Origin: an uncultured Cytophagales bacterium
GTDB lineage: Bacteria; Bacteroidota; Bacteroidia; Cytophagales; Thermonemataceae
Assembly: GCA_964654605.1 (NCBI GenBank)
Contig: CAZZLW010000081.1
Span: 2,939 to 66,938 of the forward strand
Length of the DNA: 64,000 nucleotides
Reading direction: 5' to 3'
Below, in pieces: positions 1 through 64,000 of this stretch. The position numbers and the translations under genes were made by a program. The notes beneath the pieces are model-generated. The model was not told the origin of the DNA. It ran no database searches and worked only from the letters and a program-made list of their open reading frames with translations. How positions within the stretch are numbered: position 1 is the first letter of the stretch; each line of letters begins with the position of its first letter.

Positions 1-33
1 TCAAATCTTTGTCTTCGGGCATATATCTTGTAT

Positions 34-1323
34 TTAATGAATTTCAGCTAAACTTTCTTCATTGGCTTGTAAAATATGCTCAATGTCGCTATCTGAAAGA
101 GCTACCGAAACAAATAAACTTTCAAATTGCGAGGGTGCTAAATATACACCTTTTTGAAGCATCTTATGAAAATATTTTCCAAAAAGTTCTGTATTGGAAG
201 TTTTAGCAGTCTGAAAATCAACAACTTGTTTGTCTGTAAAAAATAGGTTATACATTGAGCCAATTTGATTGATAGTATAAGGCAAGTTCAGTTTTTGTAA
301 AGTTTTTTTCAATCCCTCTACGATTTTTTGTGTGATTTGTTCTAACTTTTGGTAAATCTGAGGGTTTTCGTTCAGTTCGGTAAGCATCGCGTAGCCTGCC
401 ACCATAGCGATAGGGTTACCTGAAAGCGTACCCGCCTGATACACCTTGCCCACAGGCGAAACGCTATCCATAATTTCCTTTTTGCCACCATAAGCTCCCA
501 CAGGCAAGCCACCTCCAATGATTTTTCCCAAAGTTGTCATATCAGGGGTTATGCCAAAGAGTTCCTGTGCCCCTCCACGAGCCAAACGAAAGCCTGTCAT
601 TACTTCATCAAAAATCAAGATGATGCCTTCTTGGTCGCAAATAGTTCGTAAGCCTTCTAAAAAGCCTTTTTGGGGCAAAACGCACCCCATATTTCCAACC
701 ACAGGCTCTACAATAATACAAGCTATTTGTTTAGGATTGGCGTCAATGAGCTTTTTTACTGCGTCCAAGTCGTTGTAAGGGGCTGTGAGCGTATCATTGG
801 CAACGCCTTGCGTTACGCCAAGGCTATCGGGCGAACCCATTGTGTAAGCTCCGCTACCTGCCGCAATCAGAAAGCTATCGCCGTGTCCGTGGTAGCAACC
901 TTCAAATTTAATGATTTTATTTCTACCTGTAAAGCCACGAGCTACCCGAATGGCACTCATACAGGCTTCGGTGCCCGAATTTACCATACGTACTTTTTCT
1001 ATGGAAGGCACCATTTGGCAAATGAGTTCAGCCATTTCCACTTCCTTGCGGGTGGGTGCCCCATACGAAAAAGAATGGGGTAGTGCTTCTGCGATAGCTT
1101 TCTGAATGGTAGGGTGGGCGTGTCCGAGTATCATCGGACCCCAAGAGTTGATAAGTTCAATGTAGCGGTTGTCGTCCTCATCATAAAGATATGCTCCTTC
1201 GGCACGTTTGATGAATAGCGGCGTTCCACCTACTGATTTGAATGCTCTGACGGGAGAATTTACACCACCAGGCAAAAGTGTTTTTGCTTTTTCAAAAAGT
1301 TCTTGGCTTTTCTGAAAGTTCAT
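34..1323 (-). CDS. hemL: glutamate-1-semialdehyde 2,1-aminomutase
   Basis: ORF 34..1350. Class III aminotransferase with the LPGGVNSPVRAF N-terminal motif and a PLP-lysine region (TTLGKIIGGG). ATG at 1323 preferred over TTG at 1350. Confidence 0.9.
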   Translation of the reverse strand: MNFQKSQELFEKAKTLLPGGVNSPVRAFKSVGGTPLFIKRAEGAYLYDEDDNRYIELINSWGPMILGHAHPTIQKAIAEALPHSFSYGAPTRKEVEMAELICQMVPSIEKVRMVNSGTEACMSAIRVARGFTGRNKIIKFEGCYHGHGDSFLIAAGSGAYTMGSPDSLGVTQGVANDTLTAPYNDLDAVKKLIDANPKQIACIIVEPVVGNMGCVLPQKGFLEGLRTICDQEGIILIFDEVMTGFRLARGGAQELFGITPDMTTLGKIIGGGLPVGAYGGKKEIMDSVSPVGKVYQAGTLSGNPIAMVAGYAMLTELNENPQIYQKLEQITQKIVEGLKKTLQKLNLPYTINQIGSMYNLFFTDKQVVDFQTAKTSNTELFGKYFHKMLQKGVYLAPSQFESLFVSVALSDSDIEHILQANEESLAEIH

Positions 1324-1416
1324 AGCTATTTGGTAATTATTTACGTTCAAAAGTTTAAGGGTTCAAGCGTTTGAGGTAAAAGTTTTACTTCGTCTAAACA
1401 TCTAATGTTTTTAAGT

Positions 1417-1440
1417 CCTATTTCCTGTTTCATTACTGCA
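1417..1440. repeat. single copy of the GAAACAGGAAA intergenic element (reverse complement TGCAGTAATGAAACAGGAAATAGG)
   Basis: 22/24 identical to 55626..55649. The 16-nt core GAAACAGGAAATAGGA is identical to the reverse complement of 52591..52606. Lies between the aspS stop and the hemL start. Confidence 0.6.
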
Positions 1441-1460
1441 AGCTATACCTAAACAATACG

Positions 1461-3218
1461 CTATTTGTTTTTCACCAAACTAATTCCGAGTTCGTCTAAT
1501 TGTTCTTGGAAAATTTCGGAAGGAGCATCAATCATAACATCTCTGCCCGAATTATTTTTAGGGAAAGCAATAAAATCGCGAATGCTATCAGCACCGCCGA
1601 AAATGGCACAAAGCCTATCAAAACCAAAGGCAATGCCTCCGTGAGGAGGGGCACCATAGCGAAACGCATTCATCAAAAAGCCAAATTGCTTTTCGGCTTG
1701 CTCGGCAGTAAATCCTAAAACTTCAAACATTTTTGCTTGCAAGTTTTTATCAAAAATCCGAATAGAGCCACCGCCTACTTCTGTGCCATTGATAACCATA
1801 TCGTAAGCATTGGCTCTTACCTTTCCCAACTCACCGTTTTGCAGAAAAGTTATATCTTCGGGTTTGGGCGAAGTAAAGGGGTGGTGCATTGCAAACCAGC
1901 GTCCTGCCTCTTCATCATACTCAAAAGCGGGAAAATCTACTACCCAAAGGCAGGCAAATTTATTTTTATCGCGTAAGCCCAAACGAGTTCCCATTTCCAA
2001 TCGTAATTCTGAAAGTTGTTTGCGGGTTTTAGTGGTTTCGCCGCTCAAAATCAGAAGCAAATCGCCTGCTTCGGCTTGCATTTCTTTTGCCCAAGTCTGC
2101 AAATCGTCTTGGGAAAAGAACTTATCAACTGAAGACTTAAACGAGCCATCGGCTTTGCATTGTACATATACCAAGCCTTTTGCTCCAATTTGTGGCTTTT
2201 TGACAAAGTCTGTAAGTTCATCAAGTTGCTTTCGGGTGTATTCGGCACAACCTTTGGCACAAATTCCTACAACAATTTCGGCGTTATCAAATACCTGAAA
2301 ACCTTTCCCTTTTGCCAGATGTGTAATGTCGGTAAATTTCATTTCAAAACGCAAGTCGGGCTTATCCGAGCCGTAGTAGCGAGTGGCGTCTTCGTAGCTC
2401 ATTCGGGGCAGGGGAGGAATTTCAATACCTTTTACAGCACGGAAAAGATGTTTGATAAGTCCTTCAAAAGTTTGTAAAATATCTTCTTGTTCTACAAAAG
2501 ACATTTCACAATCTATTTGTGTAAATTCGGGCTGGCGGTCGGCACGTAGGTCTTCGTCGCGAAAGCATTTTACAATCTGATAGTATCTATCAAAACCTGC
2601 TACCATTAGCAACTGCTTGAAAGTTTGCGGCGATTGAGGCAAAGCATAAAACTGCCCCAAATTCATTCGGCTGGGAACTACAAAATCTCTTGCACCTTCG
2701 GGGGTAGATTTGATAAGTACGGGGGTTTCTACTTCTATAAATTTTTGACTATCTAAGTATTTGCGTGTTTCTTGTGCCATTTGGTGGCGGAGTTCCAAGT
2801 TTTTGCGAACTACATTTCTACGCAAATCCAAGTAGCGAAATTTCATTCGCAAGTCGTCGCCGCCATCGGTTTCGTCTTCAATTTTGAAAGGAGGGATTTC
2901 GGCGGGGTTTAGCACTACAATTTTTTCAGCCCATACCTCTATTTCACCCGTAGGAATTTTAGGATTTTTGGATTCTCTTTCGGCTACTTTTCCTGAAACC
3001 TGAATAACAAATTCTCTGCCCAAACTGCGAGCAATTTCAAAGAGTTCGGCAGGGGTTTTGTTTTCTACAAGGGTAATTTGTGTAATACCATAGCGGTCGC
3101 GTAAATCTATCCATAAAATAGAGCCTTTGTCGCGAATGGTTTGTACCCAACCTGCCAATGTTACGGTTTCGTTTTGGTTGGAAAGTCTTAATTCGCCGCA
3201 AGTATGTGTTCGGAACAT
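1461..3218 (-). CDS. aspS: aspartate--tRNA ligase
   Basis: ORF 1461..3236. Contains RTHTCGELR in an OB anticodon-binding domain and class II motifs ([24 protein letters not shown]). ATG at 3218 fits the canonical N-terminus. Confidence 0.92.
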
Positions 3219-3278
3219 AACTGATTGATTTTTCAAATGGTGTGCAATTTAGGTAAATTTGCGGGTTGTACAAAAAAC

Positions 3279-6080
3279 TTACAATTCCATTTTTAAGAAC
3301 TTACCCGTATAGCTTTGGGGGTGTGTAGCGAGTGCTTCGGGAGTGCCTTCGGCAATGATGTAGCCTCCTGCTTCACCTCCTTCCAATCCTAAATCTATGA
3401 TATGGTCGCAAACTTTGATAACATCAAGGTTATGTTCTATGATAAGCACGGTATTGCCTTTTTCTACCAATTTGTTGAGGAAAAAAAGCAGTTTTTCAAT
3501 GTCCTGAAAATGCAAACCTGTGGTAGGTTCGTCGAGAATGTAAAGGGTTTTGCCTGTATCTTTGCGGGAAAGCTCAGTGGCAAGTTTTACTCTTTGAGCC
3601 TCGCCTCCCGAAAGCGTAGTGGCGGGTTGCCCCAAAGTAATATAGCCCAAACCTACTTCGTGAATGGTTTTTATTTTAGAAAGAATACGAGGCTGATTTT
3701 CAAAAAAATCCAATGCTTGCTCTACGGTCATATCCAGCACATCTGCAATAGATTTTCCCTTGAAACGAACTTCCAAAGTTTCCCTGTTGTAGCGTTTGCC
3801 CTTGCAATCGCGGCAAGGGATATGCACATCGGGTAAAAATTCCATTTCAATTGTAACCACACCTGCTCCTTCGCAAGTTTCGCATCTTCCACCTTTTACG
3901 TTAAAAGAAAAACGCCCAGGTTTATAGCCTCTGATTTTGGCTTCGGGGAGCTGTGCAAATAAATCCCGAATATCTGTAAAAACTCCTGTATAAGTGGCGG
4001 TATTGCTTCGGGGGGTTCTGCCAATAGGCGATTGGTCAATTTCAATTACTTTATCCAAATGCTCTAAGCCTTCAATGCTCTCATAAGGCAAGGGTTCTTT
4101 TTTGGCGTTGTAAAAATGCTTGTTGAGAATAGGAAAGAGCGTATGATGAATAAGGGAGGATTTGCCTGAACCTGAAACACCTGTAACAGCAATCATTTTG
4201 CCCAAAGGTAAAGAAAGCGTAATATTTTTGAGATTATGCCCTTTGCAACCTTTCAGTACCAGAAATTTGCCATTACCTGCTCTTCTTGCTTGGGGAACTT
4301 CAATTTTGGCAATGCCTTTCAGATATTGAGCCGTTAGCGAGTTGGGGTTTTGCAAAAAGGTCTGGGGCGAGCCTTTGCCAACAATTGCTCCGCCGTGCCT
4401 TCCTGCTTCGGGACCAATATCTATGATGTAATCCGCTTGCAACATCATATCTTTGTCGTGTTCTACCACAATCACCGAATTGCCAATATCTCGTAAGTTT
4501 TGCAGAGATTGAATGAGCTTTTGGTTATCTCTTTGGTGTAAGCCGATACTGGGTTCATCAAGCACATACAAAACGCCTGTGAGTTGCGTGCCTATTTGCG
4601 TAGCCAAGCGTATGCGTTGCGATTCGCCGCCTGATAGGGTTTTTACGGCTCGGTTGAGCGTCAGATAGTCCAGACCTACATCAATCAGAAATTGCAATCT
4701 TTTGCGAATTTCTTTCAAAACCTCTTCGGCAATGCGTTTTTTTATGCCTTGCATACGACTTTCCAAGCCTTGTAGCCATTGAGCCAGCTCTGTAATGCTC
4801 ATAGCGGAAAGCTCGGCAATATTTTTATTATCAACTTTGAAGTACAAAGCCTCTTTTTTCAATCTTGTGCCATTACATTCGGGGCAGAGTTGGCTACTCA
4901 GATACTCGGCATAATGCTCTTGGACACTGCTTGAACTTTCGTTCATCATTTTTTGCATAAAAGGAATGATACCCTCAAAAGTAGTGTGCCAATCGGTACC
5001 AGGGTATTTGGTAGAGGCTACTTGAATGGTCTCTTTGCTTCCGTAAAGAATGATATCCAAGACTTCGCGAGGAATTTCGGCAACAGGTTTTTTAATAGAA
5101 ATTTTGTATTTTTTGAGTATGCTTTCAATTTTCTTAAAAATCCAAATGTCCCGAAATTCGCCCAGAGGGGCAATAGCCCCTTTTTCAATGCTGATATTTC
5201 TGTTGGGAATAATGCTATCTTCGGTAAAATTTTCAATAATGCCTAAACCTTCGCATTTGGGGCACCAGCCATAAGGCGAATTGAAGGAAAAGCTATTAGG
5301 GGCGGGTTCATCATAGCTGATACCCGAAGTAGGGCAAGTATAAAATTGGGAATAAAAACGCAGTTGCTCTTGCTCATCAATCACCAGAAGTGTGCCTTTA
5401 CCTTCTTTGAGAGCTTTTTGAATAGAATCGTTTAGACGAAAATCATCTTTTACTTGCAGGCGGTCAATAAGAACCTCAATATCGTGGATTTTGTAGCGGT
5501 CAAGTTCTAATTTGGGAGAAATTTCTTGAATTTTTCCATCAATACGGGCTTTCAGATAGCCTTTTTTGGCAATTTCGGAAAATAGCTCTTTGTAGTGCCC
5601 TTTTCTACCTTTTACCAAAGGAGCAAGAATAGAAATCTTTTGATTGGCATAGGTTTGCAAGATGCTTTCTCGGATTTGGTCGGGCGATTGTTGAATCATT
5701 TTTTCGCCTGTAACGTATGAGTATGCCTCACCTGCACGTGCAAAAAGCAATCGTAAGAAATCATAAATTTCGGTAAGCGTTCCTACCGTAGAGCGAGGGT
5801 TTTTGGAGGTCGTTTTTTGTTCAATGGCAATAACAGGGCTTAAACCTTCAATTTTATCAACATCAGGGCGTTGCATCTCGCCAATGAACCCCCTTGCATA
5901 CGCTGAAAAGCTTTCCATATAACGCCTTTGGGCTTCGGCAAAAATCGTATCAAAAACAAGCGAAGATTTTCCACTACCACTCACACCTGTTACTACTACT
6001 AACTTCTGACGAGGTATTGTAAGGTCTAAATTTTTCAAATTATGCTCACGAGCACCATAAATTTCTATTAGCTCTTCCAT
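3279..6080 (-). CDS. uvrA: excinuclease ABC subunit A
   Basis: 933 aa. Two ABC modules (GVSGSGKSS twice, LSGGE twice) and CxxC zinc-finger pairs. Confidence 0.95.
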   Translation of the reverse strand: MEELIEIYGAREHNLKNLDLTIPRQKLVVVTGVSGSGKSSLVFDTIFAEAQRRYMESFSAYARGFIGEMQRPDVDKIEGLSPVIAIEQKTTSKNPRSTVGTLTEIYDFLRLLFARAGEAYSYVTGEKMIQQSPDQIRESILQTYANQKISILAPLVKGRKGHYKELFSEIAKKGYLKARIDGKIQEISPKLELDRYKIHDIEVLIDRLQVKDDFRLNDSIQKALKEGKGTLLVIDEQEQLRFYSQFYTCPTSGISYDEPAPNSFSFNSPYGWCPKCEGLGIIENFTEDSIIPNRNISIEKGAIAPLGEFRDIWIFKKIESILKKYKISIKKPVAEIPREVLDIILYGSKETIQVASTKYPGTDWHTTFEGIIPFMQKMMNESSSSVQEHYAEYLSSQLCPECNGTRLKKEALYFKVDNKNIAELSAMSITELAQWLQGLESRMQGIKKRIAEEVLKEIRKRLQFLIDVGLDYLTLNRAVKTLSGGESQRIRLATQIGTQLTGVLYVLDEPSIGLHQRDNQKLIQSLQNLRDIGNSVIVVEHDKDMMLQADYIIDIGPEAGRHGGAIVGKGSPQTFLQNPNSLTAQYLKGIAKIEVPQARRAGNGKFLVLKGCKGHNLKNITLSLPLGKMIAVTGVSGSGKSSLIHHTLFPILNKHFYNAKKEPLPYESIEGLEHLDKVIEIDQSPIGRTPRSNTATYTGVFTDIRDLFAQLPEAKIRGYKPGRFSFNVKGGRCETCEGAGVVTIEMEFLPDVHIPCRDCKGKRYNRETLEVRFKGKSIADVLDMTVEQALDFFENQPRILSKIKTIHEVGLGYITLGQPATTLSGGEAQRVKLATELSRKDTGKTLYILDEPTTGLHFQDIEKLLFFLNKLVEKGNTVLIIEHNLDVIKVCDHIIDLGLEGGEAGGYIIAEGTPEALATHPQSYTGKFLKMEL

Positions 6081-6132
6081 AGCCGATTTTTTTCCAAAAC
6101 GCTAAATTAGGAAAAAAGTTTGAAGCGACAAG

Positions 6133-7854
6133 CTACTCTCTGGCATAGAAACGCAAAAACCAAATGTCTTTGTAAGGTTTCTGGCAAGCAGGAGGGGTTT
6201 CGGGAATTTCTTGTACTGCCACATCTGCTCTACAAGGGTTTGAGCGTAGCAATTCTTTTTTGCCATAATATTCCACCCAAAAGCGTACATAAAAAGCCTC
6301 TTCTGAAAGGTAAATATTCTGATTTTTATTCAGCATTGCTTTTACCTCATCAACTATCTTTTGATGATGCTGGTATGATTTGGGGTCGTAGAAATCTTGT
6401 ATTTCTCGCCAAAACTGAAAAAATGAACCCGCAAAAATAAGCACTGCCACCAAATAAAGTCCTGCTATTTTTATTTGGGGCAAAAAATGGCTCAATACCA
6501 TTGCTACTGCCCAGGCAAAGAAAATGGCATAGTATGTCCAGACACGATAAAACGGGAAAGCCTGCATCAGGCAAATAACCCCCAGCGTTACTGCCGTAGA
6601 AATTACCAAAAATTGCCAAATCTGCTGATGTGTGCGATTGAGCGTTTTTTTCCAAACAATCCAACTACCAAGCATACTTACTACTGCAAAAACTATGAAA
6701 GAAACGTATTTCGGTAAGCTCACAACATACCAAACAGATTCTCGCAAAGAAATGGGCAAAATGTAGCTAAAAAACCATTTGCTATCGTAATCTTTGGGTG
6801 CAACGTTTTCATTGCCTAAAAGGGCATTTTTGCCGCTATACGCTAGCACGCCTACATACGCTACATATACGCAAGCCGAAATCAGCAAACCTACCCAAGC
6901 AAAGCGATAAAGCAAACTGAAAGGTATCTTTTTTCGTAAAATTTGCCAAAGCAAAAAAGCATAAAACGAAAGCATTGCATACAAAAATACAGGCACAGCC
7001 CAAAATCCAAGCACACAAGCTAAGCCAAAAAGCCACAAATACAAAGAATGATAGTTTTGTAGATACATTAGCAAAGCAAAAAAGGCAATAAATATGCACA
7101 AAGCCTCAAACATATACGCCCTGCCTTGTACAGAAAAAACAGATTGGCTAAATCCCAAACCTGTGAGCAGAAGGGTTAGATAGGCTATCTGAAAGCCACT
7201 TTTACGCAAAAAAAATACAAAAACTACTGCAAGTAGTCCCCAAAAAGATAGGATAGAAGTTAAGCGTAAGGCAAGCATATTATCGGAGACGAAAAAGTGC
7301 CAAAAATAGGTTGTCAGGTTGTAGAAAAGGTGATTGTTTGGCACAGGATAATGCGTAAGCGTAACCGAAGCCCCTTGCGAAGCGAAAAATAACCAAGAAA
7401 AAGCCTCGTCCATAGCCAAAAATATGTTTTGGTACATAAAAACTTGGTGAACTGCAATGGCAAGCAAGGTAAAGACCAGCAACCATTTCTGATTTTTTGA
7501 AAGAGTGCTAAAATCTTGCTTAAAAAGCGTATAAATGCGGTTTAATTCTTTGATACCTTCCTGGAAATGTTTTTGTATAGTTTTTAGCAAAGCCCAAAAG
7601 ATGATTTGGAGTGCCAAAACTAAACAAAGGGCGATAGATAACCATATTTTAGCCTGCTCGTAGGTTTGAGGGCTGAAATGCTGTTTGGCAAAGAGATGAT
7701 GTCTGAAAATTCCTTGATGTTTCTGTAAATAAGTATTTAAAATTTCAGTGTAGCTGGTTTGCCAAAACCAAAGCCACTCTCTAAACAAATATACACTGAT
7801 AAAAATAGAAAAAAGGGCAAAAGCGACAATTTTTATGTTAAATAGTTGTTTCAT
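6133..7854 (-). CDS. polytopic membrane protein, possibly a GT-C fold (ArnT/PMT-like) glycosyltransferase
   Basis: About 570 aa with more than 10 predicted hydrophobic helices and a DEAF motif in an early loop. ATG at 7854 preferred over TTG at 7878. The functional call is weak. Confidence 0.5.
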   Translation of the reverse strand: MKQLFNIKIVAFALFSIFISVYLFREWLWFWQTSYTEILNTYLQKHQGIFRHHLFAKQHFSPQTYEQAKIWLSIALCLVLALQIIFWALLKTIQKHFQEGIKELNRIYTLFKQDFSTLSKNQKWLLVFTLLAIAVHQVFMYQNIFLAMDEAFSWLFFASQGASVTLTHYPVPNNHLFYNLTTYFWHFFVSDNMLALRLTSILSFWGLLAVVFVFFLRKSGFQIAYLTLLLTGLGFSQSVFSVQGRAYMFEALCIFIAFFALLMYLQNYHSLYLWLFGLACVLGFWAVPVFLYAMLSFYAFLLWQILRKKIPFSLLYRFAWVGLLISACVYVAYVGVLAYSGKNALLGNENVAPKDYDSKWFFSYILPISLRESVWYVVSLPKYVSFIVFAVVSMLGSWIVWKKTLNRTHQQIWQFLVISTAVTLGVICLMQAFPFYRVWTYYAIFFAWAVAMVLSHFLPQIKIAGLYLVAVLIFAGSFFQFWREIQDFYDPKSYQHHQKIVDEVKAMLNKNQNIYLSEEAFYVRFWVEYYGKKELLRSNPCRADVAVQEIPETPPACQKPYKDIWFLRFYARE

Positions 7855-8003
7855 TGGTTTTTTGCTACAATGATACAAAAAAATTAAAAACGAACCTGTC
7901 TAATTTATGAAGGCGGGTTTGAAAAGTTTGGGCTTTGAAAGTTTTGATTTGAGCTATACTTCTGAACCTTTGAGTTTCTTATGCTTACAATAGTATTTTA
8001 TGT

Positions 8004-8029
8004 AACTGATTAGCAAATTTTTACAAAAT
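8004..8029. repeat. 26-nt intergenic repeat AACTGATTAGCAAATTTTTACAAAAT
   Basis: 23/26 identical to 22563..22588. Confidence 0.5.
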
Positions 8030-8100
8030 TTTATACAAATTTTTTTGAAAAAAATTTGGCTAATACTTGAAAAGTGCGTAATATTGCAGTCCAAAAACAC

Positions 8101-8174
8101 TCCCGAATAGCTCAGTCGGTTAGAGCATCTGACTGTTAATCAGAGGGTCGCTGGTTCGAGCCCAGCTTCGGGAG
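8101..8174 (+). tRNA. tRNA-Asn (GTT)
   Basis: Acceptor stem TCCCGAA/TTCGGGA, anticodon loop CTGTTAA, T-loop GGTTCGAGCCC. 74 nt, with no encoded CCA. Confidence 0.9.
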
Positions 8175-8194
8175 CTTCAGAATCAAAAAATAAA

Positions 8195-8218
8195 AGCCCT
8201 TTCAAAAGGGCTTTTTTA
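8195..8218 (+). terminator. rho-independent terminator after tRNA-Asn
   Basis: AGCCCTTT/AAAGGGCT hairpin followed by TTTTTT. Confidence 0.6.
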
Positions 8219-8261
8219 TTTGCATAACATTCTGAATAAGGGTTTTTGGGGAATACGAAAA

Positions 8262-8852
8262 TCACCCAATTTTTTTCTTTACAACAATATAGCCTGGGTA
8301 CTTGATATAGCCTTTACCTACGGAAATGGAGGGCTTTACTCGTAAAGTTAGATTTTTAGGTTGATTATTTTCATCTTTAATGCCAATCGCTTTACCAATT
8401 AGCTCCCTACCTTCTTTTTGTGAAAAAATTTTATAGAGGTCTGAGCTGATTTGCAAAGGCATCACGATATTTTCGCCTGCGGGTATTTCGTACCGCTGAT
8501 TGACAACCCCTTTGGCTATTTCCACTTTATCAATTTCGGCAATCCATTCTAAATAATTGAGTGCGGCGAGTTTATCGTTGGGGTTATTGATGTTGATATT
8601 GAACGTAAAATTGAGCGGTAGAGTTTTTTGTGAAAAAGATTTCAGAAGTGATGCTACATCTAAAACACTCACTTCGCTAATATCTGTTTTTTCTTGCAAA
8701 TTGATTCCTGCCAAACGCAAGTTATCAATGCCTGCACTTGTGAAATCGCATTGGGCAAGGTTTTTTAGCTCTCTGAAAGTACGGCAAGAAAAAGTAAGTA
8801 AAAGTAAAAACGCTAATAGACTAATTTTTTTCGTAGTGTGTAGTAAATTCAT
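8262..8852 (-). CDS. hypothetical lipoprotein (possibly LEA_2-like fold)
   Basis: Signal peptide with a lipobox-like LLLTFSC. No catalytic motif recognised. Confidence 0.55.
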   Translation of the reverse strand: MNLLHTTKKISLLAFLLLLTFSCRTFRELKNLAQCDFTSAGIDNLRLAGINLQEKTDISEVSVLDVASLLKSFSQKTLPLNFTFNININNPNDKLAALNYLEWIAEIDKVEIAKGVVNQRYEIPAGENIVMPLQISSDLYKIFSQKEGRELIGKAIGIKDENNQPKNLTLRVKPSISVGKGYIKYPGYIVVKKKIG

Positions 8853-9945
8853 AAGGATACGAGGTAATAGTTTGTGAAGGAGTATTAAGTGATTTTTGAG
8901 TTTTTCTTCTTTTACGCAAAACCAGCAAAATTTGTGTGAAAGAAAGCATTATTGTAAATAAAATAGCAAAATACACATACACATTGAGTAAGTTGGCAAA
9001 ATAGGCGGCAACGATTACGAATATATTGAGAGCATATAAGATAAAACTGGCTTGTAAATGCGAACAGCCTACATCAAGCAATAGATGATGCAAATGGTTT
9101 CTATCACCCGAAAAAGGGGATTTGCCTTGTGCCGCTCTTACAATGAATACTCGCAAGGTATCAAAGAGAGGTATTACCAAAACCGCGATGGCAAATAAAG
9201 GAGCTTTCCCCCCTACGAAGGAAACTTCGGTTTTGTTCATTTCTATAAATTTGATAGCAAAAACCGCAGAAATAAAGCCTAAAATCAAGGAGCCTGTATC
9301 TCCCATAAAAATTTTCCCTGTAAAATTGTAACGGAGAAACCCTAAGGTTGCTCCACAAGTAGCCATAGCCCAAATGGCAAGGCTTTCTTCGCTATGTCTG
9401 AAAAACCATATTCCAAAAGTAGAAATCACAATACAAGCTACGCCACCTGCCAACCCATTGATGCCATCAATGAGATTGAAAGCATTGATTATCACTATCA
9501 TTGTGAAAATAGTTGCGGCATAAAGTACCCAAGTAGGGGCATCGTAGGTAAAAAAGAAACCATACAAACTACTCAATTGAACATCTCCCCAAAATACCAC
9601 AATGCCTACTGCTAGCAGTTGAGCCAAGAACTTTTTGTAGGGCGTTAGGGGAATAATATCGTCTTTGATGCCCGTGAAAAACAAAATAGTAATGGCTGAA
9701 AGGAATGTTCCTAAATCTAAATTTTTGCTGTGATGGGCAAAAAAGGTAGCGGAAATCACGGTGCCAGCAAATATGGCAATACCGCCCAGTGTTGGTACTT
9801 TTCGGATATGGATTTTCCGAAGCTCATTGGGTTCATCGTATAAATGCTTCTGCTCGGCAACCTTAATGATAGCAGGAATACTTACCCACGCAATAACCAG
9901 CGAGGCAAGGAAAGTAACAATAAAGATAAAAATCATCATAAACAC
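8821..9945 (-). CDS. glycosyltransferase family 4 (MraY/WecA-type polyprenyl-phosphate sugar-1-phosphate transferase)
   Basis: Polytopic protein with NAFNLIDGINGLAGG and FMGDTGSL motifs typical of the MraY/WecA family. Confidence 0.85.
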   Translation of the reverse strand: MFMMIFIFIVTFLASLVIAWVSIPAIIKVAEQKHLYDEPNELRKIHIRKVPTLGGIAIFAGTVISATFFAHHSKNLDLGTFLSAITILFFTGIKDDIIPLTPYKKFLAQLLAVGIVVFWGDVQLSSLYGFFFTYDAPTWVLYAATIFTMIVIINAFNLIDGINGLAGGVACIVISTFGIWFFRHSEESLAIWAMATCGATLGFLRYNFTGKIFMGDTGSLILGFISAVFAIKFIEMNKTEVSFVGGKAPLFAIAVLVIPLFDTLRVFIVRAAQGKSPFSGDRNHLHHLLLDVGCSHLQASFILYALNIFVIVAAYFANLLNVYVYFAILFTIMLSFTQILLVLRKRRKTQKSLNTPSQTITSYPYEFTTHYEKN

Positions 9946-10014
9946 CTGTTTTCACGTTCGCCTCAAACCTTACAACATAATTTTGGTTCAGGAAAAACAC
10001 TTTTTCAAAAAATA

Positions 10015-11400
10015 TCAGAAGGCGTTTTTATCGCCTTTGAAAATCGCCTTGATTGTCCAGAAAATAATGAGAATATCCAACCAAAACGACCAATTTTCTA
10101 TGTAAAATACGTCCATTTTCACCCGATTTATCATAGAGCGAACATCACGGGTTTCGCCTCGGTAGCCTTTTACTTGGGCAAGCCCTGTAACTCCCGGTTT
10201 TACCAAATGCCTCACCATATATTTTTCTACAATGTGCTGAAATGTATTATTCAGTTCCAAAGGGTGAGGACGGGGACCCACCACGGTCATATCTCCTAAA
10301 AGTACATTAAAGAACTGCGGTAATTCGTCTAAACTTGTTTTTCGTAAAAATTTACCAATTTTAGTTACTCGGCTATCGTTGCGTGTAGCTTGCACAAATT
10401 CTGCATCTTTTTGGTAGGTCATTGTGCGAAATTTGTACACCCAAAATATTTTCCCATCTTTACCTGCTCGCTTTTGCTTGAAAAAAACTGGACCTTTGGA
10501 AGTTAGTTTGATAAGCAAAGCGATAATAGGAAACAGCCAAGTAAAGATAAATAAAATTACTGAAAGCGAAAAGAAAATATCAAAACTTCTTTTCAGAAAC
10601 TGGTTGAAAGCGTCATTGAGCGGCTCTCGGCGAGAAAGCACCACAGGTACATTCCCAAACTGCTCTACGGCTACTTCGGCGGCAGTAAAATCTTTTAAGT
10701 TGGGAAGCAGGCGTATGCGTTTGAGGTGGTTATCGGCAAATTGGGTAATTTTTTTGAGTTGCTCGCGACTGATGCTATCTAGCGAGCAATAGATTTCGTC
10801 AATATTGTTTTCTAAAACAAATTTTTCCAAGTCTTTGAGTTTGCCTTTTATGAGCGAATTGTTTTCTTCTTTTTCGTCGAAAAAGCCAAAAAACTGATAG
10901 CCTCTATCTTTATTTTTGGTAACAAAATTGTATAAATCCAAACCTGCTTTTCCATAACCTACAATCACAATGCGGACTTGGTTGTAGCCCATTTTTCGGT
11001 AAATTCGCAAGAGCCACAAAATTAACATTCGCCAAATAGCAATAAGTATGGCAAAAGTGGAATACGAAACAATCAGGTGAAAGCGTGAATAGGCTTTTTC
11101 TTGAATAAGTACCAAAAAAATAGCCATAAGTGCAAAATGCCAAGCAATGGCTTTGAGCATTTTACGAACAATTGTCCAGTATTCTTCTAAACGTGAAATT
11201 TGATAAGTTTTGGCAAAAATGGCAATCCCAATCCAAACTATATTGGCGTAAATGCCTATATACCAATAAGGCTCTTCAAAAACCCCTTCAAAACTTTTGA
11301 AGCGAATGAGATAAGCTATCAGAAAGGCTAAATTCAGAGCAAATATATCTCCTAAGGAATAGAAAAAACGCACAAGCCTTCTGTATGAAGATTGCTCCAT
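10015..11400 (-). CDS. undecaprenyl-phosphate sugar phosphotransferase (WcaJ/bacterial sugar transferase family)
   Basis: N-terminal TM helices, a central Rossmann-like region, and a C-terminal sugar-transferase domain (KRSFDI..., FRTM, DELPQFFNVLLGDMTVVGPRP). Confidence 0.85.
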   Translation of the reverse strand: MEQSSYRRLVRFFYSLGDIFALNLAFLIAYLIRFKSFEGVFEEPYWYIGIYANIVWIGIAIFAKTYQISRLEEYWTIVRKMLKAIAWHFALMAIFLVLIQEKAYSRFHLIVSYSTFAILIAIWRMLILWLLRIYRKMGYNQVRIVIVGYGKAGLDLYNFVTKNKDRGYQFFGFFDEKEENNSLIKGKLKDLEKFVLENNIDEIYCSLDSISREQLKKITQFADNHLKRIRLLPNLKDFTAAEVAVEQFGNVPVVLSRREPLNDAFNQFLKRSFDIFFSLSVILFIFTWLFPIIALLIKLTSKGPVFFKQKRAGKDGKIFWVYKFRTMTYQKDAEFVQATRNDSRVTKIGKFLRKTSLDELPQFFNVLLGDMTVVGPRPHPLELNNTFQHIVEKYMVRHLVKPGVTGLAQVKGYRGETRDVRSMINRVKMDVFYIENWSFWLDILIIFWTIKAIFKGDKNAF

Positions 11401-11461
11401 AAATACTACTAAATTTTAGCCCAAAAATACAGAAAATTCTGTTTTTATTCCAAGATTAAAG

Positions 11462-11510
11462 TGATTTTCAAGATTTTTAGAATTTTATATTTGATGATTT
11501 TCAAAGATTT
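11462..11510. repeat. GATTTTCA-type intergenic repeat element, copy A
   Basis: TGATTTTCAAGATTTTTAGAATTTTATATTTGATGATTTTCAAAGATTT. The first ~30 nt are nearly identical to 15077..15106. Confidence 0.6.
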
Positions 11511-11613
11511 ATCCCAAAGGTCTTGGGAAACTGACTTTTATTGAATGTACTAAAAACTAAAACTCTACGGCAGGTAGAGTTTTAGGTAATGTATTCAGGT
11601 TGAAAAATTTGGA

Positions 11614-12195
11614 TTAGCGTCCTTGGCTTAATTTTTCCATTTCAGCCTCAAAAGTTTTTTTGAATTTTTCGTAGTCGTAGTCAATTTTGAGGCGTTCTTC
11701 TTGGGAAAGTTTTTGCATACGTTTGTTGTAAGATTCAAGCAAATCGTCTGTGGTGAGTTCTATGGCAATATAGTATTTGTACGTACCTTGTTGAGTTTTT
11801 ACGAGTTTTTCGCAGATAGTTTTTGTTCCAGCAATTTCTTGGTCAATCACTTCGCGGGTTAGGTTCTCGTAGCGTTCTTCTACTTCTTCTTTGTTGTTGA
11901 ACTCACGTGAATTTACGTAATTATCCGTAACTGCCTTGATACGGGTATTGATGCTACGAGCCAGTTCATCGCGACAGTTGCTCAATGCTTTACGTTTGGC
12001 AACCATTTGGTCTTGGCTTTCACCCATTGCATTGGCTCGGAAAGTTTTTTTATCCGTAAAGTACTGCGGACCAGAGCAGGGTACTACCACTTCCTCCTCA
12101 CCTTTGGGAAGTTTGACTTTTTCTTTCTTTCTACAAGAAAACGAAACTACGGCTACCAGAGCTATAAACGTGAAATAGATAAATGACTTTTTCAT
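11614..12195 (-). CDS. hypothetical lipoprotein
   Basis: Signal peptide plus lipobox (VVSFSC). Charged helical C-terminal half. Confidence 0.55.
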   Translation of the reverse strand: MKKSFIYFTFIALVAVVSFSCRKKEKVKLPKGEEEVVVPCSGPQYFTDKKTFRANAMGESQDQMVAKRKALSNCRDELARSINTRIKAVTDNYVNSREFNNKEEVEERYENLTREVIDQEIAGTKTICEKLVKTQQGTYKYYIAIELTTDDLLESYNKRMQKLSQEERLKIDYDYEKFKKTFEAEMEKLSQGR

Positions 12196-12369
12196 AAAAA
12201 CAGTTTTTTTGGTTATACATTACTCGTAAAGCACGAATAATGCCAAAGTTAGAAAAACTTTCTAAAAAAAGCAAAATTATTTTGTAAAATTTTGAAAATC
12301 AGCGATTATTTGCATTTTCCGTCAGAAAAAATAAAAAGCAATATCATTGATGATGTTACTGCTCACAAC

Positions 12370-13305
12370 TTATTTTTTATTTTTCAACTTTTCAATGGTT
12401 TCTTTTACGGCGGTTCTGTTATCAGTAGGCTGGTACTTGAATATTTTATTAAATTTGGAGCTATCAAAGTAATAATCTCTATCGTATTGATAACGCATTT
12501 CGTACATTTCTTTCAGAATAGGTACAAAAAGTCCAAGAACCCTCATACCCCAACCAGGTAGAACTTGGTATTGATTGCTTGTGTTCATTTCTTGGGCAAA
12601 AAGGTCTATCCATTGCTCACCAGTGATTTTTTGAGGGTCTGTTGGTAAGTTCCAAATTTGATTATAGGCTTCGGGGGTATTGCCCAGCATTGCTGTACCT
12701 TTTGCCAAATCGGGGGCATAGCCTGTTGTATGAATAACCTTGGCATTACAAAACCATTGAGCTTTTTTGCCTTTGGCTAAATTATCATATACCAAGTTCA
12801 TCAAAAGACTTCTTTCCTTAAACTCACTGAAAAAGTCGGGGGCACGAGCTATAATCGCGTTTAATTGATTGCTTTCAATAGCATTAAGAATAAGTTTATC
12901 CACTTGGGCTCTAACTTCTCCTTTTTTACTAGTAGGGCTGATAGGAGAGGTTTCTGTAATATGTTTTACATTATCGCCACCAATGGCATAGACATTATCA
13001 AAGAAAACAAGTTTGCATTTGAATTTTTCACAAGCGTCTATTACGTTCCGTACCAGAGGCACCCACATTTTTTGCCAGAGCTTGGTGTTGTAATCTATGC
13101 CTACCGTGAGATAGACTATTTCGCTACCTTCTACTGCCTTTTCAACTTGTTCTTTGACAGATAGGTCAGCACTCAGCAGTTCATCGTTAGGATTTACTTT
13201 TTTGGGATTTCTACTGACAAGCCTGATGCTATGAGTATAACTGGATAATGCTTTTGCCAATTCTGTTCCAATGGCTCCACCTGCACCTAAAATGGTTTGT
13301 TTCAT
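12370..13305 (-). CDS. NAD(P)-dependent epimerase/dehydratase-family (SDR) protein
   Basis: N-terminal Rossmann motif ILGAGGAIG. Length and layout match an extended or atypical SDR. Confidence 0.7.
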   Translation of the reverse strand: MKQTILGAGGAIGTELAKALSSYTHSIRLVSRNPKKVNPNDELLSADLSVKEQVEKAVEGSEIVYLTVGIDYNTKLWQKMWVPLVRNVIDACEKFKCKLVFFDNVYAIGGDNVKHITETSPISPTSKKGEVRAQVDKLILNAIESNQLNAIIARAPDFFSEFKERSLLMNLVYDNLAKGKKAQWFCNAKVIHTTGYAPDLAKGTAMLGNTPEAYNQIWNLPTDPQKITGEQWIDLFAQEMNTSNQYQVLPGWGMRVLGLFVPILKEMYEMRYQYDRDYYFDSSKFNKIFKYQPTDNRTAVKETIEKLKNKK

Positions 13306-13435
13306 ATCTGATATGTTTGAGATTGCTCTTGATGCTAATTGGCAATTTTACTGCTCAATGTATAATGAAATATAACTCACAATGTTATCGCAGAATCAAA
13401 AAATGCTTTTCAAGCCAAACAAGCTACGCTTTTTT

Positions 13436-14968
13436 CTAATACACCCTAATTTTTTGCCCTACGGCAAGGTTTTCGCCTTTAAGATTGGGGTTTAACTTTC
13501 GGATTTGCTCAACAGAGCCGTTGTAGCGTTTGCTGATACTCCAAAGCGTATCGCCTTGTCTGACAACGTGATACACTGCTTTGCTTGCAGAAAGCGTATT
13601 TTTGTTAGTTGCTCCTGCTACTGCTCCTACGGGTGGGGTTTTAAGGGCTACTTTATGAACTGGAACTTTTGTTTCTGGGCTATTTTGAGCCTCTTTTTCA
13701 CCACTTTCTGTTTTGTTATTGTTTTGAGCTAAATTTTCTTCGCTATTTTCAGGAGTTTCCTTTTCTTTCTCCTCTTTTTCTTTGTTTTTTTCTTCTACCC
13801 ACAACACAAGGCGTTGCGAAGCCATTAGGTTTTGAGAGCGAAGTTTGTTCCAAAGCATTACATCGCGGGTATGTACTTGATACACTTGGGCAATTTGAGC
13901 AAGTGTTTCGCCTTTGCGTACCGTATGCGTAACTTTCTTTTTACCTTTGGTACTGGCAAGAGCTTCGTTGTAAGTAGTAGGATAGGGAATATACTGATAG
14001 CTTCCTTTGCTGGCGGCTTTGAGAATATCTTCGCGGTGTTCGTTGAAATATTCTACTTTGTCTTTGGGAATACGCAAGGCGTAATCTTTGTAATGGCGAG
14101 GTACTACATTTTTTTTCAGCTGAGGATTTAGCACTTGCAAAACTTCAAAATCAATATCTAATTGTTTGGCAAGTTCTTTTACATTTACAAATTGGCTTAC
14201 TACAATCGTATCGGCAGGAATGTAAGTATGTACCTCTTCGGGAAGTTCGGCAAAATGCTCGTGATGATAGTTGAATACGTAAGTTACAGCGATAAAAGTA
14301 GGCACATAGGCACGTGTTTCAGCAGGAATGTAAGGATAAATATCCCAAAAATTTCTTTTACCTCCTGCCCGTTTGATAGCTTGGTCAATTCTACCCGGAC
14401 CCGCATTGTAGGCGGCAAGAGCCAGATGCCAGTCGCCAAATCTTTCATACAAATATTTAATAAAGCGAGCCGCCGCTTCGGTAGATTTGTAAGGGTCTAT
14501 GCGTTCATCAATATAAAAATCTTGTTTTAAGCCATACATTTTACCTGTGAAAGGCATAAATTGCCACAAGCCCACTGCCGAAGCCCAAGAAGTTGCTTTG
14601 GGAATAAGAGCCGATTCTACTACCGAAAGGTATTTGAGTTCATCAGGCATATTGTATTTAGCCAAAATTTCCTCAAAAATAGGGAAATAGCGGTCTTTCC
14701 TCATCAAATAATACTTGATTTGCTTGCGTTGTTTTACGCAAAACCGCTCAATCTGCTTTTTTACAACATTGTTGTAAGTAAGCGGAATTTCATTTTCTAT
14801 GCACTTCAAACGCTCTGCAACGAGGTCGTCGTGAATTGCGGGGATATAACCTTTAAGTTCAGCATCAATTTCTGAATTTTTAGCGGTTTCCGGCTGCCCA
14901 TATAATTTGGGGCTTACACAGGCAAATGCTAAAAAGCCAAACAACAGAACCTTCACTACTTTTTTCAT
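13436..14968 (-). CDS. lytic transglycosylase with two LysM domains (MltD-like)
   Basis: SLT catalytic region (ESALIPKATSWASAVGLWQFMP, AYNAGPGR) and two C-terminal LysM repeats separated by an E/K/N-rich linker. ATG at 14968 gives a proper signal peptide. Confidence 0.85.
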   Translation of the reverse strand: MKKVVKVLLFGFLAFACVSPKLYGQPETAKNSEIDAELKGYIPAIHDDLVAERLKCIENEIPLTYNNVVKKQIERFCVKQRKQIKYYLMRKDRYFPIFEEILAKYNMPDELKYLSVVESALIPKATSWASAVGLWQFMPFTGKMYGLKQDFYIDERIDPYKSTEAAARFIKYLYERFGDWHLALAAYNAGPGRIDQAIKRAGGKRNFWDIYPYIPAETRAYVPTFIAVTYVFNYHHEHFAELPEEVHTYIPADTIVVSQFVNVKELAKQLDIDFEVLQVLNPQLKKNVVPRHYKDYALRIPKDKVEYFNEHREDILKAASKGSYQYIPYPTTYNEALASTKGKKKVTHTVRKGETLAQIAQVYQVHTRDVMLWNKLRSQNLMASQRLVLWVEEKNKEKEEKEKETPENSEENLAQNNNKTESGEKEAQNSPETKVPVHKVALKTPPVGAVAGATNKNTLSASKAVYHVVRQGDTLWSISKRYNGSVEQIRKLNPNLKGENLAVGQKIRVY

Positions 14969-15076
14969 CGGTAGAGTATTTGGTTTTTTACAAAACATTT
15001 GTCGTGCCAAAGCAAGTCGGCAGTGTAAAGGTATAGAAAGTTTTTTACACTGCCAAAATTTAAGTCAAGATTGAGC

Positions 15077-15123
15077 TGATTTTCAAGATTTTCAGATTTT
15101 TATATCTTGATTTTCAGGTTTTT
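15077..15123. repeat. GATTTTCA-type intergenic repeat element, copy B
   Basis: TGATTTTCAAGATTTTCAGATTTTTATATCTTGATTTTCAGGTTTTT, with three GATTTTCA units. Confidence 0.6.
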
Positions 15124-15145
15124 AGAAATATAAAAACAAAAGTTT

Positions 15146-17596
15146 TCATACTTTGATGCCCATTAGCAAAATATCATCTCTTTGCATCGTACCACGTTGG
15201 TAGGTGTCCAGAAATCCTTCTAAATGTTTTTTCTGTTCGCTCATAGGGAATTTGCAATTTTGGGAAAGCAAATACTTAAATTTAGCTTCTCCAAGTTTGA
15301 TACGCTCCACGTTGTTTTGGTCTGTGAAACCATCGCTACCCAAATAAAGCAAACTACCTGATTTGAGCCGAAGCTCTTGATTGGTGAAAGGAACAGTTTC
15401 ATTTTGGAAACCGCCAATAGAACGTCTATCACCTTTGAGCATAAAAACTTGGTCGTGGCCGGCTTCTATGTAGTAAAGCGGTCTTTTAGCCCCTGCATAA
15501 GTGAGTTTAGTGAATCCATCAGGTTGTTTTTCCAACACACACACCGATAAATCCATTCCATACTGATTGTCGGTTTTGTCTTGTTGTAGGGTAGAGCGAA
15601 TTTCCTCGTCCAATTTTTTTAGAATTTCAGCGGGTTCGGTTATCTGGTATTGCTTCACTACTTTGGAAAGCATTGTGCTACCAATAATACTCATCAAGGC
15701 ACCGGGTACGCCGTGTCCTGTACAATCTACGGTAGCTACAATTACTTTATTTTCAACTTGTTCTACCCAGTAGAAATCACCCGAAACTACATCGCGGGGG
15801 CGGAAAATGAGGAAATATTCGCCGAGTAGGTCTTTCATTTTATCTTCGTGAGGCAAAACAGCTTGCTGGATAGTCATTGCGGCATTGATACTTTTTTCAA
15901 TTTTTTCGTTTTGCTCGGCAAGAATAGCGTTCTTTTCGGCAATGGCATCTCTTTGAGCCATAATTTCCTCTTGGTTCTGACGAAGTTCCTCGTTTTGGGC
16001 GGCGATTTGGTTAGATTGCTCCTGAATAGCAATAGATTGCTCCTGAATTTCTTTGGATTGCTTTTCAATTTCTTTGGCTTGGCGTTCAATAGCATTTTTT
16101 TGCTTGCGTATGCGTATGTAAGTGTAAATGCTGTAAGCAAGCCCAATAACAGCCAAAGCAATGATAATCATTAAGAGTTGGTTGATAAGTTCATTGGCAC
16201 GGGCTTCTTTTTCGGCGGCTTCTTTTTGTTGTTTGGCGATTTTTTCTTTTTCTTTTACTTCAGCAAGCTCTTTTTCTTTAAGCACTTTTTCTTTCTCTTG
16301 GGCTTCAATTTTAATGGCTTGTAATTCTTTTTCACGTTGCAAAAGTTCGTTTTCTTGCTTTTGTTTTTCGGCTTCTGCTTGTTGTTTGGTGATTAAGAGA
16401 GCTTGCTCAATTCTTTTGCGTTCCAGCTCTTGGTTCAAGGCACGCGTACGGCTGATTTCACTTTCTTTACGAGCCAAATCGGCTTCTTGCTTGGCTTTTT
16501 CTCTTTCCAAAGCCAGCTGTTTTACGGTCATTTCTTGCTTTTCTTTTTCAGCAATATCTTGCTTGAGTTCGTTTTCTTTCTTTTCTACATTGATTTGCTC
16601 TTCAAGCAGTTTTTGCTGATTGGCGGCTTCTCGCTGTCTGACTTTCTCGCGAGTATCCTGATAGAGTTTGTTGTATTTTTGGTATTGAGTAAAATCTTTT
16701 TCTTTTTGGTAGATTTGAGCTAAAATATTGTAGCTAACTTCCAAAATGTTATCGCCATTGGGCAGGTTCTGAGCGATAGAAATTGCTTTTTCGGCTTGGG
16801 CAATGGCGGTTTTGCTTTTACCCGAAACGTAATTGTTAGCGGCTAAGTAATTGGAAAGGTTTGCAATTTCGTACTGATTTTTTTGCGATTCAGCAATTTT
16901 ATAGGCTTTTTGGAAGTAATCGCCTGCATCATCAAATTTCCCAATGTAGCTATACGTTACACCCAAATTGGTGTACATTGTGAGTTGCTGTTGGGGACGC
17001 AGACGGCTTAATTTGCCGTAAATAGCGAGAGCCTCCATAAAGTGATCCATAGATTTTTGTGTGTTGCCGAGCTGTCGGTACAAAAATCCTAAATTGTTGT
17101 GGGTATCGGCGACTGCCATCTCGTCGCCCAGTTCTTTGTTGAGTTGCAGGCACTCCAAAGTATAGTTCAAGGCATCTTGATTTTTATCGGCGGCTTCGCA
17201 AATTTCAGCCAATTTGTGTAGGGTATTTACTTCGTCTTTTTTGCGATTTTCCTTTTTTTGCAAACGCAAAATTTTATCGTAGGTCTTTTGAGCATTGTTG
17301 TAGTCTTTGAGGGCAATTTGTGAGTTACCAATTGCACTTAAGATAGCGATTTTAGCAGGATTGTTTTCATTGTTTTGCTCTTGCAACTGATAAACTTGCT
17401 CAAAGTATTCAATGGCTTTTTTGTGAGCATTTTGCTTTTGGTAAGTAAGTCCCAAACGTTCTAAAATATTGATACGTTCAGGAATATCTTTGGCTTTGTT
17501 GAGTTCGGCAAGTAGCGTATTGATACTATTTTGAGCCAGCAACTCTAAGCAAAAACAAGTAAAAACGAACAACAGGCAATACTTAACAGGTTTCAT
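15146..17596 (-). CDS. TPR / coiled-coil / single-TM / PP2C (SpoIIE-family) protein phosphatase
   Basis: Signal peptide, TPR repeats, an E/K-rich coiled coil, one TM helix (LMIIIALAVIGLAYSIYTYI), a second coiled coil, then a C-terminal PP2C domain (GDFYW, DCTGHGVPGA, GSDGF). Confidence 0.8.
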   Translation of the reverse strand: MKPVKYCLLFVFTCFCLELLAQNSINTLLAELNKAKDIPERINILERLGLTYQKQNAHKKAIEYFEQVYQLQEQNNENNPAKIAILSAIGNSQIALKDYNNAQKTYDKILRLQKKENRKKDEVNTLHKLAEICEAADKNQDALNYTLECLQLNKELGDEMAVADTHNNLGFLYRQLGNTQKSMDHFMEALAIYGKLSRLRPQQQLTMYTNLGVTYSYIGKFDDAGDYFQKAYKIAESQKNQYEIANLSNYLAANNYVSGKSKTAIAQAEKAISIAQNLPNGDNILEVSYNILAQIYQKEKDFTQYQKYNKLYQDTREKVRQREAANQQKLLEEQINVEKKENELKQDIAEKEKQEMTVKQLALEREKAKQEADLARKESEISRTRALNQELERKRIEQALLITKQQAEAEKQKQENELLQREKELQAIKIEAQEKEKVLKEKELAEVKEKEKIAKQQKEAAEKEARANELINQLLMIIIALAVIGLAYSIYTYIRIRKQKNAIERQAKEIEKQSKEIQEQSIAIQEQSNQIAAQNEELRQNQEEIMAQRDAIAEKNAILAEQNEKIEKSINAAMTIQQAVLPHEDKMKDLLGEYFLIFRPRDVVSGDFYWVEQVENKVIVATVDCTGHGVPGALMSIIGSTMLSKVVKQYQITEPAEILKKLDEEIRSTLQQDKTDNQYGMDLSVCVLEKQPDGFTKLTYAGAKRPLYYIEAGHDQVFMLKGDRRSIGGFQNETVPFTNQELRLKSGSLLYLGSDGFTDQNNVERIKLGEAKFKYLLSQNCKFPMSEQKKHLEGFLDTYQRGTMQRDDILLMGIKV

Positions 17597-17609
17597 AAAC
17601 GTAAAGTTT

Positions 17610-20204
17610 TTAGTGAATTACATAATTAAAGCTAAACATAAACCTTCTACCGAAATCAGGTAGCTGATTGGGTTTATAGAATATGGCACTATTCCAGCCT
17701 TGTGCATCAGAATTTAGTACATTCCAAACGGGCGAATTTAGCAAATTATTTACTTTTAATTCCATAAATAAGCCTTTTATGTTGAGCAATCTGTCAAAAT
17801 TTTGCCGGATATAGAAGTTAAAGTAAATACTTGCAGGTACATTGTGTTTGGTGAAATTATTAGGATTAACGTTGGGATTTTCAATTACTTGGTTGCCTTG
17901 TACAATAATGGCTTCGGGGCGGGCTTCTCCTACGTTGTTGTTGGCGGGGGCAAGCATTAAAATTCTACCATTAAAGTATCCTTCTAAACCTAAAACGGTT
18001 CCTTTTTTGAAAGAATGACTTGCTCCACCTTTTATCATTAGGTCGGGTGAATCCAAAGGCAGAAGCATATTGGGTAGTGGGTCATAAATAGGTGCTACGC
18101 CCCCTGAACCTATTGTACCTAATACGCCAGTACCTTCACGAGGGTTTTTGTAGTCCCTCATAAAAGCAAAGGCATCGGAAGGGCGGCGGAGAATATAATA
18201 AGTAGCCGAAGCCCAAAAATCGGTATTTTCTAACTTGTGAAATGCTGAAAGTGTAAATCCGATATTACTCCAAGCACTACCCGCATTAAAGGCTTGCAAT
18301 GCAGGATTGAACTGATACAAGCGGTTGTTTTGCAAATAGAAACTATTGAAAGTAACATTGCTACGCTTTTTATTGAAGCTATGACTTACTATCAGTTCGT
18401 AGTTATCGGTAATTTCAGACCTTGCTTCAATATCCAAAGGAAGACGGATAATTTCTTGTGGCGGCACAGCTCGGAAAGCACGTGCAAAAATTGCTCTTAC
18501 ATTGGTATTTTCTGTAAAGCGATAATTTACTACGGCTCTTGGGGTAATGTTTTGGTCTATTTTGTTCCTAGCCTGAATAGGAGTGTACTCGCTTGTATTG
18601 CTATTAAAGGTATAAACCAGTTGGTTACCAAAGTTACGATAAGCATCTTTGATAAATTGATAGTCGTAACGAACCCCTGCTGTGATGGTAAGTTTGGGAA
18701 TAGGGGTGTAAATAGCTTGTAGCCACAAACCGTAGTACCAACCATTATCAGAAATACCTCCTGAAGGGCGATAAAATAGAAATTTATTGTTTCGTGCAGA
18801 AATCCATTGGATATTTTTGTAGTCAGCGATTTCTAAATTTCCCCCTAAACTGATATTGATTTTTTCAGTTTTATAAGGTATCATTTGCATTTCTGCTCCC
18901 CAAGATTTGGTAATCCCTGCGTAATTGATACGTAGCCCACCGCCATTGTAAGCAAGGGTACTATCATTGAGCAAAGAGGCATCTATAAGCGTATTATACC
19001 TTACAAAATTGCCATCTATAAGCAAAAATCTATTCGCATTTCCACCACTGAAAGGATTTAGCAAAGTATTAAGTGCTGTAGAAGCCAACGTTTGCCCATT
19101 AACGGGGTTTCTATCAGTAAGGCTGAAATCTTGAATTTCGCGATTGGTACTCAAATTGTAACTGATACGAGCCGTAATACCCCATTTGGTAATAGGTTTA
19201 AGCTCTATGTAGGCGGCACCGTGGCTCCATTGGCGGTCGTTATCGGGATGGTTGAAAGTTACATTATCTTTGGGTTGTACCCAAGAAACGGCTCGGCTGT
19301 GCATAAATGCTCCTACGGAAAAATATTCACTATTGAAGCGAACATCAAAATTTGGAAAGTCGTAGCCTCCATTAAAACTTCCGTCATTGGGAACGTCCCA
19401 ATATACTTGATTGCGGTAAATAATATCGGCAAGTCCTGCTCCTTTTTTGGTAAAACTACTTTGCCAAGGGCGGCTTGTGTTTCCTGTTTTAGTATCGTAT
19501 TCCAATCCTCCCGAAAATCGGTATAAGGTTAATGAAAGATTAGATTTTTCAGAAATACCAAAAGTTAAACCTGTGGAATAACGTTGTACGATAGAATTTC
19601 TGCCAAGTTCTTCAAAAATGGCAGAAGTATAAAGTTTTATACGATTTTCACGGTTCAAAAATATGGGGTCGGCATTGCGAGTAATAATATTGACTACCCC
19701 TTGTACTGCAACACTTCCGTACAAAGCTCCTCCAGGTCCTCTCAAAATTTCCACTCTTTCCACATTATTCAAATCGCCTATTACATCTGCATAAAAATCT
19801 CCAAAATGGAAACGCTCATTGATACGATGCCCATTGATAAGGAAAAGCACATTACGGCGAGTGTTGTTGGTAAAAAATCCTCGGAAATCCGTATCAAAAT
19901 TATTTCCTGTGTAATGTGTATAAACTTCGGGCACCCGTGCCAGCAGTTCTGCCAAGTTCCGATAGCCATAGCGTTCTATATCCTCGCGTGTGATTACGGT
20001 AATACTTGCAGGGGCATCACTCAAATTCTCCTTGATACGCGAAGCCGTAACTACTTGCACCTCAGTTTCTTCCTCTTTTTTGAGTTTCAGGATTTCTTCC
20101 ACAGAGGAAGAAAACAACTTAATTTGCGAGCTATCTGTCTGAGCTTTGAGAGTGCCTACACTCATTATCCCAATGAGCATAAGCCATAAAAATGAGGGTT
20201 TCAT
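17610..20204 (-). CDS. TonB-dependent receptor
   Basis: Signal peptide, plug domain (ITVITREDIERYGYRNLAELL, VEILRGPGGALYG) and a long beta-barrel ending in an aromatic-rich C-terminus. No SusD partner gene follows. Confidence 0.85.
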   Translation of the reverse strand: MKPSFLWLMLIGIMSVGTLKAQTDSSQIKLFSSSVEEILKLKKEEETEVQVVTASRIKENLSDAPASITVITREDIERYGYRNLAELLARVPEVYTHYTGNNFDTDFRGFFTNNTRRNVLFLINGHRINERFHFGDFYADVIGDLNNVERVEILRGPGGALYGSVAVQGVVNIITRNADPIFLNRENRIKLYTSAIFEELGRNSIVQRYSTGLTFGISEKSNLSLTLYRFSGGLEYDTKTGNTSRPWQSSFTKKGAGLADIIYRNQVYWDVPNDGSFNGGYDFPNFDVRFNSEYFSVGAFMHSRAVSWVQPKDNVTFNHPDNDRQWSHGAAYIELKPITKWGITARISYNLSTNREIQDFSLTDRNPVNGQTLASTALNTLLNPFSGGNANRFLLIDGNFVRYNTLIDASLLNDSTLAYNGGGLRINYAGITKSWGAEMQMIPYKTEKINISLGGNLEIADYKNIQWISARNNKFLFYRPSGGISDNGWYYGLWLQAIYTPIPKLTITAGVRYDYQFIKDAYRNFGNQLVYTFNSNTSEYTPIQARNKIDQNITPRAVVNYRFTENTNVRAIFARAFRAVPPQEIIRLPLDIEARSEITDNYELIVSHSFNKKRSNVTFNSFYLQNNRLYQFNPALQAFNAGSAWSNIGFTLSAFHKLENTDFWASATYYILRRPSDAFAFMRDYKNPREGTGVLGTIGSGGVAPIYDPLPNMLLPLDSPDLMIKGGASHSFKKGTVLGLEGYFNGRILMLAPANNNVGEARPEAIIVQGNQVIENPNVNPNNFTKHNVPASIYFNFYIRQNFDRLLNIKGLFMELKVNNLLNSPVWNVLNSDAQGWNSAIFYKPNQLPDFGRRFMFSFNYVIH

Positions 20205-20208
20205 AACT

Positions 20209-22420
20209 TTACCATTTTAGGCGAAGTGTTGTCCAGAAAGTTGTATTTTCCCATCCGGGTGTGCCAGGAGAAACATCGGGTCCTCCTGCGTTGCTATTCA
20301 TTGGATACAAATTGGTATTGTTGGTTAGGTTTTTTGCCTGTAAGTCTAAAGAGATTTTTTCATTGAAATTGTAACCTACTCCTGCATTCAGTACAAAACC
20401 GCCTTGTGCCACTGTACCAGCGGGTGAGTACCAACGTGAATAGTAAATCATATGTACACCCGTGTAAAAATTCTGAAAAGGTAAAGCTACTACACTAAAA
20501 CGCGTAATATTTTCAGGAAATGCCTTGTAGCGTAACCGTTCTTTTTCGTCTGCGGCAAGATACATACTATTGGCATTGATAGCTAAATCTTTCTGTTCGG
20601 TAGTGGCTTCCATTACTTTTACCAATGCATTGCTTAAAGTAATATTTACTTTTTCGTGATTAAAATTGAGTACTGTTTCATTGCCAATTTGAGAAAAAGT
20701 ACCTGGTGTATTTTTGAAAAACCAATAGCCGTTCCAGTCGCCGGGTATATCGGAGCCAATATTAACCATTGCAAAATCATCAGGGTCTTGGTAGAATACG
20801 CCTACATCAATTACATTTTGCACGATATTATAGAAAGTTACGGTATTGAGAGATAGTTTGGGCAAGATATTCCATCTGAAAGCGAGTTCAATATTATTGA
20901 TGCGTTCAGGTGCAATGAGGTCAATGTTGCGAGCATTTGGGATACCTGCCACATCAACAAGCGTATAGTTTTCGGCACGCAAGAAGCCATCTCTGCGGTA
21001 GCCTCCTGAATAATGCAAACCTACTGCTCCACGGAAACCCGCTTGATAAGAAGCTCGTACAGAAAAATTATTGTTCGGTGTAAAGATTACCCCTAAACGA
21101 GGAGAGATATTTTGCCCCCAGAAAGGGTGTTGGTCGTAACGAAATGCGGCGAAAAGGTCTAATTTTTCCGTTGGACTAAAATAATTTTCACCAAAAACAC
21201 TCAATAATGTAATATTTTCTCTATAAGACATCGTAAGGTCTTGGTTAGCCGTAATGGGGTCAAAACTTCCCACTACGTTGGCGATATAATTGTTGCCAGC
21301 TCTATTGGGCAAACCCATCGCAAAAATCCTATACTCAATACCAATAGCAGTTTTGTTGTTCTTCCATATATCTAAATTGAAAACGCTTTTAGCACCATAA
21401 CGCTGTTCGGCTGTTCCCGCCCATTGTAGTTCCTGTGAGTGAATATAAGCCATAGTCATCATTGATAAAAGAAACACTACTTACATTATTTACTTTTTCT
21501 GAAATCTTGAAATTATAGCCCAATGTAAGCGAGAGCAAATCTTGACGAAGCACCTCTCGGTCTCGGTAGAAATTGTAAAGGTCTCGGCGTTGCCCTGTTT
21601 TTAAGATATTGATAACTAAATCATTGATTTGGGTGCTGTTGATGATAGTAGTATTTTGGCTTCTTCTCAATCTGTGTCCCATATCAGCTACTTTACCCCC
21701 AGCAAAGCCTTGATTGCCTTGCTGAGCCGCCCAACCTTCGTTACGAAGAGCTTGTCCGTGATAAGAAAGCCCTGAAATATAAGTATAAGAGCGAATACCT
21801 TTGGTGTTGATTTTGATACCTATGCTTCCATTGTAAAAGTCATTCAATCCTGCTGAGGCTGAAAGTTCATAGCCAGCATTTTCAGCGTCTTTACCATCTT
21901 TGGTAATAATATTGATAACTCCCAGCAAAGCTCCTTGTCCCAAGGTAACAGAGCCAGGTCCCCGTATAACTTCAATTCGTTCAATATATTCTAAATTGGA
22001 GCTATTCAGGATAGCATCGGGCGGACCCCAGAAAAATTCTGTATTCAAGTTCTGTCCGTTGATGAGCATTAGAACTTTGGAATTATTATCAGGAGCCAAA
22101 CCTCTAAAACCTGCGATTAAATCGTCTTGGTCTTCAATAGCAAAATAACCGGGGGCAAAAAGGGTTAAGGCTTCGGAGAGAGTTCTGGCACCACTCAAAC
22201 GAATTTGCTCTTTGGTTATTACGGTTACCGAGGCGGGCTGTTTGTTGATGTCTTTCACAACGTTAGAGGCAATACTTACCTCTTGTGCTTCCTTGACAGG
22301 AATTTTCAGCAGTTCATCAGGAGAAGCTGTAAATAGTTTTACTTTGGAAGAATCTTCTTGTGCATAAACTTCCCGAGCCACCAGCAACAAGAATAGGCAA
22401 ATCCGTAGCAGACTTTTCAT
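20209..22420 (-). pseudogene. TonB-dependent receptor, frameshifted (plug ORF 21389..22420 plus barrel ORF 20209..21477)
   Basis: The two ORFs overlap by 89 nt in different frames. Together they reconstitute a plug plus barrel paralogous to the neighbouring receptor (similar N-termini QxDSSxxKLF). The barrel ORF has no signal peptide or plug of its own. Confidence 0.7.
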
Positions 22421-22562
22421 AAGAGCTTAGACATTAGTGTTCTAATTCAAAAAATTCTTGCAAAAAGATAATAAACTCTAATGAAATTTCCAAAGAAAAT
22501 GAACGAAAAGTTTTTTATACGTTAAGTTTATATGAAGGTTTCTTGATGATTTTTTTGTAAAA

Positions 22563-22588
22563 AACTGATAAGCAAATTTTTGTAAAAT
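22563..22588. repeat. 26-nt intergenic repeat AACTGATAAGCAAATTTTTGTAAAAT
   Basis: 23/26 identical to 8004..8029. Confidence 0.5.
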
Positions 22589-22617
22589 AAAAAGCGATTG
22601 CTATATGGAGCAATCGC
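22584..22617 (-). terminator. rho-independent terminator after crtZ
   Basis: GCGATTGCT/AGCAATCGC hairpin, followed on the minus strand by TTTTTATTTT. Confidence 0.6.
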
Positions 22618-22665
22618 CTTTCTTACTGAAATATTTGATTTTTGGATAAGCGAATTACAGCTTTG

Positions 22666-23142
22666 TTATTCCAGTTCTACTTTTTCGTGTATATCTTTGG
22701 GAGCATATTTTTTGGGGGCGTATAAAAATCCGAAGGCTTCGGCACCTTCTTTGCCCAAATGCTTATGATGAATTTTGTGGGCTCGTATCATTCGGCGTAA
22801 GTAAGGGTTTTTGGCAATAAACTTAATTTTTACCCTTCTATGTACCAATATATCGTGAAAAAGTACGTAAAAAATGCCATAGCCCAAGATGCCAAAACCA
22901 ATCCATTTGAGAAAAGCTACACTTTCAAATTCAAAACCTGCAACAATCGTTGCAATTGAAGGAATACTGAAAACGACTGCAAAAAGGTCATTTTTTTCAA
23001 AAAAGCCTTTATGAGGTTTGTGGTGAGACTCGTGCCAACACCAAAGAAAGCCGTGCATTACGTACTTGTGTGTCGCCCAGGCTACTCCTTCCATCAGAAA
23101 AAAGGTAGCAATCATTAGCAATAGGTTGATAAAAAGTTCCAT
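22666..23142 (-). CDS. crtZ: beta-carotene 3-hydroxylase
   Basis: 158 aa in the fatty acid hydroxylase superfamily. His boxes HESHH, HDILVHRR and HKIHHKH are arranged with TM segments as in CrtZ. Confidence 0.8.
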   Translation of the reverse strand: MELFINLLLMIATFFLMEGVAWATHKYVMHGFLWCWHESHHKPHKGFFEKNDLFAVVFSIPSIATIVAGFEFESVAFLKWIGFGILGYGIFYVLFHDILVHRRVKIKFIAKNPYLRRMIRAHKIHHKHLGKEGAEAFGFLYAPKKYAPKDIHEKVELE

Positions 23143-23155
23143 AGGTACAATATAT

Positions 23156-23689
23156 TTAGTAATGGCTGAAAGTCATAATGGCTTTGTTTTCAGAAATTTT
23201 TTCAATGTGGGTTTGGTTATTGAAATACACATCTAACCCTTTTACAAGAGATATGTACAAATCAAAGAGTTTGCGTTGAGAAATATATTCAACTTCGTAT
23301 TTGTTGGGGGCAAGTTCTTTGTATTCAAAGCGAGGTGGTAGGGCTGTTTCACGTATTTTGCCAAACATTTCGTGAATTTTGGTGAGCTTGAGTACCATAT
23401 CTTTGGTGGTATTTGCACCCATATAGAAGCCTGAATACAATTTAGGGGCGTATTCAGTACACCAATAGATACCAAAGTCATCAAATAGCTGTTGCAAGGA
23501 AATTCCTAATATTTCAGCAGATTTGAAAATGAAATCAATAGTTAATTTTTCATCAATATCTTCTTTGAGTTGGGAAATAAAAGAATGATTTGGTGGCAAA
23601 TTAAAGGTTTTCAGACATTCTTGCCACTTTTCCCTGCCATATTTTTGAATGATGGTTTCTTCAAGGCAATAATGAATAGTACCGTGCAT
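23156..23689 (-). CDS. H-NOX (heme NO/O2-binding, HNOB) domain protein
   Basis: 177 aa, stand-alone. Has an MHGTI N-terminus, a candidate proximal His106 (KIHEMF), Pro118/119 and a Y135-x-S137-x-R139 heme-propionate motif (YISQR), with the spacing seen in characterised H-NOX proteins. Confidence 0.72.
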   Translation of the reverse strand: MHGTIHYCLEETIIQKYGREKWQECLKTFNLPPNHSFISQLKEDIDEKLTIDFIFKSAEILGISLQQLFDDFGIYWCTEYAPKLYSGFYMGANTTKDMVLKLTKIHEMFGKIRETALPPRFEYKELAPNKYEVEYISQRKLFDLYISLVKGLDVYFNNQTHIEKISENKAIMTFSHY

Positions 23690-23793
23690 ACATTTGTTAA
23701 ATTTGTTTGTAACTATTTGTGTTCAAAAGAACAAAAGGTTTTGTAGATGTAAGATTGAAAGTTTAGAAGTTGTAAATTTTTGCGTCTAATTTG

Positions 23794-23810
23794 CTTACTT
23801 CCTGTTTCAT
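23794..23810. repeat. short copy of the GAAACAGGAA element (reverse complement ATGAAACAGGAAGTAAG)
   Basis: Shares ATGAAACAGGAA-TA-G with the copy at 1417..1440. Lies 7-23 nt downstream of the ispH stop. Confidence 0.45.
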
Positions 23811-23816
23811 AAACAT

Positions 23817-24662
23817 TTACAACTTTTCAATCACTTCTTTCACTTGTTCCATTAGCCACATAGGGGTAGAAGTAGCTCCACAAATACCTACGCTTTCGCC
23901 CGCATTGAACCATTCTTTTTTTACTTCTTCGGGGCGAGAAACAAAGTAAGTATTGGGGTTGGTTTGCTTGCAAACTTCGTAAAGCACTTTCCCATTAGAA
24001 GATTTTGTTCCTGCCACAAAAATAATCTTATCAAACAATTTGGCAAAATCTCGCAGTTCGGTATCGCGGTTAGAAACTTGCCTGCAAATGGTGTCGTTGG
24101 CTTCTACTTCTATGCCTTGACTTTCTAATTTTTCTTTGATTTGGTAAAATTTATCGGTACTTTTAGTGGTTTGGCTGTAAAGTGTGATTTTTTGAGGGAG
24201 TTTATCCAGTTCTAGTTCTGCTATGTCTTGAAACACAACGGCTTCGTTATGGGTTTGTCCGAGCAGTCCGATAATTTCGGCGTGTCCGTGCTTGCCATAG
24301 ATATAGATTTTTTCGTCTTTATCGTAAGAGTTCTTGATACGATTTTGCAATTTAAGTACCACAGGGCAAGAGGCATCAATAAGTTCCAAATTGTTATCGA
24401 GGGCAAGTTGGTAGGTAGAAGGAGGCTCGCCGTGGGCTCTGATAAGCACCTTTTCATTTCGTAGCACTTTAAGTGTATCGTGATTGATAATTTTCAAGCC
24501 TTTGGCTTGGAGGCGTTTTACTTCCTCGTCGTTATGCACAATATCGCCAAGGCAATAGAGTTTGCCTTCTTGGTCAAGAATTTCTTCTGCCATTTCAATA
24601 GCATACACAACGCCAAAGCAGAAGCCTGAATGTTTATCAATGGTTACGGAAAGGTTGAGCAT
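23817..24662 (-). CDS. ispH: 4-hydroxy-3-methylbut-2-enyl diphosphate reductase
   Basis: LytB family. The three conserved Fe-S cysteines are present (GFCFGV, ASCPVV, TICRQV). Confidence 0.92.
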   Translation of the reverse strand: MLNLSVTIDKHSGFCFGVVYAIEMAEEILDQEGKLYCLGDIVHNDEEVKRLQAKGLKIINHDTLKVLRNEKVLIRAHGEPPSTYQLALDNNLELIDASCPVVLKLQNRIKNSYDKDEKIYIYGKHGHAEIIGLLGQTHNEAVVFQDIAELELDKLPQKITLYSQTTKSTDKFYQIKEKLESQGIEVEANDTICRQVSNRDTELRDFAKLFDKIIFVAGTKSSNGKVLYEVCKQTNPNTYFVSRPEEVKKEWFNAGESVGICGATSTPMWLMEQVKEVIEKL

Positions 24663-24752
24663 AACACAGCAAAAAATCTTTGCTCAATATACGAAAAAGG
24701 TGGCAAAATTGTTTAGGAAAAATTTACTTTTTTATCCTAAAACTTGCTCAAA

Positions 24753-26639
24753 TTATTCTGCAAGCATATTTTCCCATACTTGCATTTTTTCATCAAGTTC
24801 TTTGCAGGTTTGCTGGTATTTTTCTTGAATTTCTTGCAATAAGGCTATTTGCTCATAAATTTCGGGGCTGGCAAGTTCCTTTTCAAGTCGGGACTTTTCT
24901 GCTTCTAAAATAGTAATTTCTTGCTCAATTTTTTCAATAGCCTTTTGTTGTTTTGGGGTGCTTTTGGAAAGTGGCTGAGAGGTGCTTTTGGTTTTGGAAT
25001 AAGAGGTAGGTTCTTTGAGATTCCCCTGCTCCGATTTCTTGAGCAATTGTTCTTCTTGCCAAATTTCGTACTCATCAAAACTGCCCAAAAACTCCTTGAT
25101 TTGCTCATTTTCAATATACCAAATTTTATTAGCTACTTTGCGAATAAAATTTCTATCGTGAGAAACCACCACAAACGTTCCTTCAAAATTTTTGAGGGCT
25201 TGGGCAAGAATATTTGCCGAAATCATATCCAAGTGGTTGGTAGGCTCGTCCAGTAGCAGAAAATTAGCATCTGAAAGAAGAGTTTTGGCAAGAGCCACTC
25301 GCGATTTTTCCCCACCCGAAAGCACGCGAATTTTCTTGAATACGTCCTCGCCTGAAAATAAAAAACACCCCAAAATGGTTCTTAACTCAACTTCGGTACG
25401 AGTGGTGCCTGTCTGACGAAGTTCGGTAAGTAGGTCATTATTTAGTGAGAGGGCTTCAATTTGATGTTGGGCATAATAAGTGCTTTTTACGTTATGCCCC
25501 CATCTAATTTCTCCTTCGTAGCTTTCAGAACCCTGCAAAATACGCAGAAGGGTAGATTTTCCTTTTCCATTTGCCCCAATAAAGGCAATTTTATCGCCTC
25601 TTTCTATGGCAATAGAGGTATTTTTGAAAATTTGCAAAGAGCCATAACTTTTAGAAAGATTCTTCAGCTCTGCCACTTGTCTGCCCGAATTTTGAGAAAA
25701 AGTAAAACGAAAATGCAATTTTACATTTTCATCTTTTACTTCTTCAATGCGTTCCAAGCGTTCTAGCATTTTTATCCGAGACTGCACTTGGCGAGCCTTG
25801 GTGGCTTTGGCACGAAAGCGATTGATAAAACGCTCTGTTTGGCGTATCATCGCTTGCTGATTTTCGTAGGCATTTTTTTGTATTTCTTCTCTTTCGGCTT
25901 TTTGCTCTAAATAATCGGAATAGTTGCCTACATACACATTAAGTTTCTTATGAGCCACTTCTACAATAGTTTCGCAGGTATTATCCAAAAAATCCCTATC
26001 GTGAGAAACAACGAGGATAGCACCTTCATACTCGGCAAGATACTCTTCCAGCCACTCGATAGAAGGTAAGTCCAAGTGGTTGGTGGGTTCGTCGAGCATC
26101 AGTAAGGCAGGCTTTTGGAGCAGGAGCTTGGCAAGCATTACACGCATACGCCATCCACCCGAAAATTGTTGAAGTGGCTTTTGTAAATCTTCTGTGCGAA
26201 AACCTAAGCCTTCCAAAACTTTTTCTGCTTGCGATTGTAGGTTGTAGCCGTCAAGCATTGCAAACTCTTCTTGCAAAGCACTTAATTTATGTAAAAGAGG
26301 CTCACTATAATTGGTTTCCATTTCCGAAAGAACTTTCTGAATTTGCTCTTGCAGAAAATTTTGTCTTTCAAAAGCCTGCATTGCAACTTTCAGAATAGGT
26401 TCTTGGCTTTGGTATGAAAGTAAATCTTGGTTCAAAAAGCCAATGGTACAATCTTTACTACGGCTTATGGTGCCACTTTCAGGCTGGTATTCGCCTACAA
26501 TCAGACGCAGTAGGGTAGATTTCCCTGTGCCATTTAAGCCAATTAGCCCAATTCTATCTTTGGGCTTTATTTGCAAAGAGGCATTTTCGTAGAGTACCCG
26601 TCCCCCAAAAGCAAAAGAAAGGTTATGAATCGTAAGCAT
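24753..26639 (-). CDS. ABC-F family ATPase
   Basis: Two ABC domains without TM segments (GLNGTGKST, GANGKGKST; signatures FSGGWRMR, LSGGEKSR), an inter-domain linker and a C-terminal coiled coil. Confidence 0.9.
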   Translation of the reverse strand: MLTIHNLSFAFGGRVLYENASLQIKPKDRIGLIGLNGTGKSTLLRLIVGEYQPESGTISRSKDCTIGFLNQDLLSYQSQEPILKVAMQAFERQNFLQEQIQKVLSEMETNYSEPLLHKLSALQEEFAMLDGYNLQSQAEKVLEGLGFRTEDLQKPLQQFSGGWRMRVMLAKLLLQKPALLMLDEPTNHLDLPSIEWLEEYLAEYEGAILVVSHDRDFLDNTCETIVEVAHKKLNVYVGNYSDYLEQKAEREEIQKNAYENQQAMIRQTERFINRFRAKATKARQVQSRIKMLERLERIEEVKDENVKLHFRFTFSQNSGRQVAELKNLSKSYGSLQIFKNTSIAIERGDKIAFIGANGKGKSTLLRILQGSESYEGEIRWGHNVKSTYYAQHQIEALSLNNDLLTELRQTGTTRTEVELRTILGCFLFSGEDVFKKIRVLSGGEKSRVALAKTLLSDANFLLLDEPTNHLDMISANILAQALKNFEGTFVVVSHDRNFIRKVANKIWYIENEQIKEFLGSFDEYEIWQEEQLLKKSEQGNLKEPTSYSKTKSTSQPLSKSTPKQQKAIEKIEQEITILEAEKSRLEKELASPEIYEQIALLQEIQEKYQQTCKELDEKMQVWENMLAE

Positions 26640-26673
26640 AGCATTGGCATTTGAGGGGCAAATTTCGGAAATT

Positions 26674-28848
26674 TTAGAAAACTCCCTTAGAATTTAGAAT
26701 CTTATTTTCTTGCACCACTCGGATTTTGCCTTGGTCATTAAAATAAAAAGAAGTTTCTACTTCTGCTTGGTAGGGTTCTTGTCCGTTGTGTTGCCAGCCA
26801 AATACAAGAGGCACAATTGCCAAATCGCCATATACTTTTACTTGTAGGTGCTCTATTTGGGCAGAGTAATGGATATTTTTGCGGTCTTTGAAAAAATTTT
26901 GAAGATTTTTGATGATATGGTCGGGGCTATGGTCGTAGAGTTTGATGTACAAATGCACTGAATCGGCAAAAAGCAACTTCCAATTTTCCCAGTCTTGCAA
27001 GGCAAGATATTGGCAATAAAGCAAGATACTTTTCCGATAATGCTCAATTTTTGTCAGAATGGGGTTTTGCTTTTCTTCTACAACCAGTACAGGCTCAGCA
27101 AACTGAGTAATTTTCTGCGTACGTTTAGCCACATTCAAGCCTTCTTCAAAGAACCAGAGCATTGCTTGCTCCAATAGCCCTTCGGGAGTGGTTTGAGCAA
27201 GTTTGTCTTTGCCCTTCTGATATGCCTTCGAAAGGGTATTTTCATTTTTTCGGAGAATATTTCGTAGAGCCTCTTGAAAAGGCTTTAGTTCGTAACTCGT
27301 ACGTCTTTGGAAATTATCAATTTCCTTTTTGGCGTTTTTTTCTACTTGGGTAAATTCTTTTTGCTGATAATGCAATATACTCGCCATCAGTTTCAAATCT
27401 ACCCAATAATTGGGATACCTTTTGTCAAAATTGGGTTGTAGGCACAGTTGCTCAATGCTATCCAAACATTTTTTCTGATTTTCTTCATTGTTCTGATAAA
27501 TGCACAGCCGAAAATTGAGCAGGATATTGTTCAATTCAAAACGCCAAAGCAAGTTTGAAATATGTCTTTGTGAAAATATTTTCAAGTTTTCGCTGATTTG
27601 CTTTGCTCTATAATCTAAAATATCGGCTTCCGACCAATCGGGATTAGCTTTGCATTGCTCACTGATTTGGCGATGTTCTAACCCAAAAATCAAATTTTCT
27701 AAAAAATAGCCAAAACTTGTGTAAAGTAAATCTTCGTTGTACTGAAAAAAACGTTTTTCTTTACGGATAAGCTCTAAAATCCGCTGACTTTCTTCAAAAT
27801 CCGCTTTTTTAAGTGTATCAAAAAAATGTCTAATCAGTAGCGTAAGGCTAAACAAATGCCCAACCGGATTAGCTGTAAAACTATCATACTTTTCTTTGTA
27901 AATATCTATCAGGTCTTCAATCGCCTTGATACGCAGGCGAGCCTTTTCGTTTATCTGCAAAAAAATCAATAACAAATTGTAAAATGAAAAGCCGAAAAAG
28001 CCATCTTGGGAGCTATTTTTCCAGTATTCGTACTCAGTTTCTTCTTGAACTTGTTTCAGACGGGAATTTACAAACTCTTTGAAGCTACGATAAATATCTT
28101 CTTCGTAGGCTTCTTTTTGAAGCAGATTGAGCAAATCTTTACGTTTTTGTTGTAAAGTCTCATATTCCTTATCACCAATGCGTTCAAATTCTTGCTTGAT
28201 TTGCTTAAAGTAATGCTCTTCGGTTCGGACAAGGTCAATTTGAGGCTTTTTTTGATAAAAATAGATGCCTGTTTCAAAAAAATCCCTTAAAACGGATTTT
28301 AGCTGTTTGTAGTTGATAAGATGTGGGGTATGAACAATTTTGAAACTGGCAAGCCGCATTTCCAAATCACATACTTTGCCATATAGGTAAGCAATCTTAT
28401 TTTCTTGTACAAGTGCTTTAATTTGCTTAAAGAGCTTTTCAACCAACTGAAAAAGCCTCTCTTCTAAAAGAAACTCCGCTGTCCAGAGCATTTTAAGGGC
28501 TTTTTGGGCATTTAGTTCTTGTTGTAAATTTTCGGGGAGTTTTTCTATCTGTGCTTTGGGAATATGTTCTGTAAGTGAGAAAATACTTTCTTGTAGCTTT
28601 TCTAAAAGTGTTTCGGTGGTGTCATCAACCAAATCAGAAAAGTTTTTGGAAAAATCTTTTTGCTGACTAATTGCTTCAAAGGCTTCGTCAGCGGTTTGAT
28701 TTTGGTTTGTACTTTGGCGAATTTGCTCTAATAGTTTTTGTTGTTTGCTTGCCTTGCCATTGCTGAGTTCAGTCAAATTGCCAAGGATAGAGGCATAATT
28801 TTTTAGAAACTTGCACAAATCGAACAGATTTTCAAAGTTTTGTGTCAT
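26674..28848 (-). CDS. hypothetical 724-aa all-helical protein with a possible NTF2/SnoaL-like C-terminal domain
   Basis: Long uninterrupted ORF with no recognisable catalytic motif. The last ~110 aa (WENWKLLFADSV...YGDLAIV...) resemble an NTF2-like fold. Confidence 0.55.
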   Translation of the reverse strand: MTQNFENLFDLCKFLKNYASILGNLTELSNGKASKQQKLLEQIRQSTNQNQTADEAFEAISQQKDFSKNFSDLVDDTTETLLEKLQESIFSLTEHIPKAQIEKLPENLQQELNAQKALKMLWTAEFLLEERLFQLVEKLFKQIKALVQENKIAYLYGKVCDLEMRLASFKIVHTPHLINYKQLKSVLRDFFETGIYFYQKKPQIDLVRTEEHYFKQIKQEFERIGDKEYETLQQKRKDLLNLLQKEAYEEDIYRSFKEFVNSRLKQVQEETEYEYWKNSSQDGFFGFSFYNLLLIFLQINEKARLRIKAIEDLIDIYKEKYDSFTANPVGHLFSLTLLIRHFFDTLKKADFEESQRILELIRKEKRFFQYNEDLLYTSFGYFLENLIFGLEHRQISEQCKANPDWSEADILDYRAKQISENLKIFSQRHISNLLWRFELNNILLNFRLCIYQNNEENQKKCLDSIEQLCLQPNFDKRYPNYWVDLKLMASILHYQQKEFTQVEKNAKKEIDNFQRRTSYELKPFQEALRNILRKNENTLSKAYQKGKDKLAQTTPEGLLEQAMLWFFEEGLNVAKRTQKITQFAEPVLVVEEKQNPILTKIEHYRKSILLYCQYLALQDWENWKLLFADSVHLYIKLYDHSPDHIIKNLQNFFKDRKNIHYSAQIEHLQVKVYGDLAIVPLVFGWQHNGQEPYQAEVETSFYFNDQGKIRVVQENKILNSKGVF

Positions 28849-28943
28849 AGTGTTATTCTTTTACTTTGTTTTTCAAAGTTTATTTCCTCTTTCAATACTC
28901 TATACGTTGAAATTTTTTTGGCACGCCGCATAGGTTTTGTAAA

Positions 28944-28965
28944 GGTTTAGGCGAAACCCTAAACC
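28944..28965. promoter_or_regulatory. perfect 8-bp inverted repeat GGTTTAGG-N6-CCTAAACC just upstream of ATG 28974
   Basis: Read directly from the sequence. It could be an operator or a 5' UTR hairpin. Confidence 0.35.
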
Positions 28966-28973
28966 CAAAAACT

Positions 28974-29306
28974 ATGCACCCTAAAATCAAAGAAAAAATC
29001 CAAAAGAAAATTTTGGAGAAAGCAGTTCAGCAAGATAAACGTTTTGCTGAAATTCTGCAAGGTAAATCAAAATTTTTTAGGAAGGATTTAGTAAAACTTG
29101 CTGATTTAATTGGCATAGACGAAAACACCATTTTACGATTTTATCACTACGGCTCTTGTAAGCCAACCCACCAACTCCAACCCCATAACGAGCAAGCCAT
29201 CGCCAGATTTTTGGGTTATCAAAGCTACGAAAAGTTATTAGAAATGCTAATGATAGAATTTGTCTTTGAACAAATCTGCTACCTGCTTGGGCAAATCAAC
29301 GCTTAA
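28974..29306 (+). CDS. small HTH-like protein, paralog family member P1
   Basis: 110 aa with an HTH-like segment LVKLADLIGIDENTILRFYHYG. Aligns with the 32558..32911 product over the C-terminal ~75 aa, including a shared FLG...LE..L..E....QI..LL.G pattern. Confidence 0.55.
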   Translation: MHPKIKEKIQKKILEKAVQQDKRFAEILQGKSKFFRKDLVKLADLIGIDENTILRFYHYGSCKPTHQLQPHNEQAIARFLGYQSYEKLLEMLMIEFVFEQICYLLGQINA

Positions 29307-29319
29307 CTAAATTTTCACT

Positions 29320-29661
29320 ATGGGCAAATATTTCATCAGAACCGAGCATTTCAGGCAAAGATGCCAAGAAAGGCAAGTGTCAGAAGTCATTGTAGAAATA
29401 ATCGAGCGTGAGCTTGCTTTAAATGTACATTTTCAACTTCACAAGCAATTTCAAGTAGAGGATAAAATCGTAGTTGTACCACCTTTTTATTGTGCTCATA
29501 ATCCGCACACACCCTATTTGGTAATTGTGAGAAAGGGAAAAGTTTTCGTAACCACCTACTGGGTTTGTGCTGAGAAATTCTTCAAAATCATTCAACAAGA
29601 ACCTCATTTCTACCTAAACCTTGATAATCCCTATGAAAAAAGCCCTTATTATATCGTTTGA
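29320..29661 (+). CDS. DUF4258-like small protein (RelE/ParE-fold toxin-like)
   Basis: 113 aa. N-terminal EHFRQRCQERQVSEVIVEII and later LVIVRKGKVFVTTYW resemble the DUF4258 pattern. Assignment is by motif only. Confidence 0.45.
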   Translation: MGKYFIRTEHFRQRCQERQVSEVIVEIIERELALNVHFQLHKQFQVEDKIVVVPPFYCAHNPHTPYLVIVRKGKVFVTTYWVCAEKFFKIIQQEPHFYLNLDNPYEKSPYYIV

Positions 29662-30886
29662 CCTCATCAGAGAAGGCGAACTGCCCAAGTCTTTGGCGGT
29701 AGCCTCTCTCTTGGCTTACTTGAAACAAGATATCCGCTACGGTAGCGAATTTGTAGCCGAAAACAGAAGCATAAATATGTGGTATTACCGAAACCTCATT
29801 TCCAATGAATTTTTATGGGATTTGGTGGAAGAATTGGATTTACATCGCTACGATACGCTTGCTCTTTCCTGCTACATTTGGAACGAATATTTCATCAAAG
29901 ATTTCTTGCAAATCATTCGCAGAAGTGGTTTTCAGGGTAAAATTGTTCTTGGGGGGTATCAGATTTCTTACACAAGCAAACCCGAACAACTTTTTGATGA
30001 ATATCCCGAAGCCGATATTTACATCAAAGGTTACGCCGAGAAAAGCCTTTTGGAAGCTATCCTGATGCCACGCCCCGCCGAAAAGAAAATCTTAAAAGGC
30101 GAAGTAGATTTCTCACTAATCCCATCAGTGTACTTAACAGGAGAGTTTCCTATTGAGCAAAATATGAAAATGATACGTTGGGAAACACAAAGAGGTTGTC
30201 CGTATGTATGCAGTTTTTGTGCTCACCGAGATTTGGAAAAAGGAAAAGTCTATAAACACGAATTGGATAAGATTTTTGCAGAACTAGCTTTTTTCAAGGG
30301 AAAAAATGTGCAAAAGGTCAATGCTTTAGACCCTATATTCAATGGTGGAAAAAATGCGGTACTGATTTTGGAAGAAATTGCCCGTTTGCAAATGAATACA
30401 CTTTTTTCTTTTCAAGTTCGCTTTGAAAACTTCAAAAATGTACTTGGTAAAAAGTTTTTGGATTTTGCTGAAAAAATCAACATCAATTTAGAATTTGGCT
30501 TGCAAACCGTAATAGAAAAAGAGTTTTACGCCATAGAACGCCCCAACAACTTATCTGTGGTTGAAAGCACCCTACAAGAACTAAACGAAAGAGACATTTC
30601 CTACGAAATCAGTATGATTTACGGCTTGCCACACCAAACCTTAGAGAGCTTTCAGTATGGTATTGATTGGCTTTTGCAAAAAAACGTAGAAAACATTGCC
30701 GCTTTCCCGCTGATGCTTCTAAAAGGCACAAAATTGTATGACCAAAAAGAAGAGTTTGGCTTTGTTGAAAAAGTATTGGGCGATTTCAATATCCCAACCG
30801 TAGTGAGCAGTAATACCTTCTCCGAAGATGAGTGGTGGGCAATGAAAGAAATAGCCAGCCAACTTAACCCCAAAGTTAGGTTCTAA
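29633..30886 (+). CDS. radical SAM protein with an N-terminal B12-binding-type domain
   Basis: CX3CX2C cluster motif (RGCPYVCSFCAH) preceded by a ~150-aa Rossmann-like domain (KKALIISFDL...LLAYLK...VLGGYQISY). No Cys-rich SPASM extension is present. ATG at 29633 overlaps the upstream gene by 29 nt. Confidence 0.85.
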   Translation: MKKALIISFDLIREGELPKSLAVASLLAYLKQDIRYGSEFVAENRSINMWYYRNLISNEFLWDLVEELDLHRYDTLALSCYIWNEYFIKDFLQIIRRSGFQGKIVLGGYQISYTSKPEQLFDEYPEADIYIKGYAEKSLLEAILMPRPAEKKILKGEVDFSLIPSVYLTGEFPIEQNMKMIRWETQRGCPYVCSFCAHRDLEKGKVYKHELDKIFAELAFFKGKNVQKVNALDPIFNGGKNAVLILEEIARLQMNTLFSFQVRFENFKNVLGKKFLDFAEKININLEFGLQTVIEKEFYAIERPNNLSVVESTLQELNERDISYEISMIYGLPHQTLESFQYGIDWLLQKNVENIAAFPLMLLKGTKLYDQKEEFGFVEKVLGDFNIPTVVSSNTFSEDEWWAMKEIASQLNPKVRF

Positions 30887-31084
30887 AATATACTCAACAA
30901 AGAAAGAATGAGTTGCGAAAATTCCGGCGAGCAAGCAAAAGTACCTTTCTCCTTTTGGGAAAAGGATTTAGGGATAGGGGCTTTTGCAAAGATTAGCCAA
31001 AGTGTGAATAAAAAAGTCTGAATACAGCTCAAAAACGCAGTTTTACCCTTCAAATGTTGATGTCTTTATTAGCCAAAAGCACTC

Positions 31085-31092
31085 TACCTTTG
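31085..31092 (+). promoter_or_regulatory. Bacteroidetes-type -7 box TAccTTTG
   Basis: Matches TAnnTTTG, 24 nt upstream of ATG 31116. Confidence 0.4.
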
Positions 31093-31115
31093 TAACAGAT
31101 AATAAGCAAAAGATT

Positions 31116-31733
31116 ATGCAAGCAAACGCCCCACTTAGAGGTCTTTATGAGCAAGGCTTTTTACACTTACCCAAACAAAATGAAAATACACTTCAAGAAA
31201 TACTTACTGCTTTGGGCGAGGTTATTCAGATTACTGATGTAACTCCCAAGCCTGATAGTAAAGGATTGGTTACTTCTACAAGAGGTTTGGACTTCCACAC
31301 AGACCACCACAAAGCCAAATTCATTGTTTGGTATTGCTACAAACAATGTAGTATTGGAGGAGAAAGCCTCTTGATAGATGCCGTTAAAATTTACCAAAAA
31401 CTTTGCCCTGCTTACCAAAGTGAATTGCAAAAAGTGGAACTTTTTGAGCATAAAGTATTTCCTGATGATTGCGAAAAATATCCTTTGGTAAGCGTAGATA
31501 GCAATGGAAATACAAGATTTTACTATTCTTTTTGGCTCGTAAGAGAGCAAGATAAACAAAATCCTGCTTTGAGGTCTTTTCAAGAGCTTATTCGGCAGGA
31601 AGAACCCATAAAACTCAAACTACAACCTAACGACATTTTGATAGTAGATAACCATCGTGTTTTTCACGCCCGAACGCCCATTGAAGGTAACCAAGACCGA
31701 TGGCTTAAACGATTTTGGCTTTCTGAAAAGTAA
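31116..31733 (+). CDS. TauD/TfdA-family Fe(II)/2-oxoglutarate dioxygenase (short, 205 aa)
   Basis: HxD facial-triad motif (LDFHTDHH) and a distal ILIVDNHRVFHARTP...R segment, as in TauD/TfdA enzymes. Confidence 0.78.
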   Translation: MQANAPLRGLYEQGFLHLPKQNENTLQEILTALGEVIQITDVTPKPDSKGLVTSTRGLDFHTDHHKAKFIVWYCYKQCSIGGESLLIDAVKIYQKLCPAYQSELQKVELFEHKVFPDDCEKYPLVSVDSNGNTRFYYSFWLVREQDKQNPALRSFQELIRQEEPIKLKLQPNDILIVDNHRVFHARTPIEGNQDRWLKRFWLSEK

Positions 31734-31772
31734 GCATAAAACCTTTTGTTCAACCTTAAAATTCCAAAATGT

Positions 31773-32309
31773 ATGGAAACCACTCTTTTAATTTACCCCG
31801 ACCCTATCAGTGTGGAGCGTATTTCCTACCTGATACACCAAAAAGGAATAGACCCTGCTATTGCCGCCCTTGACCTTGAAATGGTAAAAATGAAACTCCA
31901 AGAACCTGACGAAGGCGAAGGATGGACAGCCGAGCAGTGCGATATGGCTGAAATTGAATACAAACGCTATTTGCATCTTTGCAAAAAATACGGAAAAGGA
32001 ATGGTGCCCAACAAAATTATGGACATTTTCTGGCATTACCATATTTTAGACACAAGGGCTTATCACAAAGATTGTGAGGCAGTTTTCGGACACTACCTGC
32101 ACCATTTCCCTTACTTTGGTATGCGAGGCGAGCAAGATGCTCAAAATCTCAAAAATGCTTTCTACAAAACCAAAGAGCTTTATTTGGAAACTTTTGGTGA
32201 GAATATGCTAAGAGAGAGCTTGAATATTTTTGATGATGATGATGACGACGAGAGCGATTGCTGGCACGATTGCGAAAATAGATGTTGGCACGCTTGCTCT
32301 AATAAGTAA
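31773..32309 (+). CDS. GRDP-like (DUF1399) protein with a C-terminal Asp6-CWHDC-ENR-CWHAC tail
   Basis: MDIFWHYHILDTRAYHKDC...FGHYLHHFPYFGMRGE matches the GRDP-like signature. The tail is read directly from 32232..32306. ATG at 31773 preferred over TTG at 31746. Confidence 0.65.
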   Translation: METTLLIYPDPISVERISYLIHQKGIDPAIAALDLEMVKMKLQEPDEGEGWTAEQCDMAEIEYKRYLHLCKKYGKGMVPNKIMDIFWHYHILDTRAYHKDCEAVFGHYLHHFPYFGMRGEQDAQNLKNAFYKTKELYLETFGENMLRESLNIFDDDDDDESDCWHDCENRCWHACSNK

Positions 32310-32321
32310 AGATTAAAGACT

Positions 32322-32352
32322 GCTCCCGCTCTAAAAAAGAGAGGGAGCTTTA
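32322..32352 (+). terminator. hairpin after the GRDP-like gene (weak U-tract)
   Basis: GCTCCCGCTCT/AGAGAGGGAGC, an 11-bp stem with one mismatch and a 5-nt loop, followed by TTTA. Confidence 0.4.
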
Positions 32353-32420
32353 CTGCAAGGTATGAAGTAAAAAATCAAGCAAATATCCTCAAATTATCCA
32401 CCTAAAAACAACAAAAATTT

Positions 32421-32552
32421 ATGAAAAAACAATCCAATCATCAATCCGATATCAAGAACCCTAACAAAGGCACCAAAGGAACAAACATCACCTACGACAA
32501 AGCACAAGGCAATCGCGGCAAACAGCTCAACCCTAACCAAAAAAAGAAATAA
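32421..32552 (+). CDS. 43-aa Asn/Lys-rich hydrophilic peptide (below the ORF-track length cutoff)
   Basis: ATG 32421 to TAA 32550-32552, encoding MKKQSNHQSDIKNPNKGTKGTNITYDKAQGNRGKQLNPNQKKK. The stop lies 5 nt before the next ATG (32558). The NPN...NRGxQLNPN pattern recalls a widespread small-protein family; this comes from memory and was not searched. Confidence 0.4.
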   Translation: MKKQSNHQSDIKNPNKGTKGTNITYDKAQGNRGKQLNPNQKKK

Positions 32553-32557
32553 AACGT

Positions 32558-32911
32558 ATGCTAACAAGTGAACTTCTGCGTGAGGCATTTCTTGCAAAAA
32601 TTTTAGAAATAGCCTCTATCAAAGAACAAGAGCAAAAAATTGGCACAATGATTTTGCAAAAAGTTCCCTTTCAAAAATTAGAGTACAAGCATTGTCAGAA
32701 AATTGCAGAGCTAATGGATTGGGAAGCCAATAGTGTTGCCCGGCTTTTCGGAATAAATGATTCTTTTCCTGCCACCAAACTACTTTCTCCCAAGTCCGAA
32801 AAAAAGATTTTACAATTTCTTGGAGAGAAAAATATGAGGAATTTGGAAAGAAAACTCATTTTAGAAGTAGCCATTCAGCAAATTTTAGCCTTGCTACAAG
32901 GTTTGAAGTAA
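32558..32911 (+). CDS. small HTH-like protein, paralog family member P2
   Basis: 117 aa with an HTH-like segment CQKIAELMDWEANSVARLFGIN. Paralogous to the 28974..29306 product. Confidence 0.55.
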   Translation: MLTSELLREAFLAKILEIASIKEQEQKIGTMILQKVPFQKLEYKHCQKIAELMDWEANSVARLFGINDSFPATKLLSPKSEKKILQFLGEKNMRNLERKLILEVAIQQILALLQGLK

Positions 32912-32942
32912 ATTTTTCAAAACAGCTTTTTAGCTTTGCTAT
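32896..32942 (+). repeat. 47-nt duplicated segment, copy 1 (P2 3' end plus downstream)
   Basis: ACAAGGTTTGAAGTAAATTTTTCAAAACAGCTTTTTAGCTTTGCTAT, 44/47 identical to 33840..33886. Confidence 0.8.
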
Positions 32943-32975
32943 GGTACGATTGGTAATCAACAAAAATCCAAAATT

Positions 32976-33371
32976 ATGAACATCAATCAATATGAATCCC
33001 CAAATACCTCTTACTGGGGAATGAAATTGGGAAATTATTTGTTGTTATTGCACCTCAGTCAGTATTTGGCTTTTATCATTCCTTTGTTTGGTATCGCCGC
33101 ACCTATTATGATGTGGGCAATGAATAAGGATAAGCATCCACTTATCGATAAGCACGGAAAAGTAATAATAAACTGGTTTTTAAGTTCATTGATTTATTAC
33201 TTCGTATCTGCATTTATGGCTCTTTTTGCAATTGGTATTCCCTTCCTAATCATATTGGGGCTTATGAGCTTACTGCTTCCTATTATTGGAGCTATACAAG
33301 CAAAAGAGTTAAAAGAAAAAGTATGGAAATATCCCTTTTCAATAGAATTTCTTTCTACCCAAAATTCATAA
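32976..33371 (+). CDS. DUF4870-family membrane protein
   Basis: LLHLSQ...PIMMWAMNKDKHPLIDKHGKVIINW...WKYPFSIEFL pattern with 3 TM helices, typical of DUF4870. Confidence 0.72.
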   Translation: MNINQYESPNTSYWGMKLGNYLLLLHLSQYLAFIIPLFGIAAPIMMWAMNKDKHPLIDKHGKVIINWFLSSLIYYFVSAFMALFAIGIPFLIILGLMSLLLPIIGAIQAKELKEKVWKYPFSIEFLSTQNS

Positions 33372-33376
33372 AAATT

Positions 33377-33826
33377 ATGAAAAAGCTATCGTTCATTATC
33401 CTTTTTTTACTTTTCTTAATAGGGAAAGAATCTTTGGCTCAATGTAAAGTTGATGTTTGGGAAATATCATTTTACTCGGGATATATCAATAACAAGTATC
33501 CCATAAAAATGGCAATAACGGTGATGAATGTGTATACAGATTCTGACCAAATGTATTGTGTGTATAGAGGGTATTACTATTACACCAATGTTGGGAAGAA
33601 ATTATTTTTATACGGAGGATATAACCCGAATGGGTATATGGGAGCGGCTAACCCAAGAGAAGTATGGGACGATATTGTAGAAAGGGAGAACGAAGATGGC
33701 AATACAATCACAGGAATATTTTCATTCATAAGAGCAGATATAGGAGGCAACGAAATGAATGGTTACTGGCAGAAATCCATTGATAGTAATGAAAAATACC
33801 CCGTTAAACTAAAAAAGATATTTTAG
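33377..33826 (+). CDS. hypothetical secreted protein
   Basis: ATG at 33377 gives the signal peptide MKKLSFIILFLLFLIGKESLAQ. Tyr/Gly-rich with no known motif. Confidence 0.5.
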   Translation: MKKLSFIILFLLFLIGKESLAQCKVDVWEISFYSGYINNKYPIKMAITVMNVYTDSDQMYCVYRGYYYYTNVGKKLFLYGGYNPNGYMGAANPREVWDDIVERENEDGNTITGIFSFIRADIGGNEMNGYWQKSIDSNEKYPVKLKKIF

Positions 33827-33839
33827 CTTTTGAGGTATT

Positions 33840-33886
33840 ACAAGGGTTGAAGTAATTTTTTCAAAAGAGCTTTTTAGCTTTGCTAT
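33840..33886 (+). repeat. 47-nt duplicated segment, copy 2 (remnant of a third P-family gene's 3' end)
   Basis: The frame through 33820..33855 reads ILAFEVLQGLK-stop, compared with the P2 C-terminus ILALLQGLK-stop. No upstream coding part of this third gene remains. Confidence 0.75.
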
Positions 33887-33956
33887 AACATAGGCGTTTG
33901 CCGAAAAGCCTGAAAGAGAGTAGGCAACTGAAACTAGTAAAAATAACGTGAAAAAT

Positions 33957-34421
33957 ATGAAAAAAACAGCTTTCATTCTTGTTTTCTTTTTGGGGGTAAA
34001 TTTTGCTTTTGCCCAAACTACCTGGCAGTGGAAACAGCACAACCTCAAATTTTCTTTACCTTCGGGCTTCAAGGTAAAATCAAACACAGCCAACCAGTTC
34101 CAAGCCAAAGGCGTAGGTGTTGAGTTTGATATTTTTGTTTGGCAAGACCATAAGGTTACAGCCAATAATATGAAAGATGCGTTAGTGCTTTTAGCCGATA
34201 CCTATATTGATAACATTAGCCATTATGGCGAACACGACCTTGACGACTTTGAAGGGGCTTACGTAATCGGCGACTATAAAGGCAAAAAGACCATTTTCTT
34301 TGGATTTATTGATAAAAGAGGAGGCACCAATTTCTTTGCAGAGGTTATTTTTGATGAAGACGATGATGATGCCCTTGAGGATGCTTTCCATATCGTGGAT
34401 AGCATTGATAGAATTGACTAA
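33957..34421 (+). CDS. hypothetical secreted protein with an acidic C-terminus
   Basis: Signal peptide MKKTAFILVFFLGVNFAFAQ and a DEDDDDALED run near the C-terminus. Confidence 0.5.
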   Translation: MKKTAFILVFFLGVNFAFAQTTWQWKQHNLKFSLPSGFKVKSNTANQFQAKGVGVEFDIFVWQDHKVTANNMKDALVLLADTYIDNISHYGEHDLDDFEGAYVIGDYKGKKTIFFGFIDKRGGTNFFAEVIFDEDDDDALEDAFHIVDSIDRID

Positions 34422-34519
34422 ACTGCTACCTTAATCTTGGCGAAATCACGAGTAAAAACGTGGTTTCGCCGCTAATTCCTACTAATTCCTATTTCTTAAC
34501 CTTAAAAATCAATAATTTT

Positions 34520-35155
34520 ATGCTAAAACAAATCTTTGCTATTGTTTCTGTTGCGATGCTTCTTTCTGCTTGCGGACAAAAAAGCGAAAAAGGTGCTTGG
34601 TCGGAAAAAGATAAAGGCGACTTCAAGAAAGGTTGCTTGCAAGCTTATGATGAAAAATTAGCCAAAGAAGAGTTTTTCAAAGTTATGGGTATTGCAAAAG
34701 ACGATTTTGTAAAAGTTTGCGATTGTAGTATTCAAAAGTTAGAAGCAACCTATGCCCCACAAGACATCATCAAAGGCGATAAACTTTCTGATGATGCTCA
34801 AAAGCTAATGGATAAATGCTTTGTTGAAAACTTTGTTGGTGAAAAAGGTGCTTGGAAACCCAAATTCAAAGAAATTGTAAGCAAGCAAATGGAAGAAATG
34901 ACCGTAAAGAAAGCCCACTCTGACGAAGAAAAAGCCATTTTGCAAACACTCGGGCAATGCATGTTGGAAAAAGTTGAAAAAGAGTTTGAAATAGCTGATG
35001 TAATGAGCAACACTGTTTCAAATGCTTCTATGGGAAAAATAGAATCTATTGCGGAAAATTGTGCCGTAGAATTAAAATTGGGTATGGATATTCTGGGAGT
35101 AGTATTTGAAAAAGCCGCACAGGAACAAGAAAATCAACCTACCGAAGGGAAATAG
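34520..35155 (+). CDS. hypothetical lipoprotein
   Basis: ATG at 34520 gives MLKQIFAIVSVAMLLSACGQ (lipobox). Helical and Cys-containing. Confidence 0.55.
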   Translation: MLKQIFAIVSVAMLLSACGQKSEKGAWSEKDKGDFKKGCLQAYDEKLAKEEFFKVMGIAKDDFVKVCDCSIQKLEATYAPQDIIKGDKLSDDAQKLMDKCFVENFVGEKGAWKPKFKEIVSKQMEEMTVKKAHSDEEKAILQTLGQCMLEKVEKEFEIADVMSNTVSNASMGKIESIAENCAVELKLGMDILGVVFEKAAQEQENQPTEGK

Positions 35156-35188
35156 GCACTCAAATATTTCAAAACTGAATGAGAAAGA

Positions 35189-35226
35189 CGACATTATCGT
35201 TTTTGATGATAATGTCGCTTTTTTTA
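35189..35226 (+). terminator. rho-independent terminator closing the plus-strand accessory block
   Basis: CGACATTATC/GATAATGTCG 10-bp stem and a 9-nt loop, followed by CTTTTTTT. Confidence 0.7.
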
Positions 35227-35232
35227 TCTTTG
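35225..35232 (+). promoter_or_regulatory. -7 box TAtcTTTG upstream of trmH-like gene
   Basis: TAnnTTTG match 17 nt upstream of the TTG start at 35249. Confidence 0.35.
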
Positions 35233-35248
35233 CAAGAAAAAAATAGTT

Positions 35249-36061
35249 TTGACCGAAATCATCACTTCTTTACAAAATCCGAAGATTAAGCAAATTTTGC
35301 GTTTGCAAGAAAAAGCCGCTGAACGCAAAAAGCAAAAGCTAACGCTTGTTGAAGGGAAAATAGAAATTGGAATAGCTATTAGTGCTTCGGTGGCTATTCA
35401 AAGCGTTTTTTATTTGCAAAGCAAAGAAAGTGAAGTAAAAAATTTCTTTGCAGGGAAATTACCCAAACATACGCAAACACATTTTTGGGCTGTTTCGGAA
35501 AATGTATTCACCAAAATTGCTTATCGTGAAAATAGCTTTGGAGCGGTTTGCGTGGTGCAAACACCTGAAAATACTCTGCAAAACCTTGCCTTATCTGAAA
35601 ATGCTTTGGTTTTGGTGCTGGAAAATGTAGAAAAACCGGGAAATTTGGGGGCTATTCTTCGTACAGCCGATGCGGCAGGAGTAGAGGCAATTTTTCTGTG
35701 CAATCCACAAACCGATTTATTCAATCCGAATGTAGTAAGGGCAAGTTTGGGCTGTATTTTTACCCAAAAAGTAATCACTTGCACCAATCAGGAAGCCTTT
35801 GATTTTTTAGCAAAAAGGAATTTTCAGTTGCTTGCTACGGCACTAACGGCTTCGGTGCCTTACACAAGTATTGACTACCGCCAGCCCACTGCTATCGTAA
35901 TGGGGACAGAAGCCACAGGGCTTACCCCTTTTTGGTTGGAAAAATCTCATCAAAACATCATTATTCCAATGCGAGGCAAAATTGACTCAATGAATGTATC
36001 CGTTTCGGCGGCGATAGTTGTTTTTGAGGCAATCAGGCAAAGAGAATTAGGAGTTGGCTAA
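35249..36061 (+). CDS. TrmH/SpoU-family RNA 2'-O-methyltransferase
   Basis: SpoU motifs LVLENVEKPGNLGAILRTADAAG and IPMRGKIDSMNVSVSAAI. TTG start. Confidence 0.8.
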   Translation: MTEIITSLQNPKIKQILRLQEKAAERKKQKLTLVEGKIEIGIAISASVAIQSVFYLQSKESEVKNFFAGKLPKHTQTHFWAVSENVFTKIAYRENSFGAVCVVQTPENTLQNLALSENALVLVLENVEKPGNLGAILRTADAAGVEAIFLCNPQTDLFNPNVVRASLGCIFTQKVITCTNQEAFDFLAKRNFQLLATALTASVPYTSIDYRQPTAIVMGTEATGLTPFWLEKSHQNIIIPMRGKIDSMNVSVSAAIVVFEAIRQRELGVG

Positions 36062-36847
36062 CTCTTTGCGTATCATATTCTCGCAGTGCTGTAAAAGACT
36101 TTCTGCATTAGGGAAATCTTTTTGCCAAAGAGGTGGGAATATTTTTACTCGCATAGTGGCAAAAGGTTCAATAGGCATACGTTTCACTGTCCAGAAATTT
36201 TCCAGAGCAATGGGGATAATAGGGGCTTCAGGCAAAATTTCGCAGAGTTTTGCAAAACCAGCAGTTTTGAAAGGGCGTACCTCGTTGCTATAACGATTGC
36301 GAGTGCCTTCGGGGTAAATATATGCCGCCCAATTGTTTTTTTTCACCTTCCAAGCAAAATCTTCAATAGATTTCAAAGCATTTACCTTTTGACTTCTATC
36401 AATTACGCCGTGTCCGCCATAGCGAATATTCCACGAAACGCTTGGTATCCAATAGGCAAGCTCTTTTTTGGCAATATATTTAAGATGATGAGAGGTTTTG
36501 CTGAAAAGATAGCCCAAACACGCAATCTCGTATTCGCTCTGATGATTGCTAACTACAATGATAGGAGTATTTTCAGGGAGATTCTGTAAAACTTCTAAGC
36601 CTTCAAGGCGGGTTTTCGTGCCAATTAGAAGCGTAGAACGCCACACCAAACCCATCATTGCGTGGCTAATGAGCATATACGATTTATAACCAAAAAGCGA
36701 AAAAATAACGTGGAGCGGGTGAAAGACAAGAATAATAAGCAAAAAAACAAGCAGTTGAATAGCAGTCAGTCCCCAAGCGATAATTTTTTGGGATAATGAG
36801 TGGTCGGCGGTGTTTTCGTACTCTAATGCGTCTGAAAGAGAAGTCAT
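36047..36847 (-). CDS. plsC: 1-acyl-sn-glycerol-3-phosphate acyltransferase family protein
   Basis: NHQSEYE (HX4D/E-type) and YPEGTR motifs plus an N-terminal TM helix. ATG at 36847 preferred. Confidence 0.75.
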   Translation of the reverse strand: MTSLSDALEYENTADHSLSQKIIAWGLTAIQLLVFLLIILVFHPLHVIFSLFGYKSYMLISHAMMGLVWRSTLLIGTKTRLEGLEVLQNLPENTPIIVVSNHQSEYEIACLGYLFSKTSHHLKYIAKKELAYWIPSVSWNIRYGGHGVIDRSQKVNALKSIEDFAWKVKKNNWAAYIYPEGTRNRYSNEVRPFKTAGFAKLCEILPEAPIIPIALENFWTVKRMPIEPFATMRVKIFPPLWQKDFPNAESLLQHCENMIRKELANS

Positions 36848-36893
36848 TTTCAAACAATTTTGCCCAAAGATAGTTAAATTTTTTGATTTTTTG

Positions 36894-36901
36894 TAATTTT
36901 G
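36894..36901 (+). promoter_or_regulatory. -7 box TAatTTTG upstream of cox3
   Basis: TAnnTTTG match 16 nt upstream of ATG 36917. Confidence 0.35.
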
Positions 36902-36916
36902 CCAAAAAATATAGCA

Positions 36917-37543
36917 ATGCAAACAACTTCCTTTGAAAACCAGCCCGTTAATTTTTATGAAGAACCCGAAGAGGTTTTTTCAATGAACCCCAAAAAGTTT
37001 ATGCTTTGGCTTTTTGTGGTGAGTATCACAATGATTTTCGCTTCGCTTACCAGTGCCTATATCTACAAGCAATCCGATAAAGACGCTTGGATAACCTTCG
37101 ATTTGCCCGAGGTATTGCTGTATAGTACGATTGTAATTGTGGTAAGCAGTATATTTATGCAACTATCATATCATTTTGCCAAAAAAGATGAAATTGGCAA
37201 ACTCAAAGCAAATTTATTTATTACGGCGATTTTGGGAATAACTTTCTTAGTAATGCAGTGGGAAGGTTGGGTAAAATTGGTACAAATGGGGATTTTTGTA
37301 GGTGGTGTGGATAGAATGGGAAACCCCGTGAGTCCTGCGGGTTCTTTTGTGTACGTGCTAATGGGTTTGCACGCTTTTCACCTCATTACGGGATTGATTT
37401 TCTTATTGAATGTAACTTGGAGTGCTTTTCGTTTCAAGGTACATAAAAAGGCAATGCTCAAAATAGAACTTTGCAATATTTATTGGCACTTTTTAGGAGG
37501 CTTGTGGGTATATTTGTATCTTTTTATGAGCTTGAACCGATAA
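36917..37543 (+). CDS. cytochrome c oxidase subunit III
   Basis: Polytopic protein with the C-terminal YWHFLGGLWVYLYLF motif characteristic of the heme-copper oxidase subunit III family. Confidence 0.78.
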   Translation: MQTTSFENQPVNFYEEPEEVFSMNPKKFMLWLFVVSITMIFASLTSAYIYKQSDKDAWITFDLPEVLLYSTIVIVVSSIFMQLSYHFAKKDEIGKLKANLFITAILGITFLVMQWEGWVKLVQMGIFVGGVDRMGNPVSPAGSFVYVLMGLHAFHLITGLIFLLNVTWSAFRFKVHKKAMLKIELCNIYWHFLGGLWVYLYLFMSLNR

Positions 37544-37624
37544 AATCCAAAATTTTACTTGCAAATTTCATTTGTTTGGTTTTTATTTGTGGTGAAATAA
37601 TAGACAAAAACAACTCATAAAAAT

Positions 37625-38437
37625 ATGGCACATTCAGCTACTGCAACAGAAACAAACTCAAAAACAGGACTTTGGTTTGGAGGTAAAGAGCCATTCAAAG
37701 CCAGCTACGGAAAGCTAATGATGTGGTATTTCTTACTCTCTGATGCTTTTACTTTTTCGGGGCTACTGGTGGCTTATGCGGTGTTACGCTTCACAAAAAC
37801 CGGTTATTATGAATCTGACTACGCCAAGCAATTTGCATCTATAAAAGAGGCAGGTGAAAAATTCGTAACTTCTGCTGATTATTGGCCTATCCCTGAAAGA
37901 ATTTTTGATGCTTTTCCTTTCTTTCACGGTCAGCATTTACCACTGGTCTTTGTAGGTCTGATGACCTTCATTCTGATTATGAGTAGTGTAACGATGGTGC
38001 TTGCCGTAGAGGCAGGGCATCGCCGCCATAGAGCCGATGTAGAAAAATGGATGCTTTGGACAATTTTAGGTGGTTTGACTTTCTTGGGCTGTCAGGCTTG
38101 GGAATGGACACACTTCATTACAGGTACAGATAAGGGTGCAGTACGTGATGTATGGATGAATGGCGAGTGGGTAAAGCAAACCATTCACGGTGCCAATCTC
38201 TTTATCAATGAATACGGACCTGCTCCTTTTGCCTTTTGCTTCTTTACCATTACAGGTTTTCACGGATTCCACGTATTTAGTGGTGTTCTTATCAATATAA
38301 TTGTGTTCTACAATGTGGCAATGGGTATCTACGACCGACCTGGTAGAAACTACGAAATGGTTGAAAAAGTAGGTTTGTATTGGCACTTTGTAGATTTAGT
38401 TTGGGTATTTGTATTTACGTTCTTTTATTTGGTGTAA
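37625..38437 (+). CDS. cytochrome c oxidase subunit III-family protein (second copy)
   Basis: Polytopic protein ending in YWHFVDLVWVFVFTFFYLV. Confidence 0.78.
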   Translation: MAHSATATETNSKTGLWFGGKEPFKASYGKLMMWYFLLSDAFTFSGLLVAYAVLRFTKTGYYESDYAKQFASIKEAGEKFVTSADYWPIPERIFDAFPFFHGQHLPLVFVGLMTFILIMSSVTMVLAVEAGHRRHRADVEKWMLWTILGGLTFLGCQAWEWTHFITGTDKGAVRDVWMNGEWVKQTIHGANLFINEYGPAPFAFCFFTITGFHGFHVFSGVLINIIVFYNVAMGIYDRPGRNYEMVEKVGLYWHFVDLVWVFVFTFFYLV

Positions 38438-38464
38438 TTTGTGTAATTAAAAGTTTTGAGAAAT

Positions 38465-38803
38465 ATGGCATACGCTTATGAAAATGTACCTCCCGGAGAG
38501 TACCCTAAACCACAGACCAAAGTTATTTGGAAAACGTTTTGGATTTTATTCTTCATCACGGCTTTAGAGTTTTTACTTGCCTTTACTATGCCCACAGGAG
38601 GCTTACGTACTACTATTTTCGTACTGATGACTCTCGTGAAGGCTTTCTACATTGTAGCCGAGTTTATGCACCTTAAACACGAGGTAAAAGGGCTTGTGTA
38701 TGCAATTCTTGTGCCTACTATCTTTGTCATTTGGCTTATTGGGGCAATGTTCATTGAGGGTGGCTCTATTTATGATTTGGTCTATAATCTTTACAAAAAA
38801 TAG
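38465..38803 (+). CDS. cytochrome c oxidase subunit IV (prokaryotic type)
   Basis: About 112 aa with 3 TM helices and the AEFMHLKHE motif. Positioned directly after the cox3 genes. Confidence 0.65.
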   Translation: MAYAYENVPPGEYPKPQTKVIWKTFWILFFITALEFLLAFTMPTGGLRTTIFVLMTLVKAFYIVAEFMHLKHEVKGLVYAILVPTIFVIWLIGAMFIEGGSIYDLVYNLYKK

Positions 38804-38818
38804 TAAAATAAACCAATT

Positions 38819-38866
38819 TGCAAACCTACAAGAGAATGTACTCGGAGTAGGTTTGCATTTTTTTTT
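38819..38866 (+). terminator. rho-independent terminator after the cox genes
   Basis: TGCAAACCTAC/GTAGGTTTGCA 11-bp stem followed by T9. Confidence 0.7.
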
Positions 38867-38898
38867 GACTAAAATTTGCATATTTTAGAAAAAGTTTC

Positions 38899-38906
38899 TA
38901 CTTTTG
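38899..38906 (+). promoter_or_regulatory. -7 box TActTTTG upstream of tRNA-Ser
   Basis: TAnnTTTG match 30 nt upstream of the first tRNA base. Confidence 0.4.
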
Positions 38907-38936
38907 CACTCGCAAATACAGAAAAAACGCATTTTC

Positions 38937-39023
38937 AGAGGGATGGCAGAGTGGTCGATTGCGGCGGTCTTGAAAACCGCAGACCTCTTGCGGGGTCCGG
39001 GGGTTCGAATCCCTCTCCCTCTA
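38937..39023 (+). tRNA. tRNA-Ser (TGA)
   Basis: Acceptor stem AGAGGGA/TCCCTCT, anticodon loop CTTGAAA, long variable arm (type II) and T-loop GGTTCGAATCC. Confidence 0.85.
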
Positions 39024-39030
39024 CCCAAAA

Positions 39031-39060
39031 GCCTCAAAGTTCAGCTTTTGAGGCTTTTTT
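39031..39060 (+). terminator. rho-independent terminator after tRNA-Ser
   Basis: GCCTCAAA/TTTGAGGC stem followed by TTTTTT. Confidence 0.6.
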
Positions 39061-39264
39061 CTTTTTTATGGTACAATTTTAAGTACAAACTTCTTCCCAA
39101 ACAAAACATTTTCCTTCCGCTGTTGGTATATGAAACGGGCAATTTTACTTACCAAATGTTCAGCAAAAAAACAGCATTAAGATTTGATTTTCCCTAAAAA
39201 TTGCCTTAAATTCGTAACTGCTTTGTCATTTTTTAGTCATAACTCAAACAAAACAAAATATCTT

Positions 39265-40254
39265 ATGAATCAAGCAGAAATGGCTTTCAACGAACCCCTT
39301 TTGCAAGAAAACAAAAACCGCTTCGTGTTGTTCCCTATCAAATATTTTGATATTTGGGAAATGTACAAAAAATCGGTTGCTAATTTTTGGGTTGCCGAAG
39401 AGATTGATTTCGCCCAAGATGTCAAAGAATGGGATACCAAACTCAACGACAATGAGAGGCACTTCATTTCTCACGTTTTGGCATTTTTTGCCGCCAGCGA
39501 TGGTATCGTGAATGAAAATCTTGCTATCAATTTCATCAACGAAGTGCAAATTCCCGAAGCTAAATGCTTCTACGGCTTTCAGATAATGATGGAAAATATC
39601 CATTCAGAAACCTACTCTCTAATGATTGATACCTACATCAAGGATAGCAAGCAGAAAGATTTCTTGCTCAATGCTATTCACAACATTCCTTGTGTAGGCA
39701 AAAAAGCAGATTGGGCTTTGCGTTGGATAACCAATGGCTCATTTGTAGAACGCTTGGTTGCCTTTGCGGCAGTAGAAGGTATTTTCTTTTCGGGCAGTTT
39801 TTGCTCTATTTTTTGGCTCAAAAATCGCGGACTTATGCCCGGACTTACTTTTTCCAACGAGCTTATTTCTCGTGATGAAGGTTTGCACTGCGATTTTGCT
39901 TGCTTGCTTTATACCAAGCACGTACAGAATAAATTGCCCAAAGAAAAAGTCTTGGAAATTATTACTGATGCTGTAAAAATTGAGCAAGAGTTTGTTACAG
40001 ATGCCCTGCCTGTAAATTTGATAGGTATGAATGCCGATTTGATGAACCAATATATTGAATTTGTTGCAGATAGATTATTAGTAGCTTTGGGCTATGAGAA
40101 AATTTACAACGTAAGCAATCCGTTCCCTTTTATGGAAATGATTTCTTTGCAAGGAAAAACCAATTTCTTTGAAAAACGTGTAGGCGACTATCAGAAAGCA
40201 GGGGTAATGGCTTCCAAAGAAAAACAAGTATTTTCTACTGACGAAGACTTTTAG
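39265..40254 (+). CDS. nrdB: ribonucleoside-diphosphate reductase subunit beta (class I R2)
   Basis: Ferritin-like fold with ExxH motifs ([17 protein letters not shown]) and [17 protein letters not shown] at 39265. Confidence 0.9.
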
Positions 40255-40380
40255 AAAATCCATACCCAAAAGAGAGCCTCAAATGCTTGACTGCGTTTGG
40301 GGCTTTATTTTTTTGAGGCTATCGGATTTGGGTTTCATTAAATTTTGCTAATATTGCCTAATTTCCCAAAACAAAAAAGT

Positions 40381-41886
40381 ATGCGAAAAATTCAAAAGAT
40401 TTTGGTTGCCAATCGTGGTGAAATTGCTTTAAGGGTAATGCGTTCTGCCAAAGAAATGGGATTGCAGACGGTAGCTGTATTCAGCGAAGCAGATAGAAAC
40501 GCAATGCACGTCAGATTTGCCGATGAAGCTGTTTGTATTGGCGAAGCTCCCAGCAGTCAGTCTTATTTGCGAGGCGAAAAAATTATAGAGGTTGCTAAAA
40601 AGTTGAACGTAGATGCCATTCACCCCGGTTATGGTTTTTTATCTGAAAATGCTCAATTTGCCAAAATGGTAGAGCAGGCAGGAATTATATTTATCGGTCC
40701 GCCTGTGCAAGCCATAGAAGTAATGGGTAGCAAACTTGCCGCCAAAGAGGCTGTTCGGGCTTTTGGTGTGCCAATGGTGCCAGGCACCGAAGGGGCTATC
40801 AGCGATGTAGCAGAAGCAAAAAAAATAGCCGCTGAAATAGGCTATCCCATTCTCATCAAGGCTTCGGCGGGGGGCGGTGGCAAAGGTATGCGTATTGTAG
40901 AAAATGAAGCCGAACTTGCTGAGCAGATGGAAAGAGCTATCAGCGAGGCGATTTCTGCTTTTGGTGATGGTTCGGTATTTATTGAAAAATACATTACCGC
41001 TCCCAAACATATTGAAGTACAAGTGCTTGGCGATAAACACGGAAATTTGGTGTATCTTTTTGAAAGAGAGTGTTCTGTGCAACGTCGTCATCAGAAAGTA
41101 ATTGAGGAAGCTCCTTCGCCTGTGGTTACGCCAGAGGTTCGTAAAGCTCTTGGCGAAGCCGCTATCAAGGTGGCAAAAGCCTGTGGTTATTACAATGCAG
41201 GAACCGTAGAGTTTGTAATGGATAGCAATCTGAATTTTTATTTTTTGGAAATGAACACTCGCCTGCAAGTAGAACACCCCGTAACCGAGCAAATCACAGG
41301 TATAGATTTAGTAAAAGAGCAAATTCGTATTGCAGAGGGAAAACCTTTGAGTTTTACTCAAAACGATTTGAAAATTCTCGGACACGCCATTGAAGTACGT
41401 GTCTATGCCGAAGACCCAACCAACAATTTCTTACCCGATATAGGCAAATTGCAAACCTATAAGCGTCCCCAAGGTTTGGGCATACGCGTAGATGATGGCT
41501 TTGAGCAAGGTATGGAAATACCCATTTACTACGACCCAATGATAGCTAAACTCATTGCCACAGGCAAAGACCGAAACGAAGCCATTGAGCGTATGAAAAG
41601 AGCCATTGATGAGTATCAAATTACAGGTATTGAAACCACTTTGGGCTTTTGTAAGTTTGTACTGGAACACGAGGTTTTTCTATCAGGCAAGTTTGATACC
41701 AATTTCGTAAAACAATATTTTAGCCCTGAAAAATTACAAACCTCGCCCAACGATGATGCCGAAAAATTAGGGGCTGTGCTTGTAGCTTCTTTGCTTTCGC
41801 AAAATCATTCCATTAGCAATGGTGCAATGAGTAGCAATGGGCAAAAAATCAGTAATTGGAAGAAAAACCGAATACTTAAAAGGTAA
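40381..41886 (+). CDS. accC: acetyl-CoA carboxylase biotin carboxylase subunit
   Basis: KILVANRGEIA, an ATP-grasp GGGGKGMRIV motif and EMNTRLQVEHPVTE. Carries a ~50-aa C-terminal extension. Confidence 0.93.
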   Translation: MRKIQKILVANRGEIALRVMRSAKEMGLQTVAVFSEADRNAMHVRFADEAVCIGEAPSSQSYLRGEKIIEVAKKLNVDAIHPGYGFLSENAQFAKMVEQAGIIFIGPPVQAIEVMGSKLAAKEAVRAFGVPMVPGTEGAISDVAEAKKIAAEIGYPILIKASAGGGGKGMRIVENEAELAEQMERAISEAISAFGDGSVFIEKYITAPKHIEVQVLGDKHGNLVYLFERECSVQRRHQKVIEEAPSPVVTPEVRKALGEAAIKVAKACGYYNAGTVEFVMDSNLNFYFLEMNTRLQVEHPVTEQITGIDLVKEQIRIAEGKPLSFTQNDLKILGHAIEVRVYAEDPTNNFLPDIGKLQTYKRPQGLGIRVDDGFEQGMEIPIYYDPMIAKLIATGKDRNEAIERMKRAIDEYQITGIETTLGFCKFVLEHEVFLSGKFDTNFVKQYFSPEKLQTSPNDDAEKLGAVLVASLLSQNHSISNGAMSSNGQKISNWKKNRILKR

Positions 41887-41927
41887 TTTAGGCAAGAATT
41901 TTGCTTGATTTTTTCCAAAATAATGCA

Positions 41928-43640
41928 ATGCTTAAAACTCTTTGGTATATCTTGGTTTTGGGACTGACTTTGCAAGTCGCTTGGGCACAGCCCAACTGCT
42001 TTTATGCAGTGGGCTACTCACCTTCGGCTTCGCAGGTGCGTATATGTGTGGGCAGACCTATTACGATGAATGATGTCGCTTGTACGAGTTTTGCCCCAGA
42101 CCCTACGAGGCTCTACAAGTTTTTCCCCTCAATGACGGCTACGCCCTCCAAAACACATACCTATACCCAGCCTGGTACTTACACCGTAGAACTTATCGGC
42201 AATGTTCCTGCTCCGGGTACAGGGAATATCAATTCTATTCGCAACGATTATGTAGTGGTTTTACCTACACCCAAGCCCAAAATTCGTCTTACGCGTTGTG
42301 CCAATAGGCAAGTAAAAATTGAGGTTTTAGAATTTGCCCCCTACGACCGCTATAAGGTTGATTTGGGGAATAGTGCTACGCAGTACATTACCCCTTCTAC
42401 CAATCCTTTTACTTACAATTACCCTGCCGCAGGCACTTACACCCTAAAAATTGAAGGCGAACACGCTCTTTTGAACCTTGCCAATGATTATTGTAGCGGC
42501 GTAAATGCCGATACTACAATTGCAGGTACGATTATTTATGATAACCTTTCAGCTATTGCAAGTAGTTTTAGTGTAATGCAAGAAGGACTTGCCTCTACTT
42601 GCGAAGGGAAAATAAAAATTACGATTCCGCAAGTTTTTGCCGATATACGCTACGAGGTGTATTTTTCAAAACAAGGGCAAAATCCTGAACTCTTGGCAAC
42701 TTTTGAAAATCAGAGTCAGCAAAATGTAGTTTTTACAAAAGAAAAACTCAATACATTAGGGCAAACGCATCAGGTGCTTATACGTTTGCAAGATAAGTGT
42801 GGCAATCAGTATGATTTTACGCAAATTTTGCTTCCTGCTATCAGTGGATTGCCTTTGGAAGTTAAAAAGGTAAATGCTTCGTTTGATTTAGAAAACAATT
42901 TGCAAATTTCTTGGCAAGCCACAGGACAAGCCCCCGAAGAATTGCGAACTTATCAGGTTTTGGAAGGTACAAAAATGCTTGAACAAACTGCCGCTACACA
43001 GACTTTGCTAAAAGGTAAGGAAAAACAAAAAAGTTGTTATAGCGTAAGTTTTACGACACCTTGCGGCGTGCAGACGCTTTTTTCTAAACCTACCTGCCCA
43101 ATGATTTTACAAGTTACAACAAGTAGCATCAGCGAAAGAACTTTGCAGTGGAATATGTATCAAAATTCTGATAATGAGCCTGTTTTAGCTTATCAGGTTA
43201 TTAAGTACAATGCAATAGGGGGAGCAATAGATAATTTTTCGGCAGGTAGCAATCTTTCTTATACCGATAGTAAAGAGGACTTGGAAAATCAGGTGATTTT
43301 GTATCGTATCAGAGCTATCACTGCTTCGGGTGAGTATTTTTCAAATATGGTAAGGGTTGAGCGTCCTGCCCAAATTTTCTTTCCTAATGCTTTTACACCC
43401 AATGGCGATGGTTTGAACGATATATTTTTCCCCAAAGGTGTTTTTATCAAAAATTTTCAAATGTCTGTTTTTACACCTAATGGGCAAAAAATATTTGAAT
43501 CTGCCGTTTTAGGTGAAGGCTGGGACGGCACATTTCAGGGTAAACCTATGCCACAAGGGGCATATATCTACCAATGTGTGATAGAAGATTTTATTGGAAA
43601 AAAAATACAACAATCAGGAACCGTATTGTTACAGCGATAA
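41928..43640 (+). CDS. secreted protein with a T9SS type B (gliding-motility-associated, CHU_C) C-terminal sorting domain
   Basis: Signal peptide and a C-terminal FFPNAFTPNGDGLNDIFFPKG...GKPMPQGAYIY hallmark. Confidence 0.8.
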   Translation: MLKTLWYILVLGLTLQVAWAQPNCFYAVGYSPSASQVRICVGRPITMNDVACTSFAPDPTRLYKFFPSMTATPSKTHTYTQPGTYTVELIGNVPAPGTGNINSIRNDYVVVLPTPKPKIRLTRCANRQVKIEVLEFAPYDRYKVDLGNSATQYITPSTNPFTYNYPAAGTYTLKIEGEHALLNLANDYCSGVNADTTIAGTIIYDNLSAIASSFSVMQEGLASTCEGKIKITIPQVFADIRYEVYFSKQGQNPELLATFENQSQQNVVFTKEKLNTLGQTHQVLIRLQDKCGNQYDFTQILLPAISGLPLEVKKVNASFDLENNLQISWQATGQAPEELRTYQVLEGTKMLEQTAATQTLLKGKEKQKSCYSVSFTTPCGVQTLFSKPTCPMILQVTTSSISERTLQWNMYQNSDNEPVLAYQVIKYNAIGGAIDNFSAGSNLSYTDSKEDLENQVILYRIRAITASGEYFSNMVRVERPAQIFFPNAFTPNGDGLNDIFFPKGVFIKNFQMSVFTPNGQKIFESAVLGEGWDGTFQGKPMPQGAYIYQCVIEDFIGKKIQQSGTVLLQR

Positions 43641-43641
43641 T

Positions 43642-44565
43642 TTACGCCAAAGCAATTTCAAATTGCACCAAATCAATAAACTCGCGAATGCGGCTTTCAA
43701 TTTCATTGATTTGCAGATTTTGCAGGCGTTCGGTGCCAAATTTTTCTACGCAAAGCGATGCCATTGCCGAGCCATAAATCACGGCATTTTTCATATTTTC
43801 AAAAGAAATATCCCCTGTTTTTGCCAAATAACCAATAAAACCGCCTGCAAAGGTATCGCCTGCACCTGTGGGGTCAAAAACATCTTCCAAAGGCAAGGCA
43901 GGAGCAAAAAATACTTGGGTTTGGTTGAATAGCAACGCTCCGTGTTCTCCTTTCTTGATAACCAATACTTTGGGACCCATTGTCAGGATTTTTCTTGCGG
44001 CTTTTACAAGAGAATATTCTTTGGCAAGCTGGCGGGCTTCTTCATCATTGATAGAAAGCACATCTACGAGTTTGAGCGTTTTCATTAGTTCGTCCCAAGC
44101 TGTATCCATCCAAAAGTTCATCGTATCCATTAGTATCAGTTTGGGGCGTTTGCGGAGGCGTTCTACTACGGTTCGCTGAATGGTAGGCGTGAGATTGCCA
44201 AGCATTAGGTATTCTGTATTCTGATAACTTTCAGGAATGATGGGGTCAAAATTGGCAAGTACATTTAGCTCTGTGGCAAGTGTGTCGCGGGTATTCATAT
44301 CGTTATGATACTTGCCTGCCCAAAAGAAAGACTTTTCGCCTTGCTTAATCTGTAAACCTTCGGTATTGATGCCGTGTTTTCGGAACATTTCTATCGTTTC
44401 GGTAGGGAAATCATCACCTACTACCCCCACAAGATTGATATTTTTGGTAAAATAAGAGGCAGAAAGCGAGGCATAAGTCGCCGCACCACCAATAATTTTA
44501 TCTGTTTTTCCGAAAGGGGTTTCAATGGCGTCAAAAGCAACTGTTCCGATAATGGTCAAACTCAT
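43642..44565 (-). CDS. PfkB-family carbohydrate/nucleoside kinase
   Basis: Ribokinase-like fold with the C-terminal DPTGAGDTFAGGF motif. Confidence 0.8.
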   Translation of the reverse strand: MSLTIIGTVAFDAIETPFGKTDKIIGGAATYASLSASYFTKNINLVGVVGDDFPTETIEMFRKHGINTEGLQIKQGEKSFFWAGKYHNDMNTRDTLATELNVLANFDPIIPESYQNTEYLMLGNLTPTIQRTVVERLRKRPKLILMDTMNFWMDTAWDELMKTLKLVDVLSINDEEARQLAKEYSLVKAARKILTMGPKVLVIKKGEHGALLFNQTQVFFAPALPLEDVFDPTGAGDTFAGGFIGYLAKTGDISFENMKNAVIYGSAMASLCVEKFGTERLQNLQINEIESRIREFIDLVQFEIALA

Positions 44566-44731
44566 TGGATTTTTATTTTTAGGTGAATAGCCGCAAACTT
44601 ACAAAATTTTTGGGAAGGTGAATGAAGTTATTGAGAATTTTCATACTTTCTGAAATTAAAACTGGCTAAATCAGCAAGTTTTTTCATTAACAAAAGAATT
44701 TCAGGTGGTGCTTCTTTCCCTTTTTCTGAAA

Positions 44732-45779
44732 TAAGTAATAAGCCACAAAAAAAGTATATTTTTGCGAATGCGAAAAATTAGTATTACTTCCACGGAAAAA
44801 GAATTGTTAGAAGCGGTAAAGTTCAAGAGCAAAAGCCCTGTTTTGAGGAAACGTTGCGAGTGTATTTTGTTAGCGTCTAATTTGGGTTTAACGGTTGCTC
44901 AATTGGCAGAGCATTTTTCTGTAACCCGAAAAACCATTTACCATTGGTTCAATCTTTGGGAAACATCTAAATTATCAGATTTAGAATCAATTCCAGGTCA
45001 AGGAGCTAAGAAGAAATTAGCCAGTATAAGTCAGACGGACTTGAAATTTTGCTGGAAGCCCATAGTCAGAACCTCAACGAGGTATTGAGCATTTTAAGCT
45101 CAAAGTATCAAATAGACGTATCAAAAAGGACTTTGATACGCTTTTTAAAAAGATAGCGGTTACACTTGGCGTAGGGTGCGTAAAAGCGTGGCTTCTAAAA
45201 GAGATGCCGCTTTGTTTGAGGAAACTGCTCAAAAAATAGAGACTTTGTCAGATTTAGCCAAAGCCAATTACCTTAACTTGTGCTTCTATGATGAAAGTTA
45301 TTTTGGTTTAGTGCCTGTGGTGCCTTATGCCTGGCAGCAGAAAGGAGCAACGATTTAATTGCCCAGTTTTAGAGGTAAGTATATCAATGTAGCTGGATTT
45401 TATCAGACCAATAATGAAAGAAAGATGTATTTGTTTGAACAAGAAACTATTAATGCCCAAAAGTTAGTAGATATGTTTGAGGATTTTGCTCAAAGTATCA
45501 CCTGCAAAACGGTGGTCGTTCTGGACAATGCTCCTATTCATAAAAGTAGCTTATTTCAAAGTAAAATAAAGAAATGGGAAGAAGAATATGATTTGTATTT
45601 ATTCTTTATTCCCCCTTATTGTCCAGAATTGAATCTAATAGAAATTTTTTGGAAAAAAGTAAGTACGAATGGCTTTCTTTGCAAGCCTATAACTCTTTTG
45701 ATAACTTGAAAAAAGAGCTAATAAGTATCTTTCAAAATAAACATCAAAAATATAACATTAATTTTGTCTGACTACTTAC
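44732..45779 (+). mobile_element. IS630-family insertion sequence, decayed
   Basis: Contains the transposase pseudogene. Imperfect terminal inverted repeats are TAAGTAATAAGCCACAAAA (44732..44750) and TTTTGTCTGACTACTTA (45762..45778). The boundary call is approximate. Confidence 0.6.
44762..45771 (+). pseudogene. IS630-family DDE transposase disrupted by at least 3 frameshifts and an in-frame TAA
   Basis: HTH N-terminus, then a frame change near 45040 (..LEILLEAHSQNLNEVL.. continues in another frame). The frame returns near 45150 (GYTWRRVRKS). There is an in-frame TAA at 45356-45358 and another frame change near 45655 (KYEWLSLQAYNSFDNLKKEL...NINFV-stop at 45769-45771). DDE context motifs seen: CFYDESYF, VVLDNAPIH, PPYCPELNLIE. 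Confidence 0.8.
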
Positions 45780-45811
45780 TATTCGTAAAAAGCTGAAATA
45801 AAAAATTTACC

Positions 45812-46366
45812 CTAACTTTTGTCATCAACCTTTTCGGCGTAAATTTCAAAGTTTTCAGCTTTTGCAAAAATCATTTTTTGCTTGCCTTTAATGCTATAAC
45901 GCAAAATTTTTTCTGCTTCCAAGTGCAAATTCAGTTCTTTTTCCGAGGAATACAAAAAATTTTCTGTTTGCAAAAAAGCCCTAATACGCAGAGGCTTTTG
46001 ACTTTTATCAAATTTTATCTCCAAAAACTTTACTTTCAAATCATTACTTTTAGCTTGGTATTGCAAGATAAGTGTATCGCCTTTTTGCTCCTTTTTCTCA
46101 TCATATAAGCCCCTAAAAGCGGATTTATTGATATTGGCTTGCTCAAAAAATGCCAACTCTTTTTCCCAACGAATATCTGAAACTCTTTTCTGCTGTTTTT
46201 GCTTTTCAGTAATAGTAGTTTTAAGAAAAACTTGCTCTTTTTGGGGATATAGTTTTTGCAAAAAAGCCTCTAAATCGTAGTAATAACTGATATTTTCAGC
46301 TACTTCCTGCGGCTTGGAGCAAGCAAAAAAGAGAAGCAAAGCAAGCCCCCAAAATGCTTTTTTCAT
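45812..46366 (-). CDS. hypothetical lipoprotein
   Basis: Signal peptide with lipobox LLFFACS. Its start overlaps the udk stop by 4 nt. Confidence 0.5.
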   Translation of the reverse strand: MKKAFWGLALLLFFACSKPQEVAENISYYYDLEAFLQKLYPQKEQVFLKTTITEKQKQQKRVSDIRWEKELAFFEQANINKSAFRGLYDEKKEQKGDTLILQYQAKSNDLKVKFLEIKFDKSQKPLRIRAFLQTENFLYSSEKELNLHLEAEKILRYSIKGKQKMIFAKAENFEIYAEKVDDKS

Positions 46367-46986
46367 TTTTGTTGAATTTTGTTTCTTAAATAACTCACAA
46401 GCATTTCCAAAGGTTTCTGAAAATGCTTGTTATTGGGAATAATTATATCTGCCTCGTTTTTGAAAGGTTCAATATAACGCTCGTAGGTAGGGGCAACGTG
46501 CTTTTCGTAGCGGTACAGCACATCAGAAAGGTCGTAGCCACGCTCTACTTGGTCGCGATGAATACGGCGTTTTAGTTTGATATGCTCTTTGGCATCAATA
46601 AAAATCTTTAAGTCTAATAGTTCGGCAATTTCTTTGAAGTAAAATACAAAAATCCCCTCTACGATAATAATAGGAGCAGGCTTAAAAATCAGGGTTTTAG
46701 GGACTATATCAGGGTTGTTGTAAGTATATTCCAAACGATACACCACCTCGCCGTTGCGAAGTTTCTGAATATCGCGAGCGTATTCGTGAGCATTGATAGA
46801 TTCGGGCAAATCAAAGTTATGCACACCATTCTCATCAACAGGTTGCTCTTCGCGTGGGCGATAGTAGTTATCTTGCGAAATAAGGCAGACCTCCTCTTCT
46901 GAGAAAGCATTGAGCAAACCTTTCAGGAAAGAAGTTTTGCCCGAAGCACTCCCCCCTGTAATACCTACAATAAAAGGCTTTTGCAT
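46363..46986 (-). CDS. udk: uridine kinase
   Basis: 207 aa counted from ATG 46986, with the P-loop GITGGSASGKTS. The 387-aa ORF-track entry is an upstream read-through. Confidence 0.9.
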   Translation of the reverse strand: MQKPFIVGITGGSASGKTSFLKGLLNAFSEEEVCLISQDNYYRPREEQPVDENGVHNFDLPESINAHEYARDIQKLRNGEVVYRLEYTYNNPDIVPKTLIFKPAPIIIVEGIFVFYFKEIAELLDLKIFIDAKEHIKLKRRIHRDQVERGYDLSDVLYRYEKHVAPTYERYIEPFKNEADIIIPNNKHFQKPLEMLVSYLRNKIQQK

Positions 46987-47124
46987 AGAAGTAATTTTTT
47001 TCGCCTGCAAAATTAGAAATCTTTGCCAAAATGCTGATAAATGCTTTTGGAAAAAATGCAAAAAAATCTTATTTTGGTGCAAAATTTTGTTTGTCCTTTT
47101 CTTGAACATAAAAAATTTACTTTT

Positions 47125-48216
47125 ATGGAAGATTTTTTGCCTATTCTCGGAACAGACCACATTGAATTTTACGTGGGCAATGCCAAACAAGCCGCTTATT
47201 TCTACCAAGCCGCTTTTGGTTTTGAGCTTGTAGCTTATGCTGGACCCGAAACAGGAGTACGCGATAGAACTTCGTATGTATTGCAACAAAACAAAATTCG
47301 CTTTGTGCTTACCGCTCCAATGTTTCCTGAAAGCGAAATTGCACAACACGTACATAAACACGGCGACGGCGTAAAAGTGCTTGCCTTGTGGGTAGATGAT
47401 GCCGAAAAGTCGTATTATGAAACAATGAGCCGTGGGGCTAAATCGGCTTTTGAACCTAAAAAACTGCAAGATGAGTATGGCGAAGTGGTGATTTCGGCTA
47501 TCCATACTTACGGCGAAACTATCCATACTTTTGTAGAACGCAAAAACTACAAAGGTGCTTTTATGCCCGGTTATGTGCCTGCCAAAAGCACTATGAAAGT
47601 TGAACCGATTGGCTTAAAGCACGTAGATCACTGCGTTGGCAATGTAGAACTCGGTAAAATGAACACTTGGGTAGAATTTTATGAAAAAGTAATGGGCTTC
47701 AAGTTGCTCGTAACTTTTGATGATAAAGATATTTCTACCGAATACTCTGCTCTTATGTCCAAAGTGGTTTCTAATGGCACGGGCTATATTAAATTCCCTA
47801 TCAACGAACCCGCCGAAGGTAGAAAAAAATCTCAAATTGAAGAGTATTTGGATTTCTACAAAGGTCCAGGTGTTCAGCATATTGCTATTGAAACCGAAAA
47901 TATTATTCATACCGTTAGCGAACTTCGTCGCCGTGGCGTAGATTTCTTGTATGTACCCGATAACTACTATGATGACCTCTACGACCGAGTAGGTAAAATA
48001 GACGAAGATGTCCAAAAACTGAAAGAACTCAACATTTTGGTAGATAGAGATGACGAAGGGTATTTGCTACAAATTTTCACTAAACCCGTAGAAGACCGCC
48101 CTACGCTCTTTTACGAAATTATCCAACGCAAAGGTGCAACCTCTTTCGGAAAAGGTAATTTCAAAGCCCTTTTTGAAGCCATTGAGCGTGAGCAAGCCGT
48201 AAGAGGTAATTTGTAA
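47125..48216 (+). CDS. hppD: 4-hydroxyphenylpyruvate dioxygenase
   Basis: Two VOC modules, the HIAIETENI metal site and a C-terminal FGKGNFKALFEAIEREQ segment. ATG at 47125. Confidence 0.92.
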   Translation: MEDFLPILGTDHIEFYVGNAKQAAYFYQAAFGFELVAYAGPETGVRDRTSYVLQQNKIRFVLTAPMFPESEIAQHVHKHGDGVKVLALWVDDAEKSYYETMSRGAKSAFEPKKLQDEYGEVVISAIHTYGETIHTFVERKNYKGAFMPGYVPAKSTMKVEPIGLKHVDHCVGNVELGKMNTWVEFYEKVMGFKLLVTFDDKDISTEYSALMSKVVSNGTGYIKFPINEPAEGRKKSQIEEYLDFYKGPGVQHIAIETENIIHTVSELRRRGVDFLYVPDNYYDDLYDRVGKIDEDVQKLKELNILVDRDDEGYLLQIFTKPVEDRPTLFYEIIQRKGATSFGKGNFKALFEAIEREQAVRGNL

Positions 48217-48246
48217 AAATTACCTTTCCCAACAAATTCTTATTTC

Positions 48247-48276
48247 AAAGCCTTCATCTTTTTTGATGAAGGCTTT
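48247..48276. terminator. hairpin between convergent genes (hppD and the OM protein gene)
   Basis: AAAGCCTTCATC/GATGAAGGCTTT 12-bp stem with a T-rich tail on the plus strand. Confidence 0.6.
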
Positions 48277-48283
48277 ACTATTT

Positions 48284-49201
48284 TTAGAACAATACCGATA
48301 AATGTAAATTCCAACGATTTTCAGCACGAATTTCGCCATTGCCCAAATTTTGAGCAATAGGCATTTGCATATTTACTCCTACACTTACTTTTTTGAAAGC
48401 GTACCAATCCAATCCAAAATTTCCTGCCAGCAAACTGCCCCCTGTTTCCGCTACAATCTCGCTATTTCTTTCATCTTGGGCTGAAAGTTCGTAATAAATC
48501 CCGATATGAGGCATTAGAGCAAAATTTTTACCTAATTGCTGAACATAAAACACATTAGAGTTTCCACTAAACCGATTTCCAAAACGATAGTTTTTAGGAT
48601 TGGCAGTGTTAATTTTATAGCTCACATCTTGATTGAAGCCAAATTTTGCATAACGCAGATTGTAAAAGGCTGTGAGCAGAAAATCAAAACTACCCGAACC
48701 CAACTGAAAATTTGCATTAGCCACCTGACTGCCGTCTTGCTCACTATAATCGTACCTGCCCGTAGGTATTTTTACTCCTCCGCCTATCCATAAGCTATGT
48801 TTCCACTTGCTTGGAATGGTATCGCCTTTCATCTGCCTATTGAGTACATTGTAACTTGCTAAAAACATCATATCATTAAAGCCTTGAAGGTCTTTACGCA
48901 GATTATTGATGTCTGTTTGATAGTTGAAAGAATAAGGCAAAAAAGTGAGAATTTGCAATTTGGGGGTAGGGTAAAATCGTCCCCAAAGCTCTGTGGTATG
49001 AAAATACTCTCGTGTGCGTAAAATACGCGAATTTAAGTGCGATTTAAAACGCAAACTCCGATATCGTAAGCCTATAAAGTTTTTATTGAATTGTGGCATT
49101 AGCCCCAAATAATAGCTTCCTACACCACAGCCACAAATATCACAGGCATTGGATACAGAAACATAACTGATAAAAACAACCAAAAACCAATATTTTTTCA
49201 T
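48284..49201 (-). CDS. putative outer-membrane beta-barrel protein with an N-terminal CDICGCG motif
   Basis: Signal peptide starting at ATG 49201, alternating amphipathic strands and a terminal aromatic residue (LSVLF). A CxxCxC motif follows the signal peptide directly. Confidence 0.5.
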   Translation of the reverse strand: MKKYWFLVVFISYVSVSNACDICGCGVGSYYLGLMPQFNKNFIGLRYRSLRFKSHLNSRILRTREYFHTTELWGRFYPTPKLQILTFLPYSFNYQTDINNLRKDLQGFNDMMFLASYNVLNRQMKGDTIPSKWKHSLWIGGGVKIPTGRYDYSEQDGSQVANANFQLGSGSFDFLLTAFYNLRYAKFGFNQDVSYKINTANPKNYRFGNRFSGNSNVFYVQQLGKNFALMPHIGIYYELSAQDERNSEIVAETGGSLLAGNFGLDWYAFKKVSVGVNMQMPIAQNLGNGEIRAENRWNLHLSVLF

Positions 49202-49211
49202 AAAAACAAGT

Positions 49212-50249
49212 TTATTCTTCTTGCAAAAGTGAATTGCGGATAAACTCCTCATCAGTCAGTGTTTTCAAAAAAGCGATTATTTTTTGCTTTTCATCTTGCG
49301 TAAGCGGTATGCCCAAATGTCCATTGGATTTGAGTAGGGGGTCAAGCGTAGGGCTATCCTGAACACCAAAGCTATAATGGTCAAGAACTTGCTCCAAATT
49401 TCTAAATCTGCCATCGTGCATATAGGGGCGAGAAATTTCTACATTTCGCAAACTGGGAACTTTGAATTTGAACCTATCCTGCGGATTGAGCGTAATTCTG
49501 TACCTACCCGTATCTATGGTATCCACGCCATTAAGTTGTATGGTACGCAGTGGCAATCCATTGTTACGAAAATTATTATCAGTAAAAAGTTCGCCTTTGT
49601 GGCAAGAGGCACACTTTTGCTGAAAAATCTGCAAACCTGCAAGTTCTTGCTCGTTAAGATTGGCTTCGCCACGCTTGTATTTATCGTATTTGGAATTTGC
49701 CGAAACTGCCATCAATTGGAACTGCGAAAGAGCTTTCAAAAACCTGTCCAAATTGATTTCAGGCGTGCCAAAGGCTTTTTCAAAAAGACGTGGGTATTCG
49801 GGGTGCTTACGAAGTTTGGCAAGAACATTGCTTATTTTCTCGTCCATTTCGTTTTCTGCTTCAATGGGTGCAATAGCAAAAAGGTCTAAATGAAAAACTC
49901 CTCCGTCCCAAAAAAACTCCTTTTCCCAAGCCAAATTCATAATAGGCAAAGCATTGCGAAGGGTTAGTTTATCGTCAATACCGTGGCTCAAATCGTGTCC
50001 GTGTTGGGTAAAAGCTGCACTCGGAATATGACAGCTTCCACAGCTAATAGAACCATCACGGCTCAAAATGCCATCAAAAAACAGCTTTTTACCCAAAAGA
50101 AACCCATTTGTAGTGATAGGATTTTGGGAAAAATCGTAATTAGGTTCGGGAAAATGAGCAGGTTTCTGAAAGCGAATAACAGGCTCAGTGTTTCGCTTAC
50201 ACGCAAAGAAAATGAAAATCGCTAAAAACCCATAGATAAACTTTTTCAT
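49212..50249 (-). CDS. di-heme cytochrome c peroxidase family protein (MbnH/MauG-like)
   Basis: Two CxxCH heme-c motifs (CGSCH, CASCH) with CCP/MauG-family spacing, plus a lipoprotein signal. Confidence 0.85.
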   Translation of the reverse strand: MKKFIYGFLAIFIFFACKRNTEPVIRFQKPAHFPEPNYDFSQNPITTNGFLLGKKLFFDGILSRDGSISCGSCHIPSAAFTQHGHDLSHGIDDKLTLRNALPIMNLAWEKEFFWDGGVFHLDLFAIAPIEAENEMDEKISNVLAKLRKHPEYPRLFEKAFGTPEINLDRFLKALSQFQLMAVSANSKYDKYKRGEANLNEQELAGLQIFQQKCASCHKGELFTDNNFRNNGLPLRTIQLNGVDTIDTGRYRITLNPQDRFKFKVPSLRNVEISRPYMHDGRFRNLEQVLDHYSFGVQDSPTLDPLLKSNGHLGIPLTQDEKQKIIAFLKTLTDEEFIRNSLLQEE

Positions 50250-50323
50250 AGCTTTCCAATTTTTTAGAAAAGCCCCTCTTTCAGAAATGGGAAAGAGGGA
50301 CTTTGCAAACTTTTCAAAAAATC

Positions 50324-51136
50324 TTAATGTCCATCGTCGTGCACGTGGTCGTAGAGAAACATATTTTGGTAGTTGTTGGCAATATTTGGACCCAAAGGGC
50401 TAACCATTACGGTATGATTGTTAGCAATTTTGAGTTGGTAATTTCCATTGAAAAATTTGAGGAAATCTGCTATCAAATGCAAGGAAGGAGTTTTCCCCTG
50501 ACGCACTTTAAGGCGGTCGTTACCAAAGCTCAATGTTACTTTGCGTATGCAGTTGATGGTAGGTGTAGAATACCCGCCAAAACCTCCAATATGATAACGG
50601 AACTTACCATCTGTCGCCGCAGATTGAGGCGAAGTACCTTCAAATTTCACAAAAATATAGCCTGTATTCCAACTCCAATACATACCTTGTGCCGCCCCTG
50701 CAATATCCAAAACCCCTGTACGCTCTGAAACAGGCTTGGTATTGCGTAAGCTATCTACCCCCACCAAGAAAGAAATTTCGCTGTAATCGCCTTCGGGAAT
50801 GCCTGCTATCATACATTTCTTGCTTGCGGCGTTTTCTTGGTCTATCAGAAAATAGCTCTGCTCTTGGGGAACAACAAAAGTAGCACCGCTGGCAGTTTTT
50901 AGCTCAATATTGCTGATAAAGTATTTGAGCAAAGTAGGCGTAAAAGTTTCACCTGTAAGAGGATTGGTGTAAGAAACATTCAATTTGAGTTCCTGTGTGC
51001 CTACAAAATTATCAAAATACACTTCGGCACTACCACTTTTGTTGGGGTCGGGACCTGGCTCTACGTTTTTCTTCTTGCAAGCAAAAAAGCCCACAGCAAG
51101 AGCTAAAACACCAATTTTCAAAATAGATTTGTTCAT
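50324..51136 (-). CDS. MbnP-family (copper-binding) lipoprotein candidate
   Basis: Lipobox (VGFFAC), KYFISNIEL and WSWNTGYIFVKFEG segments resembling the MbnP family, and a His-rich C-terminus HVHDDGH. Lies directly upstream of the MbnH-like peroxidase gene. Confidence 0.6.
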   Translation of the reverse strand: MNKSILKIGVLALAVGFFACKKKNVEPGPDPNKSGSAEVYFDNFVGTQELKLNVSYTNPLTGETFTPTLLKYFISNIELKTASGATFVVPQEQSYFLIDQENAASKKCMIAGIPEGDYSEISFLVGVDSLRNTKPVSERTGVLDIAGAAQGMYWSWNTGYIFVKFEGTSPQSAATDGKFRYHIGGFGGYSTPTINCIRKVTLSFGNDRLKVRQGKTPSLHLIADFLKFFNGNYQLKIANNHTVMVSPLGPNIANNYQNMFLYDHVHDDGH

Positions 51137-51168
51137 ACGTGTAGATTTTTTGGTTTTAGGTTAAAATT

Positions 51169-51564
51169 TTAATGATTTTCGTTTTTGCAAAGACCTACGA
51201 TTTCGTGAAATACATCGTGCAGGGCAGAGAGTTTCTGCTTAATGCCTTCATCAGTAGCTTTTGGGCTTTTGATAAAAGCATCTAACTCTTTGCTTCCCTT
51301 TTGCAGTTTTTTTACTGCTTCTTTAATTTTAGGCGTGTTGTATTCTTTGGGAATAGCAGATTTTGCCAAAAGATTGGCTTTTTCAGCCATTTCACTGCTT
51401 CGTTTCTTGATAGGCTCTAAATTGCCCTCTTCCGAAGGGTGAAAGGTTTGGGACATTACTACGTGAAACTCTTTGAGTTCCTTCCATTTATCCCAAATAG
51501 ATTGAGCCTGCAAGAGATATGCAAAACTCATCAGAAATACTAAAACTGAAATTCTCTTCATCAT
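51169..51564 (-). CDS. hypothetical secreted helical protein
   Basis: Signal peptide MMKRISVLVFLMSFAYLLQAQ. The start overlaps the upstream gene's stop by 4 nt. Confidence 0.5.
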   Translation of the reverse strand: MMKRISVLVFLMSFAYLLQAQSIWDKWKELKEFHVVMSQTFHPSEEGNLEPIKKRSSEMAEKANLLAKSAIPKEYNTPKIKEAVKKLQKGSKELDAFIKSPKATDEGIKQKLSALHDVFHEIVGLCKNENH

Positions 51565-51947
51565 AATTTTTTGGATTTGCGGGTTTGTAAAAAGTTTTGG
51601 CTACCTCTTGATTGTTTTTCGGCAAAGAAAAGTCCAATCCTGACCACAAAAAACAAAATAACTCCTATTAAGAGGGTTAGCACAAGGTATGTTTTCCAAT
51701 GAGCTTGATGTAAAGTAGGGTTTTGCATCATATCATAAAGTTTTATTAGGCAAGCCCCTTCTATAATCGTAAGCCCAATGAGCGTAAAAGAGAGCATCAC
51801 AGGCAAAGTCTGGAAAATTAGCAGGGTTTGGGTAAGTAATTTTTCCAATTTACTTTGCCTTTTGCACAAACGTCCTTTGGCATCTACATAGTAGATACGG
51901 GAAAGCTGAGGCAACCTCTCGCTTTCTTTGATTTTTGAGGTTCGCAT
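51561..51947 (-). CDS. hypothetical membrane protein
   Basis: Two or three hydrophobic helices. Translationally coupled to the next gene. Confidence 0.45.
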   Translation of the reverse strand: MRTSKIKESERLPQLSRIYYVDAKGRLCKRQSKLEKLLTQTLLIFQTLPVMLSFTLIGLTIIEGACLIKLYDMMQNPTLHQAHWKTYLVLTLLIGVILFFVVRIGLFFAEKQSRGSQNFLQTRKSKKL

Positions 51948-52030
51948 CTGACTGAAAGCATTAGGATTTCAGGCAAAAAATGATTTTTTGCTAAAAATAG
52001 AACAGAAGTAAAGCAACAACCTATCAGATG

Positions 52031-52453
52031 CTATACGCGTGGCGGGTGAAAAGTATCAAAAAGATATTCTTGATGAGGCAAAAGCAAGAAGAAAGTCGGA
52101 AAAGGACTTTTGATTTCGTTGAAAGACTGCTGGAAAGTGAAATTGGGTAGGTTTTCTGCAAAAAGCGTGAAGGAAAAAACTTCTATGCGTTCTTTTTGAG
52201 TTTCTTTTTCTTGTTTCTGCTTTTCGGCAAGTTTTTTCATCAAATAACACTTACCACCGCATTTGAGCTCAGGCTTGAAACGATTTTCGCAAAGATTTTT
52301 GGCTATGTAACTTTTGTTGAGTTCAAAAGAAACCTTCACCCAAAACGTTTGTAAGGGTTGCAGAAGCGTAGCAGTAAGCAATAATATAGGAATAAAACGC
52401 TTCACTATTTTTACAACTTTGTTGCAAAGGTAAAGACTAAAAAAGTATTTCAC
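52031..52453 (-). CDS. hypothetical protein with a CGGKC motif
   Basis: N-terminal hydrophobic helix followed by NLCENRFKPELKCGGKCYL. GTG start, which is uncertain. Confidence 0.4.
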   Translation of the reverse strand: MKYFFSLYLCNKVVKIVKRFIPILLLTATLLQPLQTFWVKVSFELNKSYIAKNLCENRFKPELKCGGKCYLMKKLAEKQKQEKETQKERIEVFSFTLFAENLPNFTFQQSFNEIKSPFPTFFLLLPHQEYLFDTFHPPRV

Positions 52454-52573
52454 AAAAATTTCAGGCTGATTTTTATCAGCAATTTTTCTTTCTTTAATGA
52501 AGCCTAAGTACTTCTTTTCTGCATTTGAAAAAATTTGGGAGATTTTTTCTCTTGTATCTTGATATTTAGCTTA

Positions 52574-52608
52574 TTTCCTGTTTCCTGTATCCTATTTCCT
52601 GTTTCTAA
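52574..52608. repeat. tandem heptamer array (TTTCCTG TTTCCTG TATCCTA TTTCCTG TTTCTAA)
   Basis: Read directly from the sequence. Sits in the divergent intergenic region between the 52453 gene and accD. Confidence 0.8.
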
Positions 52609-52676
52609 TACCAAAAATAGCTTTCTTGTTTTAGAAAAATTCGTAACTTGCACCGCTCAACATAAACACAAGCAAA

Positions 52677-53540
52677 ATGAGTTGGTTTATCAGACAAGAA
52701 AAAGGCATTCAGACCCCTACTTCGCAGAAAAAGGAATCGCCTGATGGGCTTTGGTATAAATGTCCTTCTTGCAAAAAGGTAATGCTTACACACGAATTGC
52801 AAGCCAATTACTACACTTGCCTGAATTGCAATTATCACGAAAAAATTGGCTCTGCTGAATATTTTGCCATACTCTTTGATAACAACGAATTTACCGAACT
52901 TCACCCGAATATGACCTCCGCCGACCCGCTCAAATTCGTGGATAGCAAAGATTATCCCACTCGTATCGCCGATGCCCAAAGAAAAACAGGCTTAAAAGAT
53001 GCTATCCGTACCGCTTACGGCAAAATGAATGATATAGAGATTGTGATTGGCTGTATGGATTTTGAGTTTATTGGTGGCTCTATGGGTTCGGTAGTGGGTG
53101 AAAAAATTGCTCGGGCAATAGATTTTTGTTTGGAAAAGCGTTTGCCTTTACTGATTATCTCACGCTCGGGGGGGGCAAGAATGATGGAAGCTGGTTTTTC
53201 GCTTATGCAAATGGCAAAAACTTCTGCCAAACTGGCTCTTTTGGATAAAGCGGGCTTACCTTATATTTCCTTGCTTACAGACCCTACCACAGGTGGCGTT
53301 ACTGCCTCTTTTGCTATGCTTGGCGATTTCAACATTGCCGAGCCCAATGCTTTGATTGGATTTGCAGGTCCAAGAGTAATTCGTGAAACGATTGGTAGAG
53401 ATTTGCCTTCGGGCTTCCAGACCGCAGAATTTGTTTTAGAACACGGCTTTTTGGATTTCATTGTTCATCGTAAAGACCTTAAAGATGAGCTTACCTCACT
53501 GCTGAAAATGATTTCACCCAAAAACGGCAATGGAAAATAG
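52677..53540 (+). CDS. accD: acetyl-CoA carboxylase carboxyltransferase subunit beta
   Basis: N-terminal Zn ribbon (CPSC...CLNC) and carboxyltransferase motifs [11 protein letters not shown] and [10 protein letters not shown]. Confidence 0.92.
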
Positions 53541-53541
53541 G

Positions 53542-54933
53542 CTAAACAAGACTTTGGTCAAATATTTTTTGCCAAAGTTCGTATAAGTGCATTGCCTCTT
53601 TTATACATTTTTTACTCATAAATGCAGGAGCTTCGTTTCTTTGAATTTGACTAATCAACCGCTCCAAATGCAAAAAACGAAGTTCTTTTTTTCCTTTTTT
53701 GCTTCCCCACAAGTACGTAGGCAATACCTCTACCCTACTGAGTTGGGTGTGCGTTTCCTTTCCACAAGTACCTTTTGTGATATGCAATTTTAGCAGGGGA
53801 ATAAGTCTATCCCAAACAAAAATATCGTAAGCTACAAAATCGGCAAGGGAATAAATGGCAAAGCCCTGTTTCTTTTTTTGTGTAAAAGGACAAATAAAGT
53901 CGTATTTTTCCATTGGTTGCGGGTTGTGCGGGTGGCTTCCCAAAATAATATCCACGCCACACTCACCGAAAATTCGGTGAAAAATTTGAATGGTATGCTC
54001 CGAAGGATACATCTGGTAGGCGTTTCCTGTATGTAAAGAAAGTACAACCAAATCGGAGCCTCGTCTGTGGGCATTTTCTACATCTTTTCGCAATTTTTCC
54101 AAACTGCAATCAGGGAAATTGAGCCTTTCGTAATTTACTAAATATTCTTTGCCTTCGGGTAAAACTTCTCTATTCAATGAGTATGTGTAGGCGATAAAAG
54201 CAATTTTAATGCCCTCTCGTTCCAAAATAGGGAAATTATCACGCTCCTGCCAATTGCGGGCTGTACCTGTAAAAGCAATTTTCTTGCTTTCCAGAAATTC
54301 AATTGTTTTGTAAATACCTTCCTCTCCCATATCCAAACTATGGTTATTGGCAGTAGAAAGAATATCATAACCTTTGTAATGCGGCTTTCCACTGAAAATT
54401 TCAAACATTTCGGTATTAGCATTGAAAAGCATATCTGTTATCATCACTTCGGGAACGAGTGAAGCTGATTTTTGTAAGTGGATGGGTGTTTCTAAATTCG
54501 CAAAAACAATATCTGCATCAAAAAAGAACTCTCCTACTTCGTTCCAAAGATTTTGGGTATAGTTTTTTTGTATCCAAGCATAAGGCATTAAATCGCCTCC
54601 GACAGAAAGGGTAATTGTATTTTGAGCCGTAAAACTTTCAGGCAGAGAAAATTGGATTTTTTGACTTCTAAAATGCTCTACAATAGACTTTAAAAAGTAA
54701 AGTGGTGTTTGGAAATAGTATTTGTAGCCTAAAAAAAATATATCTTCACGAGTGCAAAAAGGCGGATTTTCCTCAAAATTGGCAAGAGGCATTTGCCATT
54801 TTTTGCCTTTTAGCATTCTGAAAAAGCCAAAAAATATTTTCAGAACAATAAGCCAAAGTTTGCCTCGTAAGCTATAAGGCAAAATTTGTGGAAAAGGATT
54901 TTGGAAAGAGATTTTTTGAAAATTTTTAGGCAT
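53542..54933 (-). CDS. CapA-family (PGA_cap metallophosphatase-like) protein
   Basis: GGDLMPY, ANLETP and STANNHSLDMG motifs. ATG at 54933 overlaps the upstream stop by 8 nt. Confidence 0.78.
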   Translation of the reverse strand: MPKNFQKISFQNPFPQILPYSLRGKLWLIVLKIFFGFFRMLKGKKWQMPLANFEENPPFCTREDIFFLGYKYYFQTPLYFLKSIVEHFRSQKIQFSLPESFTAQNTITLSVGGDLMPYAWIQKNYTQNLWNEVGEFFFDADIVFANLETPIHLQKSASLVPEVMITDMLFNANTEMFEIFSGKPHYKGYDILSTANNHSLDMGEEGIYKTIEFLESKKIAFTGTARNWQERDNFPILEREGIKIAFIAYTYSLNREVLPEGKEYLVNYERLNFPDCSLEKLRKDVENAHRRGSDLVVLSLHTGNAYQMYPSEHTIQIFHRIFGECGVDIILGSHPHNPQPMEKYDFICPFTQKKKQGFAIYSLADFVAYDIFVWDRLIPLLKLHITKGTCGKETHTQLSRVEVLPTYLWGSKKGKKELRFLHLERLISQIQRNEAPAFMSKKCIKEAMHLYELWQKIFDQSLV

Positions 54934-55546
54934 ACTTTGTAAAAGCGTCAATGAGCAGTTTTATGCCAAATCCCACAAAAATAACCCCCGAAACCTGATT
55001 GAAGCGTTGCATAATAAGTGGTGTAAATAATTTGCGAAGTCTTGAAGCCGAAAAAGAGATGCCCACTTCTGTCAGGAAAATAGCGAGCAGGCAAAAAATA
55101 AAAAATACAATTTGCAAATTGAAAGGGAAATACTTTTCTGTTTGCAAATGAGCTACAATAGCCACCCAAAAAAAGAAGTTTACGGGGTTGAGAGCATTTA
55201 GTAAAAAACCTTGTCCAAAATAATATAAAGCATTCCCCAAATGCGTTTTTGTGCGTTTAATTTCTATTTTTTTCTTGAAAATACTACCTGCTCCTAAACC
55301 TACTAGAAGCACCCCTCCTACCAAACTGCTGTAAAAAGGCATTTGAGGGGTATCGGGCAAGAAACTCGTACCCGCCATAGCCGCCGAAATAAAAAATATA
55401 TCTGAAAACACCACTCCCGAAGCTATGAAAATACCACTTTTGTAACCGAAATCTATACTATTTTGGATAAGGGCGAAAAATACTGTTCCGAGCATACAGC
55501 TTAAAACTACCCCTGTTCCAAAGCCCGAAATAATTGCATCAAACAT
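54926..55546 (-). CDS. LysE/RhtB-family amino acid exporter
   Basis: 206 aa with 6 TM helices and a LysE-type N-terminus. Confidence 0.8.
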   Translation of the reverse strand: MFDAIISGFGTGVVLSCMLGTVFFALIQNSIDFGYKSGIFIASGVVFSDIFFISAAMAGTSFLPDTPQMPFYSSLVGGVLLVGLGAGSIFKKKIEIKRTKTHLGNALYYFGQGFLLNALNPVNFFFWVAIVAHLQTEKYFPFNLQIVFFIFCLLAIFLTEVGISFSASRLRKLFTPLIMQRFNQVSGVIFVGFGIKLLIDAFTKYA

Positions 55547-55625
55547 TCACTCTTTCAATTTGGGGCTGAAAATAGTAAATTTATACTAAGATTAAAATGA
55601 TTTTCGTAATTGTTTGGGTATAGTT

Positions 55626-55661
55626 TGCAGTAAGGAAACAGGAAACAAGAAACAGGAAACA
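55626..55661. repeat. tandem heptamer array (TGCAGTAA + GGAAACA GGAAACA AGAAACA GGAAACA)
   Basis: Reverse-complement orientation of the 52574 array. The flank plus first units are 22/24 identical to the reverse complement of 1417..1440. Confidence 0.8.
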
Positions 55662-55884
55662 AGATTTTAGAAAATAGATGTCAGGCAGAAAAAATACAGA
55701 GAAAGCCCAAGAATCAAGAATAAAAGTAAAAATCTCAAATTTTAGAAATTTATGAGTTAGCATTTTACAAAGCCGATTTAGTTGAGTAATTTATCATTGA
55801 AGTAAATTCAGCCTTTATTTTGCTTGAAAGTGATTTTTTGGTTACTTTTGTTTGGGGTTTGGTATCAATTTAAAAGTTTTGACT

Positions 55885-58698
55885 ATGAAAGTTTTTTACG
55901 CCCTTACGATTAGCTTATTTCTATTTTCTGCAAATATTTTAGCACAGTGTATTCCCAGTGGCACAAGTTCCTTTGGACTTCCAGCACTTATTTGTCCTGA
56001 TGAAAACGTAAATTTTTCCAATCCTCATAGCTCAGGCTTTACTTATGAATGGGATTTGTGTGGCAGAGATATGGAAGCCCCCCCACAAGTAACCTTCCTG
56101 ACAGGAATGATAGGCAACGAAGGATTGGGACAAACCCAACTTGTGAGCGAAAATGGAGAGTATTTTTTATTTGTAGTAGCTTACAACACTTCTCGTCTTT
56201 ATCGCATTGATTTAGGGAATAATCCTCAAAATCCACCACAAGCCATTCACAATTTAGGTAACTTATCAATTTTGAACAGACCTTGGACACTGGAAATTAT
56301 CAAAGACGAAACATCAGGGATTTGGTATGGAGTAACTTGCAACTATCTCTCTAATCAATTCATTCGTCTTAATTTTGGAACTTCTATAAAAAATACTCCC
56401 TCGGCGAGTTTTATGGGAAGTTTAGCCCCTTCATATACTTTTACAGCCGCAACTAAACTGATAAGAGATGGGAATAATTATTACTTTTTCATTTCTGGAT
56501 ATTTTGCAAATGCAATTGCAGTAGTTGATTTAGGAAATAGCTTAAACAATAATTTTTCAATGAGTAACATTATCAACACAATAAGTTTAACTATTTCAAA
56601 TCCTGAAACTATGGATGCTATCAATGATTGTGGCGTATGGAATTTACTCATTGTATCATCAGTAGGCAATAGACATATCATTTTTGATAATGGCTTAAAT
56701 AATAGTCCCTCTATTGTTAATGAACCCTATAGCACTGGATTTGGAACAGCAACAAGTGTAAAACTCTGTAAAGAAAATGCTAATTTTTATGCTGTTACCA
56801 CAGATGCATTAGGCAGAGTACAGGTCAGTTCTTATGGCAATAGCATTAGCAATAACGCTGTCTCAAATACTTTCTTGGGTACGATTTCATCATTAACAAA
56901 CTTTCAACAAATGTACGGTGTATGTGTTTTAAACTATCAAGACAATTTTATTTTCATAGGAGCTAACTATTTTGCTAACCAACTCTTTCGCATAGATTTT
57001 CAGCGTCAGTGTGGTGAAAATGTTTCTTTTTCTACGACTTACAATCCTTCTAATATACGTTATCGCAATGTAGGCTCGCACCCCGTTACCTTACAAGTAA
57101 AAGATAACACAGGGAATATTGTACATTTCTACGAAGGAAATGCTAATATCAATCCAACTACTACCGTAGCTAATTTTGTTGCTAATGATGTTTGTATCGG
57201 CTCACCAGTCGTATTCAATAATACTTCTATTGGTAGCGATAGCAATGTGCTTTCTTGGCAATGGAATTTTGGCGATAGCAATACTTCTTCACTCAAAAAT
57301 CCCACACATACGTATAGCAGTGCAGGCAATTATACCGTAACCCTGACCGTCAATAACTTAAATGGCTGTGTAAATAGTATTAGTAAGGTTGTAAGAGTAT
57401 CAGGCGGGGTAACAGCCGACTTTCAAGTCCCAGCAACAGCCTGCGTAGGACAAGCCATTAGTTTCAACAATTTTTCAACTTATACCAATGTTCCTTTTCA
57501 CGCCGCCACTGGCTTTTATTGGAACTTTGGCGATGGCACTTACTCCCCTTTTCAGAATCCTACCAAAACCTACAACACCGCAGGAACTTACAACATCACG
57601 CTCACCGTACAAGATTCAGCAGGTTGCACCAATAGCATTACTAAAAATATCCAAATTTTGGATAACCCCGCTGTTTCTTTTAGCTTCCCGCTCAATATCT
57701 GTGCAGGCGTACCTGTGCAGTTTATCAGTTCGGCAACGAATGCTACCGAATATTTGTGGTTTTTTGAAGGGCACGGCACAAGTACCCAAGCCAACCCCAC
57801 CATCACTTTCCAACAAGGTGGCTTTTATGATGTAACCCTACAAGTAAAAAATAACAACAACTGCATCAATACTTTCACTATTGAAAATATCCCTGTCTTT
57901 GATGCTCCCGCTATTATTTTCACAACCCAACGTTTTCTGGATAACCCCTTGCGGGTGCAGTTCAACAATTTTACTTCGGGGGCTACTAGCTACGAATGGA
58001 GTTTTGGCGATGGTAATACTTCTTCTTTGCCTCAACCCACTCACACCTTCTCGCAAGCAGGTGAATATCTGGTAAGGCTCAAGGCTATTAGTCCTAATAA
58101 TTGTGAAAGTTCGTTTAGTCAGATTGTAGGAGTTGGGACACTCAAACCCAATATAAGCCTCAATGAATTAGGTTTTGAAAACAACCAAATCAAACTTACT
58201 TTGGAAAACAAAGGAAATACCTTACTCAATAATTTACAAATTTTCGTTGAAATTGCCGATACTACTTTCAGCGAAACCTACGCTCCTATTATTGGAAGAG
58301 GTGAAATAGTAGATTATACCTTGCAAACTATTATTCCGAATGAGATTTTAGAGAAATCAAGGTATTTTTGTGTGAAGGTTTTGCCTAAGCCCTCTTTACA
58401 AGATACCGACCTTTCGGATAATCAAAAATGCTTCAATCTTTCCAATCGTTTGTTTGTGTATGAGCCTTATCCCAATCCTGCTCAAAATGAGGTAAAAATA
58501 GCTTTTACTGCTCCCAATAGCGGTGAATTACTTTTCAGAATTACAGATATGCTCGGAAAGTCTATTGTCAAAACGGGCATTGCCAGCCAAGGCTATAATG
58601 AAGAAGTTTTAGATGTAAGAAGTTTTGCCAAAGGGGTGTATGTAATTACTTTGGAATTTGGTGGAAGTATTATCCACAAAAAATTGGTTATCAATTAG
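55885..58698 (+). CDS. large secreted protein with four PKD domains and a T9SS type A (Por_Secre_tail) C-terminal sorting domain
   Basis: Signal peptide from ATG 55885, four WxFGDG..NP.H.Y...G.Y.V.L repeats, and a C-terminal YPNPAQNEVKI...GVYVITLEFGG...KLVIN. Confidence 0.85.
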   Translation: MKVFYALTISLFLFSANILAQCIPSGTSSFGLPALICPDENVNFSNPHSSGFTYEWDLCGRDMEAPPQVTFLTGMIGNEGLGQTQLVSENGEYFLFVVAYNTSRLYRIDLGNNPQNPPQAIHNLGNLSILNRPWTLEIIKDETSGIWYGVTCNYLSNQFIRLNFGTSIKNTPSASFMGSLAPSYTFTAATKLIRDGNNYYFFISGYFANAIAVVDLGNSLNNNFSMSNIINTISLTISNPETMDAINDCGVWNLLIVSSVGNRHIIFDNGLNNSPSIVNEPYSTGFGTATSVKLCKENANFYAVTTDALGRVQVSSYGNSISNNAVSNTFLGTISSLTNFQQMYGVCVLNYQDNFIFIGANYFANQLFRIDFQRQCGENVSFSTTYNPSNIRYRNVGSHPVTLQVKDNTGNIVHFYEGNANINPTTTVANFVANDVCIGSPVVFNNTSIGSDSNVLSWQWNFGDSNTSSLKNPTHTYSSAGNYTVTLTVNNLNGCVNSISKVVRVSGGVTADFQVPATACVGQAISFNNFSTYTNVPFHAATGFYWNFGDGTYSPFQNPTKTYNTAGTYNITLTVQDSAGCTNSITKNIQILDNPAVSFSFPLNICAGVPVQFISSATNATEYLWFFEGHGTSTQANPTITFQQGGFYDVTLQVKNNNNCINTFTIENIPVFDAPAIIFTTQRFLDNPLRVQFNNFTSGATSYEWSFGDGNTSSLPQPTHTFSQAGEYLVRLKAISPNNCESSFSQIVGVGTLKPNISLNELGFENNQIKLTLENKGNTLLNNLQIFVEIADTTFSETYAPIIGRGEIVDYTLQTIIPNEILEKSRYFCVKVLPKPSLQDTDLSDNQKCFNLSNRLFVYEPYPNPAQNEVKIAFTAPNSGELLFRITDMLGKSIVKTGIASQGYNEEVLDVRSFAKGVYVITLEFGGSIIHKKLVIN
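57166..58135 (+). repeat. four tandem PKD-domain coding repeats (~85 aa each)
   Basis: Repeat signatures WQWNFGDSNTS, FYWNFGDGTYS, YLWFFEGHGTS and YEWSFGDGNTS. Boundaries are approximate. Confidence 0.7.
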
Positions 58699-59272
58699 TT
58701 TTCTGACAAAATTTTTGATAGCTTTCTATTGCTTTGGCGTGTTTCAAATCTTTAGCTTTACGAAACTCCAAACACGCTCCCGAAGTATCCTTGAACTGCA
58801 AACGCAAAAGTCCTCGCTGAAAGTAGGCTTCTGCTTCTTTGGGATTTAGAGAAATAATTTTATTGAAATCATTGATAGCCCCCGACTCATCTCTCATACT
58901 GATTTTCACTTTACCTCTCAAATAATACCCTGCTATGTTTTGAGGCTCTTTGCGTAAAAAAATGTTAATCGTTTCCAATGCATCCAAATAGTTTTGCAAA
59001 CTATCCAAAATATAGGCTTTTTGAAGCAAAAGCTGATTTTTATTTGGGTTTTGCAAGATTTCTTGTTCTGTTTTCTGCAAGCGTTTTTCTAAAACCTGCA
59101 CATAGTTTGTTTTCGGACTTTCAGCGGTTTTTTGAGCATTGCAAGCACCAAGCAGTAGTAAATTACAGCACAAACAAAGCAATTTTACCGCAAATTTCTC
59201 CTGAAAAAGGAGAAACTTGCGGCAAAAGCAAAAGGGTAAATACGCAAAATAATTATTTAGGTTTGTTTCCAC
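58691..59272 (-). CDS. TPR-repeat protein (probable lipoprotein)
   Basis: LLLLGAC lipobox-like segment followed by 3-4 TPR-like repeats. The start is uncertain. Confidence 0.55.
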   Translation of the reverse strand: METNLNNYFAYLPFCFCRKFLLFQEKFAVKLLCLCCNLLLLGACNAQKTAESPKTNYVQVLEKRLQKTEQEILQNPNKNQLLLQKAYILDSLQNYLDALETINIFLRKEPQNIAGYYLRGKVKISMRDESGAINDFNKIISLNPKEAEAYFQRGLLRLQFKDTSGACLEFRKAKDLKHAKAIESYQKFCQKTN

Positions 59273-60989
59273 CTGTTTTGGGAGCAGGTTTAGTATTAGG
59301 AGCGGGCTTCTTGGTATTATTAGCAGGTTTCACATCAGGAATAGCCTTCAATTTGAGCAAATCCTCTGCTTTTTTCAAAATATCTCCGTCATTCTTTTCA
59401 TCAACAATTTTTTGGGCAAATTCTTTGGCTTTGGGCAAATCTTTTTTAGCGTAGTAATAGCCCATCAGATAGTTGTAGGCAGAGGCTCGGTCTTTGCGAT
59501 ATTTGGCAAGTTCTTTTTCTTTGTCTTGTGCCTTTTCAATGAGTTTATCTGTTTCGGCAAGGTAGGTTTCATAAGGCTCTTTTGCAAGTGCCTTGTCGTT
59601 GATGTCGTTGCTATTTTGCGATAAGCGGTTGTTGGCTCTATAAATCAAAAGTTTTGGATAATCAGGGTATTTTTGAAAACCTTGTGCAAAGATTTCATCA
59701 GCTTTTTCGTAGTTTTCCTTGCTAAGCATATACGAATAGCCCGCAAATACATAGTTTTCTATGCCAAACTGCTTTTTATTGAGTTTGTTTTTAGCAATTA
59801 CTTCCTCAAAAGTCTTACCTGCTTCGGTGTATCTTTTTTGGCTGTATAGCGAATCGGCTATACGGCGAATATAATAAATGCTTTCTTCATCATCGGGGTT
59901 CAAATCGTAGGCTTTGCGAAGGTTGGCAAAAGCTTCATCATTGTTTTTATTGAAGAAAGCAATATCTGCCAAACACTCATAGTCAGAAGAGAATAGTTTG
60001 ATACCCGATTGTAAAACTCTGCTCATATAGTTTTGAGCCTCAGCAGTTTTACCATTTTTTTGCAAAGCATACGCCATCCAGCGGTTAAATTCAGGATATT
60101 TTACTTTACCTTCCATAGCTTTTAGCTCTTGCAAGGATTTTTCGTATTTTTCAGTCTTATACAAAAATATGGCATATCTATAACGCACTTCATCACTTTT
60201 TTCGGAACGAGCCATATACTTATCGTAATAAGCTATGGCACTATCCAATTTGCGTGCTTTGGCATACAACTCCGCAATTTTGCGATAAATAGGGGTGTAA
60301 TCAGGTGCGGCTCGCATAATTTCTTTGTACTCCTTCAAAACATCTGTATAGTCGGGATTTTTGCCAAAAAGATTAAACTCCATACGTTTGGTGAGAGCCT
60401 TACCGCTTTTACCATTGCTTTTAGCTTTGGCAAAATCATAATTGGCGATAGCTTTGGGACCATTTTCTGATTTTTTGGTTAGCATATAAGCATCGCCCAA
60501 GAAAATATAAGCATCTTCTGTAACGTTTTTGTGTTTGATAGCCTCTTCTAAAATCTTGATAGCCTCAAAGGGGTCTTGGTAGGGGGTATCGTGGCTGATA
60601 TATACCTCGCCAGCACGCAAAAGCACATTGTAGTCTTTGGACTTGGTTTTCTTGATAACTTCATCAATCATAGCTTTTGCACCCACTTTATCGCCTTTCA
60701 TTAGCTTTACTTCTGCAAGCCCAATTTCGTTCAAGGGGAATTTTTTATCTGCCTGCAAACCTTTCTCAAATTGTGCTTGTGCTTGGTCAGTTTCGCCTGT
60801 TTTGGCATAAAAATAGCCCAAATAGTAGTAATGCTCGGCGGTGGGTTTGCTACTTACGAGTTGTTCAAAAACTTTCTTGGCAGAGCTAAATTGCTCCATA
60901 TCCATATATTGCAAGCCTTGCTGAATGGTTTGAGCCTGCAACACATAGCTGAAAATAAAAGCCAAAGCCAATAGACTAACTTTTTTCAT
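59253..60989 (-). CDS. TPR-repeat protein with a Lys/Pro-rich C-terminal tail
   Basis: Signal peptide, multiple TPR repeats, and the tail KPANNTKKPAPNTKPAPKTGGNKPK. Confidence 0.7.
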   Translation of the reverse strand: MKKVSLLALAFIFSYVLQAQTIQQGLQYMDMEQFSSAKKVFEQLVSSKPTAEHYYYLGYFYAKTGETDQAQAQFEKGLQADKKFPLNEIGLAEVKLMKGDKVGAKAMIDEVIKKTKSKDYNVLLRAGEVYISHDTPYQDPFEAIKILEEAIKHKNVTEDAYIFLGDAYMLTKKSENGPKAIANYDFAKAKSNGKSGKALTKRMEFNLFGKNPDYTDVLKEYKEIMRAAPDYTPIYRKIAELYAKARKLDSAIAYYDKYMARSEKSDEVRYRYAIFLYKTEKYEKSLQELKAMEGKVKYPEFNRWMAYALQKNGKTAEAQNYMSRVLQSGIKLFSSDYECLADIAFFNKNNDEAFANLRKAYDLNPDDEESIYYIRRIADSLYSQKRYTEAGKTFEEVIAKNKLNKKQFGIENYVFAGYSYMLSKENYEKADEIFAQGFQKYPDYPKLLIYRANNRLSQNSNDINDKALAKEPYETYLAETDKLIEKAQDKEKELAKYRKDRASAYNYLMGYYYAKKDLPKAKEFAQKIVDEKNDGDILKKAEDLLKLKAIPDVKPANNTKKPAPNTKPAPKTGGNKPK

Positions 60990-61016
60990 TTGTGTTTGAA
61001 TTTTATGGTTTGAAAA

Positions 61017-61979
61017 CTATTTAACTTCCAAATTTCGTGTAATAATTTCCACTTCACGCGTAGGAATTTTCTTGGGTAAAAGTCCTGCTTTCAGAAAAAT
61101 TCTTTGTCCTGTTTCTTGCCCCAAAAAGCTCATAAAGGCATACGAAAGTCCTATTCGGTTATTTTTTACGATGCTATACACTTCTCTTGAAAGTGGATAC
61201 AGATTTTGTGCCAAACTGGTTTGCGAAGCAAAATAAGCCTTTCCTGTGCTATCTTGCACGGGTAAAATTTTTACACCTGCCAAGAGTTTCTGATTGGCTT
61301 CGTTATCTTCGCTTATCCAGCTAAAACTCACAACTCCCAAAGCATTTTCTCGTTTGGCAACCTGCTCTACAATAGCCAAATTAGATTTTGTGCCAAAAAT
61401 TTTCAGCTTGCTAATGTCGGCAATTTCAAATTTATTTTTCAAAAAGTTATGATTGCTGGAATTGGCATTATCCAACACAATAACGATTTCACTATCAGGA
61501 TTTTGGGGGTTAATTTCTTTCCAATTCTTGATTTTTCCTGTAAAAATATCTTTGAGTTGCGAAAGGCTAATGCTTGTATCTTTGATAGCAGGGCTAACCA
61601 CCACCGAAATAGCATCTACATAGCTCACCCAAGCACGTGTAATGGTTTTTTGTCTTTCAATTTCTTTCTTTTCGTTGCTGTTCAAATCCCTGCTGATAAT
61701 GACGGCATCAACACTATCACGCAAAAGCAAAGCCACCGCTTTATCTTCGGGGGCTACTACAAGATTGATTTGTGCTTGCTCATATTCATTCATAAACATT
61801 TTCGCCTGTTGCTGAATGATATGGTAAAATGCCTCATCTACGGCAATATACACACTTCCGCTGGTTGGCGTATCATATTTTTTTTCAGCGTTTGGCTTTT
61901 CTTGGGTAGTAGAATGACAAGACCATAAAATAGCCGCAGAAACGAAAATTAGGGAAAGATTTTTCAAAAGTGTTTTCAT
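61017..61979 (-). CDS. PstS-family (PBP_like_2) phosphate-binding protein
   Basis: Lipoprotein-like signal and a type 2 periplasmic binding fold. No pstCAB genes are adjacent. Confidence 0.65.
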   Translation of the reverse strand: MKTLLKNLSLIFVSAAILWSCHSTTQEKPNAEKKYDTPTSGSVYIAVDEAFYHIIQQQAKMFMNEYEQAQINLVVAPEDKAVALLLRDSVDAVIISRDLNSNEKKEIERQKTITRAWVSYVDAISVVVSPAIKDTSISLSQLKDIFTGKIKNWKEINPQNPDSEIVIVLDNANSSNHNFLKNKFEIADISKLKIFGTKSNLAIVEQVAKRENALGVVSFSWISEDNEANQKLLAGVKILPVQDSTGKAYFASQTSLAQNLYPLSREVYSIVKNNRIGLSYAFMSFLGQETGQRIFLKAGLLPKKIPTREVEIITRNLEVK

Positions 61980-62032
61980 TAGTTAAAATTTTTGGCAAAA
62001 ATAAAATAAAATTCCTAAAAACTCACGTAATT

Positions 62033-63433
62033 TCAAGCATTATTTTGTCTTTGGGCAACTTTCAGCTTTTCCAAAATTGAACCCAAAACCATTCCCATAA
62101 TACTTGCCAAAAACCCTGCCAAATTCGCAGGTAAAAGTTCTATGGGGGAAATTAAGCAAAAAATCCATACGATAAGCCCTATAAATGTAGAAAGCATAGC
62201 CCCCAAACGAGAAGGATTTTTCAGATACAATGCCGCCCAAATGGGTACAACCAAAGTTACTAACCCCGATGAAGCCGCAAAGCTGGCAAGCTCAAAAATA
62301 CTTTCACCCAAATTTGCCAAAACAAGCGAAAGAAGCGTAATTATCACCACCGAAATACGCAAAAGCCACAAAAGCGTTTTGTCAGTCTTGTTTTTGATAA
62401 AAGGTAAAAGAATATTCTCGGCAAGCACCGTAGCAGGAGCTAAAATAGCTCCACTCGCCGTACTTAAAATTGCCGATAGCAATGCTCCTAAAAATAAAAT
62501 TTGCACGCCCAAGCCGCCAATTTGTAGCACGAGTACAGGCATTAGGGCTTCAGGATTTTCTTGCAAAAGGTTTGGATATAAAATGCGGGCATAAAGGGTA
62601 ATAACAAGTGGTATAGCCGTAATGAGCAGATACACCCCTGCTGAAAGAAATGAGGCTCTTACGGCAACTTTTTCAGATTTTGCAGAAAGAATACGTTGCA
62701 AGACATCTTGCGAAGGAATTGAACCAAGCCCCAAGGTAAGCCAAGCAGAAATATATGCCAGAATATCCGAAAAATTACGTTCAGGCAATACCTGAAAATA
62801 TTTTGGGGGCGTTTGGGCAAGCACTGCGTCCAAAGATATTTGCTCCGACAAATTCCACCAAATCGCTATCAGCCCTGCAACAATAATGAAAGATTGCAGA
62901 AAGTCTGTAACCGAAACTGCCCACATTCCGCCGATATAGGTATAAATAAGCACTACAAATGCCCCTACTATCATACCCGTAAAAATGGGCAATCCCATTA
63001 CACTTTCCAAAACTTCTCCAAGTGCTTTGAGTTGTGCCGCCACCCACCCAAAGTAAGTAATGACCATTATCAAACTGCTGATGAAAGCAATTTGTGTATT
63101 GTATCGTTTTTCAAACAAATCGCCAAAGGTTAGTAAGCCCAAACGATACAGCTTTCTTGTAAAGAAAAATCCTATGATAATCAGAGCCAAAACCGCTCCC
63201 AAAGGCTCTTCAATAATTCCCAAAAAACCATTTTCAGCATACTCCGAAGGGCTACCCATTATCACCTCCGAGCCGAACCAAGTAGCAAACAAACACGCTA
63301 CCGAAACACCCAAAGGTAAATTCCTACCTGCCAAAGCAAAATCTTGGGCATTTTTTACACGTCTGGAAGCCCAATAGCCCACCAGTAGCGTAAGCAACAA
63401 ATACAGCAGTATAAATATCTGTAAAGCACTCAA
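62033..63433 (-). CDS. sodium:solute symporter (SSS) family transporter
   Basis: 466 aa with ~12-13 TM helices and an SSS-type N-terminal region (YWASRRVKNAQDFALAGRNLP). TTG start. Confidence 0.82.
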   Translation of the reverse strand: MSALQIFILLYLLLTLLVGYWASRRVKNAQDFALAGRNLPLGVSVACLFATWFGSEVIMGSPSEYAENGFLGIIEEPLGAVLALIIIGFFFTRKLYRLGLLTFGDLFEKRYNTQIAFISSLIMVITYFGWVAAQLKALGEVLESVMGLPIFTGMIVGAFVVLIYTYIGGMWAVSVTDFLQSFIIVAGLIAIWWNLSEQISLDAVLAQTPPKYFQVLPERNFSDILAYISAWLTLGLGSIPSQDVLQRILSAKSEKVAVRASFLSAGVYLLITAIPLVITLYARILYPNLLQENPEALMPVLVLQIGGLGVQILFLGALLSAILSTASGAILAPATVLAENILLPFIKNKTDKTLLWLLRISVVIITLLSLVLANLGESIFELASFAASSGLVTLVVPIWAALYLKNPSRLGAMLSTFIGLIVWIFCLISPIELLPANLAGFLASIMGMVLGSILEKLKVAQRQNNA

Positions 63434-63531
63434 AATTTCTATGTTTTTGGCTGAAAACGGCGAAAGTAAAAAATGAAGGACAAATTTTCAATTTTTTCAG
63501 TATTTTTTCTGCAAATTTCAGCCCTGAAAAG

Positions 63532-63990
63532 TTACTTTTTTTGCGTTTTAGGAGTTTTACTCTTTGCTAAAAGCTTTTGTTTAGGTTTGTGATGAGCCAC
63601 AAAACAGCAAGAACTACTATGTTCCAAATAGCCATCGCCTTGCCATAGGGCGGCGTTATCGTGAGGGCGGGCTTGATATTTTTGCTGTTTCCATTGTTCT
63701 TTTTCTTGTTCTAATTCTTTTTGCAATTCTTCATTAGAAAGGGCATCAATGAGTTTATTCAAATCGGGTTGCCCTGCATCTACCCAAGCCGTATACCAAA
63801 AATCGGCAACCGCCTTGATAGAAGCCCGCATACGCCTTTCTACTTGCCCATTGAGCCTATCGTGATAGGCTCTGGAAAACTCACGCGAATAGGTACGTAT
63901 CGTGATTCTGTTGCGTTCTTCAAAGACGTATTTTTTATCTTCGGGAAACTCTTTGGTAAGTTCTTTTTCAAAGCGAAGCACCGAATCCAA
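63532..63990 (-). CDS. hypothetical protein, 5' end truncated by the window edge
   Basis: The ORF remains open to the end of the window, so only the C-terminal ~152 aa are visible. No family could be assigned with confidence. Confidence 0.45.
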   Translation of the reverse strand: MDSVLRFEKELTKEFPEDKKYVFEERNRITIRTYSREFSRAYHDRLNGQVERRMRASIKAVADFWYTAWVDAGQPDLNKLIDALSNEELQKELEQEKEQWKQQKYQARPHDNAALWQGDGYLEHSSSCCFVAHHKPKQKLLAKSKTPKTQKK

Positions 63991-64000
63991 GGCTTTGTGA

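Follow-up and report, generated by a model that had tools for sequence, protein, structure and literature searches.

We read this locus as a conserved TauD/GRDP-like module juxtaposed with a separate candidate anti-phage radical SAM gene. The conserved unit is a widespread pair of a 205-aa TauD-type oxygenase (TauD) and a 178-aa GRDP-like protein, encoded within the window, the stretch of 64,000 nucleotides analysed here. In our main reading, to which we give a probability of roughly 0.4, the helical domain of the GRDP-like protein and TauD would together mature the Cys tail of the GRDP-like protein in cis, and the radical SAM gene would be a separate gene of the PDC-M51A type. A preliminary description of this DNA had combined all three into one modification system. 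The three same-strand ORFs, their motifs and the Cys tail are real, and an ORF check of the window located them at the coordinates listed below. The joint system did not survive the comparison of genomes, a refuting condition set in that description: the radical SAM gene has no synteny to the pair outside the Raineya lineage (the window and loci L001 and L165), the sole exception being locus L039 with another gene order.

28974 to 29306, forward strand: orf110, small protein, paralog of orf117, HTH-like by eye only
29320 to 29661, forward strand: orf113, small 'c3-like' protein with the N-terminal motif F-x-T-x-H-F-x-x-R-x-x-E-R-x-V/I-S
29633 to 30886, forward strand: radical SAM enzyme, possibly of class-B (B12-domain-like) type, 417 aa from ATG, from PADLOC PDC-M51A and Pfam
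31085 to 31092, forward strand: -7 promoter-motif match TACCTTTG, consensus TAnnTTTG only, 24 nt upstream of the TauD start
31116 to 31733, forward strand: TauD, miniature TauD/TfdA-type Fe(II)/2-oxoglutarate oxygenase, 205 aa, HTDHH ... VDNHRVFHAR
31773 to 32309, forward strand: GRDP-like protein, UCP032817-like (PF27765; distant GRDP/DUF1399) and all-helical, 178 aa from ATG, C-terminus DDDDDDESDCWHDCENRCWHACSNK
32232 to 32255, forward strand: acidic linker DDDDDDES, lineage-specific, partly a (GAT)5 tract
32259 to 32297, forward strand: twin CX3C tail C-W-H-D-C-E-N-R-C-W-H-A-C, residues 163-175, putative modification or metal-binding site
32421 to 32552, forward strand: orf43, small Asn/Lys/Gln-rich peptide without Cys, recurring just downstream of the GRDP-like gene
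32558 to 32911, forward strand: orf117, paralog of orf110, closing the cluster (from the ORF list and an HMM of our own)

The TauD/GRDP-like pair

Synteny, gene fusions, motif conservation, family memberships and genomic contexts are the demonstrated part of this work. In 66 of the 80 species loci compared, TauD adjoins the GRDP-like gene or is fused with it; these loci come from at least six phyla, and the 80 are the best-scoring of 519, hence biased towards relatives of the query. The pair occurs in Bacteroidota, Verrucomicrobiota, Gamma- and Alphaproteobacteria, Leptospirales, Myxococcota/Bradymonadales and Cyanobacteria, although taxonomic labels of MAGs can be wrong and ORFs in the compared loci were called crudely. 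TauD lies directly upstream on the same strand in 63 loci (gaps of 9-191 nt) and downstream or on the opposite strand in three. Single-ORF TauD::GRDP fusions exist in two separate lineages (L033/L040 and L036/L060/L068/L072) and also in the cluster representatives P0241, P0243 and P0244. No further gene conserved around the pair was found in the neighbourhoods of the 80 loci, and no protease or exporter conserved with the TauD clade was found there. Most neighbours form a heterogeneous set with many housekeeping genes, among them those for PNTB, glutamine synthetase and isocitrate dehydrogenase.

The tail motif follows TauD. CWHDC is present in 65 of the 66 TauD-linked loci (L061 has CWHYC), while 13 of the 14 loci that lack TauD have different Cys tails, for example CKRACPSYCKRAC; this link may mirror just one or two evolutionary transitions, and its instances are not statistically independent. 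The lone TauD-less locus with a CWHDC-type tail, L016, carries an ISL3 transposase in the expected place of TauD. The preliminary description is thus borne out in that the oxygenase and the Cys-Trp-His tail protein belong together: their genes are strictly syntenic and have been fused twice independently, and the tail motif goes with TauD.

TauD scores 73.2 bits against PF02668 (Pfam cut-off 27) and has the fold, the HxD...H triad and the 2OG-binding Arg of that family. It consists of the catalytic double-stranded beta-helix alone, and its AF2 model (pLDDT 90) reaches a TM of 0.78 to the catalytic domains of TmpA and BBOX1. Residues H61, D63, H184, R186, R195 and R199 are invariant among 50 homologs. 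An intact catalytic triad and a confident model make the enzyme look active. Its unusual shortness, remarked upon earlier, is genuine and recurs in nearly all homologs listed (197-236 aa). The nearest relatives in sequence and structure are all small-molecule enzymes, namely TmpA, BBOX, AtsK, CarC, CAS and AsnO.

The GRDP-like protein is a distant relative of GRDP/DUF1399 (PF07173), not a member: PF07173 scores 17.3 bits, under its cut-off of 22.7, and covers residues 67-109 only. The identical protein P0001 and all 120 homologs listed carry a precomputed assignment to PF27765.1 'UCP032817-like', and the helical-domain family comprises 8,680 cluster representatives at E<=1e-3. The AF2 model (pLDDT 83, pTM 0.82) resembles models of giant-virus 'glycine-rich domain-containing protein-like' proteins (Foldseek E 2e-4). 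PDB searches by sequence and fold returned no solved relative of the helical domain, and it has no fold match to HD-domain or other known metalloenzymes. Its invariant motifs are WHxHILDT and HHFPYFGxRG. The acidic linker is missing from the 169-aa L165 ortholog and from every other clade. The Cys tail, a low-confidence region of the model, is real and far from chance. Its consensus C-W-H-D-C-x-x-R-C-x-x-x-C is nearly invariant among 82 homologs, in which C163, W164, C167, C171 and C175 are invariant, H165, D166 and R170 are conserved to at least 90%, and the tail residues match the domain core in degree of conservation.

The radical SAM gene and the small flanking proteins

The radical SAM enzyme has the length and the RGCPYVCSFC motif that had been described, within QRGCPYVCSFC, the cluster C-PYV-C-SF-C (CX3CX2C) spanning residues 192-199. 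With 35.2 bits for Radical_SAM (PF04055; cut-off 29.5) it belongs to the superfamily, whereas B12-binding (PF02310) reaches 25.4 bits, under the cut-off of 32.1. The family calls of the preliminary description hold up by and large; PF04055 and PF02668 score above their cut-offs, PF02310 and PF07173 below. Among solved proteins, CysS (E 3e-20) and TokK, both cobalamin-dependent radical SAM methylases, come closest, and the window enzyme is about 230 aa shorter than these PDB entries; the best NCBIfam match, KedN5, scores 93 bits against a cut-off of 700. A SPASM-type extension is absent, as had been noted: Pfam and NCBIfam profiles gave no SPASM or PqqD match, and the enzyme is without RRE-type features. 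PADLOC PDC-M51A matches it over its full length (E 1.6e-132, residues 2-413 on model positions 5-413 of 420). PDC systems are candidate defence systems predicted by 'guilt-by-embedding'. The combination of radical SAM enzyme, oxygenase and Cys peptide, invoked earlier as a hallmark of RiPP pathways, is inapplicable here.

Outside the Raineya lineage, orthologs of the radical SAM enzyme reside in defence islands without TauD or a GRDP-like gene, and the pair is missing in 7 of 7 such contexts. Their neighbours are WYL regulators, helicases, restriction-modification genes and often a dNK-like kinase (PDC-M51B), which lies beside PDC-M51A in L081, L167 and L168. A tblastn search with two B proteins as queries found no such kinase in the window, where orf113 is the gene upstream of the radical SAM gene and TauD follows it. 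Only 2 of the 66 TauD-linked loci have the radical SAM gene next to the GRDP-like protein as putative precursor, and it is missing from the other 64. The window, L001 and L165 have the three genes side by side on one strand, an order kept only in the Raineya lineage; in L039 a 44%-identical radical SAM gene (PDC-M51A) begins about 14 nt past the GRDP-like stop.

A gap of 230 nt separates the radical SAM gene from TauD. The TACCTTTG match lies before TauD, which suggests that TauD and the GRDP-like gene may form a transcription unit apart from the radical SAM gene. TAnnTTTG is the -7 promoter element of Bacteroidota, and the window has more matches to it than expected (142 versus 92 +/- 10). 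From gene content and context we regard the radical SAM gene as a separate PDC-M51A candidate defence gene that is probably dispensable for the module. Functionally, the word separate may be too strong, because an antiviral-type radical SAM gene shares the operon in four lineages.

The end of orf113 overlaps the radical SAM start by 29 nt. Judged by its distribution, orf113 belongs to the TauD/GRDP-like module and not to the radical SAM gene: when the roughly 10,800 ORFs of all loci were searched with an HMM, its family turned up only beside TauD-GRDP pairs and never in radical-SAM-only loci. It also aligns with small proteins downstream of the pair in other Bacteroidota (hhalign probability 92.7%, E 4.4e-7). 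The paralogs orf110 and orf117 flank the cluster on both sides; their HMM finds them only in the Raineya lineage and L016, always near the GRDP-like gene, and orf110 has no Pfam, NCBIfam or PADLOC match. The peptide orf43 is conserved in L001 and L165 and has 74% identity to its counterpart in the Chitinophagaceae locus L038. The intergenic small ORFs of the trio contain no conserved Cys peptide.

Proposed tail maturation and competing explanations

Every biochemical step of the mechanism that we infer for the pair is conditional. The helical domain would be a maturase acting on Cys-centred peptides and probably dependent on a metal, to judge from the His, Asp and Glu of its invariant motifs. 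Within the TauD clade, the Cys peptide would be fused to the domain and acted on in cis, while in other clades it would be a tandem-repeat tail or a separate small ORF. TauD would serve as a tailoring hydroxylase on the invariant Trp-His-Asp stretch of the tail, and a small orf113-like protein accompanies the two in some lineages. Since no protease or exporter is conserved with the TauD clade, the product is more likely a modified protein end, such as a metal-binding or redox site, than a secreted peptide.

The maturase role is suggested by the wider family, in which the helical domain carries, or adjoins, hypervariable Cys-centred repeat peptides or separate small peptide genes. In soil relatives, A-[FYWML]-C-x-x-A units are repeated 3-19 times in tandem, and RPxL is the terminal motif. 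In pPsv48C of P. savastanoi and a Halomonas plasmid, a 42-45-aa ORF ending in GGGHCQGGG[GS]W precedes a tail-less domain and a 442-aa polytopic membrane protein, and in a Stanieria plasmid a tail-less domain is followed by a 43-aa ORF (two A-x-F-C-F-L units and an RPS motif) and a methyltransferase. Judged from these arrangements, helical domain and Cys peptide are separable. Such relatives support the earlier proposal that the tail is a substrate; the part it gave to the radical SAM enzyme finds no support. Further partners of the domain are another TauD, S9 peptidases (three genes adjoining the domain gene in two loci, L079 and L080) and CHASE sensors, the latter in the soil clade. In an Azospirillum plasmid a Cys-tailed domain occurs with a methyltransferase and a TauD of full length, so that the helical domain is associated with TauD a second time, here not in the miniature form. 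Architecture and neighbours fit general features of RiPP precursors across the family, but the TauD clade has a core that does not vary and comes without protease or exporter.

More tentatively, the UCP032817-like domain may define an unrecognised peptide-maturase family of more than 8,000 clusters that acts on fused, repeated or separate Cys cores, its products being signals or metallophores and the tail of the TauD clade a hydroxylated metal or redox cofactor. If this were true, the family would be a new RiPP-like class with a new fold, the products of soil bacteria would be read by adjacent CHASE-domain c-di-GMP or histidine-kinase sensors, and plant and giant-virus GRDP/DUF1399 proteins would gain a first biochemical handle.

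Tail maturation faces the objection that two enzymes of the same small-molecule pathway would be just as likely to have their genes fused, and that four cysteines and two histidines in 13 residues could be a plain metal site. It is conceivable, though we think it improbable, that TauD hydroxylates a metabolite, for example a quaternary-amine-like or nucleobase-like one, that the helical protein performs the next step and that the Cys tail is a metal-binding, Fe-S or redox-regulatory appendage. The small-molecule relatives of TauD, invariant motifs of His, Asp and Glu as is usual for metal active sites, the fusions and the missing conserved protease or exporter are in line with such a pathway, as is the CHASE partner in the soil clade; CHASE domains bind small ligands. 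However, the domain matches no known metalloenzyme fold, the tail residues other than Cys (W, H, D and R) do not vary, and a cofactor-binding appendage would not be expected to be hypervariable, tandemly repeated or split off as a separate small ORF, as the C-terminal region is across the family. Less probable still is that the pair, with orf113-like proteins, is a system tied to conflict or defence, or else assists antiviral radical SAM enzymes that modify nucleotides, the Raineya arrangement being a functional team; this would be compatible with a modified tail. It draws on the four lineages in which antiviral-type radical SAM genes lie directly beside the pair in the same orientation, namely PDC-M51A in the Raineya loci and L039, an intact pVip in L007 and, in L050, a split pVip with a stop that overlaps the start of TauD. 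Also pointing this way are L050 and L059 with WYL regulators, P0484 and P0499 with a TauD that is fused to an XRE-type HTH, L036, L068 and L170-172 with bpMoxR and vWA genes, and the AbiEii, AbiU, restriction-modification genes, reverse transcriptases and PIN domains close by, and embedding of defence genes within defence systems is documented (bioRxiv 10.1101/2024.01.29.577857). Against it stand the missing PADLOC matches for TauD, the GRDP-like protein and orf113, the heterogeneous and often housekeeping neighbours of most pairs, and the seven radical SAM contexts without the pair. The single RiPP-type pathway of the preliminary description, with the tail or a nearby small ORF as substrate of both enzymes, we consider very unlikely. 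Adjacency in the Raineya loci, the radical SAM gene right after the GRDP-like gene in L039 and the resemblance of the Cys/Trp/Asp-rich tail to substrates of the QhpC type would favour it, but the radical SAM gene is rare beside the pair and usually partners a nucleotide-kinase-like protein, its product is without SPASM or RRE domain, the gap before TauD contains a promoter-like motif, and the intergenic ORFs offer no Cys peptide.

Comparison with known systems

We found no structure, paper or defence model that covers the TauD/GRDP-like pair, however several systems share parts of it. CinX and DurX are RiPP-tailoring Fe(II)/2-oxoglutarate hydroxylases that carry out Asp beta-hydroxylation in cinnamycin and duramycin. 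By description only, the likeness is that of a dedicated 2OG oxygenase encoded beside a ribosomal Cys-rich peptide with an invariant Asp, together with the proposed side-chain hydroxylation; here, in contrast, the 'peptide' is the C-terminus of a conserved 160-aa domain, TauD is a 205-aa minimal form closest to TmpA and BBOX, and lanthionine synthetase, protease and exporter are missing. Plant BURP-domain peptide cyclases are enzymes fused to their own core peptides. They likewise join a conserved His-rich domain to variable, often tandem, short core motifs centred on an aromatic residue, and both stand-alone and fused versions exist. The helical domain differs in its unrelated, all-helical fold without PDB match, its Cys-centred motifs, its bacterial distribution with distant plant and giant-virus GRDP relatives, and a maturase role that is putative.

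TmpA/TmpB and PhnY*/PhnZ are two-step oxidative pathways and also pair a TauD-family hydroxylase, TmpA being the nearest relative, with an all-helical His/Asp-rich partner. Yet the helical partner here is not an HD-domain protein, with neither sequence nor fold match, and has a conserved Cys tail, and the miniature TauD is missing the N-terminal domain of TmpA and BBOX. The Qhp system is the closest precedent for the trio. There, a radical SAM enzyme together with an oxygenase introduces cross-links and a Trp-derived quinone into QhpC, the small, Cys/Trp/Asp-rich gamma-subunit of quinohemoprotein amine dehydrogenase. The radical SAM enzyme QhpD is of the SPASM type and QhpG is a flavoprotein, whereas the radical SAM enzyme here is without SPASM and not conserved with the pair, and dehydrogenase subunits are not nearby.

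The window radical SAM enzyme resembles PDC-M51 in its full-length component A but is without the kinase partner, component B. It resembles pVips in that the PDC-M51A family, too, pairs with nucleotide-kinase-like genes and inhabits defence islands, and both have been fused into the TauD-GRDP operon in some genomes; the window enzyme is, however, class-B-like, related to CysS and TokK, and not viperin-like. For plant GRDP1 and GRDP2 (DUF1399, PF07173) the literature is phenotypic only. These proteins share a distantly related helical domain followed by a low-complexity C-terminal region, but the Pfam score is sub-threshold, and Gly-rich tails in the plant proteins contrast with the twin-CX3C tail found here.

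The three genes and their protein families

Three open reading frames are found exactly where the preliminary description had placed them:

29633-30886 (+), radical SAM enzyme, 417 aa, CX3CX2C motif within QRGCPYVCSFC
31116-31733 (+), mini TauD oxygenase, 205 aa, motifs HTDHH and VDNHRVFHAR
31773-32309 (+), GRDP-like tail protein, 178 aa, C-terminus DDDDDDESDCWHDCENRCWHACSNK

Pfam models support part of the original family assignments: Radical_SAM scores above threshold and TauD strongly, while B12-binding and PF07173 both stay below threshold. The radical SAM enzyme was described as lacking a SPASM domain, and indeed none is detected; among solved proteins, the cobalamin-dependent methylases CysS and TokK come closest. 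The predicted TauD model (pLDDT 90) superimposes on the catalytic domains of TmpA and BBOX1 with a TM of 0.78, and the HxD...H triad and the arginines are invariant among homologs. The enzyme is short, as noted before, but this is a near-general trait, since nearly all homologs listed have 197-236 aa.

Pfam places the tail protein in PF27765 (UCP032817-like). AF2 predicts an all-helical structure (pLDDT 83, pTM 0.82), and neither its fold (Foldseek, best E 0.9) nor the sequence profile finds a counterpart in the PDB; NCBIfam and PADLOC yield no family match either. Giant-virus models annotated as glycine-rich domain-containing protein-like do match the AF2 model and, given the sub-threshold PF07173 score, the label GRDP-like therefore holds only as a distant kinship. 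Homology to HD-domain proteins was ruled out because a fold match is absent; the giant-virus models are the only fold matches of the domain. A phage collection contained a single match (LR756511.1:158889-159224, an uncultured 595-kb phage, 37% identity). Literature searches for DUF1399, PF07173, UCP032817, GRDP with RiPP, and pVip with TauD returned plant GRDP papers only, or none, and the conflict-systems paper of Kaur et al. 2020 mentions neither TauD nor the UCP032817-like domain. The TauD/tail-protein pair is uncharacterised, with no paper, structure or defence-database model found.

Conservation of the oxygenase and tail-protein genes

The window genes were mapped onto 80 species-representative loci encoding tail-protein relatives, the best-scoring 80 of 519. 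TauD is found in 66 of them: 63 have it immediately upstream in the same orientation, at a distance of 9-191 nt, and three have it downstream or on the other strand. A single open reading frame of 390-447 aa encodes both proteins in six loci from two separate lineages, and such fusions are present among cluster representatives too; L033/L040 and the Lujinxingia type are examples of natural fusions. Taxonomically, the loci fall into Bacteroidota, Opitutae, Gamma- and Alphaproteobacteria (sponge symbionts in many cases), Leptospirales, Myxococcota/Bradymonadales and Cyanobacteria, where the taxonomic labels of metagenome-assembled genomes (MAGs) call for caution. Clustering of all neighbouring open reading frames revealed no further gene conserved alongside the pair, and about 280 neighbour genes scanned with Pfam and PADLOC proved to be a heterogeneous mixture. 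The three genes had been interpreted as one modification trio; the connection of TauD with the tail protein holds, but the radical SAM gene adjoins the pair only in L001, L165 and L039. The conserved syntenic unit is the pair and not the trio, and the plausible-looking call of a radical SAM RiPP trio is corrected here as wrong. In the window itself, the two genes (31116-32309, +) share a frame and only TAA-GCA-TAA and 11 more codons lie between them, an arrangement that resembles the natural fusions of other loci.

More than 1,000 homologs of the tail protein share 60-93% identity with it. Conservation of the CWHxC tail had been put forward as a check of the proposal, and an alignment of 82 sequences bears it out: C163, W164, C167, C171 and C175 are invariant, with at least 90% conservation at H165, D166 and R170. 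The acidic linker is restricted to the nearest relatives and is encoded on a (GAT)5 tract. Among the 80 loci, 65 of 66 TauD-linked genes carry C-W-H-D-C-x-x-R-C-[WH]-[HN]-x-C, the sole deviant being L061 with CWHYC. Different Cys tails occur in 13 of the 14 loci without TauD (CKRACPSYCKRAC, CTRNCVSRCKRAC, CH[DT]CNGxCSxC and others); in the remaining one, L016, CWHDC is retained, but an ISL3 transposase occupies the expected TauD position. The association of the CWHDC tail with TauD is clean in this set, but a neighbour-joining tree of the domain alone suggests few independent tail/TauD transitions, and we therefore take the correlation as suggestive and attach no statistic to it.

The radical SAM gene and the small reading frames around the pair

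The window derives from a Raineya relative; most cluster genes share 85-95% protein identity with R. orbicola, and orf113 shares 61%. Further reading frames surround the three genes:

26674-28848 (-), 724-aa protein, directly upstream of the cluster and divergent
28974-29306 (+), orf110, paralog of orf117, bracketing the cluster
29320-29661 (+), orf113, 3' end overlapping the radical SAM start, homologous to pair-associated small proteins
32421-32552 (+), orf43 (MKKQSNHQSDIKNPNKGTKGTNITYDKAQGNRGKQLNPNQKKK), Cys-free hydrophilic peptide directly 3' of the GRDP-like gene
32558-32911 (+), orf117, paralog of orf110, bracketing the cluster

The radical SAM enzyme is a full-length match to the PADLOC family PDC-M51A (E 1.6e-132). 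PDC denotes candidate phage defence families, a prediction drawn from their embedding in BREX, DISARM or type I restriction-modification loci (bioRxiv 10.1101/2024.01.29.577857). Next to the pair the gene occurs only in R. orbicola (L001, 95% identical), in the related MAG L165 and in one Flavipsychrobacter MAG (L039), where it is 44% identical and lies downstream of the pair. Seven orthologs elsewhere (46-56% identity) have neither TauD nor the tail protein nearby in any of their seven contexts. They are accompanied by an overlapping upstream gene for a dNK/thymidylate-kinase-like protein (PDC-M51B, VakA-like), by WYL regulators, an NYN nuclease, UvrD and DEAD helicases, and by type I and type ISP restriction-modification genes, a BrnT toxin and a restriction enzyme. 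A PDC-M51B-like kinase was not found within the window.

In other Bacteroidota, homologs of orf113 (hhalign probability 92.7%) are proteins of about 100 aa encoded before or after the pair. The HMM built from this family, run against about 10,800 open reading frames from all fetched loci, matches only beside TauD pairs and gives no match in loci that contain the radical SAM gene alone, so the radical SAM gene of the Raineya lineage appears to lie within an orf113-TauD-tail-protein module. A TAnnTTTG motif, which we take to be the Bacteroidota -7 promoter element, lies 24 nt upstream of the TauD start within the 230-nt gap behind the radical SAM gene; this consensus match suggests a separate promoter for TauD and the tail protein. 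The motif is enriched across the window (142 matches observed, 92 +/- 10 expected) and often stands 20-45 nt ahead of starts, for example at 32931 (DUF4870 gene) and 35225 (35249 gene); excess and spacing fit Bacteroidota-type promoters. A scan for sigma-70 promoters and terminators was uninformative in this organism.

A nearby small reading frame had been named as an alternative substrate. The gaps at 30886-31116 and 32309-32558 hold no conserved Cys-rich reading frame, and an intergenic small reading frame as the true precursor is rejected: orf43 is conserved, being kept in Raineya relatives and 74% identical in a Chitinophagaceae MAG (L038:5312-5437), yet Cys-free. Apart from the Raineya lineage, relatives of orf110 and orf117 were seen just in L016, where two copies lie near the GRDP-like gene; neither has a family match. 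The 724-aa protein is kept in R. orbicola (86%) and in L165; it has no Pfam, NCBIfam or PADLOC match.

The helical-domain family, proposed tail modification and a possible link to defence

When 1.84 billion cluster representatives were searched with a profile, 8,680 relatives of the tail protein were recovered. They share a helical domain of about 130 aa with invariant WHxHILDT and HHFPYFGxRG motifs, and the region behind it is hypervariable, with at least two Cys in 112 of 138 tails. In a sister clade from soil metagenomes (L085-L164) the tail consists of 3-19 tandem A-[FYWML]-C-x-x-A units followed by a conserved ...LNTS-x-RP-x-L end (RPxL motif), and the copy number differs among close relatives. 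One large sensor cluster supplies the adjacent gene in 53 of these 80 loci; three of four scanned members have CHASE domains (CHASE-PAS-GAF-GGDEF-EAL or CHASE-PAS-histidine kinase) and the fourth a Cache domain. Other relatives are split, with peptide and domain encoded separately. Loci of this wider family include:

L095:8050-9009, L104:3626-4681, L090:658-1473, examples of soil-clade repeat genes
L178:3992-4606, PAYCAR-repeat gene of the same clade beside an EAL sensor, Cupriavidus pinatubonensis plasmid p2
L173:4709-6700, split system, P. savastanoi pPsv48C (NC_019292.2)
L174:4719-6700, split system, Halomonas plasmid
L175:3926-5449, Stanieria PCC 7437 plasmid, tail-less domain, 43-aa reading frame, methyltransferase
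L176:3941-5960, Azospirillum ramasamyi plasmid, Cys-tailed domain, SAM methyltransferase, full-length TauD
L079:389-1926, L079:4811-6517, L080:9902-11532, three instances of a GRDP-like gene beside an S9 prolyl-oligopeptidase-family gene

On pPsv48C and the Halomonas plasmid a reading frame of 42-45 aa ending GGGHCQGGG[GS]W (GGGGHCQGGGGW or GGGHCQGGGSW) precedes the tail-less domain and an overlapping gene for a 442-aa polytopic membrane protein; the Halomonas cluster adjoins LuxI and LuxR genes. The Stanieria 43-aa peptide contains the A-x-F-C-F-L unit twice, plus an RPS motif (AAFCFL...AGFCFL...RPS). Azospirillum provides a second TauD association of the family, with a full-length and not a mini enzyme. 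In L079 (a Patescibacteria-labelled MAG) and L080 (an unclassified MAG) the GRDP-like genes are convergent with the S9 genes and their tails read CxxxxCxxCxxxxC, ending RP[IV]F, which suggests cleavage behind the conserved Pro.

A Cys peptide fused to, or split from, the helical domain is an architecture of ribosomal peptide maturation, and this shifts the odds towards the tail as a substrate and away from a mere cofactor site. With low to moderate confidence, the pair is best filed under ribosomal peptide/protein-tail modification, with a chemistry that we infer as follows. The helical domain would be the maturase of the Cys peptide and is probably a metalloenzyme, because His, Asp and Glu residues are invariant. 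The mini TauD would hydroxylate the tail at its invariant Trp-His-Asp stretch. Because no protease or exporter is conserved in the TauD clade, the pathway may end in a modified protein terminus, for example a metal or redox site, and not in a released peptide. Against this stands the reading that the tail could be a plain metal-binding site, for which the twin CX3C and two His residues offer a possible simple ligand set; the fused and split peptides of the relatives argue for the substrate role. A two-enzyme metabolic pathway would also fit, as the nearest relatives of TauD are small-molecule enzymes throughout and the fusions are compatible with such a pathway.

If tail modification is true, the helical domain represents a new maturase family without solved structure or literature, in which Cys-rich peptides or protein termini are modified with help of a minimal TauD hydroxylase, and the natural enzyme-substrate fusions are ready experimental material. 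The large UCP032817/GRDP superfamily, with its plant GRDP proteins known by phenotype only, would also gain a biochemical hypothesis. Cultured entry points are P. savastanoi (pPsv48C), Cupriavidus pinatubonensis, Stanieria PCC 7437 and Raineya orbicola.

As a rival or complement to tail modification we keep a defence-associated module. An antiviral-type radical SAM gene lies within the operon of the pair in four lineages, as PDC-M51A in Raineya and L039 and as prokaryotic viperin (pVip) in L007 and L050:

L007:2709-5274, intact pVip directly upstream of the TauD pair, same strand
L050:8486-10519, split pVip (87-aa and 204-aa) directly upstream of the TauD pair, same strand, its stop overlapping the TauD start

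Both families are rare, and their adjacency therefore looks non-random. However, family counts among the roughly 280 neighbours, taken descriptively, show mostly ordinary genes beside the pair, hence the status as rival or complement. The repeated embedding of PDC-M51A and viperins is a lead towards a possible link between the module and antiviral nucleotide chemistry. Conflict-type regulators point the same way: WYL regulators (just upstream in L050 and L059), XRE-type HTH domains fused to the TauD N-terminus in some loci (giving proteins of 345-348 aa), and pairs of LytS-type kinase and LytTR regulator. In the loci with the HTH extension, the pair is followed by genes for bpMoxR AAA+ and vWA, components of ternary conflict systems (L170:6001-10940 and L172:492-5352; also L036 and L068).
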